Source: Rickettsiales bacterium
Lineage (GTDB): Bacteria > Pseudomonadota > Alphaproteobacteria > Rickettsiales > JABSSG01
Assembly (NCBI GenBank): GCA_020049805.1
Contig: JAGVLN010000029.1
Coordinates: 6,407 to 70,406, forward strand
DNA length: 64,000 nt
Direction of reading: 5' to 3'
Shown: piece by piece, positions 1 through 64,000 of the stretch
How the letters are laid out: each line of letters starts with the position of its first letter
How positions within the stretch are numbered: the first letter of the stretch is position 1
The notes under the pieces: model-generated
Databases searched by the model: none
Told to the model about the DNA's origin: nothing
The model's input: only the letters and a program-made list of their open reading frames with translations
Made by a program: the position numbers and the translations under genes

Positions 1-1200
1 AATAATTTTTTTTGCTCTATCTGTATATTGTTTTTGTAGGTTTTGATTATCAAATAAAGTTTTTATGATTTTAAGACACTCTTTATCATCTTGTACAAAA
101 AAAGCTGCTTGATTTTCTTCGAATTCTTTGCAAATTTCAGTAAAGTTAAAGTGATGAGGGCCAACAATAATTACTGAGCCAAATCTGGCTGGCTCAATTA
201 GGTTGTGGCCACCCACTGGTACGAAACTTCCCCCAATAATAGAAATAGGAGCTATACTGTAAAAATAATTTAACTCACCAATTGTATCAGCTAAATATAT
301 ATCAGTATTTTTAGTAATTTGTTCGTTTTCAGATCTGGTAGCGATACTTAATTTAAAATCATCTTTGAGTATTTGTTTAATTTTCTTTCCGCGAATAGGA
401 TGTCGTGGCACAAGTATAAGCAGTAAATGAGAGTCCTGCTTTTTTAATTGTTGGTAAATTTTAGCAACAATTTCTTCTTCACCAAGATGAGTGCTAGCAG
501 CAAGTAGAAGTGTTCGTCCTTTAAATAAAGCCTTTAATTTATTTAACATTTTATTATCAATAATTTGCTCATTACTACAATATTTTAAATTTCCTATATA
601 TACAGTATTCTTGGCTCCAAGAAGCTTGAGCCGTTTTTCATCATCTAAGCTCTGTGGTAAAAACAAACTAAAAGAATTAAGTATATGTTTTATAATATAG
701 GGATATTTTTGCCAAGTTTGGCAAGAAGTAGGAGAAATTCTTGTATTTACTGAAATTAATTTACTTTTTTTAGCAGTTTCGGTAAGGATACATGGCCAAA
801 ACTCTGAGTCTATAAATATTGCGAGGTTAGGTTTCCAATGTTTTAAAAATAAATTTACGCATATATAGCTATCTAGAGGTAGAAACTGATGGATGACATT
901 ATTTTTTAATCTGTCATTTATTAATTTAGCTGAAGTTACAGTTCCTGAAGTGAGTAGTATTTGATAAGAAGGTAACTTTATTTTAAGCTTATTAATTAAA
1001 GAAAAAATTGATAATACTTCGCCAACACTAGCGACATGTATCCATATGATCTTCTTATTTTTTGGGGATTGTATGCTAGCAATACCAAATCTTTCTTTTA
1101 GTCTGTGTAGCTGCTCCTTACCTTTGCTAACTCTATAAAGTAAATATAAGGCCCAAAAAGGTAATAACAAAGTATTTAATATGTTATAAAAAAATATCAT
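1..1200 (-). CDS. waaA: 3-deoxy-D-manno-octulosonic acid (Kdo) transferase; C-terminus cut by window edge
   Basis: Not in the ORF track because it runs off the window. Manual translation from the complement ATG at 1198-1200 gives MIFFYNILNTLLLPFWALYLLYRVSKGKEQLHRLKERFGIASIQSPKNKKIIWIHVASVGEVLS..ILLTSGTVTSA..HQFLPLD..DSEFWP. These are the signature blocks of KdtA/WaaA. The frame stays open to base 1. Confidence 0.85.
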   Translation of the reverse strand, partial: MIFFYNILNTLLLPFWALYLLYRVSKGKEQLHRLKERFGIASIQSPKNKKIIWIHVASVGEVLSIFSLINKLKIKLPSYQILLTSGTVTSAKLINDRLKNNVIHQFLPLDSYICVNLFLKHWKPNLAIFIDSEFWPCILTETAKKSKLISVNTRISPTSCQTWQKYPYIIKHILNSFSLFLPQSLDDEKRLKLLGAKNTVYIGNLKYCSNEQIIDNKMLNKLKALFKGRTLLLAASTHLGEEEIVAKIYQQLKKQDSHLLLILVPRHPIRGKKIKQILKDDFKLSIATRSENEQITKNTDIYLADTIGELNYFYSIAPISIIGGSFVPVGGHNLIEPARFGSVIIVGPHHFNFTEICKEFEENQAAFFVQDDKECLKIIKTLFDNQNLQKQYTDRAKKII

Positions 1201-1204
1201 TAAA

Positions 1205-1888
1205 TTATGTGTGTAATTTAGTAATTCGGTCAGCCTTATTAGTAATCAAATTTAAATTAGATGCAAGTAGATTGTTTAACTCGGTGATTTGGGTATCATT
1301 TAAATTTCTTTCTGTTTTAATTGGTGTGCCATAAGCAATAACAATTTTATTAAAGGGCGTTGGTAAAATAAATCTATCCCAACTGTTAAAAATAATACCT
1401 CTAGCACAAGAATAGGTTACAGGGACAATGTATTTTTTACACAAGCTACTAATTGCTATTACATTACTGTTAATTTGATTTTTTGGCCCCTTAGGCCCAT
1501 CAGGAGTTATAGCGATACTCTCTCCGAGGTTGATATGTTTTATAATAGTCTTTAGCGCGCTATAACTATTTTTATTAGATGATCCAGTAATTATATTGAA
1601 ATTAAATCTTTTCATTACTTGGGCAATAACTCGTCCGTCTCGATGAGTTGAAATCAATACGTTAATTTTTAATTTTGGAGGACGAGTAAAAGGCATTAAT
1701 GCTAGTCTATTGTGCCAGAATACATAAATTGCTGAATCATTAAGAAATTTTTTTTGCTCAAAATTTTCTTCGAAGATTATTTTTTTTGTACTGGTGTGGT
1801 ATACTAATTGCAAATATAGATATAAAATGAAACTAATACTATACTGTACCGCTTCTAAATTAAAAAAATATTTAAAAAAGCTTTTCAA
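1205..1888 (-). CDS. DUF374-family lysophospholipid acyltransferase-like protein
   Basis: The block STHRDGRVIAQVMKRF..GSSNKNSYSALKTII..ITPDGPKGP is typical of DUF374. It lies immediately upstream of waaA, as in many alphaproteobacteria. Confidence 0.75.
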   Translation of the reverse strand: MKSFFKYFFNLEAVQYSISFILYLYLQLVYHTSTKKIIFEENFEQKKFLNDSAIYVFWHNRLALMPFTRPPKLKINVLISTHRDGRVIAQVMKRFNFNIITGSSNKNSYSALKTIIKHINLGESIAITPDGPKGPKNQINSNVIAISSLCKKYIVPVTYSCARGIIFNSWDRFILPTPFNKIVIAYGTPIKTERNLNDTQITELNNLLASNLNLITNKADRITKLHT

Positions 1889-1959
1889 GTTAAAACCTAT
1901 TGCTAAAATAGACGAATATTAATTTACAAATTATACAATAATATATTATCTAAATCATT

Positions 1960-2475
1960 ATGTACTTTAATTTATTATCAATAAAGTTATTGCTGCCTTT
2001 AATTATCCTATTGGCAATTACCTTTATTTTATCAATTCCACATAATTTTTTATATTTTGGTAACTTCACACCGTTATATTATTTAATTGTTGTGTATTAC
2101 TGGTACTTATTATTTCCTGCAACTTTACCACTTATTACTTTGTTTATTTTTGGTATATTGCAAGATATAATGATGGGAACTCCTCTTGGTATTACTCCCA
2201 TAACTTTAGTAACATTTCAATTAGTAATCGATTATTATAAAAGATTCATATCTAAAAAATCTTTTAATATAATATGGCTTGGATTCGCTTTGAGTTCATT
2301 ATATACAATTTTGTTGCAGTTAATAATTTTATATATATTTTTATCATATTCACTATCGCAGCTGTTATTTTTATTACAACAATGGTACTTCACATGTTTA
2401 GTATATCCAATTATGCACTACATTTTTGATTTAATAGTTAAGAAATGTAATATGTCCCAAGTTTATAATGCGTAA
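1960..2475 (+). CDS. mreD: rod shape-determining protein MreD
   Basis: 171-aa multi-pass membrane protein overlapping the PBP2 gene start by 8 nt. This is the classical mreD-mrdA arrangement. Confidence 0.7.
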   Translation: MYFNLLSIKLLLPLIILLAITFILSIPHNFLYFGNFTPLYYLIVVYYWYLLFPATLPLITLFIFGILQDIMMGTPLGITPITLVTFQLVIDYYKRFISKKSFNIIWLGFALSSLYTILLQLIILYIFLSYSLSQLLFLLQQWYFTCLVYPIMHYIFDLIVKKCNMSQVYNA

Positions 2476-4258
2476 CGATAAAACATTAAAATCACAAGTT
2501 TTTTCACGGAGAGTATTTGTCTTATCACTACTGCAATGTGTAGTAATGTTCATTTTTGCTTGTAGAATGTTCTTCCTGCAAATTATAAAATCTAAAGAAT
2601 ATAAAACCTTATCTGATAAAAATAGTATTAACGTAATCTTTCTTGAACCTGAACGAGGCAAGATTATTGATAGAAATAATGTTCAATTAGCACTCAGTAC
2701 TAATAATTACAAATTAATTTTATATCGTGAAAAAAATACCAATATAGAAGTCTTATTAATTAAATTAACAGATATTTTTAAATGGAACGAACCAACCAAA
2801 AATATGGTAGCTAAAAAAATGCAAGCTGCAATATATCTACGACCAACAGCTATCGTGGATTATGTATCTTGGGATAATGTATGTAAATTTGAAGAAATTT
2901 CTTACGAACTTCCGGGTATATATATAGAAAAAGGTCTTATTAGGGATTACGTATTTAATGATTTATTTGCTCACGTTATTGGCTATATGGGTATGCCAAA
3001 TGCAACTGAAATTAAGAATTATAATTTATCGCATTATAAGGATTTTAAAATTGGTAAATCAGGAATAGAGAAAGGTTTTGAAAGGGAGTTAATGGGTGAA
3101 TTTGGTATGAAAAAGGTAGAAGTTGATGCCTATCGTGCTATAGTACGCGAGCTCTCAGAACAAAGTAGTAACCCAGGAAAAGATTTAAAATTAACTATTG
3201 ATTGTGAGTTACAAAAATTTGTAGGTGAAAAATTGAAAGATGAATGGGCTAGTGCGGTAGTTATGGATGTAAATAGCGGTAATGTTTTATCGATGGTTTC
3301 TACTCCAACTTTTGATCCGAATTTATTTTCCCGAGGAATTTCAGAAGAACAATGGAATAGTATTGTTAATCACCGATCATTACCGTTAACTAATAAAAGT
3401 ATTTCTAAATTATATCCCCCGGGTTCGACTTTTAAAGTTAATATAGCGCTTGCTATTCTTCATCATGGTATAGACCCTAATCATAAAGTTTTTTGTAATG
3501 GGGCGGTGCAAATTAATGGTCATACATTTAAATGTTGGAAAAAAGGAGGGCATGGTTCTGTGAACCTTCAGCAAGCAATAAAAGGGTCATGCAATTGTTA
3601 TTTTTATTTAATGGGGCTTCAAGCTGGTATCGATGATATTAATTATACAGCAGATTTATTAGGAATAGGTAAGCTAACAAATATTAATTTACCTAATGAA
3701 CTTGCAGGTATCAATCCAACTAAAAAATGGAAGAAAAAATTGTATGGTCAACAATGGTATGTTGGGGATACAGTAAATACATGTGTTGGGCAAGGTTATG
3801 TTCTCGCTACTCCATTACAGATAGTAACTATGATGGCAAGGATCGCGTCAGGTAATAATGTTTTTCCACAATTAGTGACTAATGTAGGGGGAAGAGAAAT
3901 AATACCAAATAAATTTGATAAGCTAAATATTAAACCAGAGCATTTAGAATTGATAAGGGCTGGTTTGGAAGATGCAAGTAATCAGCCAGGAGGTACGAGC
4001 TTTGCTAGTAGAATTATCGAACCGGAGTTTAGGATGGCAGGTAAAACAGGTACTGCTCAAGTAATTTCTAAGGACACAGCTGAAAATAGATCAGCTTTTG
4101 CTAAACATTTGCAAAGCCATTCCATTTTTACTGGTTTTGCCCCAGCATATGCCCCTAAATATGCTTGTGTAGTAATTGTAGATCATGGGGGATGGGGCGC
4201 AGTTAAGGCTGCACCAATAGCTGCAGATATATTAAAATATGCACAATTAAATTGCTAA
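2468..4258 (+). CDS. mrdA: penicillin-binding protein 2 (elongasome transpeptidase)
   Basis: N-terminal TM anchor, SxxK (GSTFKV), SxN (SCN) and KTG (GKTGTAQ) motifs; 596 aa. Confidence 0.92.
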   Translation: MRNDKTLKSQVFSRRVFVLSLLQCVVMFIFACRMFFLQIIKSKEYKTLSDKNSINVIFLEPERGKIIDRNNVQLALSTNNYKLILYREKNTNIEVLLIKLTDIFKWNEPTKNMVAKKMQAAIYLRPTAIVDYVSWDNVCKFEEISYELPGIYIEKGLIRDYVFNDLFAHVIGYMGMPNATEIKNYNLSHYKDFKIGKSGIEKGFERELMGEFGMKKVEVDAYRAIVRELSEQSSNPGKDLKLTIDCELQKFVGEKLKDEWASAVVMDVNSGNVLSMVSTPTFDPNLFSRGISEEQWNSIVNHRSLPLTNKSISKLYPPGSTFKVNIALAILHHGIDPNHKVFCNGAVQINGHTFKCWKKGGHGSVNLQQAIKGSCNCYFYLMGLQAGIDDINYTADLLGIGKLTNINLPNELAGINPTKKWKKKLYGQQWYVGDTVNTCVGQGYVLATPLQIVTMMARIASGNNVFPQLVTNVGGREIIPNKFDKLNIKPEHLELIRAGLEDASNQPGGTSFASRIIEPEFRMAGKTGTAQVISKDTAENRSAFAKHLQSHSIFTGFAPAYAPKYACVVIVDHGGWGAVKAAPIAADILKYAQLNC

Positions 4259-4336
4259 GATTTTATAAATTTACATTACTTAAACTCTCCAGTATATTAA
4301 GGTCATTATTTATAATAATCAATTTAGAGCAATAAT

Positions 4337-6625
4337 ATGACTAAAAGTTCAACTAATGATATTGATAAAATTACCAGCCAGGATGCGCTTGAATATCATA
4401 AGCAAGGCAGTCCTGGGAAAATCGCGATTTTACCAACTAAACCACTATTAACACAAAGAGATTTATCATTAGCTTATTCACCAGGAGTTGCTTATCCTTG
4501 CTTGAAAATTAATCAAGACCCTAATGCTGCGTATGATTATACCTCTAAGGGTAACCTAGTAGCAGTAATTTCAAATGGTACGGCGGTGCTTGGATTAGGA
4601 GACTTAGGACCACTCGCTTCTAAACCTGTTATGGAAGGAAAAGCAGTTCTATTTAAACGTTTTGCAGGTATAGATGCTATAGATTTAGAAGTAGACACTA
4701 AAGATACTGAAGAGTTTATTAATGCGATTAAATATTTAGGCCCAAGTTTCGGTGGTATTAATTTAGAAGATATCAAAGCTCCAGAATGTTTCGTTATTGA
4801 AAGTAAGCTTAAAGAATTAATGGATATACCAGTATTTCATGATGATCAACATGGTACAGCTATTATTACATTGGCAGCGTTGATTAATGCTGCATATTTA
4901 ACAGATAGGGAGCTCTCTAAAATAAAGGTAGTAGTAAATGGGGCAGGAGCAGCCTCTATTGCTTGTGTTGAATTAATTCAAGCAATGGGTGTAAAAAAAG
5001 AAAATGTAATTTTATGCGATACTAAAGGAGTGATTTATAAAAATCGTACTGAAGGGATGAATAAGTGGAAAGAAGAGCATGCAATTGATACTGAAAAAAG
5101 GACCCTAGCTGAGGCGTTAGAAGGCGCTGATGTATTCTTAGGATTGTCAGTAAAGGGAGCAGTAACTTCTAACATGGTAAAATCAATGGCTAAAAATCCA
5201 ATTATTTTTGCTATGGCTAATCCAGACCCTGAAATAACGCCTGAAGAAATATTAGAGGTACGTAAAGATGCCATTATTGCTACTGGGCGTTCAGATTATA
5301 ATAATCAAGTTAACAATGTTATGGGTTTTCCTTATATTTTTAGAGGTGCGCTTGATGTTAGAGCTTCTACTATAAATGACAAAATGAAAATTGCGGCAGC
5401 ACAGGCTATTGCTCAACTTGCTCGTGAACCTGTTCCAAATGAAGTATTAGCAGCTTATTCAGGTAAAAAATTATCATTTGGCCCAGAATATATTATTCCT
5501 GTACCATTTGACTCTCGTTTAATCACTACAGTTCCAATAGCTGTGGCTAAGGCAGCGATTGAATCTGGTGTAGCAAAAAAAGCAATTGCTGATTTTGCAT
5601 TATACAAACGTGAATTACAGTCGCGACTTAACCCAGCAGCCAATACTTTAAACTTAATTTTTGAAAAAGCTAAAGCTAATCAAAAAAGGATTATTTTTGC
5701 TGATGGCGAGGAAGAAGAAGTGATTAAGGCTGCAATGTCCATTCGTGATAATGAATTAGGCAAACCAATTCTTGTTGGCAGAAAGCAGAAAATTATAGAA
5801 ACTTTTGCAACTTTTGGTAGTGAAGAAACCTTAGATGGTATAGAAATTGCTAATGCAGCACTCTCTACTAAAGTAGATCAATATATAGAATTTCTATATA
5901 AGAAAAACCAACGTAATGGTTTATTACGTAGGGATTGTACTCGTTTAGTTAAAGGTGATCGAAATATTTTTTCAGCATGTATGTTAGCATGTGGAGATGG
6001 TGATGCTTTGCTAGCAGGGCATTCTCGTAATTATATGTCTACATTAGATGATATTTTAAAAGTAATTGATAGTAAGCCAAATTCAGAAGTATTTGGTTTA
6101 TCGGTAATGATTGCTGCTGGTAGAAGTATTTTTGTAGCTGATTCGACGGTTCATATTTCTCCGAGTGATGAGCAATTAGCTGCAATCGCGATACAGACTG
6201 CTGCTAAAGCAAGAGAGTTTGGCCATACGCCTAGAGTAGCTTTTTTATCTTTCTCCAATTTTGGAGGTCCTTCTTCAGGTTATGAGCGTACAGTAAATAT
6301 TAGAAAAGCTGTTGAAATTTTAGATAAAAATAAGACTGTTGATTTTGAGTATGATGGTGAAATGTCAGCTGATGTAGCGTTAAATGAACAAATGCGAGCG
6401 TTATATCCTTTTTGTCGTTTAAGTAAACCAGCAAATGTTTTGATTATGCCATCATTACATGCAGCAAATGTTTCATCCAAATTACTCCAAGAACTTGGAG
6501 GAGGGACATTTATTGGACCTATTATAGTTGGATTAAGTAAGCCTGTTCAAATAGTACATATGGAAGCTTCAGTATCCGAGTTAATAAATATGGCAGTAAT
6601 TGCTGCAGCTGAAGGTGGGTTATAG
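4337..6625 (+). CDS. maeB: NADP-dependent malic enzyme (long form with PTA-like C-terminal domain)
   Basis: 762 aa. Malic enzyme N-terminal and NAD-binding blocks (AYSPGVA, FHDDQHGTA, VVNGAGAA) plus a ~330-aa phosphotransacetylase-like tail. Confidence 0.95.
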   Translation: MTKSSTNDIDKITSQDALEYHKQGSPGKIAILPTKPLLTQRDLSLAYSPGVAYPCLKINQDPNAAYDYTSKGNLVAVISNGTAVLGLGDLGPLASKPVMEGKAVLFKRFAGIDAIDLEVDTKDTEEFINAIKYLGPSFGGINLEDIKAPECFVIESKLKELMDIPVFHDDQHGTAIITLAALINAAYLTDRELSKIKVVVNGAGAASIACVELIQAMGVKKENVILCDTKGVIYKNRTEGMNKWKEEHAIDTEKRTLAEALEGADVFLGLSVKGAVTSNMVKSMAKNPIIFAMANPDPEITPEEILEVRKDAIIATGRSDYNNQVNNVMGFPYIFRGALDVRASTINDKMKIAAAQAIAQLAREPVPNEVLAAYSGKKLSFGPEYIIPVPFDSRLITTVPIAVAKAAIESGVAKKAIADFALYKRELQSRLNPAANTLNLIFEKAKANQKRIIFADGEEEEVIKAAMSIRDNELGKPILVGRKQKIIETFATFGSEETLDGIEIANAALSTKVDQYIEFLYKKNQRNGLLRRDCTRLVKGDRNIFSACMLACGDGDALLAGHSRNYMSTLDDILKVIDSKPNSEVFGLSVMIAAGRSIFVADSTVHISPSDEQLAAIAIQTAAKAREFGHTPRVAFLSFSNFGGPSSGYERTVNIRKAVEILDKNKTVDFEYDGEMSADVALNEQMRALYPFCRLSKPANVLIMPSLHAANVSSKLLQELGGGTFIGPIIVGLSKPVQIVHMEASVSELINMAVIAAAEGGL

Positions 6626-6628
6626 CTA

Positions 6629-7375
6629 ATGGCAATGAAACCAGTTATCGGCATTACGTTAGATTATAATGAGCGAAAAGCAAATGCTGGCGGCTATTCT
6701 GATAAACCATGGTATGCTCTTAGGGTAAATTATGTAGAAGCAGTGAATTTAAATGGAGGTTTAGTCATTTTACTTCCATATATAGAGCAAGACATTGATT
6801 CTTATTTAGAAATATGTGATGGCTTGTTAATACCTGGGGGAGATTATGATATTAACCCTGAATATTATGGTGAAAAAGCCTGTAAACATACTAATTCTTC
6901 TTCTGGGATACGGGAAGATTTCGAAATAAAATTATTACGAAGAGCAATGGATTTAGAAATGCCTATATTAGGAATATGCGCAGGCGAGCAGTTGCTTAAT
7001 GTAATGGCTGGAGGCACTTTGATCCAGCATATTCCAGATGTAACAAAAAGCAAGATCACTCATAAACACCATGGTGACCAGGATTTGGACTGGCACGAAG
7101 TAAATATTATGGAAGGTAGTTTATTGAGTAAAATTGTAGGAGTGCCAAATTATAAAGTTAATAGCCATCACCATCAGGCTGTAGAGAAAGTAGGACAAAA
7201 TTTCGTGGTTAATGCTGTAGCGCTAGATGGCGTTATAGAGGGCATAGAGCATACTACATTACCTTTTTGTTTAGGAGTGGAATGGCATCCAGAGCACTGT
7301 AAAAATGAAGGCGATAGAAAAATAATAAAAGCCTTCATACAAGCAGCAGCAAAATTTCATTCATCACGTAAATAA
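6629..7375 (+). CDS. class-I glutamine amidotransferase / peptidase C26 (gamma-glutamyl-GABA hydrolase family)
   Basis: Nucleophile elbow GICAGEQ and the C-terminal GVEWHPE histidine block. Confidence 0.8.
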   Translation: MAMKPVIGITLDYNERKANAGGYSDKPWYALRVNYVEAVNLNGGLVILLPYIEQDIDSYLEICDGLLIPGGDYDINPEYYGEKACKHTNSSSGIREDFEIKLLRRAMDLEMPILGICAGEQLLNVMAGGTLIQHIPDVTKSKITHKHHGDQDLDWHEVNIMEGSLLSKIVGVPNYKVNSHHHQAVEKVGQNFVVNAVALDGVIEGIEHTTLPFCLGVEWHPEHCKNEGDRKIIKAFIQAAAKFHSSRK

Positions 7376-7387
7376 AGCAATAGTGAC

Positions 7388-8092
7388 ATGAGGCTTAATA
7401 AAAGGATTAGTAATGCTGGTTTTTGTTCACGGCGGAAAGCTGAAGAATATATTTTTGCTAGTAAAGTAAAAGTTAACGGAGTAGTAGTGGTTTCTCCGGC
7501 AACTGACGTAAATGAAAAGGACAAAATCACAATTGATGATCAGGAATTGTCATCTATTCCTAAAATAAGAATGTGGGCATATTATAAGCCAATAGGGTTA
7601 ATTACTTCTTATCGTGATGTATGGGGCAGATCCACAGTATTTGATAACTTGCCTTCAACTATGCCTAAAGTTATTTCAATAGGTAGACTAGACTTGAATT
7701 CTGAAGGATTATTACTTTTAACTAACAGTGGAAATCTTGCAAGATATTTTGAATTGCCAGCAAATAAAGTGAAGCGTTGTTATGAGGTGAGAGCATTTGG
7801 TAAGCCTGATATGCAAAAATTAGCTGCGCTTAGTCAAGGAGTAGTCATTAATGGTTTTAGATATGGGAATATCTCAGTAAAATTTTTACGAGGTAAAGGG
7901 ATGAATTCTTGGTTTGAAGTGACTATATATGAAGGTAAGAATCGGGAAATAAGAAAAGTTTTTGAATATTGTGGGTTAAAAGTAAATCGTTTAATTAGAG
8001 TTGCGTTCGGACCCTATGAGCTTGAAAATTTAAAAGCAGGAGAAGTTAGAGAAGTGTCTATAAATCCAAAGATCCTAAACCAATGCAAATAA
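7388..8092 (+). CDS. rRNA pseudouridine synthase, RsuA/RluB family
   Basis: N-terminal S4 domain (RLNKRISNAGFCSRRKAEEYI) and catalytic GRLDxxSEGLLL motif. Confidence 0.88.
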   Translation: MRLNKRISNAGFCSRRKAEEYIFASKVKVNGVVVVSPATDVNEKDKITIDDQELSSIPKIRMWAYYKPIGLITSYRDVWGRSTVFDNLPSTMPKVISIGRLDLNSEGLLLLTNSGNLARYFELPANKVKRCYEVRAFGKPDMQKLAALSQGVVINGFRYGNISVKFLRGKGMNSWFEVTIYEGKNREIRKVFEYCGLKVNRLIRVAFGPYELENLKAGEVREVSINPKILNQCK

Positions 8093-8658
8093 TCACTGGT
8101 AAATTTAAAGGCTATAAAATAGTCACTAGTAATAAATGTCATTACAGGCCTACTACCGGTCGTGTAAAGGAATCGATATTTAGTATTCTTTCTAGTGGTA
8201 CTTTCATTCAGAATGGAAAATCAATTCTAGAGGATGCGATAACTATGGACCTTTTTGCTGGCACAGGTGCTTTAAGCTTCGAAGCGATCTCACGTGGAGC
8301 TAAACATAGTGTTTTAATAGAAAAAGATCCCGGACATTTACAGATATTAAAATATAACATCGATAAATTGGGTATAAATGGTCAAGTTAATCTAGTTAAA
8401 GGTGATGCTACCAATTTACCAGTTGCAAAAATTAAATGTAATCTTATTTTTATTGATCCGCCTTTTAACATGCAATTGGTTAACCCTACTTTAGATAGCT
8501 TAGAAAAAAAGGGTTGGTTAATGAATGGTGCAATTATCGTTATTGAAACCCATTATAAGGATAAATATAGTCCTAACCATAACTTTATAGAATTAGATAG
8601 TAGAGACTATGGTCATATTATATTAAAAATTTATAAATTCTTACAGAACGATAATTAA
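8083..8658 (+). CDS. rsmD: 16S rRNA (guanine966-N2)-methyltransferase
   Basis: RPTTGRVKESIFSIL, DLFAGTGALSFEAISRG and DPPF motifs. Confidence 0.88.
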   Translation: MQIITGKFKGYKIVTSNKCHYRPTTGRVKESIFSILSSGTFIQNGKSILEDAITMDLFAGTGALSFEAISRGAKHSVLIEKDPGHLQILKYNIDKLGINGQVNLVKGDATNLPVAKIKCNLIFIDPPFNMQLVNPTLDSLEKKGWLMNGAIIVIETHYKDKYSPNHNFIELDSRDYGHIILKIYKFLQNDN

Positions 8659-8661
8659 AAT

Positions 8662-9303
8662 ATGAAAATTATAGCTTTTGAAACTGCCTTAAGAAATTGT
8701 TCAGTTGCTCTAGGTATTGATGGTAATCAAGTAGGTTACGCTCAAGCTAAGGAACTTTCCCAGCAAAGTGAAGAATTATTTAGTCTAAGCCAGAATGTAT
8801 TAGCTGATTTTAATTTTACTTTCCAAAATCTAGATGGAATTGCAGTGAATGTGGGTCCAGGTGGTTTCACAGGTGTCAGGATAGGGGTAGCGGCTGCTAA
8901 AGCCATGAAGCTTGTTCTTCCTAACCTTAAGCTAATTGGGATTACCAGTTTAGAGTTGCTTGCAAAAAAGGTTCAAAATGAATCTCGAACTATAATTACT
9001 GTCTTGCCTTCAGGCTTACAAGAATATTATGTGCAAGTCTTTACTCATGATTTATATCCCGTATCGGAAATATCATGCATTAATTTTTATCAGTTACAAC
9101 AATTGTATACTTTACACCCGAATTCGCTGGTTGTAACTAATGCGGAGTTATCTTGGGATGTGCCTTATCATCAATCTAATATTGATGCTAGTGTAGTATT
9201 AGCTAGAGTTTATGAAAAACTTAACATAGCTTCTAATGGTGATTACAATAATCTCAAACCTGTTTATGTTAAAAGTCCTAATATCACAATACCTCAAAGA
9301 TAA
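8662..9303 (+). CDS. tsaB: tRNA t6A37 biosynthesis protein TsaB
   Basis: ILAFETA..CSVAL N-terminus and GPGGFTGVRIGVA block of the YeaZ/TsaB family. Confidence 0.8.
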   Translation: MKIIAFETALRNCSVALGIDGNQVGYAQAKELSQQSEELFSLSQNVLADFNFTFQNLDGIAVNVGPGGFTGVRIGVAAAKAMKLVLPNLKLIGITSLELLAKKVQNESRTIITVLPSGLQEYYVQVFTHDLYPVSEISCINFYQLQQLYTLHPNSLVVTNAELSWDVPYHQSNIDASVVLARVYEKLNIASNGDYNNLKPVYVKSPNITIPQR

Positions 9304-9371
9304 TTGATAAATAAAAAATTTATTCTGGACATATTAAGTTATAGTGATTATAAATATTTAGGCATAAAACA

Positions 9372-9448
9372 GGGCCTGTAGTTCAGTTGGTTAGAACGCA
9401 CCGCTCATAACGGTGTTGTCGCAGGTTCAAGTCCTGCCGGGCCCACCA
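9372..9448 (+). tRNA. tRNA with CAU anticodon (elongator Met, or Ile2 if lysidinylated)
   Basis: Folded by hand into a cloverleaf. Acceptor gggcctg/cgggccc, anticodon stem caccg/cggtg with loop ctCATaa, T arm gcagg-ttcaagt-cctgc, encoded CCA. It lacks initiator features: there is no 3xGC anticodon stem and position 1:72 is paired. Confidence 0.9.
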
Positions 9449-9460
9449 TTTACGATTTTC

Positions 9461-10561
9461 ATGTACCCAATTTTATTTATATATCTTAGTAAACAATTTC
9501 TACAAGCAATAGGTATAGTTATATCTGGGGTGACAGCTGTTTTTGTGGTTAGTAATTATATTGATTTGCTTACAAGGGCAGTAAACAAAAATGTTAGTTT
9601 TATATTAGTTACAAAACTAGCATTTGCTAAGATACCGTATTTATTACATGAATCAGTCCCGTTCTTAATATTCATTGCTGCAATTTTAGCTTTTACAAGG
9701 CTTTCTCAGAAGAATGAATATACAATTATTAAAGCTAGTGGAGTATCCATCTGGCAGCTTTTATTTCCCTTTGTTACAGTTAGTTTTGTTATAGGCATAA
9801 TATTTGTTGCTATTCTTAATCCATTATCTACAGTATTAATGGAATATAATCGTAAAATGTCTAGCAAATACTATCTAGGAAGTGGTTCTGGTAATATATT
9901 ATCCTTTTCTAACTCTGGGTTATGGTTTATGGACAAATTTTACTCTTCTAATGGCGAAAAAAGAGTAGTTCAAGCTAGATATCTGAATGTTAATGAAGCA
10001 GAATTAGCAGATGTGTCTTTTTTAGTTTTAGATCAAAATTATAATTTTATTGAAAGAATAGACGTTCCAAAAGTTATGCTTAAAGATGGGTATTGGATGT
10101 TAAAAAATCCAACTGTCTTACAAGTGCATAAATTAGCAGCTATATCTGATTCTATGGAATTACCTACAGAGTTTAAAGAATATGATCTAAAGAATAGCTT
10201 TATAGACCCGCAATCAATTTCTATATGGAAACTTGGTCATTTTATTTCAATATTAAAATCTGCAGGTTACTCAGCTTTGCAACATTCTTCCTACTTTTAT
10301 AAACTATTAGCACGTCCTTTCCTAATGTGTGGACTAGTTCTAATTGCTGCATCTTTTTCTTTAAAGCCAGCGCGTTTTATTAGCTCTCCGAAAATAATTT
10401 TTTATGGCTTGAGTAGCGGATTTTTTTTATTTTTCTCTAACGAAGTGATAACCATTTTAGGGATAAATGGTTCTTTACCTGCTTATCTAGCTTCTTTATC
10501 TGCAACATGTAGTGTTGTTATAATGGGTATTGCTTTAATATTGCATGTTAAAGAAGGTTAA
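9461..10561 (+). CDS. lptG: LPS export ABC permease LptG (LptF/G family)
   Basis: YLSKQFL N-terminal motif, 6 TM segments with a large periplasmic loop. The track ORF start at 9413 overlaps the tRNA, so I chose the ATG at 9461. Confidence 0.8.
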   Translation: MYPILFIYLSKQFLQAIGIVISGVTAVFVVSNYIDLLTRAVNKNVSFILVTKLAFAKIPYLLHESVPFLIFIAAILAFTRLSQKNEYTIIKASGVSIWQLLFPFVTVSFVIGIIFVAILNPLSTVLMEYNRKMSSKYYLGSGSGNILSFSNSGLWFMDKFYSSNGEKRVVQARYLNVNEAELADVSFLVLDQNYNFIERIDVPKVMLKDGYWMLKNPTVLQVHKLAAISDSMELPTEFKEYDLKNSFIDPQSISIWKLGHFISILKSAGYSALQHSSYFYKLLARPFLMCGLVLIAASFSLKPARFISSPKIIFYGLSSGFFLFFSNEVITILGINGSLPAYLASLSATCSVVIMGIALILHVKEG

Positions 10562-11427
10562 GCATTAACGAAATTTTTTAATTTTTCCATAGCCCTTGTT
10601 TCAATCTGGCGAATGCGTTCACGTGAGATGTTATATCTTTTGCTTAGTATATCAAGAGTTTCGGGAACTTCTTGTAAATGACGGGCTTTTATTATATCGC
10701 GTTCACGTTCATTAAGTGATGAAAGAGCTTGATTAAATAGTTTCTTTTTAATACTAGCTTCTTCATTATGAGATAGTAGAGTTTCTTGATTAGCACCAGT
10801 TTCAGGAATATGTTCTAACAAGGTAGTGACATTGCCTTCATTATTATAAATTGGAGTATCTAATGAATAATCGCTACCTTTCAATCTGATATCCATTTCT
10901 TTTACTTCGTCCAGAGACACATTTAATTGGTTAGCTACTGCTGTGATGTCATTATTAGTTAAAGCATCATTGCTATGTCCATGAATACTACGAATTTTTC
11001 TTTTAATTTTATTTAAGTTAAAAAATAATTTCTTTTGAGCAATTGTAGTACCAATTTTAACTAGGGACCAGGATTTAATAATAAATTCCTGCATAGCTGC
11101 TTTAATCCACCACATTGCGTAGGTTGAAAGACGGAAGCCTAAGTCTGGGTTAAATTTCTTCACAGCATGCATTAATCCGATATTACCTTCAGCAATAAGG
11201 TCCATTAAAGCTAAACCATAACCGCGCATGGTCGAAGCAATTTTCACTACTAACTTTAAATGACTAGTAACAAGTTTATGTGCAGCGTTGATGTCTTGAT
11301 GTTCTACTACAGCTTTAGCCAAGATATATTCTTCTGCTGCTGACAGAATAGGATATTTTTTTATTTCTTGCAGATATAAGGTTAAACCGCTATCTGCTGA
11401 AGAAAGTGTAGTTACAGCTAGGGTCAT
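10558..11427 (-). CDS. rpoH: RNA polymerase sigma-32 heat-shock factor
   Basis: RpoH box (AQKKLFFNLNKIKRKI), region 2 (EGNIGLMHAVKKF) and region 4.2 ([10 protein letters not shown]). The ATG at 11427 is preferred over the TTG at 11436. Confidence 0.92.
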   Translation of the reverse strand: MTLAVTTLSSADSGLTLYLQEIKKYPILSAAEEYILAKAVVEHQDINAAHKLVTSHLKLVVKIASTMRGYGLALMDLIAEGNIGLMHAVKKFNPDLGFRLSTYAMWWIKAAMQEFIIKSWSLVKIGTTIAQKKLFFNLNKIKRKIRSIHGHSNDALTNNDITAVANQLNVSLDEVKEMDIRLKGSDYSLDTPIYNNEGNVTTLLEHIPETGANQETLLSHNEEASIKKKLFNQALSSLNERERDIIKARHLQEVPETLDILSKRYNISRERIRQIETRAMEKLKNFVNA

Positions 11428-11627
11428 ATAAACCAAATTTTATTTGTTAATAAATATTCAAATACATATTCTATAATATAGTATAAAAGTCATTTTTTTT
11501 CAAGGGTTAAGGTAAAAAAAATAGAATTCTCTTACAAGCATATTTATGGTTATAAAAAGATACTAAATATTCTCTAAAATTAGGACACCACTCAACTTCT
11601 AACAAAATATCTGTTTTTTTTAACCTA

Positions 11628-12566
11628 TTAAAGATATTGATTTGATCTGTACCCTTCTTTTATTGTATCAAAAATAAATTTCTTATTTTTTGGGAATAGC
11701 CAAATATCATAATAATAAACTGATATACGGTTATATTTAGTTGAAAGTTTCACTGATCTTAGTAAGTCGGTAAGTATAGCAGCATAATAATTATCAATAA
11801 AAGTAAGTGGTACACCAAAATTATCGAAAATTATTAAGGAAAAACCATATTTTTCCCAAGATTTCAGTTTTGATGCTACTTCCTGTTCGCTTGTTAAGTT
11901 ATAATTAGGATTTAGTTCCATAAAAATTATAGATTCTAATTTGTGAAATTGTTTTATATAGTTATCAACTATAAGTAAATCGAAGCCATCCGTATCTGAT
12001 TTAAAAATATTAATTGGTTTTTTGATACTGCTAATAAGGTTTTCTAAATACACTTTATTAGAGATAATAGATTGAGTTTGCGTTTTTTCAAAATGGCCAG
12101 TTGTGGTGCCTTCTATGTAGGATAAATTTTCACTATCAAGTTCTGGTAAGAATAGGAATTTATCAACAATTAACGTTTTACCAGGCAACATTTTAACATT
12201 TTGGTATAGATAAGGTAAAAAAATCGTGCTACCTTCTACACTTATGACAGGCGCATCGGTAATAGATTTTACTAAGGCAGCAGTATCTCCACAATTAGCT
12301 CCTATATCAATAAAATAACCATCTGGAAAAGCTTTATATATTTCCTGTATTATAGGTATATAGCCCTTATCGTATAAGGTACCATTATTTTGATAAACAG
12401 GTAATAAATGACCTTTTGGGAGCTTTAGAATATAATTCCCTACTTTATATTCTTGATATTCTAGAATTATATTTTCATAATGCATTGAACCTTTCATAAC
12501 GGTAGAGGATCTAAAAGCCTGAGGAAAAGTTTTTATTTTATTTGTTATTTTTTTTATTAACTTCAT
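11628..12566 (-). CDS. FkbM-family SAM-dependent methyltransferase
   Basis: FIDIGANCGDTA motif typical of FkbM methyltransferases. It is the last gene of the glycan cluster. Confidence 0.65.
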   Translation of the reverse strand: MKLIKKITNKIKTFPQAFRSSTVMKGSMHYENIILEYQEYKVGNYILKLPKGHLLPVYQNNGTLYDKGYIPIIQEIYKAFPDGYFIDIGANCGDTAALVKSITDAPVISVEGSTIFLPYLYQNVKMLPGKTLIVDKFLFLPELDSENLSYIEGTTTGHFEKTQTQSIISNKVYLENLISSIKKPINIFKSDTDGFDLLIVDNYIKQFHKLESIIFMELNPNYNLTSEQEVASKLKSWEKYGFSLIIFDNFGVPLTFIDNYYAAILTDLLRSVKLSTKYNRISVYYYDIWLFPKNKKFIFDTIKEGYRSNQYL

Positions 12567-13515
12567 TATTTATCCATTTATATGTTAGCTCGAGTCCCTT
12601 TTTTAAAGAATAAGATGGTTCCCAATTTAGTTTTGCTTTAATTAATTTATTATCTGAATTTCTCCCATTAACTCCTGTAGGGCCTGGAATGTAGTTGATG
12701 CTTACTTTTTTACCAGATATTGAAATAATATTTTCAGCTAAATTTGTTATTGTCACCATTTCTTCAGATCCGATGTTTACAGGGCCTGTAAAATCTGATC
12801 TCATAAGTCTTAAGGTAGCATCTATACAATCTTCTATATATAAGAATGACCTTGTTTGCTTGCCGGTTCCCCAAACCTCAATTGAACTACCATTTGGTGC
12901 CAAAGTGACTTTTCTACAAAGTGCAGCTGGTGCTTTTTCTCTACCACCGAACCAAGTACCTTCAGGGCCGTAAATATTGTGATATCTTGCAACTCTACTT
13001 TCAATTCCATAGTTCTTAGCATAAGCAAGGTATAACCTTTCCGAAAAAAGTTTCTCCCAGCCATATTCACTATCTGGTGCAGCTGGATATGCAGAATCCT
13101 CGGAGCATTTGGGGTTTAAAGGATCTAATTGATTGTATTCAGGGTACATACAAGCTGATCCTGAATAGAATATGCGTTTTATATTTCTTTTATGACATGC
13201 GTCTAAAACATTTAAATTAATTAAAGCGGAATTATAAAGGATATCAGCATCATGCTCTCCAGTAAAAACGAAACCTGCTCCACCCATATCGGCAGCTAAT
13301 TGATAGACTTCATCAAATTTTTTATCTAATACATATTTAACAGAATATTGATCACGTAGATCCGATATTACAAAATCATCGGCTTTTGTTTCGGAAAATT
13401 CAGGATATTTTAAATCTACAGCTCTAACCCAAAAGCCTTCTTCTTTTAATCTTTTTACTAAGTGACTTCCTATGAAGCCACCACCACCTAATACAATAGC
13501 CGTTTTAGAACTCAT
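12538..13515 (-). CDS. NAD-dependent sugar-nucleotide epimerase, GDP-mannose 3,5-epimerase (GME)-like
   Basis: GGGGFIGSH Rossmann motif. The blocks LAADMGGAGF, SSACMYPE, YGWEKL and RYHNIYGPEGTWFGGREKAPAALCRK closely mirror the plant/bacterial GME signature NIYGPxGTWxGGREKAPAAFCRK. Confidence 0.8.
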   Translation of the reverse strand: MSSKTAIVLGGGGFIGSHLVKRLKEEGFWVRAVDLKYPEFSETKADDFVISDLRDQYSVKYVLDKKFDEVYQLAADMGGAGFVFTGEHDADILYNSALINLNVLDACHKRNIKRIFYSGSACMYPEYNQLDPLNPKCSEDSAYPAAPDSEYGWEKLFSERLYLAYAKNYGIESRVARYHNIYGPEGTWFGGREKAPAALCRKVTLAPNGSSIEVWGTGKQTRSFLYIEDCIDATLRLMRSDFTGPVNIGSEEMVTITNLAENIISISGKKVSINYIPGPTGVNGRNSDNKLIKAKLNWEPSYSLKKGLELTYKWINNEVNKKNNK

Positions 13516-14650
13516 ACATACTTCTCCATATTTTATAAATTAGATAATTAATTGGTAACTTTAAATTTGATTTTAACCATCTTGGAATAGATTCTTCTAA
13601 GCTCTCTTCATTAATATATAAATTATTTATTACTCTATTAACAAGTGCAAAAGTAACTTCCATAGTTCCTACTTGAGCATAATCTTTTAATAGTTCTACA
13701 GGAATGTTTTTTAGAATTTTTGTATTAAGGGTGGTGTTGTTTATAAATTTTTCAATTAAAACAGGTAAAACTTCTTTCAGAGAAAATTCCCAATTTTTAT
13801 ACCCTTTTGCTATATAAGATCGAGCTTGTGAACCTATGCTATGAAAATCAACTTCTCTAAAATCAATTTTAGAAGAGGAATTGTATGAAAATAAAATTCC
13901 TGTTTGAAAATTGTCTATATATTCATTCATTGTCGCTTGATCATTGGCAAATACACACATACCAGAAGCCATAGCTTCTAAAAAGGTCAAACCTATTCCT
14001 TCAGCTAATCTTGGTGATATAAATATATTAAAGTTATTCAAAAATTCAAAATATTCATTGCTAGAGGAGAATGTTTCGGACTCTGTATACTTTTTTGTGT
14101 TTAAAAATTTAGCATTTGAACGAAAAGTATTTGGATCCTGAAAGTTATGTTTATGAAAATGATCGCAAAACATTATCATCTTATTCAGGAGAGATATATT
14201 TATGTAGTTAGAATTTCTTTCTGGAAAGAAAATTTTTGATTCTTTTGATTTTTTAACTAACCTAAAATTATCAGGGTTAGGAAAAAATTGAACATAAGTA
14301 GAATTTAATCCATATCCTAATGATAAGTTATGCATTTTTTTAGAAAAATTTATTGTATTAACTTCTCTTAATAGTTTCCAATGTATCTGGTTATAACCAT
14401 ATGAACCATCGAGCATTGGAATTAATAACACTTTTTTTTCGTATTTCCTTAAATATGGCGCTATAAAATCATATTGCCACACTATAAAATACTCATATTT
14501 TGAAATAACATTCATGTTTAAGTCTGTATCTATATTAGATACATATATTAAATCTATGTCATATCCTTGATTTTTTAGAAATTTGGTAAAAAAGGAAGAT
14601 GATGATGTGATTTTATGATATGGGTGATCAATAAAAGCAATCTTAGTCAT
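13505..14650 (-). CDS. GT4-family glycosyltransferase
   Basis: C-terminal EGIGLTFLEAMASGMCVFAND (EX7E-type GT-B donor-binding motif). Confidence 0.7.
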   Translation of the reverse strand: MTKIAFIDHPYHKITSSSSFFTKFLKNQGYDIDLIYVSNIDTDLNMNVISKYEYFIVWQYDFIAPYLRKYEKKVLLIPMLDGSYGYNQIHWKLLREVNTINFSKKMHNLSLGYGLNSTYVQFFPNPDNFRLVKKSKESKIFFPERNSNYINISLLNKMIMFCDHFHKHNFQDPNTFRSNAKFLNTKKYTESETFSSSNEYFEFLNNFNIFISPRLAEGIGLTFLEAMASGMCVFANDQATMNEYIDNFQTGILFSYNSSSKIDFREVDFHSIGSQARSYIAKGYKNWEFSLKEVLPVLIEKFINNTTLNTKILKNIPVELLKDYAQVGTMEVTFALVNRVINNLYINEESLEESIPRWLKSNLKLPINYLIYKIWRSMYEF

Positions 14651-15836
14651 TCTTTACTACCAAATTGAAATTTTCGAAAAACCCTTTAGAATCACCTCTT
14701 AGTACCTTTTTATGCTTATCATTTGCTTTAAGATAAACTACCATATGGTCTCTTAATTCGTCATAATCAGAAAAATCATTACCAATACCGTAAAGTTGTG
14801 CTTCAATTGTGAAACCTAAAGATTTTCTGTATAAAATCATTTTATTATTTACTAAACCATCAAAAAACACCGCCGAACCTCTTAATTTATATACATCACT
14901 ATCATAATCTAAAATCAAAATATCAACCGAATGGAGAAGGGGATAATATTCATCATCATGCAAGAAATGAGGATATAAAATCATATTCTTGATTTCTACT
15001 AAAGAAAGCTCATAAGGCGTTAATGGTCCTTTTTTAAGTTGGGCTATAAATTCACAACTATTTGAAATAATTGAATTGGCATTTAAAAAAGTAATAAGAC
15101 TATAAAGTTTTTTATAGCCTTTATCGGGCCTAGGTGAGCCTAAAAACCCGATTCTGATTTTAGTATTTTCTTTTTTCTCTTGAGAAAAGGGACTCATGAG
15201 TGTATTAGGAATAACAACAACATCAATATTTTTCTTAATTATATTTTGATAAAAATTTCTTAATTTAATAGTTTCTGTAGATAATTCAATTTTTACTCCT
15301 CTTTTTATCATATGGTTTATCAGAAATATTGATATAAGGAGGCTCAATTTCGTTGACATCTCCATTACGCCTATAAGCCTAAAATGTATAATAGGCATTT
15401 GTTTTTTTTTCAATAAACTCATAACATATAATGATACAATACTTGCACTATCTGTGCTAGGGTAAAAAAGCTTATCATTCTTACTTATTCTATAATCCTT
15501 AAAGAAACGATAGTATATTATTACCATTAATAATCTAGTTATTATATGCCTTATAGGTGTTATGCCATAGGTGATTAGTTTTTTTAAAAAACTTCGTTTG
15601 TCTATTTTAAAATCTAATCTCAGGATTTTTAAAAGATTTTTATTATATGGCCAGTTTAGTATATTAATGCTATTTATGGCTTTGTCATTAGGTTTCGATA
15701 ATAATTTACTGAAATATTTAGAAAAAACAAATTTATTTTCAATATTATTTTTGTGGAATAATTCAGAAAAACGAAGGCAACTGTGATAATTGTGGCCAAA
15801 ATCACTAACAACTAACGGATCAACAATATATATCAT
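14643..15836 (-). CDS. hypothetical protein of the glycan cluster (possible GT-B glycosyltransferase)
   Basis: Long ORF with an 8-nt overlap onto the GT4 gene. I recognised no diagnostic motif. Confidence 0.4.
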   Translation of the reverse strand: MIYIVDPLVVSDFGHNYHSCLRFSELFHKNNIENKFVFSKYFSKLLSKPNDKAINSINILNWPYNKNLLKILRLDFKIDKRSFLKKLITYGITPIRHIITRLLMVIIYYRFFKDYRISKNDKLFYPSTDSASIVSLYVMSLLKKKQMPIIHFRLIGVMEMSTKLSLLISIFLINHMIKRGVKIELSTETIKLRNFYQNIIKKNIDVVVIPNTLMSPFSQEKKENTKIRIGFLGSPRPDKGYKKLYSLITFLNANSIISNSCEFIAQLKKGPLTPYELSLVEIKNMILYPHFLHDDEYYPLLHSVDILILDYDSDVYKLRGSAVFFDGLVNNKMILYRKSLGFTIEAQLYGIGNDFSDYDELRDHMVVYLKANDKHKKVLRGDSKGFFENFNLVVKND

Positions 15837-16165
15837 GTTTTATTTGAGTTTGGTATTATTTTACTTTATCGATTGCTAAAGCTTTGTGCTTTTATAATTA
15901 TTCAATATAAATTGAATACATTAAATAGATAATTTATGCAATAGGTTTTTCTATCCTTTTAATTCAAATATATACCAAAACCTTTAAGTCAATTTTTTTA
16001 AATTTCTATCCGTATCAATAATTTTTGCAAGTTTTATGTATAAGGTGAAATTATAGAAATTTATGTAGCTTATTAAAATGAATTAATATTCTGGTAAGTA
16101 AACCTCTAGTAAATAGTAGGTTAATATGTTATAAGTACCTAAATTTAGGTTGATAGTTGAAGCAA

Positions 16166-17515
16166 ATGATTACTGTTCAAAATAATGTAAAATTAGTACC
16201 ACATTGGTTGTTTTTAGCTGTGTCAGCAATTGCAATTGCGGGCTTATATTCAATAATACTTGTATTATTACGGACCCCAATTTTTTACGAATTGATACCA
16301 TATAAAAATTTTTTTAAATCAGCTTTAATTGTCCATGTCGATCTATCAGTTTTAGTATGGTTTTTTGCCATTCAATCAGCACTAATTAGTCAATATATAA
16401 ATAATCTTTATATTTCTAAGTTAGTCCTGGGTTTAGCTATTTTGGGAGCTTTAATCCTTGCTGGTTCGCCACTTCAAACATCCATACCTTTTATGAACAA
16501 TTATGTGCCTATTTTACAGAATTTTAGTTTTGCGTTTAGTGTAGGTTTATTTACCAGTGCAGTATTGATCTATAATGTTTACTTTATAGGTGCAAATGTT
16601 CTTTCTTTAAATAAATATTTTATTGATCAGAAGTTTTTATATAGTTGTACTTCTTCAATTATAGTTTTAGCCGCCATAATTTGTATTTACATTGCAAAGT
16701 ATAAACTGCAAGCCATTGATTATTTAGTAGATTTTGGAATCCAAGATTTTTTCGAGCGTTTATTTTGGGGAGGTGGCCATATATTGCAGTTTGCGTACAT
16801 GCAATTAATGCAGTTTGCTTGGATTGTATTATATCAGAAGGTTACTGATAGTATTTTTAAGCAGAATAAGATTTTATTAGTTATTGCTTTAATCAACCCG
16901 ATTGTTGCATTACCGATGATAATTATTATGAACAATATGGCAATTGATTCTGCTGATTATATAATAGCTTTTACTGATCATATGCGCTATTTTGCTGGAA
17001 TTGCTCCTACCTTACTTGCGAGTTATTTATTGTTTAGATTAATTCGGACTGGAAAAGCTAAAATTTATGATTTTGAATTTTCTGCCCTAATTTCTTCGAT
17101 GACCTTATTTTTTGTAGGAGGCTTAATCAGCCTTTTCATCAAAGAGAGTAATACTATTATTCCTGCGCATTATCATGGTTCGATTGTGGGGGTTACGGTT
17201 GCCTTGATGGGATTATTGTATGTAAATTTAGTAGAGTTAAATTTTAAATTTAATAAAAATAAATTAATGGTTCTTATTCCTTACCTTTACTGTTTAGGGC
17301 AGTTCGCCCATATTATGGGGCTAGCAATTTCTGGTGGCTACGGAGCTTTAAGAAAAACCCCAGGTGAGGTTTTGAGCTCAAAAGCCATGACAGCTCTAGG
17401 TTTAATGGGGGCAGGTGGCTTAATTGCATTAATGGGTGGTTTATTATTTGTATATATATGTTATAATGCATTTTTCCATAAATGGTGTCAGAAAAAGAGA
17501 GTCATTAATGAATAA
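16166..17515 (+). CDS. 12-TM membrane protein resembling heme-copper oxidase subunit I
   Basis: About 12 hydrophobic helices. Histidines fall in HCO-like positions: HVDLSV (helix II-like), GGGHILQF (compare WFFGHPEVY), DHMRYF (compare HHMF), PAHYHGS (compare helix X HxH). Confidence 0.4.
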   Translation: MITVQNNVKLVPHWLFLAVSAIAIAGLYSIILVLLRTPIFYELIPYKNFFKSALIVHVDLSVLVWFFAIQSALISQYINNLYISKLVLGLAILGALILAGSPLQTSIPFMNNYVPILQNFSFAFSVGLFTSAVLIYNVYFIGANVLSLNKYFIDQKFLYSCTSSIIVLAAIICIYIAKYKLQAIDYLVDFGIQDFFERLFWGGGHILQFAYMQLMQFAWIVLYQKVTDSIFKQNKILLVIALINPIVALPMIIIMNNMAIDSADYIIAFTDHMRYFAGIAPTLLASYLLFRLIRTGKAKIYDFEFSALISSMTLFFVGGLISLFIKESNTIIPAHYHGSIVGVTVALMGLLYVNLVELNFKFNKNKLMVLIPYLYCLGQFAHIMGLAISGGYGALRKTPGEVLSSKAMTALGLMGAGGLIALMGGLLFVYICYNAFFHKWCQKKRVINE

Positions 17516-18092
17516 TCATTCAAAAAAACCTAAGCAAGAGCAGGTAGAGGAAGCGATACGAACTATAATAAGCTGGTTAGGAGATGATCCTAATAGAGAA
17601 GGTTTAAAAGAGACTCCAAAAAGAGTTGCTAAGGCTTATACAGAATTCTTTATTGGTTATAGCCAAGACCCAAAAGATGTTTTTACTAAGGTTTTTGATG
17701 ACATAGCGGGTTATAATGAAATGATTCTATTACAAGATATTAGTTTTATTTCTTTTTGTGAGCACCATTTGTTACCTTTTAAAGGAAAAGCTAATGTTGC
17801 TTATATCCCGAATGCTAAAATAGTTGGTATTAGTAAAATTGTTAGGGTAATAGAAATTCTAACTAAAAGACTACAAATACAAGAAAGGCTTACTGCTCAA
17901 ATTGCTAATACTATTGAAGAGTGTATTAAACCTAAAGGAGTAGCAGTATCCATGGTAGCTGAACATGAATGTATGGCATGCCGAGGAGTCAATAAACATG
18001 GTATAAAGGTTAAAACTTATCATTTATTAGGATCTTTTAAAGAGGATAGTCATTTGCAGCATAATTTTTTTACTTTATCTGATAGGAAATAA
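17508..18092 (+). CDS. folE: GTP cyclohydrolase I
   Basis: GLKETPKRVAKAY, CEHHLLPF and ISKIVRV..RLQIQERLT motifs. The start at 17508 forms an ATGAATAA overlap with the upstream stop. Confidence 0.92.
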   Translation: MNNHSKKPKQEQVEEAIRTIISWLGDDPNREGLKETPKRVAKAYTEFFIGYSQDPKDVFTKVFDDIAGYNEMILLQDISFISFCEHHLLPFKGKANVAYIPNAKIVGISKIVRVIEILTKRLQIQERLTAQIANTIEECIKPKGVAVSMVAEHECMACRGVNKHGIKVKTYHLLGSFKEDSHLQHNFFTLSDRK

Positions 18093-18096
18093 ATTT

Positions 18097-19116
18097 ATGA
18101 AAGAACATAAGAAATATAATGTAGCAGTTGTTGGTGCTACAGGAAATGTGGGTACAACTATGTTATCGATACTATCAGAAAGGAATTTTCCCGTTGCTAA
18201 TATTCATGCTATTGCTTCACGTCAATCATTAGGAAAAGAAGTAAGTTTTGGTGAAGAAAAAATTCTCAAGGTTAAATCATTAGATGATTTTGATTTTGGC
18301 CAGGTTGATATTGCTCTATTTTCCCCTGGAGGTACTGTTTCTAGCAAATATGCACCAATAGCTGCTGCTGCTGGTTGTGTGGTAATTGATAATACTTCTT
18401 ATTTTCGTATGAACCCTGATATTCCTCTTATTGTACCGGAAGTCAATGGTGAACAAATTAAAAATTATAAAAATAAAAACATTATTGCTAATCCTAATTG
18501 TTCTACTATTCAGTTAGTAATGGCATTGAAGCCATTGCATGATTTAGTGCCAATAAAAAGGGTGGTAGTTGCCACTTATCAATCAGTTTCTGGTGCTGGA
18601 AAGCAAGCTATGGATGAATTATATGGGCAGACTAAGAGTATTTTTACATACCAAAAACTACTTCCTGAGAAGTTTTCTCGCCAAATAGCATTTAATCTTA
18701 TTCCTCAAATAGATTCTTTTGATAAAGATGGCTTCACTAAAGAAGAAAATAAAATGCGTAATGAAACAAAGAAAATTTTAAGTCCAGATATTGAGTTAGT
18801 AGCTACTTGTGTGCGAGTGCCAGTATTTATAGGGCATAGCGAAGCTGTAAATATCGAATTTCATGATAACATTAGTTTAGATAAAGCTATTAAAGCTTTA
18901 AAGAAGATGCCAGGAATCACAGTTTCTGAGCAGGATGATAAGTTTAATACTCCAATAGAATGTGCTGGTGAAGATCTTGTTTATGTTTCTCGTATTAGAA
19001 AAGATCCTACTATGGATAATGCTCTTTGTTTATGGGTGGTTTCTGATAATATTCGTAAAGGAGCTGCGCTCAATGCAGTACAGATAGCGGAACTATTAGT
19101 ACAGAAATATCTCTAA
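18097..19116 (+). CDS. asd: aspartate-semialdehyde dehydrogenase
   Basis: VGATGNVG Rossmann motif, active-site NPNCSTIQ, SVSGAG block. Confidence 0.95.
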   Translation: MKEHKKYNVAVVGATGNVGTTMLSILSERNFPVANIHAIASRQSLGKEVSFGEEKILKVKSLDDFDFGQVDIALFSPGGTVSSKYAPIAAAAGCVVIDNTSYFRMNPDIPLIVPEVNGEQIKNYKNKNIIANPNCSTIQLVMALKPLHDLVPIKRVVVATYQSVSGAGKQAMDELYGQTKSIFTYQKLLPEKFSRQIAFNLIPQIDSFDKDGFTKEENKMRNETKKILSPDIELVATCVRVPVFIGHSEAVNIEFHDNISLDKAIKALKKMPGITVSEQDDKFNTPIECAGEDLVYVSRIRKDPTMDNALCLWVVSDNIRKGAALNAVQIAELLVQKYL

Positions 19117-19122
19117 AGCAGA

Positions 19123-20415
19123 TTATTTATTTAACTGGCTCATAGGATAGATGCTAAATAAATTAGGTGCTAGCAAATTTAAATTTTTATTTTGTTGTTC
19201 TTCTGCTTTTTTCAATTCAGTATAATATTTATCTTTACAGCTTGACTGCGTAGAAGCAAGAGGGTGCTTAATATTGAAAAATGTTTGGTATTCTTCTCTA
19301 TTATTAGTTTCTTTAAATATTATATTATTTGCCAAAGTATATTCTCCATATTCTGGATTATATTGTGTGTGGAACCTGGTAACATATATTGCAGAAAAAG
19401 GGGCTACTAACCCAACTTTACCTGCTTCTGGTAAATGATACCAGAACACTCCCAGTTTTTGCAGGTCAGAAATTGAAATAGGAGACGACGTACATGGTTT
19501 GCAAGCATTTATTGGCCATGCATATTCTTTACGAATAATATCGGGATGGGCTGCAAAAATTTTATGAACAAATTTGTTATAAAAATTATCAAACTGACCA
19601 ACTACTGAAATAGGTAGGTCGACATCACCAGGCATATTTTTAACTTTATAATTTTCTGGTGATACTTCTCCCTCATTTGATAAAATAAATAATAGCATGT
19701 CTTGATTACGGCCAGTTGGCGAGTTCAAAGTACCAATTTTTATTGGTATAGAGAAATGCTCGCTTTCGTATTCTATTTGTATAGGAGCTAATTGGGAAAC
19801 GTTGTCATCATGATTTCTAACTTCTACTACAATAAATTTCATATTATCTTTAATATATTGTTTAATAACATGTTCGTATTGTGTTGGTAGGGGGTAGCCA
19901 TATTTTTGAAGCCACACATCAATTCCAGTACTTTCTTTTGAAGTAAGAATAATAAAGTTATGATCGGTAGTAGTAGGAAGAGTTTTAGAGGTTAACCCGA
20001 TAGCTTTATCCATGTCAATTGTAGTGTAACTTTGGTTTGTAACAATAGGTGGTCTTTGTAATGTTTTAGGATTACAAGGGTCGTAGTTGATGTACTCAAT
20101 TAGTCTTGGCGAAGTATAAGTTTCTAAATTGTTGATAAGTGTATAGTCGACAGTATGGATTTGAGTGTTTTTTATATTTGATGGTACAGGCACTAGTAAG
20201 ATAAAATTTTTAACATGTGTTTGAAAGTCACTAGTGAATGTTAGGATAGTCTTTTGACCTTGTCGCGCTACTACTACTCTCGAGTTATGAGTAGTAATCT
20301 TACTTCCATTATCGCTTAAAAATACTCCAACAAAACTATATGCTGGTATTGTATTAATCAAAATTATTATAATTATCTGAAGGAGAATTTTTAACATGTT
20401 TGTATGTATTTTCAT
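19123..20415 (-). CDS. secreted DUF2330-like protein
   Basis: Signal-peptide-like N-terminus from MKIHTNMLKILLQIIIIILINTIPAYSF. An AAGGA RBS lies 9-10 nt upstream of the ATG at 20415. The overall family assignment is from memory. Confidence 0.5.
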   Translation of the reverse strand: MKIHTNMLKILLQIIIIILINTIPAYSFVGVFLSDNGSKITTHNSRVVVARQGQKTILTFTSDFQTHVKNFILLVPVPSNIKNTQIHTVDYTLINNLETYTSPRLIEYINYDPCNPKTLQRPPIVTNQSYTTIDMDKAIGLTSKTLPTTTDHNFIILTSKESTGIDVWLQKYGYPLPTQYEHVIKQYIKDNMKFIVVEVRNHDDNVSQLAPIQIEYESEHFSIPIKIGTLNSPTGRNQDMLLFILSNEGEVSPENYKVKNMPGDVDLPISVVGQFDNFYNKFVHKIFAAHPDIIRKEYAWPINACKPCTSSPISISDLQKLGVFWYHLPEAGKVGLVAPFSAIYVTRFHTQYNPEYGEYTLANNIIFKETNNREEYQTFFNIKHPLASTQSSCKDKYYTELKKAEEQQNKNLNLLAPNLFSIYPMSQLNK

Positions 20416-20571
20416 AATATTAGTCCTTAATCTAATTATATAGAACAATTGGAATAATTATTACAATTTTAATTGTATTTTAATTAGAATTAGAAGTCAA
20501 GAATTCCTTAGGGTTGATTAGTTCAAAATACATAATAATAAGGAATTGGATGTTAATATTTTAAAATAAAA

Positions 20572-20602
20572 ATAGTTGCGAGATATAGTCTCTCGCAACT
20601 AT
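20572..20602 (-). terminator. rho-independent terminator of the ferritin-like gene
   Basis: Perfect 11-12 bp stem (tagttgcgaga / tctcgcaacta) with a 7-nt loop. On the minus strand it is followed by TTTTTATTTT. Confidence 0.7.
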
Positions 20603-20609
20603 AAAAATA

Positions 20610-21056
20610 TTATTTATTTACAATGGACTCTATCCATGCTTTATGTTTTTTTTCATCTTCCCAGAAACTTTTTAATAATTGTACTGCATCATCGAATTTA
20701 TCTGGATGATTGTTAATCCGTTCATAAGCGGTATTAGTGTCTTTTTCTGCGCCATAAAGGCCTTTAAGTACACTCTCATCTCCTATCAATTTTCGAATAG
20801 CAATATTTGAGATCGCCAAAACTTGCCCTCCACTTGGACCTACAGCTGGGTCTTTTCCATGGTCTTTAATTAAAGTAGTAAGTTTATCAACATGTTTTTG
20901 ATGATCGCTCTTAAATTCTCGTAATTTGTCAGCGTATTTCTCATTTTCTAAACGATTAATTGCAGCTTCATATATTTCTAAAGCTTCATATTCTAATTCT
21001 AATAGATCGTTAAGAGCATTTAAGAAGTCGGATTGTGTGCCTACGAATGTAACCAT
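20610..21056 (-). CDS. ferritin-like four-helix-bundle protein (DUF2383/PA2169-like)
   Basis: The helical repeats LELEYEALEIYEAAI and HQKHVDKL are typical of the family. A strong AAGGAGG RBS precedes the ATG at 21056. Confidence 0.6.
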   Translation of the reverse strand: MVTFVGTQSDFLNALNDLLELEYEALEIYEAAINRLENEKYADKLREFKSDHQKHVDKLTTLIKDHGKDPAVGPSGGQVLAISNIAIRKLIGDESVLKGLYGAEKDTNTAYERINNHPDKFDDAVQLLKSFWEDEKKHKAWIESIVNK

Positions 21057-21382
21057 ATTAACCTCCTTAATTTTTGATAAGTAATTAATAATGTGTTGCC
21101 ACAAGTTTTAGTATGTTTCAATTTTTATAAGAATTCAATATACATTTTTAAATTTCTATAATAAACATTTATATAGATTAATGTGAATAATTATTATTTA
21201 TGCTCTGCAAATAAGTGTATAACAGATAAATGAAGGCATTTAGTTATAGAGAATAAATTAATATATTTTATTATTCTGTTACAAAATTTTAATAGCTTAC
21301 TTAATTATATTAATAAACTTGCTAATATATGGAACCATTACATGGATAAATTCCTAATTAGATTTGAAAATTTTAGATAGCA

Positions 21383-22648
21383 TTATATTTCCTTTAATAG
21401 GCTGATCAATAAGTCTACTTGCTCTGAGGTATGTTCAGCACAAATAGCAATTCTTAGGCGAGAAGTATTAGGGGGCACAGTTGGTGGCCTAATGGCTGAA
21501 ACTATAATTCCATGGTTCGCTAAATAACTCTTATATTTTAACGTTTCTTCTTCCTTACCGATTATTATAGGGATAATATTTGAAGGATAGCTGTTGGTTT
21601 CAAAGCCAAGTTGTTGAATTTTTTGACGTATTGCTGCAGATTGATCAAATATTTTTTTTCTGGTTTGATCCAAATTAGGTATTAAATTCCACGCAGCTTT
21701 CATTGCCCCAATGATCATTGGAGGTAGGGCGGTAGAATAAATAAATCCAGGACAACAATTAATTAAATATTCTTTTAATTCTTTGCTGCAAGCAATATAG
21801 CAACCAAAACTACCTAATGCTTTACTAAAAGTTCCCATAGTTAGATCGACTATATCAGCAAAATCGCAACTTAAACCATAACCTTCTTTACCATATAAAC
21901 CAGTTGCATGAGCCTCATCTAGATATAGAAAAGCGTTATGTTTTTTAGCTAATAAAGTTATAGCTTGCATATCGACTAGATCACCATCCATACCGAAAAC
22001 TGTTTCTGAGATTATAAATTTTGGTTGATTTGAATCTTTGTATTGTTCTAGTAACTCTTCTAAATGATTCATATCCAGATGTCGATAACGTAATTGTTTT
22101 ACTTGCGCTAAAAAGCACCCTTGGTGAATACTAGAATGATTTAACCGATCAGTGAAAACTAAAGGTTCATTTTTTAAAATTTGTTTATTTAATAAAGTAG
22201 CTATTATTGAAGAGTTAGCTTGATATCCTGAATTAAAAATTAAAGCAGTTTTAGTATTTTTTTTAAGAGCAATTTCTTGTTCAAGGTCCTCATATATTGG
22301 TAAATTACCAGATAAAAGCCTAGAACCAGTGCTACCACTACCATAGGTTTGGCAATATTTCATGCTATTAGCAATAATTTGTGAATTTTTACTTAAACCA
22401 AGATAATCGTTGCTTGAGAAATCAGCGATAACATCAGATTTTGCTTTAGGTAGCGATCGCCACAAATTTTGTGCTTTTAACTTTAGACAATGTTCTGTGT
22501 AGTACGTAAAGTTATGAATAGTCACACCATTTTTACATAAATTTAATAATAGGAATATAATTATGCTCAAGAACTTAAGCAAGAAGAAAATGATATAATC
22601 CTGATTTCTAAGCCAGCTAATTCTATAGAGTTTATTGAAACATAGCAT
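21383..22648 (-). CDS. bioF: alpha-oxoamine synthase family PLP enzyme (8-amino-7-oxononanoate synthase-like)
   Basis: FSSNDYLGL, DEAHATG and GTFSKALGSFG (PLP lysine) motifs. It has a ~40-aa hydrophobic N-terminal extension, and an alternative GTG start exists near aa 42. Confidence 0.75.
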   Translation of the reverse strand: MLCFNKLYRISWLRNQDYIIFFLLKFLSIIIFLLLNLCKNGVTIHNFTYYTEHCLKLKAQNLWRSLPKAKSDVIADFSSNDYLGLSKNSQIIANSMKYCQTYGSGSTGSRLLSGNLPIYEDLEQEIALKKNTKTALIFNSGYQANSSIIATLLNKQILKNEPLVFTDRLNHSSIHQGCFLAQVKQLRYRHLDMNHLEELLEQYKDSNQPKFIISETVFGMDGDLVDMQAITLLAKKHNAFLYLDEAHATGLYGKEGYGLSCDFADIVDLTMGTFSKALGSFGCYIACSKELKEYLINCCPGFIYSTALPPMIIGAMKAAWNLIPNLDQTRKKIFDQSAAIRQKIQQLGFETNSYPSNIIPIIIGKEEETLKYKSYLANHGIIVSAIRPPTVPPNTSRLRIAICAEHTSEQVDLLISLLKEI

Positions 22649-22729
22649 TACCTAGAATATTAATGCCAAAATCAAGTTCCAGTTAAAAATGTAGAATCAT
22701 TTAAAAATTAGGGCTTGCAGCAATATAAA

Positions 22730-23203
22730 TTAAGCAAAATTAACTTCTAAAATTTGATACTCTCTAATACCGGCTGGGGTATTTACTTCAACAATATCAT
22801 CAAGTTTTTTACCAATCATTGCGCGTGCAATAGGCGATACAATAGAAACTAAGCCTTTATCTAGATCTGCTTCGTATTCTCCTACTATAGTGTAAGTATG
22901 TTCCTTATCAGTATCACAATCTACAAGCTTAACTTTAGCTCCGAATTTCACGATATTTCCTGATAATTTAGCAGGATCAATAATTTCGGCTCTTGCTATT
23001 TTATCTTCTAATTCAATAATCCTCCCCTCAATAAAGCTTTGCTTTTCACGAGCTGAATGGTATTCGGCATTTTCTGACAGATCTCCAAGATCTCTAGCTT
23101 CTGAAATAGCTTTAATTATTGCAGGTCTTTCTACGAGTTTTAAATGTTTAAGCTCTTCAGACATTTTTTCAAAGCCGTTAGTGGTTATAGGAAATTTTTG
23201 CAT
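22730..23203 (-). CDS. greA: transcription elongation factor GreA
   Basis: 157 aa; the DLSENAEYHSAREKQSFIEGRI coiled-coil tip motif. Confidence 0.95.
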   Translation of the reverse strand: MQKFPITTNGFEKMSEELKHLKLVERPAIIKAISEARDLGDLSENAEYHSAREKQSFIEGRIIELEDKIARAEIIDPAKLSGNIVKFGAKVKLVDCDTDKEHTYTIVGEYEADLDKGLVSIVSPIARAMIGKKLDDIVEVNTPAGIREYQILEVNFA

Positions 23204-23358
23204 AATTCTTCCTTTGCTTTATATTATTTATTCTATAAAATTCATGAATACACTTATCCTTCAAGTGCAAATAGAATAAATAAGGATTAAGAATGAGTTG
23301 TTATTATATATACTATTATTATATAATAATAAAATTTTCAACAATAGTTCGATAATTT

Positions 23359-25170
23359 ATGTATTTTTCTTCTGATTTTATTGATGTACTCCGCGAGCAG
23401 ATTAGGGTATCAGACGTTGTTGGTCAAAAAGTGAAACTACAGCAACGCGGAAAGGAATATTATGGGTTGTGTCCATTTCATCAGGAACATACTCCTTCTT
23501 TTACAGTAAATAATGACAAGAAATTCTACCATTGTTTTGGTTGTGGGGCTCATGGAGATATAGTGAAATTTACTATGGAGACAAAAGGGTTAGATTTTGT
23601 TGAAGCTGTAAAAATATTAGCTCAAGAGCACGGAATTGCTCTGCCAGCTAAACAGAGTGCTAAAGAAATTGATACAGCACAGAAATTATCTACTCTTTAT
23701 CAAGTGACAGCATGTGCAGCTAAATGGTTTAATGAAAAACTGTTTTCTACTCAAGGCTTACAGGCATTAAGATATATAAATAACCGGGGCATTTTTGAAG
23801 ATGCAATAAAAAAATTTAATATAGGTTTTTCTCCTGATACTCCAGATGCACTTTATAAATTTCTCCTAAGCCAATCTATTACTTTAGAACAAATGTTAGA
23901 AGTAGGTTTAGTGATTGAATCAAAAGGCCAAGTCTTTGATCGTTTTCGTAATCGGGTAATTTTTCCTATTTATGATAATAAAAGTAGAATTATAGGGTTT
24001 GGTGGTAGATTGCTTGGAGAAAGTGCTACATCTCCTAAGTATTTAAACTCTCCTGAAACATTACTGTTTAAGAAAGGTCATAATTTTTATGCTGAAAATA
24101 TTGCTTTAGTATCAGGACAAAAAGATAATCCTGTGGTAATAGTAGAAGGATACATGGATGTAATAGCCTTAAATATTGTAGGCATTGATAATGTTGTGGC
24201 AACATTAGGTACAGCTATTACAGAGGAACATATACGTAAAGTTTGGCGTTATTGCCCTAATCCGATTGTTTGTATGGATGGAGATAAAGCTGGTATAAGA
24301 GCTATGGAGCGTTCTGCTAAGTTAGCATTAGCTTTACTTAAACCAGGTCATTCTTTACAATTTGTGAAATTGCCTAATGGCAATGATCCAGATGATACTA
24401 TTAAAAATTTTGGTAAAAGTTATTTGCAAGATTTACTTAAAAGGCCAATTTCATTATCTGAAATTTTGTGGGAAATAGAATTAGATAAAATTGATGCTAC
24501 TACGCCAGAGCAAAAAGCTCTATTACAAAAAAATTTAATGGATCTGGCAGAACAAATTGCTCATCCTACTGTAAAACAATTTTATAGAAAATTTTTTAAT
24601 GATAAATTATGGAAACAATTTAATTCTTATGGGATAAGCAGAAGGATACCAGTTAATAAGCCTATTAACGAACGTTATTTAATAAATGTGAGGAATCTAT
24701 CTTCTATACAAAAATGCGAATTAGCTTTAATAGCTCTAATTATCGAGTATCCTATTCTGTTAAAAGATAGTAGAATATTTGATAGTTTCATTATGATTGA
24801 TTCCAAAATAGATTTTGCTTCAGAGATCTATAGGACAGTAGAGGAAGTCTTTAATAGCGTAAATATGATAGAAGGTACAAAGGAATTATCAAATGAATTT
24901 AAAAAGCTGATTAATGATAAAATTTCTCCGACACAGTTAAATTTTTTATGTGGTGATAATTCTTATTTTATTGATAAAATTAGTATAAAAGAGGACAATG
25001 ATATATTGCGTTTATGGGAAGAAGCATTTAATAGTTATAATTTAGAACTGTTGAAAGAAGAATATAAAAAGGCAATGCAAGGGTTGGATGATAAATCTAT
25101 GCAATTAGCTTTAACATTACAAAATGAAATTATGAAACTAGAGCAACAAATTAAAGTAAAATCAGAGTAA
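23359..25170 (+). CDS. dnaG: DNA primase
   Basis: Zinc ribbon CPFHQEHTPSF..HCFGCGAHGD and TOPRIM EGYMDV..DGDKAG. Confidence 0.95.
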   Translation: MYFSSDFIDVLREQIRVSDVVGQKVKLQQRGKEYYGLCPFHQEHTPSFTVNNDKKFYHCFGCGAHGDIVKFTMETKGLDFVEAVKILAQEHGIALPAKQSAKEIDTAQKLSTLYQVTACAAKWFNEKLFSTQGLQALRYINNRGIFEDAIKKFNIGFSPDTPDALYKFLLSQSITLEQMLEVGLVIESKGQVFDRFRNRVIFPIYDNKSRIIGFGGRLLGESATSPKYLNSPETLLFKKGHNFYAENIALVSGQKDNPVVIVEGYMDVIALNIVGIDNVVATLGTAITEEHIRKVWRYCPNPIVCMDGDKAGIRAMERSAKLALALLKPGHSLQFVKLPNGNDPDDTIKNFGKSYLQDLLKRPISLSEILWEIELDKIDATTPEQKALLQKNLMDLAEQIAHPTVKQFYRKFFNDKLWKQFNSYGISRRIPVNKPINERYLINVRNLSSIQKCELALIALIIEYPILLKDSRIFDSFIMIDSKIDFASEIYRTVEEVFNSVNMIEGTKELSNEFKKLINDKISPTQLNFLCGDNSYFIDKISIKEDNDILRLWEEAFNSYNLELLKEEYKKAMQGLDDKSMQLALTLQNEIMKLEQQIKVKSE

Positions 25171-25173
25171 AAT

Positions 25174-27126
25174 ATGAGCTTGGAACAGAAAAAAACAAAC
25201 AAAAAAACGTTAAAAAATACTGAAGTAAAGGCTGAGAATGCTAGTAATGATATAGGTTCTTCAGTTAAAAAGCTAATTTCAATGGGGAAAAATAAAGGAT
25301 TTTTAACTTTTGATGATGTTAACAAAGCTTTGCCTTCTGACCTATTTACACCTGATGTTATTGATAATGCATTAAGTTCAGTTTCTGAAGCAGGAATTAA
25401 TGTAGTTGAAAGTGATACGCCAGTTAAAGAAGAAGAATTTGATTTAGCTATCGATGATGAATTTGACGTTAGTGGAGAATTTGAGCCAGAAACTGTTGAA
25501 GATACAATGATAGGTACAACTGATGATCCAGTTCGTCAGTATTTAAAAGACATGGGTGGAGTAAGATTATTATCAAGAGAAGATGAGATTTCAATTGCAA
25601 AAAGAATTGAAGAAGGTCGCAATTCTATGATTGCTTCATTGTGTGAAACTCCTTTAGCCATGAAGAAGTTTATTTCTTGGTATGAGGATTTAGTTAATGA
25701 AAAGATCTTATTACGGGATGTTATCGATTTAGAAGAAACATTTTGTGAGGGTAATTTAAGTAGCGTAGCGACTTCACAAGATAATGTGGAAGGAGATGAA
25801 AAAAGCGAAGATTCAGAAGAAGAATTTCAAGAAGGGGAAGGTGAAGAAGCTTTTGAAGAAGACGAAGAAGAGCATAATGTTTCATTATTAGCTATGGAAG
25901 CAAGCTTAATGCCCAAAATGCTTGATAGTTTTGGTGAAATAGCAAAGATATGTGAAAAATTATTAGAAATCTTCAGTACTAATCAAACTAAAAGTAATCC
26001 TACTTATAAAAAGTTATCTACTAAACTTGCCGAGTATATTAAAGAGTTACATATTAATGATAAATCAATTGAATTTTTAATAGACAACCTCTATGGCTAC
26101 AATAAGCGGATAGTAAATTTAGAATTAAAATTGCTTAAATTGGCTGAACAAAATGGTATTAGCAGACCAAGTTTTCTTCAGCATTTTAGTGGAGAAAGCT
26201 TAACTGAAACTTGGTTTAAAAGAGCTGCTAAAATTGATACACAATGGGCAGCTTTTATAAAAAAAGAGCAGGAAGAGGTTCAAAATCTACTAAATGAAAT
26301 GCGAGAAGTAGAGGAAAAAGTTGGTGTTAATATTATTGATTTTAAAAAATTAGTAATGGCTGTTCAAAAAGGCGAGCGTCTAGCACGAAAAGCTAAAAAG
26401 GAAATGATTGAAGCTAACCTTAGATTGGTAATTTCCATAGCTAAAAAATACGCAAATCGTGGATTACAATTTTTAGATTTAATTCAAGAAGGTAATATTG
26501 GCCTAATGAAGGCTGTAGATAAATTCCAATATCGACGTGGTTATAAATTTTCTACCTATGCTACTTGGTGGATAAGGCAAGCGATTACTAGGTCTATTGC
26601 TGATCAAGCGCGTACTATTCGTATACCAGTTCATATGATCGAAACAATTAATAAAATTGTTCGTACTACAAGACAAATGGCTTATGAATTAGGTTACGAA
26701 CCTACTCCTAATGAAATCGCGGAACGTCTATCCATGCCAGTGGAAAAGGTTAGAAAAGTAATGAAAATTGCCAAAGAACCAGTAAGCCTTGAAAGTCCAA
26801 TTGGTGATGAAGATGGTAGTTCACTTGGCGATTTTATTGAAGATAAGAATGCTATGTTGCCTGTAGATGCCGCTATATTATCTAACTTACGTGAAGTGAC
26901 TACTAGAGTCCTAGCTAGTTTAACTCCAAGAGAGGAAAGGGTGCTCAGGATGAGGTTTGGTATAGGTATGAACACAGACCACACGCTTGAAGAAGTGGGA
27001 CAACAATTTTCAGTAACTAGAGAGCGTATTAGACAAATTGAAGCTAAAGCTTTAAGAAAGCTAAAACATCCTAGTAGGTCTAAAAAGCTCAGAAGTTTCT
27101 TAAATAGTAGTGCAAGTAATAACTAG
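25174..27126 (+). CDS. rpoD: RNA polymerase primary sigma factor
   Basis: Acidic region 1, region 2 ([32 protein letters not shown]), region 4.2 ([17 protein letters not shown]). Confidence 0.97.
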
Positions 27127-27143
27127 TTAAGCTAGTTTTAGGC

Positions 27144-28895
27144 TTATATAACTGGCACTTCCATTTCAACTGTTTCACCTAAGCAGGGCATATTATTAGC
27201 TGGATCTGAGCATTTTGCTTGGTATAGAGCTAAAGCTGAATCAATATCAGGCATTACATAAGTATTCCAAAAATCCACCATTGGCTGTAAAGCTGAAACT
27301 AAACTTGGTTTTAAACCTGCCGCTACCATTTCTGGTAACCTAACCATTAATTCAACTTGTCTTTGTTGGCTATCAAAATTATTGTAAGTTGAATGGTAGA
27401 TAGAATTTCCACGATTTGCCCAATCTGCTACACGGCTTATAAAATATAAATCATGGCTATCTAGGCCTCTTTGAGAAATAATAGCAGGTAAAAATTTAGC
27501 TTCTATTTGAGTTATCATTTCTTCGAAAGTTAAATTAGGGCATACAGGATTTGCAGCTTCAAAGTAACTTCTTGGATAAGAGTGTGAGTGTTTATTATAA
27601 AGTTGAGTACAAGATATAAAATTATCCAATGAAATGCCTATAGACGATGTTCTAGTTGCATTAGCAATTAAAGAGTTAGTTTCACTAAAAATTGTACCAG
27701 TAATACCAGGCATTAAAATAATTTCTGGGCATTCAAATTTTGCAAACTCTACTATAGGGTCATTACCACCTTTATTACTCATTACATTTTCTATCTCTAA
27801 GAATTGGTTTGTAGCACATCCTAATAATTCTCCAGCCTTGTTTACAAAAGATAGCTCAGCTCTTTTATGATCTAAAAAAGATTTTATTGCTTTTAAGCTA
27901 AATAGTTGCGCAAATGGTTTTAAAATAGAAGTAATTATTTCTTCATTACTATCTTGCGTGGAAACATTATTAAAAGTAAGTTCTCTTAATTCTCCAATAT
28001 TAAATGGTAAAGCTCCAGATTTATAAATTTGATTAAAGAAGTAATGCGATAATTCGTGAATAAATATAAGTCCTAAGATGTTAAACTCACTATGATTGTC
28101 AGTATTAACTTTGATAATGTTCTTAGAAAGAACAAATGATGAAGTAACACCAGGCTCAAAAATAATTCGTATATTACTACTACCATCAAGTATAGTTGTT
28201 GCACAATATTGCATCACTTTAGTGATGATGGAATCATTTGTAGCAACTAAATTGTGATAAATTTTTCTAACCTCGTCTTGGCTTAAGGTCTCTGAATAAG
28301 TCCTGGTCAAAAGTGCTTCAATAACTATTGAGTTATTTGCTGATATCTCAGCTGATAAAGGTGACTTTTCTTCTAGTTTGTAATGTTCTAGTTCTAAACC
28401 TTTATATGCCTCATCATTTAGATCGATGTTATTTTTTGTAATTAATTCTTCGAATTCAGCTTTTGTAAAAAACGATGAAATAATTTGTAAATCACTAGCT
28501 TTAAATGTTTTCATGCTAGTAACAATAAGTTTACATGCATTTTTATGAAACTCTTTTAGTTCATCATAAAGTATAATCTTACCACCTATGTCCAGGTGGT
28601 AGCTAGCGGAGCGCTTGTAAATTCTAGTTAAAAATTCAGATTTTTCTTCTTCTGATAAATATTTGGTTGCTATTTCAACGGCCTTAAGATCCACTCGATC
28701 TATGCATTCATCAGCATAAGTAGTATAGGATTGGTCTTGAAAGGAGATTTTAATAAGGGCCTCAAAGGATTCATAATCTTTATTATCAAGAGCTTTGTTA
28801 GCTAATTGTGGTATCACAGGAGACAATATCTTTAATACCTCTGGAGGCATTGATGAAAAGTCTAATTTAGCTGTTGAAAGAAACGTAATTATCAT
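27144..28895 (-). CDS. hypothetical 583-aa protein with HEXXH zincin motif
   Basis: The single long ORF carries IFIHELSHYFF (H280-E-L-S-H284, nt 28044-28058). No signal peptide is obvious and I recognised no family. Confidence 0.5.
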   Translation of the reverse strand: MIITFLSTAKLDFSSMPPEVLKILSPVIPQLANKALDNKDYESFEALIKISFQDQSYTTYADECIDRVDLKAVEIATKYLSEEEKSEFLTRIYKRSASYHLDIGGKIILYDELKEFHKNACKLIVTSMKTFKASDLQIISSFFTKAEFEELITKNNIDLNDEAYKGLELEHYKLEEKSPLSAEISANNSIVIEALLTRTYSETLSQDEVRKIYHNLVATNDSIITKVMQYCATTILDGSSNIRIIFEPGVTSSFVLSKNIIKVNTDNHSEFNILGLIFIHELSHYFFNQIYKSGALPFNIGELRELTFNNVSTQDSNEEIITSILKPFAQLFSLKAIKSFLDHKRAELSFVNKAGELLGCATNQFLEIENVMSNKGGNDPIVEFAKFECPEIILMPGITGTIFSETNSLIANATRTSSIGISLDNFISCTQLYNKHSHSYPRSYFEAANPVCPNLTFEEMITQIEAKFLPAIISQRGLDSHDLYFISRVADWANRGNSIYHSTYNNFDSQQRQVELMVRLPEMVAAGLKPSLVSALQPMVDFWNTYVMPDIDSALALYQAKCSDPANNMPCLGETVEMEVPVI

Positions 28896-29063
28896 ACCTA
28901 ATACTCCTAATAATTAATATTTTTTAACATTATATGAATATTTTGCCATAAAGTCAATATTTAATAATTTATAATTGAAACTATTGGTCGCAAACTTGCA
29001 TTTCTACTTCAATCTAAAGTGGAAGTGCATTTATTTTCTTATAACAAAAAGAGAAGGAGAATA

Positions 29064-29140
29064 TGGTGCGTCCTAAGGGATTCGAACCCCTGACCCACAG
29101 ATTAGAAATCTGTTGCTCTATCCTACTGAGCTAAGGACGC
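29064..29140 (-). tRNA. tRNA-Arg (UCU)
   Basis: The reverse complement gcgtccttagctcagtaggatagagcaacagatttctaatctgtgggtcaggggttcgaatcccttaggacgcacca folds as a cloverleaf. The anticodon loop is ttTCTaa, and the T loop ggttcgaatcc and CCA are encoded. Confidence 0.92.
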
Positions 29141-29244
29141 ATATGCTAAGAAAAATAAAATAATCTTTATAATAATACAAGATTTATTTGACTTAGAACT
29201 CTATAATCCCTAACTTCTTACTATAAATTTTTAAATTTTGCAGC

Positions 29245-31383
29245 ATGATTTTAAAAAAAGTAGTTTTTGTATTACTATTAATCTTTCATTTAGTCAGTAT
29301 ATCTGCTTTTGCTGTTATAGAAGAAACAGAAAAGACTTCGACGATGATAGAGGCTGATTCCATTGAATATTCTACTAATAAAGAAATAGTAACAGCTAAA
29401 GGCAATGTCGAAATTTTTAAAAATGATTTCCTTTTGAAAGCAGATCAAGTTGTTTATGATAAGCTTAATCAAAAGGTGACAGCAAGTGGTAATGTTTATA
29501 TCCTTGACCCTAATGGCAATGAAACCCGTGCTGAGAGTTTAGAAATATATCGTGAATTAAAAGAGGCAATCATTGAGCATTTTAATATCAGGATGGCTGA
29601 TAACTCTTTATTTACAGCAGGTGAAGGAAAATATTTTTATCCTAATCGTGCGCAGTTAAAACATGCTGTCTATTCACCATGCCCTATTTGTGAAGGAAAT
29701 AAATACCCACAATGGCAACTTGCAGCTAAAAACATGACTATTGATAATGAAGCTGAGCAGGTGCGTTACAAAAGTGGATTTTTCGAAATATTTGGTAGAC
29801 CAATAATCTACACACCATTCTTTTCGCATCCAACGCCTCATGCTAAACCTAAAAGTGGTTTTCTTATGCCTAAATATCGTTATACAACGGTATATGGTCA
29901 AGGGATTTCTATACCATATTATTGGCGAATAGCTGATAATCGAGATTTAAAATTTGCACCAATTTTTACTTCACGTCAGGGTATTATATATACTGGTGAA
30001 TATAACCATTTAACAGAGTCTAGCTTCTATACAGTTGCTGGTAGCTATAATAAAGCCAAAATTAAAAGCTCAGTAGAACCTTCTAACAGATATTATGGTA
30101 ATATCAAAGGATATACCCAAATTAATGACCAATGGCGTTTTAATAGCGATATCCAAGGTACAGGAGATAAATCATATTTACGTAATTATTTTGGTGATAA
30201 TCATAACTACTTAACTTCACAAGCTGAACTTACTTACAACCAGCATCGCGATTATGGGGTTATTAATTCATTATATTTCCAAGAATTACGTCCTATAGAT
30301 CAAAGTACTGTTCCAATGATATTGCCGGTGGCAGATTATCATAAAGAGTTCGAAGGAGAAAATAACAATAGATATACTTTGGATAATAATGTTCTATTGC
30401 TTATGCGCAAGCAAGGTTCAGGAACTCGAAGGTTATCTGTCACTGGCACTTGGTCTAAAACCTATTTTACAAATAATGGTCAGCAAATAGGAGTTTATAG
30501 ACGTATAAGAGGAGACGCTTATAACTTTGTTCATAAAGGTAGCGCTGTGCCTCAAGTAGACCAAAACAATAATGGTCCTAATAACGTCGGTAGATTAATA
30601 CCTGAAGCAGAAATAAAATGGAGTTATCCTTTTATTAATACTGATTCTGGTAGAGATATATTTCTTGAACCAATTGCTAATTTAATTGCAAGTCCTTATA
30701 TGCCTACTGTAAGCGATGTTATTGACGAAGATAGCCAAGAAGTAGAAATTAGTGATGATAATTTATTTTCTGCAAATCGTTATGCTGGTTATGATCGTGT
30801 TGAAAACGGTATTAGAAGCTCTTATGGCCTTAATGGATATTATCATACATCGAATAATGTAGTATATAATTTTCTTATAGGTCAGAGTTATAGGATACGC
30901 AAAGATCTTGAATATCAGGTTGATAGCGGGCTACAAAATAATTTTTCTGATATAGTAGGTAGATTACTAACTAAGCCTTGGCAACCTTTAGAAATATCGT
31001 ATCGTTTTCGTTATGATCCTAGGAGTAAAATATTAAGGAGGAACGAGGTTAGAACTGATCTAGTTTTCCAGAAAATTAGATTTACAGTTGGTTTTGTAGC
31101 TTATAACTTCATTGCTCCCTTGCAACCTCAACAAGTAACTAAATCTGTAGATTTAGGAACGGCCTTTAATATTACTCCCGAATGGATAATAAGTGCTAAT
31201 ATAAAACAAAATTATTCTCCTGCTAAAAAATTCCTTGTATCTTCTGGAGGAAGTATAGGTTATAATGGAAGCTGCGCAAATTTATTATTTACTCTAAATA
31301 AGGATTATACGCATGCTGCGATTAGAAATTTTAAACAGGATACAAGCTTTGCTATTGAACTTCATTTAAAAAATATTAGTTAG
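29245..31383 (+). CDS. lptD: LPS assembly outer-membrane protein LptD
   Basis: Signal peptide, OstA-like N-terminal domain (ADSIEY..A.GNV), large beta-barrel C-terminus. It is followed by surA-like and rsmA genes, the canonical synteny. Confidence 0.9.
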   Translation: MILKKVVFVLLLIFHLVSISAFAVIEETEKTSTMIEADSIEYSTNKEIVTAKGNVEIFKNDFLLKADQVVYDKLNQKVTASGNVYILDPNGNETRAESLEIYRELKEAIIEHFNIRMADNSLFTAGEGKYFYPNRAQLKHAVYSPCPICEGNKYPQWQLAAKNMTIDNEAEQVRYKSGFFEIFGRPIIYTPFFSHPTPHAKPKSGFLMPKYRYTTVYGQGISIPYYWRIADNRDLKFAPIFTSRQGIIYTGEYNHLTESSFYTVAGSYNKAKIKSSVEPSNRYYGNIKGYTQINDQWRFNSDIQGTGDKSYLRNYFGDNHNYLTSQAELTYNQHRDYGVINSLYFQELRPIDQSTVPMILPVADYHKEFEGENNNRYTLDNNVLLLMRKQGSGTRRLSVTGTWSKTYFTNNGQQIGVYRRIRGDAYNFVHKGSAVPQVDQNNNGPNNVGRLIPEAEIKWSYPFINTDSGRDIFLEPIANLIASPYMPTVSDVIDEDSQEVEISDDNLFSANRYAGYDRVENGIRSSYGLNGYYHTSNNVVYNFLIGQSYRIRKDLEYQVDSGLQNNFSDIVGRLLTKPWQPLEISYRFRYDPRSKILRRNEVRTDLVFQKIRFTVGFVAYNFIAPLQPQQVTKSVDLGTAFNITPEWIISANIKQNYSPAKKFLVSSGGSIGYNGSCANLLFTLNKDYTHAAIRNFKQDTSFAIELHLKNIS

Positions 31384-31389
31384 TTGATT

Positions 31390-32277
31390 ATGATAAAAAA
31401 AATAACATATTTCCTTATTATTACTTTATTCTCTTTTCTCTCATTGGCTGAATCAGGAACCCAAATATTAGCGGTAGTAGGAGATGATGTCATTACTTAT
31501 AATGATGTCCAGACTAGATATAAAGTAATTGTTGCTACTAATAACTTGCAAGTTAATAACGAACAAGAAGCGCAAATGTTATCAAGGCAAGTATTACAAT
31601 CTCTAATTAACGAGAAAATTTTCTTACAAGAATCAAAAAAACTTAAAATTAAAGTTAGTGAAGATGAAATCAGTAATATAATTATTGAAATAGAAAAACA
31701 GAATAATATACCTAAAGGCCATTTTGAGGATTTTCTGAAATCAAAAAATATTTCTAAAGCAGATGCTATAGCGCAAATAACTAATAGTATTACTTGGGAA
31801 AAAATTATGGATCAAATTATTTCTCCTCAGGTCCAAGTATCTCTAACTGAATTAAATGAATATATTGAAAATCAGTATCCTCAAAATTTCCAAGTAGAAT
31901 TTGATTTATATACTGCTCCTAATGATAAACAGTCAGGCTTAAAAAATGTGTATGACAAGGTTAAGGCTTGTAATATTAGTGATAAATTAAAATTACCGGA
32001 AGAAGTTAAATATGCTCATGTTAAAAATAAGGTTAAAGATTTGCCACAAAATTTGAAAAACAAAATTCAAGGTATAAATATTGGCCAAAAAACAGAGATT
32101 TTTTCTGAGAAACAAGTTGCAGAGTTTTTTATTCTTTGTGAGAAAAAACCTAGCTTAACAGAAGAAGAAATCAGTAAAATTAAAGCATCGCTTCTTGATA
32201 AAAAAATGTCATTACAAGCAGATTATTATATGAAAAACCTTAGTAAAAAGACATTTGTTGAAATTTATGATAAGTAG
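31390..32277 (+). CDS. SurA-like periplasmic chaperone (SurA N-domain, degenerate parvulin region)
   Basis: Signal peptide and the SurA_N-like block ILAVVGDDVITYNDV..LINEKIFLQESKKLKI. Synteny between lptD and rsmA supports the call. Confidence 0.7.
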   Translation: MIKKITYFLIITLFSFLSLAESGTQILAVVGDDVITYNDVQTRYKVIVATNNLQVNNEQEAQMLSRQVLQSLINEKIFLQESKKLKIKVSEDEISNIIIEIEKQNNIPKGHFEDFLKSKNISKADAIAQITNSITWEKIMDQIISPQVQVSLTELNEYIENQYPQNFQVEFDLYTAPNDKQSGLKNVYDKVKACNISDKLKLPEEVKYAHVKNKVKDLPQNLKNKIQGINIGQKTEIFSEKQVAEFFILCEKKPSLTEEEISKIKASLLDKKMSLQADYYMKNLSKKTFVEIYDK

Positions 32278-32285
32278 CAATTAAA

Positions 32286-33119
32286 GTGTTACCTAAAATA
32301 TCAGATCTCTTAAAGCAACATCAGCTTTATCCTTCCAAGAAACTGGGCCAAAATTTTCTATTAGATAGCAATATTACTGATAAAATTGTCCGTTATATAC
32401 CCAATATAAAAGACGCAGTCATTTTAGAGATAGGTTCTGGTCCAGGAGCATTAACTAGATCGCTATTAGCTAGCCCAGCAAAATTAGTTTACGCCTTAGA
32501 ATTTGATCCTAAAATGATAATGCTGTTAAATATGTTAAAAGACATACATCCTAATAAATTAAAAATTATAGAAGGAGATGCATTATATTTTTCTGAAGAA
32601 GATCTTGCTTCTAATCAGAAAATAACTTTAGTAGGGAATTTGCCCTATAATATTTCTGTTCCTTTATTATTCAAATGGTTAGATAAGTTAAATTTATTTA
32701 ATAGCTTTACCCTAATGTTTCAGAAGGAAGTAGCCGATAGAATTACAGCAAGCCCCAATAATAAAAATTATGGGAATTTATCAGTTCTAACCCAGTTTAG
32801 TTGCAAAGTGTTTCATAATTTCGATATTAACCCGGCAGCTTTCTACCCGCCTCCTAAAATAACTTCTTCAGTTATTACTATAATACCGAAGGATCAATCA
32901 GAATATCCAAGTGAATTATTGCCAATTGTAAAAAAAATTTGTCACGCAGCTTTTAATCAAAGAAGAAAAACTATAAGAAACAGTTTAAGTAAAATATGTT
33001 TTTATACTAAATTATTATTAGATAATGCCGAAATTGACGGTAACCTCAGGGCAGAAAATTTATCTGTGGAGCAATTTATTCGTTTAGCTCAAGAATATAT
33101 TAAACTTCAATTAGATTGA
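32286..33119 (+). CDS. rsmA: 16S rRNA (adenine1518/1519-N6)-dimethyltransferase
   Basis: KKLGQNFL, EIGSGPGALT and GNLPYNIS motifs; GTG start. Confidence 0.95.
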   Translation: MLPKISDLLKQHQLYPSKKLGQNFLLDSNITDKIVRYIPNIKDAVILEIGSGPGALTRSLLASPAKLVYALEFDPKMIMLLNMLKDIHPNKLKIIEGDALYFSEEDLASNQKITLVGNLPYNISVPLLFKWLDKLNLFNSFTLMFQKEVADRITASPNNKNYGNLSVLTQFSCKVFHNFDINPAAFYPPPKITSSVITIIPKDQSEYPSELLPIVKKICHAAFNQRRKTIRNSLSKICFYTKLLLDNAEIDGNLRAENLSVEQFIRLAQEYIKLQLD

Positions 33120-34039
33120 TTAAAGCATCTTATCATATTATTCGTAATGGATTCAAGTAGGTCTAAATAAATATTTTTATCAGTATTAACGTTACCATAT
33201 TCTCCATCAATTATTCCTACTTTAATATGAGTGGCATTAGCAATTTTTTGAATAACATTAGGTGCAAATTGGGGCTCAGCAAATATACACTTGGCATTAT
33301 TTTTATTTATAATAGTTTGCAGTTGTTGCATAGTTTTAATCCCAGGCGTGATGTTATGATTGATAATAACTACTCCCACATCCTTTAAATGGTAGTGATG
33401 ACTAAAATATTGATAAGCATCATGAAAAACTATGAAAGGTTGATTATTAGTAGCAAACTTAACTTTTAACTGCTGATCTACTATTCTTAATTGTTGGATA
33501 TAATTTTTAGCATTTTCATAATAAAATTTACGATTTTCAGGATCTAAACTACTCAAAACATTAGCGATTTCGTTAATCATAGCTTCAGCATTATTAGGAT
33601 CAAGCCAAAAATGCATATCAAAGCCATCAACTTCATGATGATGCGCCTCATGTTCATGCGTTTTATCCTCCACTAAGTCTAATTCATGTCTATTTTTTAA
33701 AAGAGTAATATTAGGATTGTTACTAAATTTAATAACCTTAGCGGTTACGGAATTTTTATCTAAATAAGTAGCTAACCCGAATTCAAAACTATTATCGATC
33801 ATAAAAATAATATTAGCTGATTTAATTTTTACTACATCAGAAGGCTTAAGATTATAATTATGAGGAGATTGGTTTTGGTCTATTAAAATATTTATTTTGT
33901 TTTTATTACCAGAAACTCCTTCTATCAAACCATAAATTGGTCTAGTAGTGGCAAGTATATTAAGTTCTTTGGCTGAGCTAAATGCTGGGCTTGTTAAATA
34001 AATAAGTAATAAAGATATAATTATTCTATTCTTCATCAT
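33107..34039 (-). CDS. znuA: zinc ABC transporter substrate-binding protein
   Basis: Signal peptide, SBP cluster-9 fold motifs and a His-rich loop (DKTHEHEAHHHEVDGFDMHFW). Confidence 0.85.
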   Translation of the reverse strand: MMKNRIIISLLLIYLTSPAFSSAKELNILATTRPIYGLIEGVSGNKNKINILIDQNQSPHNYNLKPSDVVKIKSANIIFMIDNSFEFGLATYLDKNSVTAKVIKFSNNPNITLLKNRHELDLVEDKTHEHEAHHHEVDGFDMHFWLDPNNAEAMINEIANVLSSLDPENRKFYYENAKNYIQQLRIVDQQLKVKFATNNQPFIVFHDAYQYFSHHYHLKDVGVVIINHNITPGIKTMQQLQTIINKNNAKCIFAEPQFAPNVIQKIANATHIKVGIIDGEYGNVNTDKNIYLDLLESITNNMIRCFNQSN

Positions 34040-35039
34040 AAATAAAGTCTTGAGGATTAATGTATAAGTAGTTTTTAGACCAAATCATTTGATAGGATTC
34101 ATTATCTATGTTGCCACCAGTCAAAATTATTAAAACCCTTTTTCTATCTTTTTGCTGAGATAACCAACGATGGGCGGCAGCTACTGCTAAAGTAGATGTA
34201 GGTTCGCTAGTTACCTTTAACAAGTGAGTAGTCCACATTGTCCAGTAGGCTATTTCTCGCTCAGAAATCTCATATATATCATTTAAAAGGGTTATGTAAT
34301 TGAAAATACGTTCAGTAATACCTAAGGTTCGTGCTCCATCAGCTAATGTCTCAGGCGACTCTTTAAACCTAAAGATCTTTTTAGTGCGAAACGATATGGC
34401 CGCGTCGTTTGCTTGCCTTGGTTCACCTGCAAAAACCTTAGTTTTAGGCGATAGTAATTTTGTAGTTAAATAAGTACCTGATGCGAGTCCGCCACCACCA
34501 CATGGAACAAAGATTGCATCAAAATTTTTATCTTGCTTAAGTACCTCAAAACTTGTTGTACCAGCCCCAGCGATAACGTCATCATAGTCTGATGGTGGGA
34601 GTAATATGCAGTTTTTGCGAGTCGCTTCTTTTAAGGCTAATTCTTCAGCTTCATTTCTAGTTTTAGTTAATATAACATTTGCGCCATAGCTTTGAGCAAT
34701 TTTCTGCTTCATTTTAGCAGTGAAGCTTGGCAAATATAAATTAAGATTAACTCCAAATTTTTTAGCTGCCCAAGCAAGAGCTAAGCCATGATTACCGGTA
34801 CTATATGCAGAGATTTTTTCTGGTAGTTTATTTTGTTCTTTTAAAGATAATAAACTATTTAAAACTCCACGAACTTTGAAAGATCCAGTTTTTTGTAGGC
34901 TTTCTATTTTAAAGATTAACTCATGACCCAAGCATTTATTTAGCACCTCAGAGGTCATTAAAGGAGTTAACCTTGTGTAATTAGCAATTCTATCAGCAGC
35001 AATCGCTACGTTTTCTGGAGGTTGTATTAGTATGCTCAT
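34026..35039 (-). CDS. PLP-dependent threonine/serine dehydratase (short form, no ACT domain)
   Basis: PLP lysine motif TGSFKVRG, tetraglycine loop CGGGGLASG; 337 aa. Confidence 0.8.
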   Translation of the reverse strand: MSILIQPPENVAIAADRIANYTRLTPLMTSEVLNKCLGHELIFKIESLQKTGSFKVRGVLNSLLSLKEQNKLPEKISAYSTGNHGLALAWAAKKFGVNLNLYLPSFTAKMKQKIAQSYGANVILTKTRNEAEELALKEATRKNCILLPPSDYDDVIAGAGTTSFEVLKQDKNFDAIFVPCGGGGLASGTYLTTKLLSPKTKVFAGEPRQANDAAISFRTKKIFRFKESPETLADGARTLGITERIFNYITLLNDIYEISEREIAYWTMWTTHLLKVTSEPTSTLAVAAAHRWLSQQKDRKRVLIILTGGNIDNESYQMIWSKNYLYINPQDFIYDEE

Positions 35040-35099
35040 AAAAATATAATAGTAAAATTACGCCTAAGATCTAACAGTAATAATTTTGTTTGTAAATAG

Positions 35100-36140
35100 C
35101 TAAGCTGCAGCATCTAAATTACGCTTATTTGGTCTTTTAGAAGCGTATTTAGTTTGGGAAACTTGATGATTACTCAGTTTTTTGCCTGTTTTCTTCGCAA
35201 GTTTTAAATTTTTCTTAGCAAGTGCCATAGTATTTTTTTGAGCCTTGGTAGCCTGAGTAATTTTAATTTGTTCTTCTGATGTTTGGAGTTTGGCGAAATG
35301 ATGATTAATCAAATTGATCATTTTAGTATCGCGACTTTTGGCATTAGAGCCACCTAATACTACTCCAATTAATCTTTGTGAACCACGTTTTGCTGCAGTT
35401 ACTAAATTCCATCCAGCTTTAGAAGTATAACCTGTTTTCATCCCTTCCGCGCCTGGTAAATGCTCAGTAACGTAATTGTGCCCTTTATATTTAGTGTTCT
35501 TATATGTAAAACTAGTTTTTGAGAATAAGCCATAATATTCAGGAAAATCTCTATTTAATGCGATTGCTAATTTCGCCATATCATATGCCGTGGTTTTCTG
35601 AGATGGATGATGCCATCCTGAAGCATTCATAAAATGAGTTCCATGCATACCAAGTTGATGAGCTCTAGTAGTCATTATTTTGGCAAAATTAGATTCTGTT
35701 TTGCCAATAGCCTCAGCTAGTACTACTGCTGCATCATTAGCCGATCTTACAATTAAGCTTAATATACATTCTTTAACTGTTATAGTTTTACCTGCTTTTA
35801 AACCAAGATTTGTTCTAGGTCTTGAGGCTGCATATTTTGATATAGGTAATCTAGTATCAAAGGATAGTTTACCTCTATTTATTGCTTCAAAAGTTATATA
35901 AATAGTCATTAGTTTAGTCAGTGAAGCAGGGTGCAGACTTTTATCAGCATTTACTTGATGTAAAACTTTACCACTAGCTGCATGTACTACTAAACTTGCT
36001 TGTTCGGGTCTGTGTTGGTGTAGTCTTAATTTTTTACGAGAAGCAGCGAAAGATTCTGCATTAAAGCTACATAGGCAAAGACAAGCATATACTAACACTA
36101 AAAAAACACTAATATTATTTCTTATATGCATGTTTTGCAT
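35100..36140 (-). CDS. D-alanyl-D-alanine carboxypeptidase (peptidase S11) with Lys-rich C-terminal tail
   Basis: SxxK (ASLTKLMT), SxN (RSANDA), KTG (MKTGYT); signal peptide. Confidence 0.88.
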   Translation of the reverse strand: MQNMHIRNNISVFLVLVYACLCLCSFNAESFAASRKKLRLHQHRPEQASLVVHAASGKVLHQVNADKSLHPASLTKLMTIYITFEAINRGKLSFDTRLPISKYAASRPRTNLGLKAGKTITVKECILSLIVRSANDAAVVLAEAIGKTESNFAKIMTTRAHQLGMHGTHFMNASGWHHPSQKTTAYDMAKLAIALNRDFPEYYGLFSKTSFTYKNTKYKGHNYVTEHLPGAEGMKTGYTSKAGWNLVTAAKRGSQRLIGVVLGGSNAKSRDTKMINLINHHFAKLQTSEEQIKITQATKAQKNTMALAKKNLKLAKKTGKKLSNHQVSQTKYASKRPNKRNLDAAA

Positions 36141-36241
36141 ATTGTTGTCTCTTCCGTATAACCTAGGTTTTATAATTTTAACCCTACCTATATCTTTAAT
36201 AATAATATTATGTCAACAATTAATAAAGCAGATAATTCAGT

Positions 36242-37411
36242 TTAATAAATTATTTGAGTCATTTCCTGTTGTTGTGGCGAGGTAAAATTCCAGTTAGAGA
36301 AGAAATATTTTAGCCAGGCAATAATTCTTTCAAAGAAAGATAATTTTTCTATATCTTGGTTGGTATATAACTGGAACGCTTTATTTTCCTCGTTTATCTG
36401 TACATTTAAGGTACCCAAAGTTTGTTCAGATGAGATAGGTGCATATACAGGCGATAAATAGGTTGCTACGGCTTTAATTGATTTTTTCTGATCAACTGGC
36501 ACTGTGACAATTATATCTTGTTTGGCAACTAGTTTTACTTTATCAGCATTTCCTAGCCAAACATCTGCTGTAACTAATGGGTCGTTAGCTTTGGCGATTG
36601 TAACATTACTAAAATTCATAAAGCCGTAGTTAAGTAGGCTTAATGCCTCTTTTGATCTCTCTGCTTCATTTTTTAAACCATTAACCACTAAAATTAAGCG
36701 GCGGTCGCCTCGCATAGCTGAAATTACAATACCATATCCAGCTTCATCAGCATGGCCAGTTTTTAAGCCATCAACCCCAACATTTTTTGTCAAAAGGGTG
36801 TTGCGATTACCTTGAGTTATATTGTTATAAGTAAATTCGGTTTCAGCAAAATAACTATAATATTCAGGGAAATCATTAATTAAACGTTGAGATAAAATAG
36901 CTAAATCTCGTGGTGACATATAATGTTCAGGATTTGGCCAACCAGTAGCGTTAGCTAGATTAGAATTATTTAGACCAAGTGCTTTAGCTTTATTATTTAA
37001 GCGAACTGCGAATTCCTCTTCTGTGCCTGACATACCTTCAGCAAGCACTACACAAGCATCATTACCAGATTGGACAATGACACCTCTAATTAAATCTTCG
37101 ACAATTACAGGTTCACCAACAGGAACAAACATTTTGGTGCCTTGCATTTGCCATGCATTTTTACTTACCATCATGGTATCAGTTAATTTTAATTCTCCAG
37201 TTTTTAGAGCTTCAAATACTACATAAATGGTCATTAATTTGCTCATTGAAGAGGGGGCCATTTTTTCATCGGCATCCTTAGCAAATAATACCTGGTTAGT
37301 TGTCGCATCAATTAAAAATGCTTGTTTGGCTGTGGTTTCTATAGCTTGAGCTTGAGTGACAAAAAAAGTAGTAATAATTATTACTGCAAATTTTAAGCAA
37401 TATTTTAACAT
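36242..37411 (-). CDS. D-alanyl-D-alanine carboxypeptidase (PBP5/6-like, with C-terminal beta-sandwich domain)
   Basis: SxxK (SMSKLMT), SxN (QSGNDA), KTG (LKTGHA); signal peptide; 389 aa. Confidence 0.9.
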   Translation of the reverse strand: MLKYCLKFAVIIITTFFVTQAQAIETTAKQAFLIDATTNQVLFAKDADEKMAPSSMSKLMTIYVVFEALKTGELKLTDTMMVSKNAWQMQGTKMFVPVGEPVIVEDLIRGVIVQSGNDACVVLAEGMSGTEEEFAVRLNNKAKALGLNNSNLANATGWPNPEHYMSPRDLAILSQRLINDFPEYYSYFAETEFTYNNITQGNRNTLLTKNVGVDGLKTGHADEAGYGIVISAMRGDRRLILVVNGLKNEAERSKEALSLLNYGFMNFSNVTIAKANDPLVTADVWLGNADKVKLVAKQDIIVTVPVDQKKSIKAVATYLSPVYAPISSEQTLGTLNVQINEENKAFQLYTNQDIEKLSFFERIIAWLKYFFSNWNFTSPQQQEMTQIIY

Positions 37412-37414
37412 AAT

Positions 37415-37939
37415 TTATCCAATTTGAGGTGTTTTAACGAATTTGCTATTACTAATAGCCAATTTTTTATGTAAGTCTGCAGTGGCATGCGGCAAAAGCT
37501 CTACTTTCACTTTTGCTACTCCTTGTTGCTTCATACCTAATATTTCCGCGGCTTTTTCAGAAACATCAATAATTCTATGTTCTTTATTTTTGTTAAACGG
37601 GCCACGATCATTAACTACCACAATAACTGATTTTTGATTTTTTAAGTTAGTTACTTTAACCACACTTGGTAATGGCAATGTATGATGAGCAGCGGTTAAA
37701 CCTCGTCGATTAAAAGTTTCGCCGTTAGCTGTTTTTTTACCATGGAATTTTGGCCCATACCAGGAAGCGAGTCCCTCTTTTTTATAATAGGTAACTTCTT
37801 GAGGGTGATAAATTTTTTTATTAATTACATAAGATTTGCCAACTTTATAATGACCTTTATATTTAGAATCAAAAGGGCTACAGCCAGCAATAATCAGAAG
37901 TATTAAAACGTAACATAGTCTGAATAAGTGTTTTTTCAC
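37415..37939 (-). CDS. rlpA: septal ring lytic transglycosylase RlpA (lipoprotein, DPBB domain)
   Basis: Lipobox LIIAGCS and DPBB block [45 protein letters not shown]. Confidence 0.9.
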
Positions 37940-38234
37940 TATAAACCTCTTAGGTTAGCCGTTTGTTTATATTTTATAATACAAAACGAGAAATATACCA
38001 AAAAATACCTCTTTATACAACCCATAATTTGTTTTATTACAATAAAAATACGACAATTTTGCCATATTCTATAGGGTTATCCAGGGCTTGGTAGTATTGG
38101 GGTTGATTTTAGCTATTAAATTGGTTGTAACCTTCCCTTATACAGTATTTTGGCTGTATTTATTGGCAAGGTTTTTATTTTTTATATTTTTTACATCATT
38201 TTTGCTCCTTAAGTTAGATTTAGGTGGATTATTT

Positions 38235-38260
38235 CACTGCAAGAGCTCTTCGCAATGACG
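38235..38260. repeat. partial copy (one arm) of a short palindromic MITE-like element
   Basis: cactgcaagagctcttcgcaatgacg shares the ..ctcgcaatgacg terminus with the copies at 38655-38691 and 38782-38819. Confidence 0.6.
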
Positions 38261-38261
38261 A

Positions 38262-38621
38262 TCAATAAGTAAAATCAAGCTTTCCAGCTTTATGCATCTG
38301 TCTAATAAATTCCAATATTACTTCTTTATCTGAAACTGTAGGCCCTTCTTCAGCTGGTTCCCATTGTTTGTCCAGGAAGAAAGTCATTTTGACTATTTTG
38401 TGCAAAATGGCGGTTAAGCTCATCAGAAATGCAACCATCTTCGAGGTTTTGCTAGTAATAGTTTCGATGTTAGTTTCAGCCTGCCGACTTTCTTTAATGA
38501 ATGGAGCTAGCATCTTTTCTTTAAATAAACTCATCAATTCATCGATTGATGTTTGGATTTTGTTGAGGCTATAGGCGGTTTTTTCAAAATTAATTAATTC
38601 TTCTTTTATTTTTTTGGACAT
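38262..38621 (-). CDS. hypothetical 119-aa protein
   Basis: ORF only, with no recognisable motif. It is flanked on both sides by the palindromic repeats. Confidence 0.4.
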   Translation of the reverse strand: MSKKIKEELINFEKTAYSLNKIQTSIDELMSLFKEKMLAPFIKESRQAETNIETITSKTSKMVAFLMSLTAILHKIVKMTFFLDKQWEPAEEGPTVSDKEVILEFIRQMHKAGKLDFTY

Positions 38622-38654
38622 AATGGCTCCTAAAGTTAAGGTTAATTATTATAT

Positions 38655-38738
38655 GGATTGCTTCGTCGGCTAACGCCTCCTCGCAATGACGTTTTTATCG
38701 CTCGTCATCGCGAGGGAGCAAAGCGACCGTGGCGATCC
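38655..38738. repeat. complete 84-bp palindromic MITE-like element
   Basis: The left arm ggattgcttcgtcggctaacgcctcctcgcaatgacg and the right arm cgtcatcgcgagggagcaaagcgaccgtggcgatcc are imperfect reverse complements around an 11-nt loop. The element is GC-rich relative to its surroundings. Confidence 0.75.
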
Positions 38739-38781
38739 ATTTAGATCTTAGATACAAATCCTAAAAAGATTGCTAAAGATA

Positions 38782-38819
38782 GATTGCTTCGTTGTGCAAG
38801 GGCACTCCTCGCAATGACG
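38782..38819. repeat. solo left arm of the same palindromic element
   Basis: gattgcttcgttgtgcaagggcactcctcgcaatgacg aligns with 38656-38691. Confidence 0.7.
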
Positions 38820-38956
38820 GACTTAATGACAGATGTAAATGAGCATTATTATAATAACACACAAATATTTAACTATGTAAGTGGGTAAGAACAAAATTAT
38901 TATTTTTAAAATTATCCTCTTTATGTTAAAAAGAAAAAATTAAATTATGAACATAT

Positions 38957-39715
38957 ATGCACAAGCTCTTACTCATCATAACAATCATCCTTAACTTTAC
39001 ACTTCAGGTTGGTAATGCTTCTGAAAATATAATTGAAGCTCGATCATCAAATTTATTTGATAAAGAACGTCAAAGGCAAATACCAATTGAAACTTATGTA
39101 AGCAAAGAATTAGAAGCTAAAGCCAAAGCTGGTATTACAAAATTGCCTATAGCTATTATTAACCACGGTTACACAATAAAAAACACTGAATATTCTTTTA
39201 TTGCTGAATCATTAGCAGCTCAAGGTTATTTCGTAATTAGTATCCAACATGATTTACCATCTGATTCGCCTCTCCCTACAATTGGTTCTATATATGAAAG
39301 ACGCAAACCCCTCTGGGAAAGAGGCGTGAAAAATATACTTTTTGTAATTCAACAATATAAAAATACAAAACCATATCTTGATTTTACAAATCTCACTCTT
39401 ATTGGTCATTCAAATGGTGGGGATATATCAATATTGTTTGCTACACTCGAATCAAATATAGCAAAGAAAGTTATATCCTTAGATAGCCGTCGTATGCCTT
39501 TTCCAAAAACATCTAACACTAAGATTTTATCACTACGCTCAAATGATCAGACCGCTGATGAAGGTGTGTTGCCGACTAAAGAAGAGCAGAAAAAATTTGG
39601 AATTAAAATTATAAAACTTAATATAAAACATGATGATTTTTGTGATCGTGGACCAAGTTTACTCTTGGAAAAAATTAATGTTATTATATCTAAATTTTTA
39701 AAAGATGATTTATAA
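38957..39715 (+). CDS. secreted alpha/beta-hydrolase (serine esterase/lipase-like)
   Basis: Signal peptide, oxyanion-type INHGY block and nucleophile elbow GHSNGG. Confidence 0.65.
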   Translation: MHKLLLIITIILNFTLQVGNASENIIEARSSNLFDKERQRQIPIETYVSKELEAKAKAGITKLPIAIINHGYTIKNTEYSFIAESLAAQGYFVISIQHDLPSDSPLPTIGSIYERRKPLWERGVKNILFVIQQYKNTKPYLDFTNLTLIGHSNGGDISILFATLESNIAKKVISLDSRRMPFPKTSNTKILSLRSNDQTADEGVLPTKEEQKKFGIKIIKLNIKHDDFCDRGPSLLLEKINVIISKFLKDDL

Positions 39716-39796
39716 TTTCTTTCTATTACATCTTGTCTTGGAAAATTTTTCTGATTAGTGCTAAAATAAAATTTTTATTACAAAGAGGGGTAGGAC

Positions 39797-40393
39797 ATGC
39801 AACAATTATCTTTATTACGTTTATTTGCTTTCATTATTTTTTTAGTAGTATATAGCGCGTTTTTTGACCCATCTTTCCAGTTATTCCTGACCGCTACTGA
39901 AAATCTTAAAAACTTAAATTTAAACCATCTATACCTACTAACATTTGCTAGCTGGCTAATTGGTATGTGGGGGCTTTTATTATTTTTAAACAGCACTAAT
40001 GCCAGCTTACGTAATCTATTCTGGGTCCTGTTTATTATTACAAGCTTGATAAATTTCTATTATTTCAAAATTTTACATGCCCCTTTTTCCATAAATAATA
40101 TTGATAAAATGGGTGAGGTAATAGACCGTTTTACAGAAATAGATACCGTCGATTTACTAAAATTCCTAATTATAACTGCTGCTTTCATATTTTTTGCTAA
40201 ATATATCAAACCACTAGGCATCTCTTATAATAAAATTTTTGTAATTATTTTAGTAGCAACAGTTATTGTTGATATAACCGCCTATTCATGGAATAATATT
40301 CCATTACCAAGTATTTATGTGGTTATTGGGGTGACACTTTATAAATATATGATGGTGGGATTGGGAGCACTGCAGCAGAGTGGGAAGAGGTAG
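39797..40393 (+). CDS. polytopic membrane protein (possibly the N-terminal remnant of a larger gene)
   Basis: About 5 TM helices in 198 aa. It ends 1 nt from the stop of the convergent HTH gene. Confidence 0.4.
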   Translation: MQQLSLLRLFAFIIFLVVYSAFFDPSFQLFLTATENLKNLNLNHLYLLTFASWLIGMWGLLLFLNSTNASLRNLFWVLFIITSLINFYYFKILHAPFSINNIDKMGEVIDRFTEIDTVDLLKFLIITAAFIFFAKYIKPLGISYNKIFVIILVATVIVDITAYSWNNIPLPSIYVVIGVTLYKYMMVGLGALQQSGKR

Positions 40394-40394
40394 C

Positions 40395-40868
40395 TTATAA
40401 ATCTTTTGTCTTAATTAGAATAGACCCATCTTGTTCCAAACCATTAGCAAGATATTTACTACGGGCCTCATGTTCAATAACCGCTCTATTTGCTTCAAAA
40501 ATTTTAAGTGGATTATGAGTTCTAATATTTAAGCCAAAATGATCTGACAATGCTTCCCACTCAATTTCACAGCGTATTTGTTTATCTCTATCTTTGCCCC
40601 AGAATATAACAACTAATCTTTTAGGATCATAATATGCCTTAGGCTCTAAAAAAATTAGATCACGTTGATCAACCATACCAAGAACATTGAGTATATTTAA
40701 TACTGAATTAAGTTCTATACTTTTATTACCACTCTCAAAACTTGATATCGTAGGTGCACTAACACCTGCTAATATCGCTAAACGTTGTTGAGTTAGAGCT
40801 TGTTTTTTGCGTCTTTGTTTTGCTTCTTCAACAATAATTGGCCAATTAATGTAAAAGTTCCGTTCCAT
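40395..40868 (-). CDS. XRE-family HTH protein with extra ~80-aa C-terminal domain; putative HipA partner/antitoxin
   Basis: HTH block LTQQRLAILAGVSAPTISSFESGNKSIELNSVLNILNVLGM. The C-terminal 79 aa are ~42% identical (hand alignment) to the C-terminus of the AAA ATPase at 46741-48171. It overlaps the hipA 3' end by 76 nt. Confidence 0.75.
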   Translation of the reverse strand: MERNFYINWPIIVEEAKQRRKKQALTQQRLAILAGVSAPTISSFESGNKSIELNSVLNILNVLGMVDQRDLIFLEPKAYYDPKRLVVIFWGKDRDKQIRCEIEWEALSDHFGLNIRTHNPLKIFEANRAVIEHEARSKYLANGLEQDGSILIKTKDL

Positions 40869-42028
40869 CTTTTCTCCATAATTTCAATAACTCTATTTTT
40901 CAACTCTTTAGAGCCCACATTTGAATTTTCTATTGCTTCTAAAGCCTTATTTAAATTCTTACCTATATCTTCGACTGCAGTAATAATAACTTTTTCATTA
41001 AAATCAAAATCTCTTCCTAGCCGCAATATATGTTTAGGTAAGAGTTTACCTATTTTAAAATCCTCAACTCCATTAATTTTTAAAGCTATTGATTGATATT
41101 GTTTATAAAACGCTGCTCCTAACTGATCATAAGATGGTGTAAGACGCAATCCATCCCTACTATAAAGCATAGCAAAGTTTTTTAAATGTGCATCAGTATT
41201 ACCAACTAAAAGACATACTAAAACCCGTCTAAATAATTTATACACATCACTAATTATACAATTAGGATTACCGTAAATAAATTGTGCCATGTCCTCATAG
41301 GAGCCTTTATATTTATCGAATGAACGATGTCCTAATAACTGATTAAATTCCTCAAAATGTATTTTTTCTCCAGATGGCCTTCTATCAAATCGACGAATAA
41401 CTAAAGCTCTTTCTTTTATTGAATCTATGTTATCAACAATTTCCATTTCAACCACACTATCATCGTGTAATAGCTTACTTACTACCAATGTAGTGATAAA
41501 TTCTAATTCAATTAACTCTGCAAGATTATCAGAAGGTAATTTTGCAATATGAGTACTTAATTCGTTATATTTAACAGGTCGATAAGATTTTCCTTCCTGA
41601 ACTAATAATAATTTACGCTGCACACCAGGAAGTGACGCTCTACCAATTAACGCCGCTTTAGTTACTTTATCTTCATGACTTAAATTACGTCTTGGTATAG
41701 GATCAGGGTCAATAATTGACACTGCTCCAGCAAGGTCATATCCAAACCCTAATAAGAGAGCAAAACTATCATTCGGATCCACGCCTAAAACTTTTGCCTG
41801 AGCATTTTTGAACCATCCTTCAGCAACTAAATTATCAAAAAAAGGAGGTAAGCCATTTTCAGAAATTATAGGTTTTTCAGATATAGGCAAAGTGTAAGCA
41901 ATTTGAGAATTCCCGGCATTAATGTAATCAACATCATATGTAAAACTATACCTATTACCTGGCTCCTGTTGCAACCTCCCAGCATAAAGATCCTTAAAAT
42001 AAATATTTCCCCAAAGTAGTGATGCCAT
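40793..42028 (-). CDS. hipA: HipA-family serine/threonine kinase toxin
   Basis: Couple_hipA-like N-terminus (PPFFDNLVAEGW), Gly-rich loop LPGVQRKLLL, catalytic loop GNTDAHLKNF, Mg-binding TPSYDQLG. All catalytic residues are present. Confidence 0.9.
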   Translation of the reverse strand: MASLLWGNIYFKDLYAGRLQQEPGNRYSFTYDVDYINAGNSQIAYTLPISEKPIISENGLPPFFDNLVAEGWFKNAQAKVLGVDPNDSFALLLGFGYDLAGAVSIIDPDPIPRRNLSHEDKVTKAALIGRASLPGVQRKLLLVQEGKSYRPVKYNELSTHIAKLPSDNLAELIELEFITTLVVSKLLHDDSVVEMEIVDNIDSIKERALVIRRFDRRPSGEKIHFEEFNQLLGHRSFDKYKGSYEDMAQFIYGNPNCIISDVYKLFRRVLVCLLVGNTDAHLKNFAMLYSRDGLRLTPSYDQLGAAFYKQYQSIALKINGVEDFKIGKLLPKHILRLGRDFDFNEKVIITAVEDIGKNLNKALEAIENSNVGSKELKNRVIEIMEKRWNGTFTLIGQLLLKKQNKDAKNKL

Positions 42029-42050
42029 ATCTTATAATATTATTAATTTT

Positions 42051-42108
42051 ATAAACTATAGTTTATCATACTATAAAATAATAAGCAATATATAAACTAT
42101 AGTTTATA
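42051..42108. promoter_or_regulatory. twin palindromic operators overlapping a putative hipA promoter
   Basis: ATAAACTATAGTTTAT (42051-42066, perfect 16-mer) and TATAAACTATAGTTTATA (42091-42108, perfect 18-mer) have centres 41 bp apart. On the minus strand, TTGCTT (42083-42088), a 17-nt spacer and TAAACT (42060-65) form a sigma70-like promoter 23-80 bp upstream of the hipA ATG. Confidence 0.65.
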
Positions 42109-42165
42109 TTTTCTGAATAATTGCCGCAAAATATAAATCATGGTTTATATTCTATGTGCAAGAAC

Positions 42166-42474
42166 TTAAGAGCCTATAATCGAAGGACTATTATTAATGC
42201 ATGAAAGCATGTTTTGAAAATTTAAAATAAGAGGAAAGCATTGTTGAGTAATATAAGCAACGGTAGTAAGAGTATTATTCACTATCCCTTTTAAGTTATC
42301 CATTATACCACTATCTTGCAAGGCTTTTAGCAAATAATATACGGCCCATACGGCCGGTATAGTCATGGTATAATACCAATATCTTATCACGCCAAAAACA
42401 ACTTGGCCAGCACCTGTAAATATTCTTTTCATGGCATCAGGAAAGTATCTTAACCACATGAACCATTGAAACAT
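42166..42474 (-). CDS. small membrane protein, hypothetical
   Basis: 102-aa ORF with two hydrophobic segments and no recognisable motif. Confidence 0.35.
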   Translation of the reverse strand: MFQWFMWLRYFPDAMKRIFTGAGQVVFGVIRYWYYTMTIPAVWAVYYLLKALQDSGIMDNLKGIVNNTLTTVAYITQQCFPLILNFQNMLSCINNSPSIIGS

Positions 42475-42518
42475 CTATTTCCTCATCAGTAAGTTTTTAT
42501 AGGCATTACATTATCTAA

Positions 42519-43193
42519 TTATATTTTTGTTAATATATAACTACAAGCCAAAATTACGATCGTGGAAATACTTAGTGAAATTGCGAACAATATTTGTATA
42601 TCTATAAATAACATTTGATAATTCACCTGCGCTGCAATCATATTTAGAATGGAAGCGGTATACAGCAAAAGATTAATGGCAAGGGGCATAACTATTAAAC
42701 AATTTACTATAACACCATTACTAATTCTTAAAGTTAAGGCTGAAGCAAATGTAACTAAAGCAGAAACTGTAATTGAAAATAATAATAATACTAAGTAAAT
42801 AGAAAAAAGATTAGTAAAGAGATGGATATTGTAAATAAAGCACAATATCGGTACACTAATACATAAAATAATGAATAGCTGTAACCAATGAGCAAACATC
42901 TTGCTAATCACTATATAAAAACTTGGATAACCAGCAATAATTAACTGCTCTAAACTTGAATCATTAAAATCCTCTTGAAAAATTTCTGGAGCAGAAAGAA
43001 GCTCAGCAAAGATATAAGGCAATAAAATTATATTAAGTACATTAACACCAGTTACTGGTTGTCCACTTAATAGAATAAAAATAAGCAATAAAACTGATAA
43101 TATAAATAATGCTAAACTATTAAAAAAATAACCTTTGCGAATGAAAGCTAGGCTAAAATCACGTTTTAGTATTACAGATAATATTTTACCCAT
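42519..43193 (-). CDS. ccmB: heme exporter permease CcmB
   Basis: 224-aa 6-TM protein overlapping the ccmA stop by 8 nt; canonical ccmA-ccmB pair. Confidence 0.85.
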   Translation of the reverse strand: MGKILSVILKRDFSLAFIRKGYFFNSLALFILSVLLLIFILLSGQPVTGVNVLNIILLPYIFAELLSAPEIFQEDFNDSSLEQLIIAGYPSFYIVISKMFAHWLQLFIILCISVPILCFIYNIHLFTNLFSIYLVLLLFSITVSALVTFASALTLRISNGVIVNCLIVMPLAINLLLYTASILNMIAAQVNYQMLFIDIQILFAISLSISTIVILACSYILTKI

Positions 43194-43821
43194 CTTTAAA
43201 ATCCTCGATATTCAAATAGTGAGCATAAGGCAAATTATCAAAAGCGTGACTAGCGATAATCACTACCCCCCGCTCTCGTACCCTAACTTTTATAAGGTCC
43301 ATTAGTAAATTTTTTGCATTATTATCCAAGTTAATTTCTGGTTCATCTAATAACCATAAATTAGTTTCAGATAATAATAATTTAGCTAATTCTATTTTTC
43401 TTTGCCAACCAGCAGATAATGAGCCAGTCATCACCTCCAACACATCATGTAATTTAAAATGATGAATGGCCGGTAAAAACAATTCTGGCACTCCTTTTAA
43501 TTGACTCCAAAAGCTTAAATTTTCAAATACTGTCAATTCCTTTTTTAAGGCATTATCATGGCCAATATAGCATACATTTTGCTGGAATATATTTAAGTCA
43601 GTATTTATATCGATCTTATTCCACAATATTTTGCCTGGTTTATGATTAATTAGACCAACAAGCATTTTGAGTAAGCAGGTTTTACCACTACCATTAGAGC
43701 CTTTTACAATTAATAAACTACCAGGCAGTAAGGTAAAGCCGACATTTTTAAAAATGTAATTATAATTATTTTCTAAACTTAAATTTTGACAACTTAACAC
43801 TTTTACTCCTTTGACAGACAT
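43186..43821 (-). CDS. ccmA: heme exporter ATPase CcmA
   Basis: Walker A GSNGSGKT, signature LSAGWQRK, Walker B LWLLDEPE. The track ORF start (43950) would overlap acnA, so I chose the internal ATG at 43821. The ATG at 43839 is also possible. Confidence 0.85.
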   Translation of the reverse strand: MSVKGVKVLSCQNLSLENNYNYIFKNVGFTLLPGSLLIVKGSNGSGKTCLLKMLVGLINHKPGKILWNKIDINTDLNIFQQNVCYIGHDNALKKELTVFENLSFWSQLKGVPELFLPAIHHFKLHDVLEVMTGSLSAGWQRKIELAKLLLSETNLWLLDEPEINLDNNAKNLLMDLIKVRVRERGVVIIASHAFDNLPYAHYLNIEDFKDG

Positions 43822-43896
43822 ATGTTGACAATCTATCATAGTAAAGTTAATTTGGAAAAAAAATCTTAATATTTGTTTCGCGAAAGTAGGAGTATC

Positions 43897-46578
43897 ATGA
43901 GCACTAGTTCTAAAAAACTTGCAGTAAATAAAAAATTTAAAGTTGGCCAACAGGAATATACTTATTATTGCCTAAAATCAGCAGCTGAAGAATTAGGTAA
44001 AGATATTTCTAAATTACCAATTACACTAAAAATCTTACTTGAAAATTTACTCCGTAATCAAGATGGTAAAACTGTTGTGATTGAAGATATTGCTGCAGTA
44101 ATGGATTGGGTTCAAACACAACGTTCGGATCATGAAATTGCTTTCCGCCCAGCTAGAGTACTAATGCAAGATTTTACCGGTGTGCCAGCAATAGTAGATT
44201 TGGCAGCTATGCGTGATGCTATGGTTAAGCTTAAAGGAGATCCTAAAAAAATTAACCCACTTTCGCCCGTAGATTTAGTAATCGATCATTCTGTCCAAGT
44301 AGATTATTACGGTGATAAAGACTCTTTTGAAAAAAACGTAGAAAAAGAGTTTGAACGTAATAAAGAACGGTATGAATTTCTACGTTGGGGTCAAGAAGCA
44401 TTAGATAATTTTAAAGTAGTGCCACCAGGCACTGGTATTTGCCATCAAGTAAATTTAGAATATTTAGCTAAAGTTGTATGGTCTAAAAAAAATCATGGTG
44501 AATTAGTTGCTTACCCCGACACCGTTTTTGGTACCGATAGCCATACTACTATGGTAAATGGTTTAGCGGTTTTAGGCTGGGGTGTAGGGGGTATTGAAGC
44601 AGAAGCAGCAATGCTAGGACAACCAACCTCTATGGTTATTCCGGAAGTAATAGGGTTTAAACTTACTGGCCAGCTCTCAGAAGGAGTGACCGCAACTGAT
44701 TTAGTATTAACCGTAACTAATATTTTACGACAAAAAGGTGTAGTAGGTAAGTTTGTAGAGTTTTTCGGTCCTGGCTTAGAAAGCTTGTCTTTAGCAGATC
44801 GCGCTACTATTGCCAATATGTCGCCTGAATTTGGCGCAACTTGCGGCTATTTCCCAATAGATCAAGAGACTTTAAATTATTTAAAACTTTCTGGCCGTGA
44901 CCAACATCAAATCGAGCTGGTAGAAAATTATGCTAAATTACAAGGAATTTGGCATGATCATAATTATACTGACCCAATATTTACTAGCATTATTGAATTA
45001 GACCTAACAACAGTAGAACCTTGTATAGCTGGACCAAAACGTCCTCAAGATAAAGTATTATTATCACAAGTGCCTGGTTCCCTCATAAAAGAACTAGAAA
45101 ATTCCATCAATCCTAATAAATCTATCGATATTAAACACCAGGTTGAAGGAGAAGATTTTAAACTTGGTCATGGAGATTTAGTAATTGCTGCTATTACTAG
45201 CTGTACTAATACTTCAAATCCTAGTGTAATGATTGCTGCTGGCTTAATTGCTAAAAAAGCTTATGAAAAAGGCTTGAAAGTTAAACCTTGGGTCAAAACT
45301 TCTTTAGCACCTGGCTCAAAAGTAGTAACAGAATATTTAGCAGCTACTAATTTACAAGAATATTTAGACAAAGTTGGTTTTTACTTAGTCGGTTATGGCT
45401 GCACTACCTGTATTGGTAATTCCGGACCACTTCATCAACCAATCGAAGATGTAATTAAAAATAATAAATTAATGGTAGCAGCGGCATTATCTGGTAACCG
45501 TAATTTTGAAGGCAGGATTCATCCATTTGTTCAAGCAAGCTACCTAACTTCACCACCATTAGTAGTTGCATACGCTTTGGCTGGAACGATGAATATTGAC
45601 TTAACACATGAAGCAATTGGTAAGGATAAAAATGGCCAAGACATATATTTGAAAGACATTTGGCCATCTAACCAAGAAATAAATGACTATGTTCAAAAAT
45701 ATGTTAGCCCAAAAATGTTTAGGGAAAAATATCAAGATGTATTTAGCGGCGATCATTTATGGCAAAAAATGCAGGTCACCAAAAGTATGAATTACGATTG
45801 GAATGAAGATAGTACTTATGTTAAGAACCCGCCATTTTTTGAGCATATGCAAAGAGATGCTGGTACTATTAAAGAAGTTAAATCAGCTAAATTATTAGCC
45901 TTACTTGGCGATAGTATTACCACCGATCATATTTCTCCAGCCGGTAATATTTCCAATACCAGCCCAGCTGCTAAATATTTACAAGCAAATGGTGTGCAGC
46001 CAGCTGACTTTAACTCTTATGGCGCAAGACGAGGCAATCATGAAGTAATGATGCGTGGTACTTTTGCTAACATCAGGATCAAGAACGAACTTAATCCAGG
46101 TATTGAAGGAGGCGTTACTATCTATTTGCCAACTAAAGAAGTTATGAGCATTTATGACGCAGCTATGAAGTATAAGGAACAAAACATTCCTTTGATTATT
46201 ATTGCTGGCAAAGAATACGGCACTGGTTCTTCCCGAGATTGGGCAGCTAAAGGGCCTCGCTTACTTGGCGTTAAAGCTGTAATTGCTGAAAGTTTTGAAC
46301 GGATTCATCGTTCTAACTTAGTTGGTATGGGCGTAATACCTTTAGTTTTCAAGGGCGGTGTAACCCGTAAAGATTTAGAGTTACAGGGCGATGAAACTTT
46401 CGATATTATCGGTCTTTCACCAAACATGAAACCAAAATCTGAGGTAAGCCTAGTCATCACTTATTCTAATGGCATGACTAAGGAAATTAGTTTGATTTGC
46501 CGCGTGGATACTGTTCAAGAAATTGAATATTTGAAGCATGATGGGATTTTACCTTATATGGTAAGGGAGTTGCTGTAG
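43897..46578 (+). CDS. acnA: aconitate hydratase A
   Basis: About 890 aa with Fe-S ligand blocks ITSCTNTSNP and GCTTCIGNSG and C-terminal swivel GSSRDWAAKG. An AGGAG RBS precedes the ATG at 43897. Confidence 0.97.
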   Translation: MSTSSKKLAVNKKFKVGQQEYTYYCLKSAAEELGKDISKLPITLKILLENLLRNQDGKTVVIEDIAAVMDWVQTQRSDHEIAFRPARVLMQDFTGVPAIVDLAAMRDAMVKLKGDPKKINPLSPVDLVIDHSVQVDYYGDKDSFEKNVEKEFERNKERYEFLRWGQEALDNFKVVPPGTGICHQVNLEYLAKVVWSKKNHGELVAYPDTVFGTDSHTTMVNGLAVLGWGVGGIEAEAAMLGQPTSMVIPEVIGFKLTGQLSEGVTATDLVLTVTNILRQKGVVGKFVEFFGPGLESLSLADRATIANMSPEFGATCGYFPIDQETLNYLKLSGRDQHQIELVENYAKLQGIWHDHNYTDPIFTSIIELDLTTVEPCIAGPKRPQDKVLLSQVPGSLIKELENSINPNKSIDIKHQVEGEDFKLGHGDLVIAAITSCTNTSNPSVMIAAGLIAKKAYEKGLKVKPWVKTSLAPGSKVVTEYLAATNLQEYLDKVGFYLVGYGCTTCIGNSGPLHQPIEDVIKNNKLMVAAALSGNRNFEGRIHPFVQASYLTSPPLVVAYALAGTMNIDLTHEAIGKDKNGQDIYLKDIWPSNQEINDYVQKYVSPKMFREKYQDVFSGDHLWQKMQVTKSMNYDWNEDSTYVKNPPFFEHMQRDAGTIKEVKSAKLLALLGDSITTDHISPAGNISNTSPAAKYLQANGVQPADFNSYGARRGNHEVMMRGTFANIRIKNELNPGIEGGVTIYLPTKEVMSIYDAAMKYKEQNIPLIIIAGKEYGTGSSRDWAAKGPRLLGVKAVIAESFERIHRSNLVGMGVIPLVFKGGVTRKDLELQGDETFDIIGLSPNMKPKSEVSLVITYSNGMTKEISLICRVDTVQEIEYLKHDGILPYMVRELL

Positions 46579-46668
46579 GGTTTTTCGGGCAAATAATAAA
46601 TTACTTATACTGAGCAATCTTGTAAACACCTTGTTATTTCAAAAAACATATGTGTTACTATAAACATA

Positions 46669-46697
46669 TTGACATATTCTTGGTCTTTGGATAAAAT
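46669..46697 (+). promoter_or_regulatory. near-consensus sigma70 promoter for the AAA ATPase gene
   Basis: TTGACA (46669-74), an exact 17-nt spacer and TAAAAT (46692-97), about 45 nt upstream of the AGGAG-GTG start at 46741. Confidence 0.5.
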
Positions 46698-46740
46698 TAG
46701 ACTATACTCCGTTTTTGGCGGACATTTTAGGAGTGAAGTC

Positions 46741-48171
46741 GTGATACCAAGATTACTCAAGTTACCTTTAAAACAAAGCCTTTTTCTTTTTGGACCAAGA
46801 AATACTGGGAAAAGCACACTAATAAGAAATTATTATAGCAAAGATAGCAGTATAATATTTGATTTACTTGATCCTATTATTGAAGATAGATTCGCACGTG
46901 ATCCCTCTGAATTAGAAAAAATTGTAAAGGCATTACCAGAAGAAGTAGAATATGTAATTATAGATGAAATACAAAAACTACCGAAATTACTTGATGTAGT
47001 TCACCATTTAATAGAAACAACTAAAAAATATTACATCATGACAGGCTCTAGTGCTCGTAAGTTAAAGCGTGGTGCTTCTAATTTATTAGCTGGTAGAGCT
47101 TTTGTTTATCATTTATATACGTTTAGCTTTATTGAAATAGAAAACCAATTCGATCTAGAAAACGTATTGAATTGGGGATCACTTCCTAAAATATATGCGC
47201 TTAACAATCCAGAAAGCAAGAAGCAGTTTCTAGATGCGTACTCTCATACTTATCTGAAAGAAGAAATTTGGGGAGAACATTTTATAAGAAATTTAGATCC
47301 GTTCAGGAAATTTCTAGAAGTTGCAGCTCAAATGAACGGCAAAATCATTAATTTTAGTAAAATTGCGTCAGATGTTGGTGTGGATGAGAAAACAATTAAA
47401 AGTTATTACTCAATATTAGAAGATACTATGCTTGGAATATTTTTAGATGGATTTCAGAATTCATTTAGAAAACGCTTAAGCAGCAAACCGAAATTTTATT
47501 TTTTTGATGTTGGAATAACTAGATCATTATCAAGAATGCTTTCAATACCTATGATGCCCAGAACGCCAATGTATGGAGATGCTTTCGAGCAATTTATTAT
47601 ATTAGAATGTATAAAACTCTCAGATTATTTTGGAAATGATTATAGATTCAGTTATTTGCGAACAAAAGATGATGTTGAGATAGATTTAATAGTTGAAAGA
47701 CCTGGTAAAAAGTTACTTTTTATAGAAATTAAAAGTAGTGATAATGTTACTAAAGAATCAATTTCTTCATTTATAAAATTATCTAAAGATTATGGAGATT
47801 GTGAGGCCATATGTTTGTCTAACGATCCATTTTCTAAAGTAATTGAAAATGTAAAGGTAATACCTTGGCAAGAAGGGATTAAAGAATATATTATTAACCG
47901 TAAACTTAGTTTTAATGGGTCAAACCCCATGTATGATAAGGATAGATTGATATTAGCATTTTGGGGCCAGAATGAAAAGGGAGAATCAATTAAATGTTTG
48001 GTTTCCTTAGAGGTTTTATCAGATCAATTTAGGATGAATATAAAAGCTGATAATCCAATAGAAATTTATTCTAAGAATAGAAAAAACATAGAATTAAAAG
48101 CCCAGCATAAATATATTTTTAAAGACATAGAAAAAAATGGTTCAATAACAATTTCAAATAAAGATTTTTAA
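46741..48171 (+). CDS. AAA-family ATPase (COG1373/DUF4143-type) fused to an ~80-aa C-terminal domain shared with the HipA partner
   Basis: Walker A GPRNTGKST, Walker B VIIDEIQ and a DUF4143-like middle part. The GTG start at 46741 has an AGGAG RBS. The C-terminal aa MYDKDRLILAFWG...ITISNKDF are homologous to the C-terminus of the protein at 40395-40868. Confidence 0.75.
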   Translation: MIPRLLKLPLKQSLFLFGPRNTGKSTLIRNYYSKDSSIIFDLLDPIIEDRFARDPSELEKIVKALPEEVEYVIIDEIQKLPKLLDVVHHLIETTKKYYIMTGSSARKLKRGASNLLAGRAFVYHLYTFSFIEIENQFDLENVLNWGSLPKIYALNNPESKKQFLDAYSHTYLKEEIWGEHFIRNLDPFRKFLEVAAQMNGKIINFSKIASDVGVDEKTIKSYYSILEDTMLGIFLDGFQNSFRKRLSSKPKFYFFDVGITRSLSRMLSIPMMPRTPMYGDAFEQFIILECIKLSDYFGNDYRFSYLRTKDDVEIDLIVERPGKKLLFIEIKSSDNVTKESISSFIKLSKDYGDCEAICLSNDPFSKVIENVKVIPWQEGIKEYIINRKLSFNGSNPMYDKDRLILAFWGQNEKGESIKCLVSLEVLSDQFRMNIKADNPIEIYSKNRKNIELKAQHKYIFKDIEKNGSITISNKDF

Positions 48172-48308
48172 CATTATTAAAATAGCTAATATATGCTATT
48201 TATCCAAGTTTAAGAAATTCAGTAAAACTTTTTGAAAATTGACCTTATTAGAATATTAATTGCGTCGGTACAATCTGGTTCGCATAATTTTCCACCAAGG
48301 CGATTATA

Positions 48309-48343
48309 TTTTTAATTGTACGCAAATTGCGTACAATTAAAAA
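48309..48343. repeat. 35-nt perfect palindrome
   Basis: tttttaattgtacgcaa-a-ttgcgtacaattaaaaa. Every position pairs around centre 48326. Confidence 0.8.
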
Positions 48344-48489
48344 AACTCAATTATAAAAATAATAAAAGGATCTTTCGTATAGATAATAGGCCTATTTTGG
48401 CTTCAAAATTAATCACCATAACATTCCTAAAGCTTTCCTGAATTAATTATGTTACAATTTAATTACTTAATTAATAAAGATTGCGAAAA

Positions 48490-64000: not shown

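Follow-up and report, generated by a model that had tools for sequence, protein, structure and literature searches.

Kinase gene and its position

The question raised by this locus is how a HipA-type kinase can be kept in check when the order known from E. coli hipBA is reversed, the only helix-turn-helix (HTH) gene lying downstream of the kinase gene and overlapping its end. In the window, that is, the whole stretch of 64,000 nt that was analysed, the two genes were located as follows.

40793..42028, minus strand: hipA, HipA-family Ser/Thr kinase, putative toxin, 411 aa (ORF and Pfam)
40395..40868, minus strand: putative HipB-like antitoxin/repressor gene, 157 aa, with an N-terminal XRE HTH and a C-terminal DUF1488 (ORF and Pfam)

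The hipA product matched Couple_hipA (N-subdomain 1; aa 8 to 105; E = 1.6e-21; 77.1 bits against a cutoff of 22.5) and HipA_C (core kinase; aa 132 to 352; E = 1.7e-37; 129.6 bits against a cutoff of 30.5), both above the Pfam gathering thresholds. The motifs quoted in the first-pass annotation, which had called the protein an intact HipA, were found in PGVQRKLLL (aa 134 to 142), GNTDAHLKNF (aa 276 to 285) and PSYD (aa 298 to 301). In an alignment of 25 family members, the four core kinase motifs, namely, the Gly-rich loop (SLPGVQRK, 132 to 139), the activation-loop lysine region (THIAK, 159 to 163), the catalytic D-x-H-x-K-N (NTDAHLKNF, 277 to 285) and the Mg-binding D (PSYD, 298 to 301), all fell on invariant columns (S132, G135, Q137, R138, K139, K163, D279, H281, K283, N284 and D301), and hipA is, as judged from its sequence, an intact HipA-type kinase gene. 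Compared by eye, these motifs correspond to those of Hip clade I (SLAGAQPK, THILKP, GTDAHAKNYS and APLYD) in Table S1 of PMC8262856.

The nearest solved structures to the kinase were those of HipT(Lp) (E = 2.4e-18) and E. coli HipA (E of ∼1e-12). Sequence identity to the Hip kinases characterised so far reaches only ∼25%, and the phosphorylation target thus cannot be transferred from them. For its part, the C-terminal tail is basic and conserved; in the AlphaFold model (mean pLDDT, 71) residues 395 to 409 form a helix whose confidence drops to 36 to 48 at the end, too weak for interpretation.

No HTH gene was found upstream of hipA, in agreement with the earlier statement that no hipB precedes it: the next ORF (42166..42474) gave only a sub-threshold Pfam match to DUF2670 and no HTH match.

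The partner protein

The partner was resolved into two domains.

40674..40844, minus strand: HTH domain, aa 9 to 65 (AlphaFold model, Foldseek and phmmer)
40416..40655, minus strand: DUF1488 domain, aa 72 to 151 (Pfam PF07369 and structure match to 2gpi)

An HTH_3 match covered aa 17 to 64 (Pfam; E = 2.6e-7; 31 bits against a cutoff of 23), and the AlphaFold model (mean pLDDT, 86.8) placed the HTH helices at aa 9 to 22, 27 to 34, 38 to 45 and 53 to 62. Foldseek and phmmer matched this half to HipB(Lp) 8ezt (E = 3.4e-6), HipB 9u9g and Shewanella HipB. The scores of the partner against TIGR03070 (Y4mF/couple_hipB) and NF007271 (HipB equivalog), 54.5 and 23.4 bits, were under the respective cutoffs of 71.65 and 79. 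The C-terminal domain, previously described as DUF1488-like, was identified as such by an HMM search (PF07369; E = 7.4e-16; 58.4 bits against a cutoff of 22), and the model was superposed on PDB 2gpi with a target TM of 0.80 and an rmsd of 2.2 Å over 83 columns (Foldseek). Along the antitoxin family, C100, I102, A106, I131, K138 and Y139 of this half are invariant.

In the partner frame, between the upstream stop (codon −5) and codon 70, an ATG, GTG or TTG occurs only at codons 1 and 65. Codon 65 falls after the HTH, and thus the HTH can be produced only from the start at 40868, just as the first-pass annotation had argued.

Distribution and genomic context of the pair

The pair formed by hipA and the HTH-DUF1488 gene was found in 65 species-level genomes, mostly of Gamma- and Alphaproteobacteria and the rest from a small number of further phyla, with many members coming from Legionellales, Coxiellaceae, Francisellaceae and Rickettsiales metagenome-assembled genomes (MAGs). 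The gene immediately preceding the HTH gene was a hipA orthologue (50 to 61% identity) in essentially all 65 loci with upstream sequence, while the outer neighbours differed in every locus examined (rpoD, AbiEii, RHS and others). From this arrangement, the module is a compact two-gene cassette placed in unrelated contexts and taxa, as for type II toxin–antitoxin systems; it is a real, conserved cassette of putative toxin and antitoxin and not a one-off.

The window copy lies among housekeeping genes (ccmAB, acnA, rlpA and dacC) with a GC content like that of the host, and no compositional sign of recent horizontal transfer was detected, the GC content of the module (0.30 to 0.33) equalling that of its flanks. 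In four Vampirovibrio genomes, hipA and the overlap are kept and the partner is an HTH-only protein of 72 to 74 aa. These modules are nested within the HipA tree, a position from which DUF1488 is read as secondarily lost; given that the kinase is intact there, DUF1488 is not indispensable.

The overlap is conserved and the end of hipA carries the antitoxin start signals

The 3′ end of hipA contains both the start of the antitoxin gene and its ribosome-binding site.

40793..40868, minus strand: dual-coding overlap, 76 nt (ORF coordinates and comparison of modules)
40874..40877, minus strand: Shine-Dalgarno (SD) sequence GGAG for the antitoxin, 5 nt before the ATG, within hipA codons Met384-Glu385 (conservation across loci)

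The overlap supplies the final 25 codons of hipA (tail ...RWNGTFTLIGQLLLKKQNKDAKNKL) and, in the other frame, codons 1 to 25 of the antitoxin gene (MERNFYINWPIIVEEAKQRRKKQAL, including HTH helix 1), the antitoxin being in frame +2 (equivalent to −1) relative to hipA both at the window and in all the other loci. Among 60 modules, its length was 76 nt in 34, 91 nt in 17, 70 nt in 5 and another value in 4, so that 56 of the 60 fell between 70 and 91 nt. Such recurrence in different genomes implies that the overlap is neither due to chance nor an assembly artefact. Third-position entropy of the antitoxin codons was 0.90 inside the overlap versus 1.54 outside it, and a hipA frame open throughout the overlap, expected in 25.6 of 58 loci, was observed in 57. 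By these measures, the overlap is dual-coded and conserved.

The start signals of the two genes differed markedly. ATGGAG at positions −11 to −6 of the antitoxin was nearly invariant (entropy, 0.1 to 0.3), GGAG stood at −9 to −6 in 50 of 57 loci, and an SD match of at least 4 nt preceded the antitoxin in 53 of 57, whereas no SD was found for hipA in 41 of 57. No conserved RNA structure masking the antitoxin SD was observed, its pairing probability (0.50) being close to the regional mean (0.54), so sequestration of the SD or coupling by RNA structure was not supported. A consensus scan for an internal sigma-70 promoter serving the antitoxin yielded 14 promoter-like hits against 12.4 expected, which is the background level, and found no terminator; such a promoter may exist all the same.

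The 76-nt overlap with the end of hipA noted in the first-pass annotation agrees with both ORFs, but the translational coupling or occlusion deduced from it finds no support in the sequence, given that the antitoxin has its own conserved SD, that no conserved masking structure was observed and that the hipA stop lies 70 to 91 nt downstream of the antitoxin start. The difference in SD between the two genes suggests a simpler explanation for the toxin:antitoxin ratio.

Operator-like palindromes upstream of hipA

A motif scan located three palindromes upstream of hipA.

42051..42066, unstranded: operator-like palindrome ATAAACTATAGTTTAT, at −38 to −23 from the hipA ATG (motif scan)
42092..42107, unstranded: operator-like palindrome ATAAACTATAGTTTAT, 41 bp upstream of the previous copy (motif scan)
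42133..42148, unstranded: operator-like palindrome ATAAATCATGGTTTAT (plus-strand reading), a further 41 bp upstream (motif scan)

With up to one mismatch allowed, ATAAA-N6-TTTAT reached a density of 13.0 per kb over the 200 nt that precede hipA versus 0.116 per kb in the rest of the loci. Of 57 loci, 51 had two to five copies, which lie near −16, −57, −98 and −135 of hipA. The window has three perfect copies spaced by 41 bp; its array is shifted ∼22 nt from the commonest register, the start-proximal site being missing. Several loci have promoter-like elements among these sites, namely, a −35-like hexamer, TTGAC(T), after the −97 site and a TATAAA-like −10 that shares bases with the −57 site. 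Across loci, the hipA start often directly abuts the proximal candidate operator.

Comparison with known systems

The kinase-first order, presented in the first-pass annotation as unusual, had already been described under the names hipAB (subclades of clades V/VI and VII, with 8 modules) and hipEB (the HipE family, clade IX, with 12), which are rare among 1,239 Hip modules (Gerdes, Baerentsen & Brodersen 2021, mBio 12:e01058-21, PMC8262856). As in our module, the kinase gene in hipAB and hipEB precedes an HTH "HipB" gene, and the kinase retains N-subdomain 1 together with all four core motifs; however, the main text of that paper describes no DUF1488, extra antitoxin domain, long overlap or operators. 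Our family may itself belong to one of those clades. The signature peptides of our family were not found in the Table S1 rows compared, which are rows other than those of hipAB and hipEB.

The Sinorhizobium meliloti 1021 pSymA module (NC_003037.1, about 315280 to 317459) also has hipA first (35% identity; E = 2e-56), followed by an overlapping HTH gene whose HTH is 47% identical to ours, including the N-terminal W..VEEA..RRK helix. Its overlap, by contrast, is only 25 nt, and its partner, of 343 aa, has another C-terminal region with no Pfam match, which shows that an HTH of this type can carry exchangeable C-terminal modules. No characterisation of this module was found in the literature searched. 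Among solved structures, the best matches came from the HipBST systems (E. coli O127 and Legionella pneumophila Lpg2368-2370), with HipT Lp for the kinase core and HipB Lp for the HTH. These systems are tripartite: HipB comes first, and the N-subdomain forms a separate antitoxin, HipS. In the window module, by contrast, the kinase itself contains the N-subdomain, and the order ends with the HTH gene.

E. coli K-12 HipBA shares with the window module a HipA_C kinase with Couple_hipA, an XRE-type HTH partner and several upstream palindromes. Four TATCC-N8-GGATA operators lie upstream of E. coli hipBA. The differences are the reversed gene order, the distance between the kinases (E of about 1e-12), an antitoxin twice as long that carries DUF1488, and, in the window, a candidate operator sequence of its own with 41-bp phasing and the 76-nt dual-coded overlap.

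The C-terminal 80 residues of the partner match both the Pfam model of DUF1488 (PF07369) and the 2gpi fold, but the known members are stand-alone proteins of about 85 to 90 aa and of unknown function (PMC2954204, PMC4006907), while the window copy is fused to a HipB-like HTH. The DUF1488 literature found was confined to the 2gpi fold (Shew_3726), E. coli YrdB and an integron cassette. No paper treating HipA together with DUF1488 was found in the literature searched, nor anything relevant among HipB C-terminal-domain structures from 2024 on, and the Legionella kinome paper does not cover the family. Within the literature searched, an antitoxin fused to DUF1488, an overprinted overlap conserved in this way and the array of candidate operators all appear to be undescribed. 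These findings do not overturn the current understanding of Hip systems.

Proposed mechanism and alternative explanations

We consider it likely that the pair constitutes an autoregulated, horizontally spread chromosomal type II HipA/HipB-like module with the kinase gene first, in which antitoxin excess comes from unequal translation initiation and not from coupling. If HipBA of E. coli and Shewanella is taken as the model, HipA would arrest growth and would have as its substrate an essential factor of translation, an aminoacyl-tRNA synthetase being the most likely one. The HTH-DUF1488 protein would bind and neutralise HipA, probably via its HipB-like HTH half, as the DUF1488-less variant suggests. 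By the same analogy, a dimer of the HTH-DUF1488 protein, alone or with HipA, would occupy the ATAAA-N6-TTTAT candidate operators, which are approximately four helical turns apart and hence face the same side of the helix, and the operon would be repressed. With the toxin gene in first place, the excess of antitoxin would be set at translation initiation, with hipA lacking an SD and the antitoxin being translated from the strong GGAG inside the end of hipA. The overlap would exist because HTH helix 1 is encoded where the hipA frame runs past the conserved core, the extra HipA tail beyond that core being kept open by selection. Such a module would show a possible way for a toxin-first kinase toxin–antitoxin system to keep its antitoxin in excess, with a dual-coded overlap of 70 to 91 nt across several phyla.

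As for DUF1488, it is most likely an accessory C-terminal module with a regulatory function (signal sensing or higher-order assembly) and not the neutralising element. Domains of the same subfamily, 40 to 50% identical to that of the window, were found C-terminal on Fic (P0220), TIR/SEFIR (P0311) and NTP_transf_8 nucleotidyltransferase (P0247, P0255 and P0288) proteins, a distribution that may point to a role in regulation or sensing. The Fic and TIR fusion genes adjoin SIR2_2 genes. Antitoxins of two domains are frequent in toxin-first type II modules, as in MqsRA, and DUF1488 might neutralise HipA while the HTH serves only for DNA binding, like MqsA or HigA-type antitoxins. The conservation of the domain along the family would fit this reading, which we nevertheless regard as unlikely: the four Vampirovibrio genomes combine an intact kinase with an HTH-only partner, the HTH body contacts HipA in the solved HipBA complexes (PDB 3dnv and 4pu3), and a domain common to effectors of different folds is hardly a toxin-specific inhibitor. 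Alternatively, abortive infection or a stress-triggered response may be the primary function of the module, with DUF1488 as the trigger sensor of the antitoxin and a phage-derived or cellular ligand freeing or activating HipA. This is a tentative possibility, in keeping with the three unrelated effectors that carry related domains, with the adjoining SIR2_2 genes and with an analogous sensing idea proposed for Stl-like Hip antitoxins (Gerdes et al. 2021, PMC8262856). On the other hand, the PADLOC models gave both proteins only generic HTH matches, a structure search of BFVD phage proteins returned HTH matches and no DUF1488-like fold, the window copy lies amid housekeeping genes at host GC, DUF1488 is dispensable in Vampirovibrio, and no DUF1488 has a known ligand or partner. 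More speculative still, DUF1488 could be a portable regulatory or sensor module of conflict systems that makes the antitoxin signal-responsive, with a phage or stress cue freeing the kinase; in that case the dual-coded HipA tail would form a co-evolving interface with helix 1 of the antitoxin, and their overprinting would be no accident.

Two further explanations concern the overlap and the kinase. The overlap could serve programmed −1 frameshifting or termination-reinitiation, giving a HipA-HTH fusion (HipH/YjjJ-like) or a strict coupling of the antitoxin to hipA, and the antitoxin is indeed in the −1 frame in all loci, with an A_AAA_AAC near the hipA stop in the window. An X_XXY_YYZ heptamer, however, was present in the overlap of only 4 of 57 loci and at no conserved position, and programmed frameshifting was rejected for want of a conserved slippery heptamer; as the antitoxin also has its own conserved, unmasked SD and ATG, with a hipA stop too distant for ordinary reinitiation, we give this reading hardly any credence. 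It is also very improbable that the kinase is a secreted effector of this AT-rich, probably intracellular host, as proposed for Legionella Lpg2370/HipT. L. pneumophila HipT is its nearest solved relative, HipA has a conserved basic C-terminal tail and many members come from Legionellales, Coxiellaceae, Francisellaceae and Rickettsiales MAGs, but the cassette also occurs in presumably free-living lineages such as Vineibacter terrae, Myxococcales, Steroidobacteraceae, Hyphomicrobiales and Opitutales, and the kinase is always tied to a repressor/antitoxin gene with candidate operators, the signature of a toxin–antitoxin module.

DUF1488 and gene annotation

The recurrent C-terminal attachment of DUF1488 to a putative HipA antitoxin and to Fic, TIR and nucleotidyltransferase effectors provides a first context for this domain. 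It also exposes a systematic annotation error, in that gene callers penalising long overlaps shorten the antitoxin gene, leaving a "DUF1488-only" ORF with a product of about 90 aa. Such shortened calls were found in many metagenomic representatives and on the window's own contig, where the existing call is a 93-aa ORF starting at Met65 (P0001). They hide the HTH, and the count of stand-alone DUF1488 proteins is probably inflated.

Two overlapping genes in a kinase-first hipA module

The module in the window consists of two genes:

42028->40793, minus strand: hipA, 411 aa, Pfam HipA_C and Couple_hipA
40868->40395, minus strand: HTH+DUF1488 gene (putative antitoxin), 157 aa, Pfam HTH_3 (aa 17 to 64) and DUF1488 (aa 72 to 151; E value, 7.4e-16)

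These coordinates are in agreement with the first-pass annotation, which had described a kinase gene followed by an HTH partner, with 76 nt common to both ORFs. In the frame of the second ORF, the ATG at 40868 is preceded by a stop codon five codons away, and the sole other start codon before residue 70, Met65, is positioned after the HTH, in concordance with the claim that no alternative start precedes the HTH helix. The kinase motifs noted earlier were found in the hipA product, on columns that were invariant in an alignment of 25 family members. AlphaFold modeled the 157-aa protein (mean pLDDT, 86.8) as a four-helix HTH with an alpha+beta domain C-terminal to it. The model's top PDB match was 2gpi, a DUF1488 structure (target TM score, 0.80), which together with the Pfam match bears out the proposed DUF1488-like C-terminal domain, and the HTH half resembled HipB from Legionella, Pseudomonas fluorescens, and Shewanella. 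The earlier finding was thus confirmed in all its factual elements.

The ORF upstream of hipA encodes a small hydrophobic protein in which ORF calling and Pfam revealed no HTH. This 102-aa ORF (42166-42474, minus strand) lies directly upstream of the operator region, matches DUF2670 below threshold (21.1 bits; cutoff, 25), and is not conserved beside the module at other loci.

Gene calls, family, and distribution

The public gene call on the contig is a 93-aa ORF that starts at Met65 and contains only DUF1488 (P0001; window 40395-40673). Many 90- to 100-aa "DUF1488-only" representatives likewise start at the same internal Met (...LGM.D.R...) or at Mets within the HTH (P0174, P0177 to P0179, P0184, P0199, and others). 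Given the length of the overlap and these internal starts, the HTH and the overlap look to be systematically hidden by gene finders that limit the overlap allowed between same-strand genes.

With the 157-aa product as the query, a protein search yielded 52 clusters, nearly all of 153 to 161 aa with HTH+DUF1488 (47 to 65% identity); 65 loci emerged when one genome per species was scanned. The hosts were mostly uncultured Gammaproteobacteria (including Legionellales, Coxiellaceae, and Francisellaceae) and Alphaproteobacteria (Rickettsiales, Hyphomicrobiales, and others), with a minority of Delta-/Myxococcales, Elusimicrobia, Opitutales, and Vampirovibrio. At all loci with upstream sequence, a hipA orthologue (50 to 61% identity) was immediately upstream of the HTH gene. 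The finding is a family, not an oddity, and the kinase query, with at least 120 clusters at an E value of <1e-150, indicated a family well beyond the size implied by the antitoxin search.

The outer neighbors of the module were unrelated between loci, as expected of a mobile two-gene cassette. In the window it has the same GC content as its surroundings and is flanked by ccmAB/acnA on one side and rlpA/dacC on the other. The mechanically called aconitase (plus strand, TTG 43873) and ccmA (minus strand, TTG 43950) ORFs are arranged head to head and share 78 nt (43873-43950); their true starts are probably further in. The module looks decayed in six loci (L036, L044, L045, L060, L062, and L064), where either hipA has a truncation or frameshift or the antitoxin is shortened; the shortened antitoxin gene of L064 directly adjoins a convergent gene of 718 aa.

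Dual coding of the overlap

Among 60 modules, the overlap was 76 nt in 34, 91 nt in 17, 70 nt in 5, and of another length in 4, and the antitoxin frame was always +2 relative to hipA. The antitoxin N terminus, MERQFRINWPAIVEEAKQRRK, which makes up HTH helix 1, is highly conserved, and so is the HipA tail, (M)EKRWNGSFxxxGQLLSK(R/K)QSKG.... The entropy of antitoxin third codon positions was 0.90 within the overlap versus 1.54 just downstream. When the first 19 antitoxin codons were swapped for synonymous codons drawn per locus from its own usage, the hipA frame stayed open in just 44% of the trials. Of the 58 real loci, 57 kept the frame open, versus 25.6 expected; relatedness among the loci means that this comparison gives no strict probability, although at these distances synonymous positions have reached saturation. 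Homology of HipA to solved HipT/HipA structures stops at approximately residue 388, the position of the antitoxin ATG. Together with the conservation of the tail, these data argue that the HipA tail is a lineage-specific run-on across the first helix of the antitoxin and later became subject to its own selection.

Translation signals

The sequence ATGGAG at -11 to -6 of the antitoxin ATG, which doubles as the HipA codons Met-Glu, is almost invariant, and GGAG precedes this ATG in 50 of 57 loci. By contrast, an SD match of at least 4 nt was found for hipA in 9 of these loci versus 53 for the antitoxin, and hipA had no SD-like sequence at -17 to -4 in 41. Predicted RNA structure showed no sequestration of the antitoxin SD, and no slippery heptamer was conserved across loci. 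The overlap had earlier been taken to imply translational coupling or occlusion; because of the SD asymmetry, the unsequestered, near-invariant antitoxin SD, and the lack of a slippery heptamer, we read the arrangement instead as one in which the antitoxin would initiate independently and strongly and the toxin weakly. Such unequal initiation would be a simple route to antitoxin excess in a toxin-first operon.

Candidate operators upstream of hipA

Three perfect operator-like ATAAA-N6-TTTAT palindromes are present upstream of hipA:

42051-66: perfect palindrome
42092-107: perfect palindrome
42133-48: perfect palindrome

They are spaced 41 bp apart, and two share the identical 16-mer ATAAACTATAGTTTAT. 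The whole window contains 5 matches (1.8 expected), including these three. With up to 1 mismatch allowed, motif density in 57 loci reached 13.0 per kb within 200 nt upstream of hipA, versus 0.116 per kb elsewhere. Two to five copies occurred in 51 of the 57, with positions clustering at -16, -57, -98, and -135, and the AT-rich sites were plainly visible against GC-rich host DNA. In most loci the proximal palindrome abuts the hipA ATG; the window array is displaced approximately 22 nt upstream and lacks this start-proximal site. Several loci show a TTGAC(T) hexamer after the -97 site, and their -57 site overlaps a TATAAA-like -10. Escherichia coli hipBA is autoregulated through multiple operators, a layout that the candidate array mirrors, with different sequence and phasing.

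The DUF1488 domain

Four Vampirovibrio/Melainabacteria genomes contain an intact hipA with the same 91-nt overlap and an HTH-only partner of 72 to 74 aa:

L063, L065, L066, and L067, 2844-4225: DUF1488-less modules with 91-nt overlap and candidate operators

There, a convergent gene follows the HTH partner, and no separate DUF1488 ORF was present at these four loci. Since a neighbor-joining HipA tree places this clade within modules that bear DUF1488, the data point to secondary loss of DUF1488, and retention of an intact hipA beside an HTH-only partner suggests that the HTH half is enough for the essential antitoxin function.

Residues 66 to 157, used as the query in an exhaustive search, gave 210 representatives. 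Among the best matches, domains 35 to 45% identical to the query occurred as C-terminal fusions on three other kinds of protein:

L072, 3001-4410 (P0220): fusion to Fic
L074, 3001-4431, and L075, 1958-3388 (P0311): fusion to TIR/SEFIR
L073, 896-1975 (P0255), and P0247 and P0288: fusion to NTP_transf_8 nucleotidyltransferase

SIR2_2 genes adjoin the Fic and TIR fusions; a DUF87/HerA-like gene is also adjacent in L072. Because four unrelated effector/antitoxin scaffolds carry DUF1488, the domain is more likely to serve all of them in regulation, sensing, or assembly than to inhibit HipA specifically, and its distribution suggests a recurrent module of conflict or defense proteins. The literature searched reported no function for any DUF1488 member.

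Relation to known Hip systems

Kinase-first order is not novel by itself, since Gerdes et al. (2021; PMC8262856), who classified 1,239 Hip kinases, already reported such operons in hipAB subclades (8 modules) and in the HipE/hipEB family (12 modules), the order having been reversed several times. The main text of that study does not mention DUF1488, any additional domain on the HipB of reversed-order modules, long overlaps, or operators, and no paper combining HipA and DUF1488 was found in the literature searched. The module in the window is a real and conserved HipA toxin-antitoxin cassette, of a kinase-first type (by gene order) already described; its toxicity, neutralization, target, and DNA binding, like the role of its DUF1488, are predicted. 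Three well-supported features were undescribed in the literature checked, namely, the DUF1488-fused HipB-like antitoxin, the dual-coded overlap of 70 to 91 nt with its embedded SD, and the phased array of ATAAA-N6-TTTAT candidate operators.

Plasmid pSymA of Sinorhizobium meliloti 1021 (NC_003037.1; L070) carries a more distant relative, also kinase first, with a hipA (1323-2495; 390 aa) 35% identical to the window HipA, an overlap of 25 nt, and a 343-aa partner (2471-3502). The HTH of this partner is 47% identical to that of the window, and its C-terminal region of approximately 270 aa had no Pfam match. More broadly, this points to a kinase-first Hip lineage in which the C-terminal module attached to the HipB-like HTH is exchangeable, with DUF1488 as one version. 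The PLSDB table lists no genes for the pSymA locus. Sphingobium sp. CFD-2 plasmid pCFD-2-1 (L071) offers a further kinase-first Hip case in which the HTH partner is long: the gene for a short, 262-aa HipA-domain protein (1713-2498) precedes that for a 330-aa HTH protein (2495-3487), the two overlapping by 4 nt.

Follow-up and report, generated by a model that had tools for sequence, protein, structure and literature searches.

An AAA_14/DUF4143 ATPase with a C-terminal DUF1488 domain of the HipB-type subfamily: a single fusion in a Rickettsiales genome

The window analysed here, a stretch of 64,000 nucleotides from a Rickettsiales bacterium (contig JAGVLN010000029.1), carries an ATPase gene with an unusual 3' end and, ~7 kb from it, a hipA-type kinase gene with its partner. 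The ATPase open reading frame extends over 46669-48171 on the forward strand, which amounts to 500 codons including a mechanical TTG start, and closes with a TAA stop codon at 48169-48171. The real start of the gene is a GTG at 46741, giving a 476-aa protein that matches the public annotation. Read from the sequence, a ribosome-binding site (AGGAG, 46729-46733) precedes this GTG, the two together occupying 46729-46743 on the forward strand, and homologues begin with MIPRLL, aligned to V25. The TTG at 46669, taken as the start in the mechanical list of reading frames, was rejected because it belongs to the −35 box of a promoter-like site at 46669-46697 on the forward strand. This site combines −35 TTGACA and −10 TAAAAT with a 17-nt spacer, and as a near-consensus promoter (11/12) it is the best promoter match in the region.

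The ATPase core (46741-47895, forward strand) is composed of an AAA_14 domain, a DUF4143 domain and a PD-(D/E)xK-like stretch. The AAA_14 domain (about 46774-47139, forward strand; Pfam 1.8e-24) has the Walker A motif GPRNTGKST and the Walker B motif IIDE, and DUF4143 follows at about 47284-47739 on the same strand (Pfam 1.7e-34). The PD-(D/E)xK-like stretch (about 47629-47838, forward strand) contains a D..E.K motif, EIDL...FIEIK, with a weak match to Mrr_cat (0.012), and its residues E337, D339, E353 and K355 are invariant in alignment A1. A P-loop with Walker A and B motifs next to DUF4143 places the protein among the AAA_14/DUF4143 ATPases of COG1373. It also matches the candidate defence family PDC-S01 of PADLOC (2.4e-61). 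The likeness to these COG1373-type and PDC-S01 ATPases runs over the full length, with identity of up to 92%, and takes in the Walker motifs, DUF4143 and the invariant D..E.K. The difference lies at the C-terminus, as the other members seen end at ~381-431 aa and only the window ATPase has a DUF1488 tail. Base composition is even across the ATPase, its tail and the genes of the HipA pair.

The tail occupies 47905-48171 on the forward strand, corresponding to aa 413-500 of the 500-codon ORF plus the stop codon. An earlier note on this DNA had described a shared C-terminal module at 47929-48171. The shared domain is real, but DUF1488 begins earlier, at ~47905, where the conserved L-x-F motif ('LSF') lies slightly upstream of 47929. 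Position 47929 is an internal Met codon, from which the last 80 aa of the ORF (47929-48168) are counted. Residues 414-493 match Pfam DUF1488 (PF07369) with 32.3 bits (E 9.9e-8), above the gathering score of 22 bits. With an HMM of the subfamily, made from the DUF1488 halves of HipA-adjacent HTH proteins and with the window sequences left out, the tail scores 65.3 bits (E 1.7e-20). The step from 32 bits with Pfam to 65 bits with the subfamily HMM indicates that the module belongs to a distinct DUF1488 subfamily. In alignment A5, which holds 40 module sequences, the tail agrees with the subfamily at 12 of its 15 invariant or nearly invariant positions and shows conservative changes at the remaining three. 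The 91 codons of the tail stay open in a stretch of 27% GC, and the AF2 model of the tail has a pLDDT of 90.7. On this evidence the ATPase ends in a true and complete DUF1488 domain of the HipB-type subfamily. Within the subfamily it forms a long branch, with a median identity of 33% vs 52% for the HTH-borne module of the window, and the conserved stretch IEHEARRKY is altered to IELKAQHKY. It also stands outside the usual genetic setting of the subfamily, in which the module ends an HTH protein whose gene immediately follows hipA, as the window gene at 40395-40868 does.

The module is already known as Pfam DUF1488, with one solved structure, 2gpi. In a Foldseek search of the tail model against the PDB, 2gpi is the only match at E ≤ 0.001 (TM 0.76/0.80, rmsd 2.0 Å). 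The same search against viral structures returned nothing at E ≤ 0.001, and scans of viral contigs gave one weak DUF1488 locus and zero ATPase loci. 2gpi (Shew_3726 from Shewanella loihica) is classed as a separate fold, in which the crossover linking the last two parallel strands is left-handed (PMC2954204); for the window modules this handedness would follow from their superposition on 2gpi. E. coli YrdB is a stand-alone member of the same family (PMC4006907). By AF2 and Foldseek, both window modules have the 2gpi fold, which is α+β with a four-stranded mixed sheet. Both pass Pfam, their models superpose on 2gpi with TM 0.76-0.82 over 87-90 columns, and they share its α+β layout, in which a β-sheet leads to three helices and the chain closes with a C-terminal strand. 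Classic DUF1488 members stand alone, at some 85-91 aa (PMC2954204, PMC4006907), whereas the window modules are C-terminal on larger proteins.

The second module is part of the HipA pair. The hipA-type kinase gene (411 aa; 40793-42028, reverse strand) matches Pfam Couple_hipA (1.6e-21) and HipA_C (1.7e-37). It lies upstream of a HipB-like gene (157 aa; 40395-40868, reverse strand) that overlaps its 3' end by 76 nt, which is the reverse of the hipAB order. The HipB-like protein is composed of an XRE-type HTH (about 40677-40820), matching Pfam HTH_3/HTH_31, and a DUF1488 module at 40398-40658 on the reverse strand (aa 71-157; Pfam 58.4 bits over aa 72-151). A kinase with Couple_hipA and HipA_C beside an HTH antitoxin gene is the composition of hipBA-type loci. 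Against NCBIfam couple_hipB the HTH reaches 54.5 bits, which is under the cutoff of that model; against the DUF1488 subfamily HMM the protein scores 117.7 bits. The public record, P0121, calls the HipA partner as a DUF1488 protein of 93 aa only, without the HTH. Our reading corrects this local annotation, as the HipA partner is a 157-aa protein that includes the HTH. Its AF2 model (pLDDT 85.9, pTM 0.56) is consistent with two loosely coupled domains. The N-domain matches the HipB structures 8ezt, 9u9g and 4pu7, and the C-domain matches 2gpi (TM 0.82, rmsd 1.5 Å). In a Foldseek search with this model, the two-domain arrangement of HTH and DUF1488 was absent from solved structures.

The HTH-DUF1488 protein belongs to a recurrent family. 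It has 51 homologues at 47-65% identity, mostly of ~155 aa and nearly all with HTH and DUF1488, and a profile of the family matches 2gpi with E 0.0018. The bicistron of hipA and the HTH-DUF1488 gene is also present at two further loci (L007, L008), the overlap being 76-91 nt. Reversed-order hipAB toxin-antitoxin modules are known (Gerdes, Bærentsen & Brodersen 2021, mBio, PMC8262856). The window pair resembles them in that a HipA-type kinase gene is followed by an HTH gene, with an HTH that is HipB-like in sequence and fold. It differs from them in the length of the HipB-like protein (~155 aa), in the DUF1488 domain at its C-terminus and in the 76-91 nt that its gene shares with hipA. By a full-text search, the term DUF1488 does not occur in that paper (PMC8262856).

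The two window modules are clearly related. In BLASTP, the C-terminal 80 aa of the ATPase pair with residues 80-157 of the HTH protein (157 aa) at E 6e-23, with 33/79 identities (42%), 52/79 positives and a single gap, so that the 33 identities and single gap counted by hand in the earlier note were accurate. The similarity is also significant by shuffling, with a Smith-Waterman score of 177 for the two modules vs 26.8 ± 4.6 in 2000 shuffles (z = 32.7), and both modules pass the Pfam DUF1488 threshold. Their models show the secondary-structure elements in identical order. By identity, the closest relative of the tail is the HTH-borne module of the window itself (40%), and a 2-aa loop insertion is found in only three of 83 modules, namely these two and P0194. 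The shared insertion and the highest identity together hint at an old duplication inside this lineage. A neighbour-joining tree on p-distances does not pair the two as sisters; the tree is unbootstrapped, so its placement of the long-branch tail is weak. A recent intragenomic duplication of the module was rejected on its nucleotide identity of 59% and third-codon identity of 0.49, which is at saturation. The two modules are therefore old paralogues and no recent copy of one another.

The usual contexts of this DUF1488 subfamily were surveyed in metagenomes with a module-only alignment, A6. The survey returned 80 loci, which were classified by local HMMs and Pfam; alignment A6 is narrow, and the survey is biased to modules with IE[HQ]EARRK. 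A complete hipA with an HTH-DUF1488 gene was found at 35 of the 80 loci, the same pair with hipA cut by the contig end at 14, and a partial hipA with HTH-DUF1488 at three. The hipA and HTH-DUF1488 pair in all its forms thus accounts for about 52 of the 80 loci. Fic-DUF1488 fusion proteins of two divergent Fic types make up 17 loci, and the module sits at a contig edge in six. The remaining five are decayed. One is frameshifted (L101), two retain DUF1488 with little or no HTH (L116, L126), one has a HipA N-terminus followed by DUF1488 (L155), and in one a HipA fragment is fused in frame to DUF1488 (L160). In addition, a phmmer search yielded one NTP_transf_8-DUF1488 protein, and HTH-DUF1488 genes without hipA occur in L095-L097. 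The occurrence with HipA partners, Fic and a nucleotidyltransferase ties the module to toxin-type systems, of which HipA is not the sole one.

This profile search and table of architectures, proposed in the earlier note, also bears on the concern raised there that the module might be a common promiscuous domain. The proteins that bear this subfamily are instead repressors that partner HipA, Fic enzymes and a nucleotidyltransferase. In the Fic-DUF1488 and NTP_transf_8-DUF1488 proteins (P0196, L135, L175, P0193), as in the ATPase, a module of the same subfamily forms the very C-terminal end of an enzyme that uses NTP. The Fic fusions come from many metagenomes and are therefore an established architecture, unlike the single ATPase case, and the ATPase tail falls outside the Fic-type clade in the unbootstrapped neighbour-joining tree. 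To our knowledge, DUF1488 has been a fold without a function since 2006, and our literature search found no paper that assigns it one. In its usual contexts, DUF1488 is most likely a protein-binding domain, toxin-neutralising or regulatory, of NTP-transferase toxin systems, that is, of HipA partners, Fic and nucleotidyltransferase proteins.

On the ATPase, by contrast with these recurrent contexts, the domain was seen once. The earlier note had stated that such ATPases normally end after DUF4143, and the homologues agree with it: the 120 listed of 7998, up to 92% identical, are 381-431 aa long and hold AAA_14 and DUF4143 only. DUF1488 is present in none of these 120, so the tail is indeed a domain fused onto an ATPase that is normally without it. 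The closest seven homologues (alignment A1) all stop opposite window residue ~409-413. Of the nine members of the 90%-identity cluster, only two 476-aa entries have the tail, both from the contig of the window. Among GTDB species genomes, the best 80 of 229 loci match query residues 1 to about 383-398 of 476, and the best ATPase match among the GTDB representatives scanned is 75%. The search from the side of the tail gave the same picture. A word-index homology search with the 96-aa tail had no matches and exhaustive phmmer was used instead; against 1.84e9 representative proteins the 91-aa tail found 33 matches, the best at 35-40% identity and all at ≤40%, and to none of the 33 is an AAA ATPase attached. 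At the level of loci, DUF1488 lies within ±4 kb of none of 86 ATPase loci, and none of the 80 metagenomic DUF1488 loci has an ATPase of this type. The ATPase-DUF1488 fusion is a singleton, in which the architecture is new and the domain already known.

The other copies of the ATPase gene show where the tail was joined. Copies with 83-90% nucleotide identity occur in five or more contexts that are unrelated to one another (the window, L001/L002, L089, L090-L093 and L003-L005). Homology of the block starts at 46665-46667, at 'TATTGACA' with the −35 box, in L001/L002, L089, L090 and L093, and at 46699 in L003. At the other end, blastn homology stops at 47891 (L089), 47895 (L090/L093), 47897 (L001/L002) or 47908 (L003), which is 1-6 codons ahead of the stop codons of the other copies. 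Those copies finish with short tails that differ from one another (KI*, I*, PNTLKYN*, DNKLMS*). In the window, the frame runs through the junction at 47891-47912 on the forward strand as ...YII|NRKLSFNG..., where NRKLSF... leads into a complete DUF1488. The ends of the block carry no terminal repeats that we could see. As to acn/ank synteny, neither flanking gene of the window adjoins any other ATPase copy, and the region beside the ATPase (46.6-48.5 kb) has no HTH or hipA remnant. Since residues past Y407 are poorly conserved family-wide, the boundary just before the stop codon could partly reflect low constraint and no fixed breakpoint.

These observations suggest how the fusion arose. The ATPase would travel as a self-contained block that begins with its own promoter and breaks off a few codons short of the stop, and the last residues and the stop codon would be supplied by the flanking DNA wherever the block sits. 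In the window, this flank may derive from an older gene of the DUF1488 family, whose 3' part continues the ATPase frame from precisely where the domain begins. With such a join the ATPase reads on for 91 extra codons, and a 476-aa ATPase-DUF1488 fusion protein is probably made. Third-codon identity is 0.67-0.80 among the ATPase copies vs 0.49 between the two modules. The ATPase copies are thus closer at third codons than the modules, which places the fusion later than the divergence of the modules, and the tail was accordingly part of another gene before joining the ATPase. An ancestral locus with an aconitase gene, an X-DUF1488 gene and an ankyrin gene was not found, so the donor is a gene that we infer. 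There is a precedent for such a capture, as DUF1488-only remnants recur (L116, L126, L155) and a HipA fragment is fused to DUF1488 in L160. We favour the reading that the gene is a young, genome-specific chimera, formed when an ATPase block took up the 3' portion of a DUF1488 gene older than the fusion. On the ATPase, DUF1488 is most likely a captured passenger with at most a lineage-specific role.

An adaptive fusion would equally show an in-frame join at a domain boundary and conserved positions that are retained, and this counts against reading the tail as a passenger. DUF1488 might thus have been recruited as a portable regulatory or sensor module, gating the PDC-S01-type ATPase-nuclease or binding a partner. 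The domain recurs as a C-terminal add-on of conflict-type enzymes, on Fic proteins of two divergent types (17/80 loci) and on NTP_transf_8, which makes a further functional recruitment plausible; the match of the ATPase to a candidate defence family and the confident structure model of the tail also fit with it. The fusion nevertheless occurs only once in thousands of homologues and 1.84e9 representatives, its tail lies on a long branch, and other ATPase copies bear arbitrary short tails at the same point. We regard recruitment of this kind as possible but rather unlikely. Another reading, in which the modules share a partner or signal and the ATPase tail competes with or replaces the HipB-like protein on HipA, is improbable. 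Antitoxins commonly bear a C-terminal toxin-binding domain, both modules are in one genome, the window HTH module is the nearest relative of the tail by identity and shares with it the rare loop insertion, and orphan DUF1488 remnants persist after hipA has decayed. That DUF1488 is the HipA-binding part is, however, an assumption, and the same subfamily is present on Fic and nucleotidyltransferase proteins without HipA and on HTH proteins without hipA (L095-L097). Identity between the two modules is only ~40% and their synonymous sites are saturated, the conserved IEHEARRKY stretch has changed in the tail, and ATPase and hipA co-occur in no other locus among the 86 ATPase and 80 DUF1488 loci. 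The functional link between ATPase and HipA put forward in the earlier note thus finds no counterpart in these loci, and the fusion lies at a recombination boundary. It is likewise improbable that a portable neutralising or sensing module was recruited here to a candidate defence ATPase-nuclease, placing the ATPase and hipAB under one partner or signal, as would be the case if the tail bound HipA.

Two further explanations concern whether the fusion protein exists at all. Translation could begin, exclusively or in addition, at the internal ATG (47929) and yield the tail as a free-standing DUF1488 protein of 80 aa, the shared frame being incidental. This Met precedes the first modelled strand, stand-alone DUF1488 proteins exist, such as E. 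coli YrdB (85 aa; PMC4006907) and 2gpi (91 aa), and a promoter-like hexamer pair lies at 47865-47894. A clear Shine-Dalgarno sequence was not found before 47929, however, the conserved L-x-F motif falls upstream of this Met, promoter-like sites number 9 vs 12.7 expected in shuffled sequence, and the public annotation has one 476-aa protein. Separate translation is therefore very unlikely. The contig might also have been misassembled or misread, with a chimeric join or a missing stop codon as the result, given that the window probably comes from a metagenome-type assembly and that depth in public runs is low. Against this, a 358-nt Logan contig from X1, an independent public run, covers 47809-48166 and agrees with the window throughout, other public runs hold both sides of the junction at 100% identity, and the in-frame tail amounts to a whole domain that folds well, so that an artefact is scarcely credible. 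When RNA runs that cover the tail were sought, X1 alone came up, a run of unknown type.

The capture of a DUF1488 gene end by a travelling ATPase block remains the preferred reading, and comparison across loci lends no support to a HipA link of the ATPase, which from the sequences we hold to be improbable. As such, the ATPase fusion is a single-genome curiosity, which would illustrate how a mobile block whose 3' end is not fixed makes a new architecture by reading into its neighbour. The DUF1488 subfamily itself, found in HipB-like partners, on Fic and nucleotidyltransferase proteins and in orphans after hipA decay, leads to the hypothesis of a toxin-binding or regulatory domain. This link of DUF1488 with HipA and Fic is more useful than the fusion itself.

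Compared with other genomic copies of the gene (loci L001-L005 and L089-L093), the ATPase part of ATPase-DUF1488 and its own promoter form a block with sharp edges, at 46665-47908 of the window. The block occurs in at least five unrelated contexts with 83-90% nucleotide identity, and close homologues of the ATPase are found in MAGs of Chlamydiota, Rickettsiales, Legionellales, Coxiellaceae, Holosporales, and Melainabacteria. This distribution of the block and of the close homologues suggests frequent movement by horizontal transfer. No terminal repeats were seen at the block. After the stop codon of ATPase-DUF1488 and before the ankyrin gene lies a perfect 35-nt palindrome (48309-48343; 17-nt arms, 1-nt spacer; TTTTTAATTGTACGCAA-A-TTGCGTACAATTAAAAA), which occurs once in the window and may act as an operator or form a hairpin.

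DUF1488 is also found in other contexts. In L095-L097, a 161-aa HTH-DUF1488 gene (protein P0146) has no hipA upstream; its neighbour, in divergent orientation, encodes an AbiEii-type nucleotidyltransferase. L008 likewise has an AbiEii gene in the vicinity of its hipA pair. Among the fusion proteins and loci of the L135, L175, P0196, and P0193 group, Fic-DUF1488 proteins of ~470-610 aa are recurrent and comprise two divergent Fic types, and NTP_transf_8-DUF1488 is represented by one protein; we found no description of either architecture in the literature.

At five loci (L116, L126, L155, L160, and L101), the hipA/HTH-DUF1488 pair has decayed and the DUF1488 portion is still present. L160 carries an in-frame fusion of HipA residues ~241-280 to DUF1488, L155 retains the HipA N-terminus followed by DUF1488, and L101 contains a frameshift. 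L116 has a RES-domain toxin gene as a neighbour, along with ankyrin/LRR genes.

For the HipA partner gene of the window (40395-40868, minus strand), the public record P0121 gives a DUF1488 protein of 93 aa that begins at Met65; the full ORF encodes 157 aa, including the HipB-like HTH. This ORF shares 76 nt with hipA, and an overlap of 76-91 nt is also kept in L007 and L008. Elsewhere, a ccmA-like ABC ATPase (43186-43950, minus strand) and an aconitase (43873-46578, plus strand) have mechanical ORFs whose 5' ends overlap by 78 nt; the TTG starts of both are probably placed too far upstream.

On its plus strand the window also encodes two ankyrin-repeat proteins. One (50966-52903, 645 aa) combines the repeats with a Fic domain, an architecture that resembles Legionella AnkX; the other (48481-49311) is 276 aa long. 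Together with the GC content of ~32%, these two proteins suggest that the bacterium is intracellular or amoeba-associated.
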